Part shown: piece by piece, positions 1-10,840 of the stretch
Numbering within the stretch: position 1 is the first letter of the stretch
Layout of the letters: every line of letters starts with the position of its first letter
Assembly (NCBI GenBank): GCA_043739185.1
Contig: JAYUEN010000438.1
Span: 1 to 10,840 of the forward strand
Source: Bdellovibrionales bacterium
Lineage (GTDB): Bacteria; Bdellovibrionota; Bdellovibrionia; Bdellovibrionales; JAMPXM01
Direction of reading: 5' to 3'
DNA length: 10,840 nucleotides
Translations under genes and position numbers: made by a program
Notes under the pieces: model-generated
What the model saw: the letters and a program-made list of their open reading frames with translations, nothing else
Database searches by the model: none
Told to the model about the DNA's origin: nothing

Positions 1-477
1 GAGCGTTATGCTGAGCTTTCTGCAGAAATGAATCTTGTTTCAAACCCACATATTTATCCGGTTTCAGAGTGGCAAAAAAAGCAACTCAGAACATCTGAAG
101 AAATTCAGGCCGATATTGACAAGCTTCATGGGGTTCGTGATCGCTGGGAACTTTTACCAATTTCGGCGTGGACGACGGAGAGCGGTCAACAATTCGCTGC
201 TATCAATACGTTTTGGTTAAGCAAAGAGGACTCAGAGAAATTTGAACAGTGGCAGCAGGATATTGCTCTCGCGCTGTCTGTTGAAGATCAGAAATCCTTA
301 GACAGGCTTTTTTTAAATCCACCAATTGATTTAAGCGAAAATGAAATCTACAGGTTTGATTTGCCGGAGCGTATCGTCTTGAGGGACTATCGAGGGCAAG
401 CTTTGCCTGAAAAATTCTTAATGACTAGTCGACATGCAATTCAGGATTATTCTCATACGCTTAAAAAAAGTAAGTAA
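1..477 (+). CDS. Hypothetical protein, probably 5'-truncated by the window edge
   Basis: The ORF 28..477 frame stays open back to position 1 (ERYAELSAE-M...) and no clear SD precedes ATG28. Ends TAA at 475-477, convergent with lysR. No family motif recognised. Confidence 0.6.
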   Translation, partial: ERYAELSAEMNLVSNPHIYPVSEWQKKQLRTSEEIQADIDKLHGVRDRWELLPISAWTTESGQQFAAINTFWLSKEDSEKFEQWQQDIALALSVEDQKSLDRLFLNPPIDLSENEIYRFDLPERIVLRDYRGQALPEKFLMTSRHAIQDYSHTLKKSK

Positions 478-547
478 ATGAATGGCCTCAGTTTAAAAAG
501 TTGAGGGAGTGCTGAGCTGCACGCAAAGACTAAAAAGCTCTAAAGAT

Positions 548-1393
548 TTATAAAATGAAAGTTGCAAGTCTTACTAATTCGCGTCCAGCTCTATTAGAGA
601 GTACGTCTTTTCTGTAGGCGACAAAAATTTTGTCTTCAAAGATTGGTAGCTTTGAATCATAGGGAACGAGATCGGCTCCGTCAGCTTTAGCTACTCTTTC
701 TGGCAGAATGCCAATTCCTTGGCCCGCCAAAGTGAGAGTTCGAATTAGTTCTAGACTATTGGTATTGATGAGCTTCCAATCCTTGAATTCTTTTGCATGT
801 GTTTTGCCAAGAATATCTTGAATTTGAGCAAGATTGACGTCGGCGAATATTTTCTTGGGAATACTGCCTGCGCCTTTTGCGCGCCAAAACAAAACTCGGT
901 CGTCTCCCATTTTTCTTAAAACTAAATCGGGGTGCCTGACAGGATTGACAACAAAGCCGAGATCGATCTCAAAGGAGACAACCCGCTCAGTTATTTTTCT
1001 TGAAAAATCATGAATCAAATCAATTTCTATTCCGGGTGCATTTTTTTGTAAGCTTTCAAAAAAGCGAGGCAGGGTATATGCGCCCACACTTTGATGGCAT
1101 CCCACTTTGAAATTCGCCTGAAGGGTGTCGAGCGATTGATCTAGATCATGATGAAGCTCATTCCAAGAGTCGAGAAGACTATGCGATTTTTTATAAAATA
1201 AGCTTCCTTGCTCAGTAGGAACGACACCTTGCTTTGTACGATGAAAAAGCTTTACTCCAAGTTTGTCTTCTAAGCGCTGCAGACTTAGTGTGAGGGTGGG
1301 CTGGGTAACGCCAAGTCGGATTGCGGCCTTTGAAACATGGCGCATTTGATAGACTTCAATAAAGTATTCGATTTCATTAGGAGATGCTAACAT
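548..1393 (-). CDS. LysR-family transcriptional regulator
   Basis: 281 aa. N-terminal LysR HTH (VSKAAIRLGVTQPTLTLSLQRLEDKLGVKLFHRTKQGVVPTEQG) and C-terminal effector domain (...FEIDLGF...AGQGIGILP). Confidence 0.96.
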   Translation of the reverse strand: MLASPNEIEYFIEVYQMRHVSKAAIRLGVTQPTLTLSLQRLEDKLGVKLFHRTKQGVVPTEQGSLFYKKSHSLLDSWNELHHDLDQSLDTLQANFKVGCHQSVGAYTLPRFFESLQKNAPGIEIDLIHDFSRKITERVVSFEIDLGFVVNPVRHPDLVLRKMGDDRVLFWRAKGAGSIPKKIFADVNLAQIQDILGKTHAKEFKDWKLINTNSLELIRTLTLAGQGIGILPERVAKADGADLVPYDSKLPIFEDKIFVAYRKDVLSNRAGRELVRLATFIL

Positions 1394-1415
1394 GCCATTT
1401 AGTTTATCATAGAGT

Positions 1416-1435
1416 GATAAAAAATGCTTATGATA
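1416..1435. promoter_or_regulatory. Putative LysR autoregulatory binding site (ATAA-N7-TTAT, T-N11-A)
   Basis: ATAA(1417-1420)-aaaatgc-TTAT(1428-1431), 23-42 bp upstream of the lysR start. Its reverse complement TATCATAAGCATTTTTTATC matches 7349-7368 at 17/20. An extra half-site TTATCATA lies at 1404-1411. Confidence 0.75.
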
Positions 1436-1458
1436 TTATTTAATAATTGTACTAAAAA

Positions 1459-2631
1459 CTATATTAGACTTCTTTCATGAATATTCGCGGTTAAAACCTC
1501 TGACCGCTTTTGTAATGTCTGAAAAGTTTGCCATAGCAATGCAAAAAACATGAGCCCAGCGGCTAAATACGGCAGACTTTGAATTTCGTAACCACCTGCT
1601 AAGGCCATACCACCAAGTGCCGTACCGGCGACACTCCCAAGGCTGACAGCAGAACTATTGAGTGCGACGAGAGTGGCGTGCTGATTGGACCCAAGTTCAA
1701 GCAGATTGTATTGCTGAGGGGTTACCGTCGCCCAGCTCAGCGCGCCCCAAATAAAAAAGGGCAAGAGTCCAAAAGTCGGCAAAGCTTGAAGTGTTGGGAT
1801 TGCAATTAGCATCATTAAGTGAAGTACGAGAATGATTGTCATCAATAATTTCGGTTTGCCTATGCGATCTACCAAATAGCCAATAGCGATGCTTCCAATC
1901 AGTCCGCCGATACTCCAAAGAGAGAGAGCCGCATCGGAAGAAGTCACAGTTTTAGAAAGTATCGGTGCAATAAAAGCGTAAAGACCAAGACTGCTTGTGG
2001 CGGTCAAAAGAGTAATACCGATAATTCCGAATACGCGACGATTATTCAAAAAGCGAAATTGCTCCTTTAACGAAGGCGGAGTTTCAATTCGGAGAGATTG
2101 CATGCGAATAGCGGCACCCAAAAGAGCAATAGCCGACAAAGCTAAAATGAGAATGATCGGAGCACGCCAACTCATTCTGTCAGCCAGCCAGAGCCCGAAT
2201 GGAACTCCGACAACGGCACCAGCACAATTTGAACCCCAAATCAAACTAAGCGCCCGACCTCGAGCAAGAGGTGCAACTTCTTGAGTTGCTGAAGCAACTG
2301 CAATCGGAAGAAACAATCCGGCTCCAAGTCCTGCAATGCCTCGACTAACAAGGTAGATCATCCAATGAGTTGACAGAAGTGTGAGCAAATTGCCAGCGAT
2401 GAAAACCAGTAGAGCCCAAATCAAAACTTGGCGCGTCGGTTTTCTTGCGAGTAAGAAAATGCAAATGGGAACCGACATTACGAATGTGATGCCATAGACT
2501 GAACAAGCTTGGGCAGCTACTGCAATGCTGATGTGTAGTGAAGCGCTGATGCTCGGTAAGAGTCCAGCGAAAACATAGTCATCGCAACCGAGTGCAAACA
2601 TTCCGGCGGCTAAGTAGAAAAGCCTTTTCAT
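1459..2631 (-). CDS. MFS efflux transporter (DHA1/PbuE-NepI-like), probable product export or self-resistance
   Basis: 390 aa with about 12 hydrophobic segments. Family-like motifs: FALGCDDYVFAGLLPSIS, RGIAGLGAG, RGRALS, GAVVGVPFG...SWR, GYLVDRIG. Start overlaps the ATP-grasp stop (ATGA, 2628-2631). Confidence 0.93.
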   Translation of the reverse strand: MKRLFYLAAGMFALGCDDYVFAGLLPSISASLHISIAVAAQACSVYGITFVMSVPICIFLLARKPTRQVLIWALLVFIAGNLLTLLSTHWMIYLVSRGIAGLGAGLFLPIAVASATQEVAPLARGRALSLIWGSNCAGAVVGVPFGLWLADRMSWRAPIILILALSAIALLGAAIRMQSLRIETPPSLKEQFRFLNNRRVFGIIGITLLTATSSLGLYAFIAPILSKTVTSSDAALSLWSIGGLIGSIAIGYLVDRIGKPKLLMTIILVLHLMMLIAIPTLQALPTFGLLPFFIWGALSWATVTPQQYNLLELGSNQHATLVALNSSAVSLGSVAGTALGGMALAGGYEIQSLPYLAAGLMFFALLWQTFQTLQKRSEVLTANIHERSLI

Positions 2632-3854
2632 CGAAACTCCAACTTTGACTCCATTGAGCGAATTTTTTTATAATCTAAAAAAATCGAGTCGCGGTCGCCA
2701 GCCAGTCCAATGATTCCGATGCTTGTGAGATAGTCCACGGTTTGGGGTACGAGATCGCCATTTTTAATCCAAATGTGTTTACTGAGAAGTGTTGGCAACT
2801 GTGAAATGCCGTCCAGAACTTCAACATTCAAAGCCGTCCCTTGATTCAAGGCTTTTAAAAAAACTGGTACAACTGTTTTTCTTAATATATATTCTTTGGT
2901 GATGACATCACCATCCGCATAGAGCTCAACTAGTTTGTCGACCTGACTGCTGCCGGTGGCTTCACGAGCAAATCCAACAACTGGTCCGCCAATCATTCTC
3001 GAGCTAGTCTCGATAAATCGTGGACCTTTTGCTGTCAGCATAATTTCAGTATGAGCAGCGCCGAAGCGAATCCCCAAGGCATTCAATGTTTTTTGAGTAT
3101 ATTCAAACAAATCACCGAGAGTTTCTTTGTTAAAAGAAACAAATTCGACATGATCAAAAACCGTTCTGCGTTCACCAGAGTTGGTTTTATTGTATTTGAT
3201 TAAGTGAGTGAGATAGTGTTTGCCATGGGCACTTACGGTGCCGACTGCAAACTCAACACCCACGGCTAGCTCTTGGATCACGACGCTTTCACTTCTTTTG
3301 CCTGATATGACCGAGGGTTCAGTCAAAATCTGATTGAAGGCTTTTCTCCAATTGCCTTTGGCCGGAATGTGAAAAACATTTTCGCTACCTGAAGAACGAG
3401 GTGGCTTGATGATCAGCGGAGAGTCCTGCAAATCGTTTTCTTTGAGCCAGGCTTCGGCTTCACTCTCTAAAGATGAGTGCATTGTTTTGAGTGCTGGAAC
3501 TTGAGCTTCTTCAAGAGTTTTTTGCATAAGAGCTTTATGTGATCGATGCAGTGATGTTTTTGGATCATTGGCAAACTCTGGAGTCAGAACGGCAGTGAGA
3601 TGTTCAGCTAAAGAGATGCCTTCTTCAGTCCCTGGAATGATTGCAATCGGATTGTATTTTTTTATCAGCTTTAATAGATCGGGCTGCTCAGGAATAATTT
3701 CGATGAAGTCTGAAGCTTGAATTTTTGATCCAAACTCAGGCCACTCTTTATTGATTAAAGTAATTGCGATAGCAGGAATATCTCGAGCCCTAAAAGCCGG
3801 AGCCAGTTCTATGCCTGATGAGAGTGGGTCAACAATGACAACGGGTCTATTCAC
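2628..3854 (-). CDS. ATP-grasp ligase (L-amino-acid ligase/BacD/DdaF-like amide-bond-forming enzyme)
   Basis: 408 aa, GTG start. ATP-grasp motifs: K-x2-M (HKALMQ), IIKPPRSSGSENV, VIQE, E-F-x-V, HTEI, FIETSSRMIGG. Overlaps the upstream monooxygenase by 8 nt. Confidence 0.88.
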   Translation of the reverse strand: MNRPVVIVDPLSSGIELAPAFRARDIPAIAITLINKEWPEFGSKIQASDFIEIIPEQPDLLKLIKKYNPIAIIPGTEEGISLAEHLTAVLTPEFANDPKTSLHRSHKALMQKTLEEAQVPALKTMHSSLESEAEAWLKENDLQDSPLIIKPPRSSGSENVFHIPAKGNWRKAFNQILTEPSVISGKRSESVVIQELAVGVEFAVGTVSAHGKHYLTHLIKYNKTNSGERRTVFDHVEFVSFNKETLGDLFEYTQKTLNALGIRFGAAHTEIMLTAKGPRFIETSSRMIGGPVVGFAREATGSSQVDKLVELYADGDVITKEYILRKTVVPVFLKALNQGTALNVEVLDGISQLPTLLSKHIWIKNGDLVPQTVDYLTSIGIIGLAGDRDSIFLDYKKIRSMESKLEFR

Positions 3855-5355
3855 TTCTTGTGCTCCATAGTTGAGGCATCAGCTTATTTAAAGAAGAGGG
3901 GGCGTCCACATCGTCTAGAGAAATGAAAGCTTCGATATAAGAATCGGGCCTTACTAAAATGCCTAGGTCTTTATAAGGAGAATTTTCTGACCAGTTGGCC
4001 TCGTCGCACTTTTTTGGATGAATCTGAATGAGCTTTACATATTCTGGTAAGTTGAGGCCTCCAAGCCAGTCACTTTTCAGGTCACCAAATATAAGTAAGC
4101 TATATTTAGTATAATCCAGCATTGAGTAAAGCCGCGTTTTGGTACTACCCAGACGAGTTTCTTGATTGACTTCTACGTCAAACAATCTCGAGCCGGGCAG
4201 GCCTTCATCGCGGTAGCGAATTCCCATCCCGGTTATATTTCCTGATCGTTTTTGAACTATCTTCAGGTAGTCCAGAGCGTGGGTTCCAGTTTGTGAAAAT
4301 TTTGTCGAGCGCACAAGTTCTCCTGAAGTTTCAATGACACTTTGTGCAACTGGCTTACGCTCGCTTTCATAGCTTTTTAAAAGTTCGGCAGAAGCGCCAA
4401 ATTTCAAAACCATGTTCAGCTTCCACATCAGATTGAAAGCATCTGCTAAACCTGTGTTTAGGCCTTGTCCGCCATTGACTGAATGAATATGACAAGCGTC
4501 TCCGGCAAGAAAAATGCGATCTTGAGCGAAAAACTTTTCAGCCACCGACTCTTTAACTGAAAATCGAGAATACCAGATCACTTCTTTAAAGCTTAATGAG
4601 TGAGGTTGCATAGCACGATTTATTTTGGCAAGGGCTTCTTCAAAGCTGAAATCTTTGGCGTCCATTCTAACGTAAAATCGATCGATATTTCCTTCTCGGG
4701 GTATCCAAGCGACGTCTGAAGTTTCTGCTTGAAAAACGATGATTTCAGGAACTTTTTGAAAATCCGTTTCGATCACTCCGTCGATCACTGCCCATACGAT
4801 TTGAGGACGCTTGATTTCAAAAGCTATTTTAAAATGATCGCGAACAAAAGATTGGGATCCATCAGCGCCAATAACATAACTTGATTGAACCTTTTCTCCA
4901 CTTGAGAGCCTTGTGAAACATTTATTTTCAATGACTTCAATATCTTTTACTGTTGTGGATCGCTTAACCTCAGATCCGATTTTCTTAAGCCTTAAGTCTA
5001 AAAGATTTTCGAGGTAGGATTGTCCAATCATTAAGAAATGTTTGTGAAAGCATCCCTCAAGCTCTTCCCACCAAGAAGATTGACGTGAAAGAAATTTTCC
5101 GTCGGCCCAAATTGAACTTGTATTACAGGCTTTACCCAAAGGATAAAGCTCTTCGAATGAATCGACCAATTCTAAGAGTTGCAGGGTTCGTGCATTGAGA
5201 GCATCAGCTCTGCCGACTTCTAGTGGCCCAGTGGATTTATCTAGAACAAGAGTAGTCAAACCACAGAGTTTGCCAAGATAGGCGCACATGAGTCCGACCG
5301 GACCAGCGCCAACAATAACAATATCGACGATTTCAGTACTCAATTGATTTCTCAT
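3847..5355 (-). CDS. FAD-dependent aromatic monooxygenase (class A, PheA/TfdB phenol-hydroxylase-like)
   Basis: 502 aa. GxGxxG (VGAGPVGL), DG motif (IGADGSQS), GD motif (FLAGDACHIHSVNGGQGLNTG), YESER, and C-terminal LVRPD. ATGA overlap with pvcB at 5352-5355. Confidence 0.93.
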   Translation of the reverse strand: MRNQLSTEIVDIVIVGAGPVGLMCAYLGKLCGLTTLVLDKSTGPLEVGRADALNARTLQLLELVDSFEELYPLGKACNTSSIWADGKFLSRQSSWWEELEGCFHKHFLMIGQSYLENLLDLRLKKIGSEVKRSTTVKDIEVIENKCFTRLSSGEKVQSSYVIGADGSQSFVRDHFKIAFEIKRPQIVWAVIDGVIETDFQKVPEIIVFQAETSDVAWIPREGNIDRFYVRMDAKDFSFEEALAKINRAMQPHSLSFKEVIWYSRFSVKESVAEKFFAQDRIFLAGDACHIHSVNGGQGLNTGLADAFNLMWKLNMVLKFGASAELLKSYESERKPVAQSVIETSGELVRSTKFSQTGTHALDYLKIVQKRSGNITGMGIRYRDEGLPGSRLFDVEVNQETRLGSTKTRLYSMLDYTKYSLLIFGDLKSDWLGGLNLPEYVKLIQIHPKKCDEANWSENSPYKDLGILVRPDSYIEAFISLDDVDAPSSLNKLMPQLWSTRSE

Positions 5356-6200
5356 TTGTGCGACACGAGACGTGGATTGTCTAGAGGTGGATTGCTGAGT
5401 ACATGCACTCGGCGAAGGTGCCTCGGTGCTTTAGTTTCAAAAGCTTCGCGTCCATGTAATAGTGAAAAATTGTCTGCAACTACAATATCTCCTTCTTGCC
5501 ATTCGTGCGCATAGAAATTATTTGGTGAATACAGCGCTTCTCTGAGAGTTCGATGAGATTCATTGAGCTCTTCGTCGTTTAAACCAGTAAATTCAAGAAT
5601 GGGGGGATTGACGAAATGTCCAAATCCCTCTTTGGGAGGTTCATTGTATCGAATCACTGAAAAGTCCCGGTGTGGATGGGAATCAATAATGGGAGAAAGT
5701 GTTTTGCTATCATAATACTCCATTTTTCGTTGATAGCTGCCGGTCATTTTATTCCAGAGTGTTTTTGAATTCTCAGGAGCTGTTTCGAGTGCGAGGACAG
5801 TATTTGAAAAAGTGGTTCGACCGCCCTGGCCTGAAAGAGGTGCTTTCACACAATTAAAAATTTGAAACTCGGGAACTTGTTGGCGATACATTCCATCCCA
5901 ATGTAGGGGAACATAATTATTGTCAAAAATATGATCTTCTGGATTGTTGTGCTCTACTAATTCGAGGACTTTACCAAATGGCCATAAGCTAATTTCGCCC
6001 CACCTTTCACAGTAGTTAGCGAATTCCTCAGCTCCGTTAAGTGCGCGAAATCCTCTTAAAACAATGAGATGTTCGCTCCAAACCTTTTCACGTAGGGCTT
6101 CAATGTCGAGATTGTTGACGTCATCATTTGGGCGATTGGCTTCTAAAAGTAATCCAAATGGTTTGATTGCTTTAATATTAGCTTCAGCTTTAGGCTTCAC
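5352..6200 (-). CDS. pvcB: PvcB/IsnB-type Fe(II)/2-oxoglutarate oxygenase (TauD/TfdA family)
   Basis: 282 aa, GTG start preceded by GGAGG. Facial triad H100-x-D102 (PLHWDGMY) plus distal His (LLHGR), GGRTTF and HEWQEGDIVVADN. Lies immediately downstream of pvcA with an 11-nt overlap. Confidence 0.92.
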   Translation of the reverse strand: MKPKAEANIKAIKPFGLLLEANRPNDDVNNLDIEALREKVWSEHLIVLRGFRALNGAEEFANYCERWGEISLWPFGKVLELVEHNNPEDHIFDNNYVPLHWDGMYRQQVPEFQIFNCVKAPLSGQGGRTTFSNTVLALETAPENSKTLWNKMTGSYQRKMEYYDSKTLSPIIDSHPHRDFSVIRYNEPPKEGFGHFVNPPILEFTGLNDEELNESHRTLREALYSPNNFYAHEWQEGDIVVADNFSLLHGREAFETKAPRHLRRVHVLSNPPLDNPRLVSHK

Positions 6201-7275
6201 AATCGCCTCCTTGGAGTTTCAAAAGGCCTTTATTGTCTTTTAAAATGAAATGACTTGGGCGTCCGAAACGAGTGACAAGGTGGCCACCAAGTATTTCAGC
6301 TTGCGAACGCTTCAAAAGTATAAAGCGCCCGTCAACTTGGACAGCGACTCCATGCCAAGGAGTCTGCCAATTATCAGGCTCAATAAGGCGAATGCCCAAT
6401 TTTTTAGAACCACAACTTTGCGGATGAATTGAAAGTCGAACAGCATCAGGAAATTGCTTTTCAACTAGTTCGCCCCAAGCCTTACTTCTTTGAATGACTG
6501 CATAGGAGCGAAGCCGACATTCTTTCTGCAAGGCCGTACGGCTTTGTTTTTGCCCTGGATAAAGAGCGTCCTCGACAAGAAAGCGCGTAATGCCGCAGTA
6601 AAGTCTATGAGTTTCTTTATCTTCCACTGAGCAAGCCTCAGCTTTTCCTCTATGGACCGAGGCTTTAAGAACATCTATGCTTTCACCAAATTGCTGCATC
6701 AGCTGAGTTCGCATTTCATCAAAGCTGAGTCCTTCAAATAATTCTTCAAGATTGAAAGTGGAGATTGATGCTAAACCCAGTCCCAAGATCATTTTAGAGA
6801 GCTCTTCTTGATAATTGGTGACGTCTATATCACGCATGCCGACGACGTCACTAAAAACTCTACCATCCGAGCACAAGATTATTTTCGCACCAGGTGAATA
6901 GTAGCGCCTCACTCGATCGCAAAGTTGTTGCAGAAATTCAAGGGCACATCTTTCGGCCATATCAGGTAATGGGCCAAGCACTTTGGCGGTATTCGGAGAC
7001 TTACCAGGAAATGCAGGTAAAACAAATAGGACCGGTAAGTTTTGAGTAACCGCAGAGATGATCCTTGAAAGATGCGGCTCTAGGCACTTCTGGCAAGAGG
7101 CCGCCATGCAGGCTGATTCTGAATCGGCTAAGCGTCGAAACTGCATGACGTCTACTAAGATGTTTTTGGCAATAGTCTCAGGCCGTGTCGTCATCAGAGA
7201 GAATTTGGTCTCTAGACGCTGCCTATTGTCGCTGTAGTCTGTCTCATGGTTTAATGAAGCTTCTGTAAATGTCAT
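6190..7275 (-). CDS. pvcA: Isonitrile (isocyanide) synthase, DIT1/PvcA/IsnA family
   Basis: 361 aa. Diagnostic motifs LPAFPGKSPN..KVLG.LPD.AE, CSDGRVFSD, RLSIHPQ...KLGI, TPWHG. SD-like AAGGGG 9 nt upstream of the ATG. Confidence 0.95.
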   Translation of the reverse strand: MTFTEASLNHETDYSDNRQRLETKFSLMTTRPETIAKNILVDVMQFRRLADSESACMAASCQKCLEPHLSRIISAVTQNLPVLFVLPAFPGKSPNTAKVLGPLPDMAERCALEFLQQLCDRVRRYYSPGAKIILCSDGRVFSDVVGMRDIDVTNYQEELSKMILGLGLASISTFNLEELFEGLSFDEMRTQLMQQFGESIDVLKASVHRGKAEACSVEDKETHRLYCGITRFLVEDALYPGQKQSRTALQKECRLRSYAVIQRSKAWGELVEKQFPDAVRLSIHPQSCGSKKLGIRLIEPDNWQTPWHGVAVQVDGRFILLKRSQAEILGGHLVTRFGRPSHFILKDNKGLLKLQGGDCEA

Positions 7276-7300
7276 TTTAGTTTACCCCTTACGTGGCCTC

Positions 7301-7329
7301 AATATAGAAGCAAACCCATTATTAAATAA
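7301..7329 (-). promoter_or_regulatory. Putative sigma70 promoter of the pvcA operon (good -10, poor -35)
   Basis: Minus-strand TATATT (7306-7301) resembles TATAAT. The hexamer 17 bp upstream is TTATTT (7329-7324), a weak -35 typical of activator-dependent promoters. Not experimentally mapped. Confidence 0.45.
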
Positions 7330-7348
7330 AATAAATAACGAATGCTAT

Positions 7349-7371
7349 TATCATAAGTGTTTTTTATGATA
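7349..7371. promoter_or_regulatory. Putative LysR regulatory binding site (perfect inverted repeat with T-N11-A core)
   Basis: TATCATAA-gtgtttt-TTATGATA: 8-bp perfect inverted arms, 7-bp spacer, T7354-N11-A7366. Lies in the divergent pvcA/dioxygenase intergenic region. Confidence 0.8.
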
Positions 7372-7502
7372 TTAAATTCGTAGCATAAAATGCTCCGATT
7401 GTATTGGGGCTGTGATCGCCTAACTAATCATTAATTATGACTATGATGAATGGTCTGGTATTTTATTTTATCGATAAGCTTTTTTAGATTAGGCTTTTAG
7501 GA

Positions 7503-7862
7503 ATGAAATACTTTCATGTCCATATTTACTTTGATGCAAAAGATCTCGAGCTTGCCTACTCTTTGGGAGAGCAAGCCCATTTGACTAATTTCTTTAACAA
7601 TATCAAAATTTTTGAAAAGCCAATAGGGCCGCATCCAAAAGGGATGATTGAAATGCACTTTATCGAATCATCATTTGCTACAATATTAAATTGGGTAAAG
7701 CTTCACCGCAAAGAATTTTCTGTCTTGATTCATGAAGATACTGGAGACGATATAAAAGATCACACAGACGGGATTCTGTGGTTAGGAAAGCAGTTGCCAA
7801 TTGATTTTTCTTTTTTCGAATTGATTCAATTGCACCCTGAGCTTCGAATTCATCCAATATAG
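7503..7862 (+). CDS. DOPA 4,5-dioxygenase family protein (small Amanita DODA-like extradiol ring-cleavage dioxygenase)
   Basis: 119 aa. Family pattern HxHxYF (YFHVHIYF), IGPHP, SVLIH.DTG....DH....LWLG..LP. Confidence 0.88.
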   Translation: MKYFHVHIYFDAKDLELAYSLGEQAHLTNFFNNIKIFEKPIGPHPKGMIEMHFIESSFATILNWVKLHRKEFSVLIHEDTGDDIKDHTDGILWLGKQLPIDFSFFELIQLHPELRIHPI

Positions 7863-7950
7863 AGGTGAATTGTTGAAGCTCAATTTTTCAGCTTCGCTAA
7901 TAATTTCTAAAAAAATCGAATCTGACTCTCGGAGAGGTCCTCAAGGAGAG

Positions 7951-8310
7951 CTAGTCGGCTTTAATACAAGAATTTGAAACGGCTCCGTTGGAATCAAAAG
8001 CTATGAGGCTATTTTGAACACCCAGGACATGTAGTATTTCTTCTTCATATTTTACGTACTGTCCTGAGGTTTTGTCTCGCTTTTCAGTAACTTGAATATC
8101 AACCGTGGCAATTCCCTTGTTGTTGTGAGTAATTCCTTGGCTGTAATACGCATACTCCACGTAGGGGGCTTTGATTCCGGGACTGATCTCAATTGTCTTA
8201 ATTGTGATTTTTGATTTCGTGAATGAGTCGACTATACAGTTGTAGCTTCCTTCTTGAAATGCGTGAGCAGAAAGAGAAAAAAATAATGTTGTTAGAATTA
8301 AAACTTTCAT
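7951..8310 (-). CDS. Hypothetical secreted protein
   Basis: 119 aa. Sec signal peptide MKVLILTTLFFSLSAHA with an A-x-A cleavage site, GGAG SD upstream, and two Cys near the termini of the mature chain. Confidence 0.8.
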   Translation of the reverse strand: MKVLILTTLFFSLSAHAFQEGSYNCIVDSFTKSKITIKTIEISPGIKAPYVEYAYYSQGITHNNKGIATVDIQVTEKRDKTSGQYVKYEEEILHVLGVQNSLIAFDSNGAVSNSCIKAD

Positions 8311-8486
8311 AAGTTCTCCATATTTGGTCTTAAATGTGACTATTCTCGGCTTCTTATATACAATTGAATCGAAACAAAATAAGTTTTGGTTATTTTACTG
8401 AAATGTATGAAATATCTATGCCAAAAATGAAGTCAATTGGATAAAAGTAGTTTAAACCAGCTTTTTGATTTGTAAGGAGAAAGAAC

Positions 8487-9245
8487 TTGAAGAATTATTT
8501 TGCTGCATTAATGAAATTTCTAGTTTCGATTGGCGTAACTCATATTCTAAATTTGTAGCCCGTCTTCGCTGAAACTTTGGGTAATCAAATAGTACATAAT
8601 TTTACAGCGGCAAAAAAGTTGGCAATTGCAATTCACAAGAATCACCGAGTGACCATTTACTGTCCTTGCAAATATGAGGGCAAAGTTGTCGACATAAAAA
8701 GCTGTGGCTATCAGATAGCGAGCGATGCCAAACGTGCTACAAGGCTTGAATGGGAGCATGTAGTGCCCGCAGAGGCATTCGGTCAAGCATTCTCTGAATG
8801 GCGAGAAGGTGCTTTGCAGTGTCGTAAAAAGAAAACGGGCAAAGCTTTCAAGGGACGAAAGTGCGCTGAGACAAATTCGGAGTTTGCCCATATGGAAGCC
8901 GATCTTTACAATCTATGGCCTGTCATAGGTGAGCTCAATGCTTTGCGATCAAACTATTCAATGGCTCAGATTTCTGCTGAAGCGAAGACTTTCGGTGAAT
9001 GCAAAGCCAAAATCGCTGGTCGCAAGTTCGAGCCCATGGACAGCGACAAAGGCATAGTGGCTCGCGATTATATGTATATGGATTTAAATTATCCGGGCCG
9101 GGGTATTATTAGCAGTAAAAATAAGAAATTATTTGAAGCTTGGGATGCGCAATATCCGGTGAGTGATTGGGAGTGCGCACGCGCAAAAATGATTCAAAAG
9201 ATTCAAGCTAATAAAAATCAGATATTAGCTGAGCGTTGCAAGTAA
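8487..9245 (+). CDS. endA: Endonuclease I (EndA/Dns/Vvn family), N-terminal signal region interrupted by an in-frame TAG at 8556-8558 (pseudogene or sequencing error)
   Basis: 8577..9245 carries TIYCPC, RLEWEHVVPA, MEADLYNLWPVIGELNALRSNY, FEP...KGIVAR.Y.YM...Y and W...YPVSDWE..R. In-frame upstream TTG8487 (SD AAGGAG 8474-8479) and ATG8511 read MKNYFAALMKFLVSIGVTHILNL*PVFA-ETLGNQ. Confidence 0.88.
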
Positions 9246-9401
9246 GATATTCGATAATTTAAGTGCAACTCTAGATTTTGAGTTACTATAGAATGCCCAT
9301 TTTGAGCTAGGCCTTGGTAATTTTGTGAATGCTAAGTCTACTTATTGAGGATTTGCGCAATTCTTGTTACTGTGCCCACTCATAAACAGGGAGTAGTAAT
9401 A

Positions 9402-9956
9402 GTGAAAAAGCTCATTTTTCTTTTAGTGTTTTCTTGTCTTGGTCTTAGTATTCAGTCTTGTACCTCTGACAGCGGTGGGAGTCCTGCTTCGGAAGTCACC
9501 TCTGGCACCGGGACCGTGAATATCAAAGGTAGTTTGAATCAAGTTCGAAATTTCGGAGCAGACGATCAAAAGCTCACGGGTGTTTATTGTATTTCAGAGC
9601 AAGCTATTTCATTTGCCCAAGTCAGTCTAAACGTAAAAGGTAAGTCGAAATCAAGATCAGATGTTTCTGAGGCTATGACAATTAGCTTTCCCGCGATGAA
9701 AGGCTTTCCGCAGGGAAGAGTGGATTTCACTATCGGCAACTCAGTTTCTTATTTAATCAATGAAAAGACCTATCAAAACTCAAGCAGCGAGTGCGGCGGC
9801 ACATTTTCAAAAAATGGCAAACTCTATCACGGAGAAGTGACGTGTAAAGCGATGGCCCGAGGTGATAGTGCGGCTTTCGAAAGTCCCTCAAAAGATAGCA
9901 CTTCAGACATCATTGATTTGAATGCAAGTTTTGATTGTAGCATCAGAGAAATATAA
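9402..9956 (+). CDS. Hypothetical lipoprotein
   Basis: GTG9402 is preferred over TTG9345 because GGGAG (9389-9393) precedes it. It gives MKKLIFLLVFSCLGLSIQS-C with a lipobox-like IQSC, a Ser/Gly/Thr tether and four further Cys. Confidence 0.78.
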   Translation: MKKLIFLLVFSCLGLSIQSCTSDSGGSPASEVTSGTGTVNIKGSLNQVRNFGADDQKLTGVYCISEQAISFAQVSLNVKGKSKSRSDVSEAMTISFPAMKGFPQGRVDFTIGNSVSYLINEKTYQNSSSECGGTFSKNGKLYHGEVTCKAMARGDSAAFESPSKDSTSDIIDLNASFDCSIREI

Positions 9957-10035
9957 GCAGGATTTCTGAAGTGTAAACAGCTTTTCTCGTCGAAGGCTTC
10001 TTTCTTTTTTAGTTGGTTTTATGTGGATAACTTCG

Positions 10036-10080
10036 GCTTCAGGCATTCAGTTTTCAGGCACGCTGATCCAGCTTCAGGCA
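10036..10080 (+). repeat. Three short direct repeats TTCAGGCA
   Basis: GCTTCAGGCA 10036-10045, TTTTCAGGCA 10051-10060, GCTTCAGGCA 10071-10080. Confidence 0.7.
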
Positions 10081-10159
10081 AGCAGGATCAAGGACACACC
10101 CATCATTTTATTTTAAGTTTGTAAATCATAGCACACACTAAAAACCTAAACCGAAACCG

Positions 10160-10202
10160 TAAATCGGTTGACGGCCGCACAGCTGCCGTTAAAACTGATT
10201 TA
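10160..10202 (+). other. Long imperfect stem-loop of unknown function
   Basis: TAAATCGGTTGACGGC (10160-10175) pairs with GCCGTTAAAACTGATTTA (10185-10202): 16 pairs including two G-U, plus a 2-nt bulge. Confidence 0.6.
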
Positions 10203-10299
10203 ATCCCTGGACCAAAAAGAAGAAGGGGCCCCGTCGAAATTGAAAGTTATGAATTCAGATAAAATATTTTGAAAATTCCATTTTGCTGTTGAAGTAAAA

Positions 10300-10620
10300 G
10301 CCTGACTACAATTTCCCAGTGCAACTTTTTTCCATCATGACTTCATAAGGTGTTCTCCAGTCAAGGATTTTCATTGGTCGATTGTTGATCTCAAATTCAA
10401 TCAATTCCAGCTCCCGATTGGTGAGGTTTGTCAGGTCCGTTTTCTTTGGATAGTACTGACGAAGGATACCGATTCTGTTTTCATTCGTGCCCCTTTGATA
10501 GCTTGAGTAGGGATCGCAGAAGTACACCTTGATCTTGGTTCTTCGTTCATAGCTTTTATGATCCGAGAACTCCTGACCCCGATCATTGGTCATCGTTCTT
10601 TTTGGAAGATCCCTTAACCC
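10300..10620 (-). mobile_element. IS30-family insertion sequence remnant (3' end with right terminal inverted repeat)
   Basis: Transposase C-terminus plus IR-like GCCTGACTACAATTTCCCAGTGCAAC (10300-10325), which overlaps the stop codon and has the AGTGCAAC inner motif typical of IS30-family ends. The upstream boundary is approximate. Confidence 0.85.
10306..10620 (-). pseudogene. Truncated IS30-family DDE transposase
   Basis: LRDLPKRTMTNDRGQEF (second D), YFCDPYSSYQRGTNEN (E), LRQYYPK and NNRPMKILDWRTP. The frame is closed upstream by TGA at 10642-10644, and no HTH or first catalytic Asp is present in frame. Confidence 0.88.
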
Positions 10621-10840
10621 GGATATTTCATCAGAGTCGCGTCATCTAGATTTTTTTGATGAAAATTTTTTAGCTTAAAAAATTCGAATATTTTTTGAGA
10701 AAAAATTGAAGTTTTTTGGACTTTTTCAGATTTTGAATACACATCGACCTTTCCCCAACTTTTATCTATTGGGGTTCTGGTTATTTTCAAGCTGTGCCGA
10801 TTAAACTCTGTGCGAGTTTTCTGAATAGATCTTGGTAAGG

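Follow-up and report, generated by a model that had tools for sequence, protein, structure and literature searches.

A Legionella-type isonitrile operon with a divergent DOPA dioxygenase-family gene in a Bdellovibrionales genome

Gene content and layout of the locus

The window analysed here is a whole contig of 10,840 nucleotides (JAYUEN010000438.1, our C438) from a Bdellovibrionales genome. Five minus-strand genes run in the order pvcA, pvcB, class A flavin monooxygenase (FMO), ATP-grasp ligase and MFS exporter, with successive overlaps of 11, 4, 8 and 4 nt. A minus-strand lysR follows the MFS gene after a 65-nt gap, and a DOPA dioxygenase-family gene lies divergently on the other side. An ORF check placed all seven ORFs where a preliminary description of this DNA had put them. 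Its view of the overlapping genes as a single operon stands, as does its account of the two flanking genes, whose families Pfam confirms.

The first two genes encode a PvcA/IsnA isonitrile synthase (6190..7275, 361 aa; DIT1_PvcA, E 8e-77) and a PvcB/IsnB Fe/2OG desaturase (5352..6200, 282 aa; TauD, E 1e-46), and these Pfam matches support the earlier assignment to isonitrile biosynthesis. They are followed by the FMO (3847..5355, 502 aa; FAD_binding_3, E 5e-60; PRK07190), the ligase (2628..3854, 408 aa; ATP-grasp_4, PF13535, E 4e-12; PRK07206) and the exporter (1459..2631, 390 aa; MFS_1, E 8e-34; Cmx/CmrA-like, below cut-off). The LysR regulator (548..1393, 281 aa) has both the HTH and substrate domains of its family in Pfam, and the plus-strand dioxygenase (7503..7862, 119 aa) matches DOPA_dioxygen (PF08883, E 5e-28). 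Pfam and NCBIfam scans of the 12 window proteins found no PvcC/D, glycosyltransferase or NRPS.

Two sequence elements suggest how the cluster may be controlled. A palindrome, ATCATA-N9-TATGAT, lies upstream of pvcA (7350..7370) and is conserved in relatives; it is likely a LysR site. A similar putative LysR-type box, ATCATA-N9-TATCAC, lies upstream of lysR (1414..1434, minus strand) and likely serves autoregulation. Neither predicted promoters (13 versus 13.2) nor predicted terminators (6 versus 8.0) were more frequent than in shuffled sequence. The GC content of the cluster (42.5%) is close to that of the genome (41.8%), so composition gives no sign of recent transfer.

A counterpart of the Legionella cluster

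The window cluster is another copy of a cluster that has been catalogued, and partly characterised, in Legionella. L. pneumophila Philadelphia-1 lpg0173-0178 shares all six of its LysR, PvcA, PvcB, PRK07190 FMO, MFS and PF13535 ligase genes with the window. Contrary to the first impression, the tailoring set is not unusual, since the same six genes recur with MFS and ligase exchanged. This cluster is reportedly the isocyanide/acyl-histidine cluster of Torring 2017, whose subject was probably lpg0174-0178.

In the supplementary tables of PMC5126622, a run of successive L. pneumophila entries covers LysR (YP_094227), PvcA (228), PvcB (229), an FAD-binding protein (230, lpg0176), a chloramphenicol-resistance/MFS protein (231), lpg0178 (232) and an O-methyltransferase (233); for lpg0174-0179 the paper records no more than an antiSMASH cf_putative cluster. 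The main text of that paper places a P450 always alongside Legionella isnAB, whereas its tables put the FAD-binding protein at lpg0176; we followed the tables and two loci of our own set, L112 and L114.

Sequence comparison ties the individual genes together. The window FMO is the orthologue of lpg0176 and is 71% identical to the corresponding L. norrlandica protein (WP_035887242, our P0223). The ligase, orthologous to lpg0178, is 69–71% identical to L. pneumophila proteins over 405 aa and 70% identical to the L. norrlandica protein in the lpg0178 orthologue row (WP_035887238, P0076). The L. pneumophila-like locus L112 has the order pvcB-FMO-MFS-ligase, with a ligase 97% identical to L. pneumophila P0104; the window matches it at 69% for FMO, 67% for PvcB (C-terminal half) and 41% for the MFS, the counterpart of lpg0177. 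The window LysR is 37% identical to that of L114. The window thus has the pvcA-pvcB-FMO tandem, the lpg0178-type ligase, the MFS and the LysR of the Legionella type, in a different order.

Several features distinguish it from lpg0173-lpg0179. The ligase precedes the MFS gene, whereas in Legionella it follows; lysR, upstream in Legionella, here lies downstream and is co-directional; the divergent slot holds a DOPA dioxygenase; there is no O-methyltransferase; and the host is a Bdellovibrionales genome.

The preliminary description also held that the cluster was neither a paerucumarin nor a rhabduscin pathway, and the lack of PvcC/D and glycosyltransferase genes bears this out. Like P. aeruginosa pvcABCD, the window has PvcA and PvcB homologues with a ring hydroxylase after pvcB, but here this is a single-component FMO in place of PvcC/D. 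With the rhabduscin/byelyankacin systems (IsnA, PIsnB, glycosyltransferase) it shares decarboxylating-type PvcB markers, which predict a common aglycone, 4-(2-isocyanovinyl)phenol, but it has an FMO and a ligase where those have a glycosyltransferase.

A predicted route to a catechol vinyl isonitrile

PvcA falls within PF05141, and its best PDB match is P. aeruginosa PvcA (3E59, E 1e-75). Its score against the NCBIfam L-tyrosine isonitrile synthase model NF045653 lies below the cut-off (301 versus 600 bits). It likely converts L-tyrosine, the presumed substrate, to the corresponding isonitrile. PvcA also carries a subfamily motif, C-x4-C-x2-C-x3-H (C56, C61, C64, H68), which overlaps a less confident stretch of its predicted structure (mean pLDDT 87.3, but 66 for residues 51–60).

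PvcB has the iron triad H100/D102/H249 and an equivalent, R264, of PIsnB Arg265. PMC9467999 associates K/R107 and N/H188 with decarboxylating desaturases and Leu and Cys with isocyanoacrylate-forming enzymes. Aligned to these PIsnB positions, the window enzyme has the decarboxylating pair, R106 and N186, rather than Leu and Cys. Arg occupies the first marker in all 35 relatives that cover the site, so that the Leu of PvcB-type enzymes occurs in 0 of 35; Arg with Asn is found in 29 of 37, and Arg with Cys in five. The pocket, W-D-G-M-Y, agrees with tyrosine-type PIsnB. Given Arg106 and Asn186, PvcB is predicted to decarboxylate tyrosine isonitrile to 4-(2-isocyanovinyl)phenol, leaving no carboxylate to ligate, and the acrylate required for coumarin closure in paerucumarin is not predicted. 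Heterologous isnAB yields the (E) form of this compound, according to PMC13647977.

The isocyanoacrylate product first proposed for this locus conflicts with these markers. In the underlying scheme PvcB would leave the carboxylate in place, and hydroxylation of the isocyanoacrylate by the FMO, followed by amide formation by the ligase, would give one exported chelator. In its favour, PvcB is overall nearer to P. aeruginosa PvcB (310 bits; best PDB match 3EAT, E 1.5e-91) than to PIsnB (259 bits), the five genes are translationally coupled, and single marker swaps left the product unchanged in PMC9467999, making the markers correlative. Against it stand both marker residues and the FMO pocket, where Phe107 and Ile205 replace His135 and Lys247 of 3-hydroxybenzoate hydroxylase, presumably carboxylate-binding residues; the ligase, moreover, is usually not adjacent in related loci (see below). 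We regard this scheme as highly improbable.

We favour instead a phenolic substrate for the FMO. The enzyme passes the NCBIfam PRK07190 model (865 versus a cut-off of 530), and among proteins of solved structure it is closest to VibO, phenol 2-monooxygenase and 3-hydroxybenzoate hydroxylase. Its GxGxxG, DG and GD FAD motifs are invariant among 44 sequences, as are D51, R220 and Y228; their aligned counterparts in phenol hydroxylase are D54, R281 and Y289, which we take to be the Asp/Arg/Tyr phenol site. These features are those of the phenol ortho-hydroxylase subfamily of class A FMOs. In one relative, G268, an HpaB-type 3-hydroxylase occupies the FMO slot. Because the FMO keeps the phenol-hydroxylase residues and has this HpaB-type replacement, it likely ortho-hydroxylates 4-(2-isocyanovinyl)phenol to a catechol vinyl isonitrile, and the ring hydroxylation suggested earlier is plausible.

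Could the FMO catalyse something else? It might attack the ipso/para position with a side-chain shift to a hydroquinone, an erbstatin-like outcome, or it might perform cyclisation, dimerisation or isonitrile detoxification for self-protection. The fold leaves the reaction unfixed, since the top match of the model, the Diels-Alderase TedJ (Z 41.3, rmsd 2.9, 444 aligned), ties with 2-hydroxybiphenyl 3-monooxygenase (Z 40.7, rmsd 3.0, 473 aligned), and its neighbours extend to other non-hydroxylating enzymes such as VibO (oxepinone formation). In 44 of 44 sequences, Val293 also takes the place of the proline in H-S-P-K, a phenol-hydroxylase motif. Set against the invariant phenol-site and FAD residues and the HpaB exchange, we find such a departure from ortho-hydroxylation improbable. 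The literature searched, which excluded the primary Legionella study, yielded no product for a PRK07190 monooxygenase and no isonitrile work in Bdellovibrionota.

The ligase, the dioxygenase and the spread of the cassette

The ligase passes PRK07206 (481 versus a cut-off of 302), and K150, E195, H268, E270, E282 and R286 are invariant in 18 of 18 sequences. It resembles L-amino acid ligases (E 2.6e-39 to DdaF, 5e-42 to PDB 30VH), but scores only 135 bits against the DdaF cut-off of 840. A review, PMC11631085, credits a Pfam 13535 ATP-grasp enzyme in L. pneumophila with forming fatty-acyl histidines, which makes the proposed amide link to the isonitrile doubtful. Gene neighbourhoods point the same way: the ligase is adjacent to the cluster in 6 of the 36 loci with room to show one and absent from that position in the other 30, in genome G291 it is encoded away from the cluster, and 25 of 33 FMO genomes yielded no ligase orthologue above 60%. 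Yet among 401 sampled genomes of the phylum Bdellovibrionota, all nine ligase homologues of at least 51% sit in genomes with the window's pvcAB type, which may reflect a real link to the isonitrile.

Taken together, this Legionella-type operon probably makes a catechol vinyl isonitrile plus separate N-acyl amino acids. The ligase would likely make the latter, acyl-histidines for example; the MFS would export, LysR would act through the ATCATA-N9-TATGAT box, and the product may be defensive or serve in signalling. The observations behind this reading are the genes present, their orthologues and residues, the statistics of gene order and the upstream palindrome; PvcA/PvcB chemistry, marker residues and, second-hand, the Legionella ligase product are taken from the literature. 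The Bdellovibrionales copy lets the FMO step and the true ligase substrate be tested without a pathogen.

The dioxygenase raises another possibility, a joined product. The catechol from the FMO would be ring-opened by the DOPA dioxygenase and the acid so formed amidated by the ligase, or else the acid from PvcA would reach the ligase ahead of PvcB; Legionella acyl-histidines would then be side products. The nine ligase homologues are consistent with this, and in G268 pvcAB is accompanied by HpaB, a ring-opening dioxygenase of the LigB type, an MFS gene and the ligase, HpaB and LigB being by analogy counterparts of the window FMO and DOPA dioxygenase. Among 38 related loci, a dioxygenase lies beside pvcA in four, from three host families. 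However, all four belong to one PvcA subclade in a quick tree, and a single recruitment may explain them. Only one of the 38, L012, has both the dioxygenase and the ligase as neighbours, PF08883 occurs in 101 of 401 genomes but is mostly not near pvc genes, and no DOPA-type dioxygenase is among the genes listed for the L. pneumophila cluster. A joined product is therefore unlikely, though a ring-cleaved one would, if real, add a new isonitrile scaffold from predatory bacteria. We consider it unlikely that the true product of this cluster family has been overlooked and is, in this variant, a new betalain-like isonitrile amide formed by the ring-opening route, with the pvcAB-FMO core perhaps serving prey attack or anti-protist defence and the Cys3-His PvcA acting as a metal-binding synthase; were that so, the motif would set this PvcA subfamily apart from the solved isonitrile synthases. 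On balance we treat the window dioxygenase as an accessory, putative pathway member.

The cassette is modular, and its distribution across Bdellovibrionota is patchy. pvcA-pvcB-FMO is the core across the 38 loci, and in 37 of them no more than 39 nt separate the FMO gene from pvcB, whereas MFS is adjacent in two. The core occurs in 33 of the 401 sampled genomes (~8%) and in Burkholderia stagnalis too, and FMO homologues are present in Uabimicrobium and Obscuribacterales. Because the PvcA tree is quick and carries no clade test, we claim neither donor nor transfer direction. The window's own genome has a second pvcAB cluster, on contig C180, with a P450 and a glycosyltransferase that belongs to that cluster.

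Operon anatomy and the Legionella counterpart

Five minus-strand genes overlap successively by 11, 4, 8 and 4 nt: pvcA (7275-6190), pvcB (6200-5352), a class A flavin monooxygenase (FMO, 5355-3847), an ATP-grasp ligase (3854-2628) and an MFS transporter (2631-1459). lysR (1393-548, minus strand) follows after 65 nt, and a DOPA dioxygenase gene lies divergently (7503-7862, plus strand). All seven open reading frames stand where the preliminary description placed them, and Pfam upholds every family; FMO and ligase also pass PRK07190 and PRK07206, and PvcA scores under the cut-off of the tyrosine isonitrile synthase equivalog. The window, which spans the entire 10,840-nt contig C438, further holds an endonuclease I homologue (8577-9245, plus strand) and, close to the contig end, an IS30 transposase remnant (10306-10593, minus strand); the open reading frames at 1-477, 7951-8310 and 9345-9956 have no Pfam or NCBIfam match.

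What was observed stands, and its interpretation holds only in part: the tailoring set thought unusual is found in L. pneumophila, and the PvcB markers are of the decarboxylating type. The gene set is already known from Legionella, and the window cluster is a further member of the Legionella-type isonitrile cluster. The window ligase is 69-71% identical to L. pneumophila proteins. Supplementary tables of PMC5126622 list consecutive Philadelphia 1 proteins as LysR, PvcA, PvcB, FAD-binding lpg0176, a chloramphenicol-resistance/MFS protein, lpg0178 and an O-methyltransferase, and that source gives lpg0174-0179 as a single antiSMASH cluster. For L. norrlandica, its lpg0176 row gives P0223, 71% identical to the window FMO, and its lpg0178 row P0076, 70% identical to the window ligase. 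The MFS gene precedes the ligase gene in the Philadelphia 1 cluster tabulated there, whereas the window has the reverse order. Two further loci read pvcB-FMO-MFS-ligase (L112, whose ligase shares 97% identity with P0104 of L. pneumophila) and lysR(divergent)-pvcA-pvcB-FMO-MFS-ligase (L114). Passages in three reviews describe Legionella pvcAB as iron-regulated and biofilm-induced (PMC5835138, PMC11004079, PMC11705809).

A three-gene core and its predicted regulation

We mapped 40 loci, 8 found via PvcA and 32 via the FMO family, and removed 2 duplicates. FMO is present in 38/38, a count shaped by the 32 loci chosen through it; the fair reverse test is the PvcA-chosen set, where it occurs in 8/8. 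pvcB is found in 37/38, always within 39 nt of FMO (the single miss is a contig end), and pvcA in 34/38 (three contig ends, one deletion). Adjoining lysR occurs in 17/38, MFS in 2/38, DOPA dioxygenase in 4/38, and an adjoining ligase in 6 of the 36 loci with at least 1.5 kb downstream. Across a phylum sample of 401 genomes, 63 carry the PvcA family, 33 the window-type FMO and 101 PF08883; ligase at 63% identity or more occurs in 8, all among the 33, and one more homologue (51%) in G268. The window's host falls in one order with a genome labelled Bdellovibrionales (L003, identical to L057 and G441). PvcA is present in 6/61 close relatives and 0/3 same-genus genomes (88-100% complete), and host families are intermixed in a quick PvcA tree. 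From these locus counts, genome counts and the mixed tree, the core is pvcA-pvcB-FMO and the remaining genes are accessory and mobile.

Several loci vary individually. A Burkholderia stagnalis 3.2-Mb replicon (L079; NZ_CP156686.1, about 780800-784100) carries the core only, and a seventh ligase-bearing locus lies on a split contig in G274. Two loci appear broken: L048, without pvcA and with shortened lysR and pvcB matches, and L001 (10810-12277), where a frameshift splits FMO.

Upstream of pvcA lies the palindrome ATCATA-N9-TATGAT (7350-7370), with a variant at 1414-1434 and only two exact sites elsewhere in the genome. It recurs upstream of pvcA, with at most 2 mismatches, in 23/31 loci against 3.7 expected in shuffles, a partly circular count, since the window and 13 relatives supplied the pattern; 3 of 34 pvcA loci were left out for short upstream sequence. 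The LysR-type consensus is T-N11-A. Because the palindrome has this form, it is a putative LysR binding site.

Predicted PvcB and FMO chemistry

Decarboxylating enzymes carry K/R107 and N/H188, and isocyanoacrylate formers Leu and Cys, according to PMC9467999, which also cautions that single swaps left the product unchanged. Aligned to 7TCL and 3EAT, window PvcB shows R106 and N186 at these two positions and retains both its iron triad, H100/D102/H249, and R264; its W-D-G-M-Y pocket is that of the tyrosine-type enzyme. As R106 and N186 match the published markers, window PvcB is predicted to remove the carboxylate. Against this, it scores higher overall to P. aeruginosa PvcB (310 bits) than to the tyrosine-type PIsnB (259 bits). 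Among 37 distinct relatives, 29 have R+N (also seen in L079, L110, L114 and L116), 5 R+C, 1 R+Q and two, truncated, N; none has the Leu marker. The isocyanoacrylate joined by an amide bond, proposed in the preliminary description, therefore loses its footing, and we consider such an amide very improbable. The mixed R+C markers occur in L060, L062 and L064; in these and L074 a SnoaL-like protein directly follows FMO, followed in turn by MFS in L062 and by a similar open reading frame in L064.

By profile, the closest solved relatives of FMO are VibO, phenol 2-monooxygenase and 3-hydroxybenzoate hydroxylase. Fold matches of its predicted model (pLDDT 88.7) fall in the same enzyme class: TedJ (Z 41.3, rmsd 2.9, 444 aligned), 2-hydroxybiphenyl 3-monooxygenase (Z 40.7, rmsd 3.0, 473 aligned) and VibO (Z 38.4, rmsd 2.7, 482 aligned). 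Phenol hydroxylase binds phenol through D54, R281 and Y289, and 3-hydroxybenzoate hydroxylase binds carboxylate through His135 and Lys247. FMO D51, R220 and Y228 align with the former, and F107 and I205 occupy the positions of the latter; all five are invariant in 44/44 FMO sequences. With phenol-site residues kept and F107 and I205 at the carboxylate-binding positions, a neutral phenol substrate would fit. Downstream of a 69%-identical pvcB, G268 has an HpaB-type 3-hydroxylase and a LigB dioxygenase that replace FMO and DOPA dioxygenase (one example only), and the O-methyltransferase beside the Philadelphia 1 cluster fits a catechol. On these grounds our committed reading is that FMO would perform ortho-hydroxylation; some other reaction is unlikely. 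The FMO step and the G268 variant most deserve further work.

That variant, L110 (5143-15564 of C1), is larger, with pvcA, pvcB, HpaB hydroxylase, asparagine-synthase-like amidotransferase, zinc dehydrogenase, LigB dioxygenase, SDR, MFS and ligase; it adjoins an integrase and looks more novel than the window cluster.

Ligase and products

Catalytic-type ligase residues do not vary among 18 sequences, one of them L. pneumophila P0104, and the nearest solved structure is L-amino acid ligase 30VH. G291 carries a 68% ligase orthologue (L111, 7633-8907 of C42) in an 11-kb stretch free of pvc genes, its pvcAB-FMO cluster being on a different contig. We favour an independent ligase product, because the ligase is missing from most clusters and lies apart in G291. 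What speaks most strongly for a joined product, formed by ring cleavage or early ligation, is that ligase homologues are confined to genomes with window-type pvcAB (9/9); we consider such a product rather unlikely.

The Torring study reportedly traced two separate compound groups, a known tyrosine-derived isocyanide and N-acyl-histidines, to a single orphan cluster. That cluster is probably lpg0174-0178. A passage of PMC11631085, citing Torring, has an L. pneumophila Pfam 13535 ATP-grasp enzyme condense fatty acids via acyl-phosphate to acyl-histidine, and one in PMC6677021 attributes C6, C8 and C10 histidine derivatives to that work. A statement in PMC13647977 describes tetrazine labelling of the (E)-4-(2-isocyanovinyl)phenol that a host made when isnA and isnB were expressed in it; going by reference order, we infer its source to be Torring. 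On balance, the window cluster probably makes 4-(2-isocyanovinyl)phenol, likely hydroxylated, and separate acyl amino acids.

PvcA residues 56-68 form a C-x4-C-x2-C-x3-H motif, with all three Cys in 32/35 aligned rows, that is absent in the solved PvcA structures 3E59 and 9DH4/9DHM; it is a possible candidate zinc site.

The same genome carries a second isonitrile cluster, lysR-pvcA-pvcB-P450-glycosyltransferase (C180, 37084-42173), with 38% (PvcA), 34% (PvcB) and 43% (LysR) identity to the window's. Its PvcB reads HWDGAFY and is without the Asn marker, suggesting a different substrate; cross-talk between the two clusters could occur.

Follow-up and report, generated by a model that had tools for sequence, protein, structure and literature searches.

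IsnAB vinyl-isonitrile pathways, such as those of rhabduscin, byelyankacin and sinapigladioside, combine a PF05141 synthase with a TauD oxygenase carrying the equivalents of K107 and N188. The gene cluster described here has both. It differs from these pathways in having no glycosyltransferase, and carries instead a PRK07190 monooxygenase, an ATP-grasp ligase, an MFS transporter and a gene of a ring-cleavage family. The paerucumarin pathway of Pseudomonas aeruginosa (pvcABCD, LysR regulator PtxR) also joins PvcA and PvcB with an aromatic hydroxylase under a LysR regulator. Paerucumarin is a dihydroxy (catechol) isonitrile, according to the available text of PMC3639982. Its ring is kept intact. 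Our cluster encodes a single-component flavin enzyme in place of the HpaB/HpaC-type PvcCD, and its PvcB is without the Leu/Cys signature of carboxylate-retaining enzymes.

Tyrosine hydroxylation, extradiol cleavage and recyclisation are the proposed logic of the route to the dermadin-type cyclopentenyl isonitriles of Trichoderma and are also that of the lincomycin/anthramycin alkylproline route; the lincomycin-type dioxygenases have another fold. To our knowledge, bacterial PF08883 enzymes are known almost only by their activity on added L-DOPA. As described in the available parts of PMC6426604 and PMC7533325, the characterised bacterial relatives cleave L-DOPA and one weakly accepts other catechols; for such other catechols, the Km of GdDODA exceeds its Km for L-DOPA by about three orders of magnitude (PMC6426604, same restriction). 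In the literature searched, with most subscription papers outside reach, we found no report of a DOPA-dioxygenase gene tied to an isonitrile cluster, and the available texts on known DODAs report no such context. The same search gave no description of a product for the pvcAB-PRK07190-PRK07206 cluster type, and dermadin was not named in the literature retrieved on the topic.

The window, i.e. the whole stretch of DNA that was analysed, is an entire 10.8-kb contig of a 4.85-Mb genome (G000). The nearest named relatives of its cluster include Bdellovibrionaceae records. Five minus-strand genes follow each other with overlaps of 4-11 bases: pvcA (PvcA/IsnA isonitrile synthase, PF05141; 6190..7275), pvcB (PvcB/IsnB Fe/2-oxoglutarate oxygenase; 5352..6200), a PRK07190 flavin monooxygenase gene with intact FAD fingerprints (3847..5355), a PRK07206 ATP-grasp ligase gene (DdaF/L-amino acid ligase-like; 2628..3854) and an MFS efflux transporter gene (1459..2631). 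A LysR-family regulator cognate to the cluster (72-87% identity in clade loci) is encoded on the same strand (548..1393), 65 bases past the MFS gene. On the plus strand, a 119-aa DOPA 4,5-dioxygenase-family gene (7503..7862) diverges from pvcA, with 227 bp between them (7276-7502). This arrangement, already pointed out in the earlier note, was borne out. The open reading frame scored 97.9 bits against PF08883 (cut-off 25), and the junction is no assembly artefact because a contig of another run bridges 6420-7795 with one difference. Genes for the semialdehyde dehydrogenase or hydrolase of a catabolic meta-cleavage operon were absent from the window.

Outside the cluster, the non-coding stretch 10005-10230 was regarded as a repeated element because four runs showed a very high contig depth there, with many loose ends; it is followed by the remnant of an IS30 transposase at 10306-10593. 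Neither an Rfam nor a tRNA match was found in the window, this stretch included. The genome holds a second isonitrile cluster on another contig (G000:C180; L074:8085-13174), which consists of lysR, pvcA, a pvcB of another type (HWDGAF motif), a cytochrome P450 gene and a glycosyltransferase gene.

The AlphaFold model of the dioxygenase (pLDDT 94) resembled the solved structures 2PEB, 2P8I and 2NYH (TM 0.74-0.79; for the 2PEB/2NYH fold, Foldseek E 2.8e-11, TM 0.79), at sequence identities of 31-34%. H5, H7, H44, H77, D86 and H87 were invariant in all 34 sequences of its lineage. By spacing, these residues match the metal site of GdDODA, AcDODA and AmDODA as given in the available text of PMC9097196 and PMC7533325, and the predicted metal-binding histidines are intact. 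Family, fold, His5/His7/His77 and Asp86-His87 are common to the window protein and the known bacterial and fungal enzymes. It differs from them by an extra C-terminal helix and by a His52 where AmDODA has Trp77, a correspondence mapped by spacing from the available part of PMC9097196 and not by alignment. His52, Asp79 and the C-terminal helix are shared within the lineage, and generic PF08883 members are mostly without them. In a quick tree, the dioxygenases linked to pvcA grouped with 26 database proteins of unknown context; the supports of 89 and 83, on 121 columns, are weak. A lineage member was located in eight genomes, five times beside pvcA. Of the others, G427 has it with a cognate lysR on a contig separate from pvcAB, G230 has it alone with pvcAB elsewhere in the genome, and G428 (360 contigs) has it with no pvcA or pvcB match. 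The lineage thus co-occurs with the pvcAB-monooxygenase genes of one clade in 7 of 8 genomes.

No informative fusion of PF08883 with a pathway enzyme was present among 11 longer matches scanned, and a search of longer proteins gave a single, weak match among 8000 scored candidates. In 6 of 28 generic PF08883 sequences (L151:5934-6347 and five others), an Asp replaces the first metal-site His, a possible change of metal or function.

Linkage was surveyed in 401 genomes of the phylum, with PF05141 detected in 63, PF08883 in 101 and both in 25. Adjacent and divergent pvcA and PF08883 genes were found in 4 of the 63 pvcA-bearing genomes (G000, G400, G280 and G245, with the window's own genome included). 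This adjacency exceeds random gene order and probably goes back to one ancestral event. For a comparison of whole loci, 60 stretches around pvcA were examined; five genomes in which the match was short or split were left out, and pvcA was not called in one of the stretches. Family-level loci were added and two duplicates were dropped, and 66 loci were tallied in the end, 4 of them cut off upstream. Where upstream DNA was visible, the dioxygenase stood next to pvcA in 5 of the 31 monooxygenase-type loci, in none of the 27 P450-type loci and in none of the 4 others; P450-type clusters made up 28 of the 66. The fifth linked locus, in G424, was reached first via the dioxygenase and independently via a pvcB search.

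The linkage occurs in several distantly related predatory-type bacteria, from three families and two orders. All five linked loci fell inside one 14-member PvcAB clade (SH-aLRT 100, quick tree); being kin, they reflect one old association and not five independent events. Conserved linkage was supported within this clade. A regular pathway step was not supported for the gene: 26 of the 31 monooxygenase-type clusters lack an adjacent copy, as do 5 of the 7 that carry an ATP-grasp ligase. Among the linked dioxygenases, synonymous sites were saturated (pS 0.75-1.03) at a pN of 0.22-0.35. Two arrangements occur: in G000, G400 and G280 the dioxygenase is beside pvcA with lysR at the far end of the operon, and in G245 and G424 it lies between pvcA and the cognate lysR. 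The saturation, and an arrangement that outlasted the change in lysR position, indicate that the linkage is old, if optional. No other flanking gene was retained across the linked loci. The identity of the dioxygenases followed that of the clusters (Spearman 0.54, 21 non-independent pairs). A mere passenger, placed beside the cluster by chance, passed on with it and tied to it neither by function nor by regulation, would fit a single event followed by loss in most clade members; we consider this very unlikely, in view of retention across saturated synonymous divergence and rearrangements, and of a conserved box of its own that matches the pvcA box (see below).

Three genomes with a monooxygenase-type cluster and no linked dioxygenase (G120, G288 and G111) had no PF08883 match anywhere in the genome and carry LigB-family genes elsewhere. 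The PF08883 relatives in 17 viral loci (L180-L196; 26-36% identity) and 5 metagenome loci (26-39% for both sets together) had no cluster genes around them. Plasmid searches gave one monooxygenase-type cluster, in Burkholderia stagnalis, with its PF08883 gene about 2 Mb away. A Pfam scan of 151 pvcA-locus neighbours, with 9 of the 160 listed scanned separately, revealed one further ring-cleavage gene. This LigB gene of G400 (L069:5345-6271) is convergent with the terminal lysR of a cluster in which the PF08883 gene is present too, and is probably a separate unit. Two clade members lacking the dioxygenase have an unclassified gene of 160-170 aa, with no Pfam match, in the same divergent slot (L073:7800-8288 and L105:10397-10912). 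The monooxygenase frame seems to continue into the ATP-grasp gene in G281 (L111:5596-8234), and in G120 the monooxygenase gene is split by a frameshift, possibly a sequencing error (L085:10623-12090).

The region between pvcA and the dioxygenase holds two LysR-type palindromes, one per promoter, and not the single box common to both genes that the earlier note had described; a shared box was rejected. The first, ATCATAA-N7-TTATGAT in the pvcA promoter (7350..7370), is the sole perfect copy in the 4.85-Mb genome. It was kept before pvcA in 14 of 14 clade loci with at most three mismatches, with or without the dioxygenase; the shuffle P was at most 0.025, which is a circular value in the case of the window. 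Among the P450-type loci, 7 of 28 reached significance; the 19 other monooxygenase-type loci did not. The second palindrome (7427..7447) lies 55 bp ahead of the start of the dioxygenase gene. Counted from the start codon, its position is -76 to -78 in 7 of the 8 members of the lineage, among them the three unlinked copies (G427, G230 and G428), which were not used in deriving the box. Among the upstream regions of other PF08883 genes, 4 of 33 had at most three mismatches to it, none at that position. A TATT-rich element, read by eye, follows each box; a generic promoter scan (5 sites against 2.7 expected) was uninformative.

Across the loci, lysR was always downstream of one of the two boxes. 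From this and the two matching, positionally conserved boxes, we infer that the cluster's LysR likely co-induces the dioxygenase with the cluster. The linkage itself is real, and a shared regulator of pvcA and the dioxygenase is probable. A regulator in common might also be the only tie, if the substrate of the enzyme were a catechol taken from prey or the environment, L-DOPA or another, with betalamic acid or muscaflavin as possible products. The box retained upstream of the unlinked copies is consistent with this, as is the activity on L-DOPA demonstrated for the family (available parts of PMC7533325, PMC9097196 and PMC6426604). In G359, G365 and G210, more distant PF08883 genes also have a related LysR gene (37-43% identity) as neighbour, in stand-alone divergent units (L149:7543-8839, L150:7032-8877 and L155:4928-6560); G359 and G365 have no pvcA match. 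A substrate of its own nevertheless appears unlikely to us, given the co-occurrence of 7 of 8 lineage members with one PvcAB clade and the position of the dioxygenase beside pvcA in G000, G400 and G280, though lysR is at the far end.

The chemistry of the cluster was predicted from its enzymes. The PF05141 synthase adjoins an Fe/2-oxoglutarate oxygenase with the HxD...H motif, the arrangement that defines IsnAB clusters; PvcA, examined for tyrosine specificity, scored 301 bits against NF045653 (cut-off 600). PvcB shows the GMY pocket of tyrosine-type enzymes and has an Arg (R106) at the position of PlIsnB Lys107 and an Asn (in YNEP) at that of Asn188. K/R at 107 together with N/H at 188 marks the decarboxylating enzymes; this rule is a correlation that was validated on one orthologue, and single mutations left the outcome unswitched (available text of PMC9467999). 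PvcB is thus predicted to be decarboxylating (IsnB-type), with 4-hydroxystyryl isocyanide as its product. A phenol-hydroxylase-type enzyme in the operon, as stated in the earlier note, was supported by 865 bits to PRK07190 (cut-off 530), with VibO and phenol hydroxylase as the nearest solved relatives and VibO as the best structural one. Homology spans phenol 2-monooxygenase, 3-hydroxybenzoate hydroxylase and VibO, so the reaction cannot be read from it and catechol formation is only predicted. VibO dearomatises rather than ortho-hydroxylates. In the sinapigladioside cluster, deletion of an FAD oxygenase left the product unaffected (available text of PMC8252389).

Back-to-back linkage in distant relatives and a matching regulator-type box make it likely that the dioxygenase opens the ring of the pathway product. 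That it acts on the cluster's own catechol, whatever becomes of the cleaved material, we regard as fairly probable. Our main reading, to which we assign a probability of roughly 0.35, is that the enzyme is an optional, long-retained companion of the cluster, that it opens the predicted catechol, and that a ring-opened isonitrile acid is kept as product. PvcA would form an amino-acid isonitrile, probably from tyrosine, and PvcB would decarboxylate it to 4-hydroxystyryl isocyanide, as the two diagnostic residues suggest. The flavin monooxygenase may hydroxylate this compound to a catechol. Extradiol cleavage by the dioxygenase, as its family and intact metal ligands suggest, would create a new carboxylate and an aldehyde. 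The ATP-grasp ligase would use this carboxylate as its handle, and export of the product would fall to the MFS transporter. The betalain-like product once suggested for this locus is made unlikely by the decarboxylating-type residues of PvcB and was set aside for the cluster's isonitrile: the predicted substrate has neither the carboxylate nor the free amine of L-DOPA, which a tyrosine hydroxylase supplies to the betalain pathway, and betalamic acid would not form because the nitrogen is masked and the carboxyl lost.

Several observations weigh against a kept product. Most monooxygenase-type and most ligase-bearing clusters do without the dioxygenase, which is on a separate transcript and can travel with lysR alone, as in G427. 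One lineage member (G428) is without a pvcA or pvcB match, and LysR-PF08883 units exist in pvcA-less genomes. The monooxygenase is nearest to VibO; in the available sources, GdDODA handles catechols other than DOPA poorly and the sinapigladioside FAD oxygenase is dispensable. Cleavage of the same catechol might instead remove an auto-oxidising intermediate or the LysR effector, the ring-opened material being waste. An optional gene on its own transcript fits such disposal or feedback. So does the close tie to the regulator: the lysR transcript begins with the dioxygenase gene in G245, G424 and G427, all 6 linked copies occur with the cognate LysR, and a linked dioxygenase is missing from the 4 clade genomes where the search gave no LysR of more than 50% identity. 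We hold this explanation to be possible but doubtful. The isonitrile predicted from a decarboxylating PvcB has no carboxylate, and the ATP-grasp ligase would therefore lack an obvious one unless the ring is opened; in G221, moreover, an extradiol dioxygenase is set among tailoring enzymes, an amidotransferase and a ligase.

The G221 operon (L083:8643-19001 and L202:1432-4564; G221:C1 at about 440-450 kb) comprises overlapping genes for PvcA, PvcB, an HpaB hydroxylase, an amidotransferase, an oxidoreductase, a LigB/HpaD-like dioxygenase, an SDR, an MFS transporter and an ATP-grasp ligase. Its PvcA, PvcB, MFS and ATP-grasp proteins are 50-69% identical to those of the window. The hydroxylase is of the HpaB family (ortho-hydroxylase), and the amidotransferase is asparagine-synthetase-like. 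In this one genome, unrelated enzymes occupy the hydroxylase and ring-cleavage slots. The parallel supports ring cleavage in such isonitrile pathways. As a source of a ring-cleaved isonitrile, G221 is a better candidate than the window, from which reductases like those of G221 are absent. LigB of this type was found in 1 of the 401 genomes. Two plasmid relatives of it sit in catabolic-looking contexts, so the family is no marker of biosynthesis by itself. The ring-cleavage idea was supported in part, by the linkage within the clade, the matching promoters, the intact histidines and the G221 parallel; a betalain-like product and a regular step found no support.

A further, improbable extension is that bacteria use these clusters to make dermadin-type isonitriles by ring cleavage and recyclisation, and that unrelated enzymes were recruited to this route on two occasions. 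The decarboxylated tyrosine isonitrile would be hydroxylated and cleaved at 4,5 in extradiol fashion, and C-C ring closure and ATP-grasp ligation would follow, with the flavin monooxygenase and PF08883 enzyme acting in the window and HpaB and LigB in G221. Reasoned on the structures, the eight carbons of the dermadin skeleton are all present in a tyrosine isonitrile that has lost its carboxyl. Cleavage at 4,5 would leave a three-carbon acid side chain, and closure from the isonitrile-bearing carbon to the new aldehyde would then yield the eight-carbon skeleton. Unlike the dermadin- and lincomycin-type routes, the window lacks reductases, and the likeness is of chemical logic only. If true, this would be the first biosynthetic role of a bacterial PF08883 enzyme outside betalain chemistry.

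With its conserved position in an isonitrile cluster and its apparent co-regulation, the gene offers a testable natural substrate for a PF08883 enzyme. Disposal of the catechol alone would make it a modest module of self-protection or feedback. With an opened ring and a kept product, the cluster would be a five-gene route, testable in E. coli, to a new isonitrile scaffold, and would offer a handle on a possible origin of the tyrosine-derived cyclopentenyl isonitriles.
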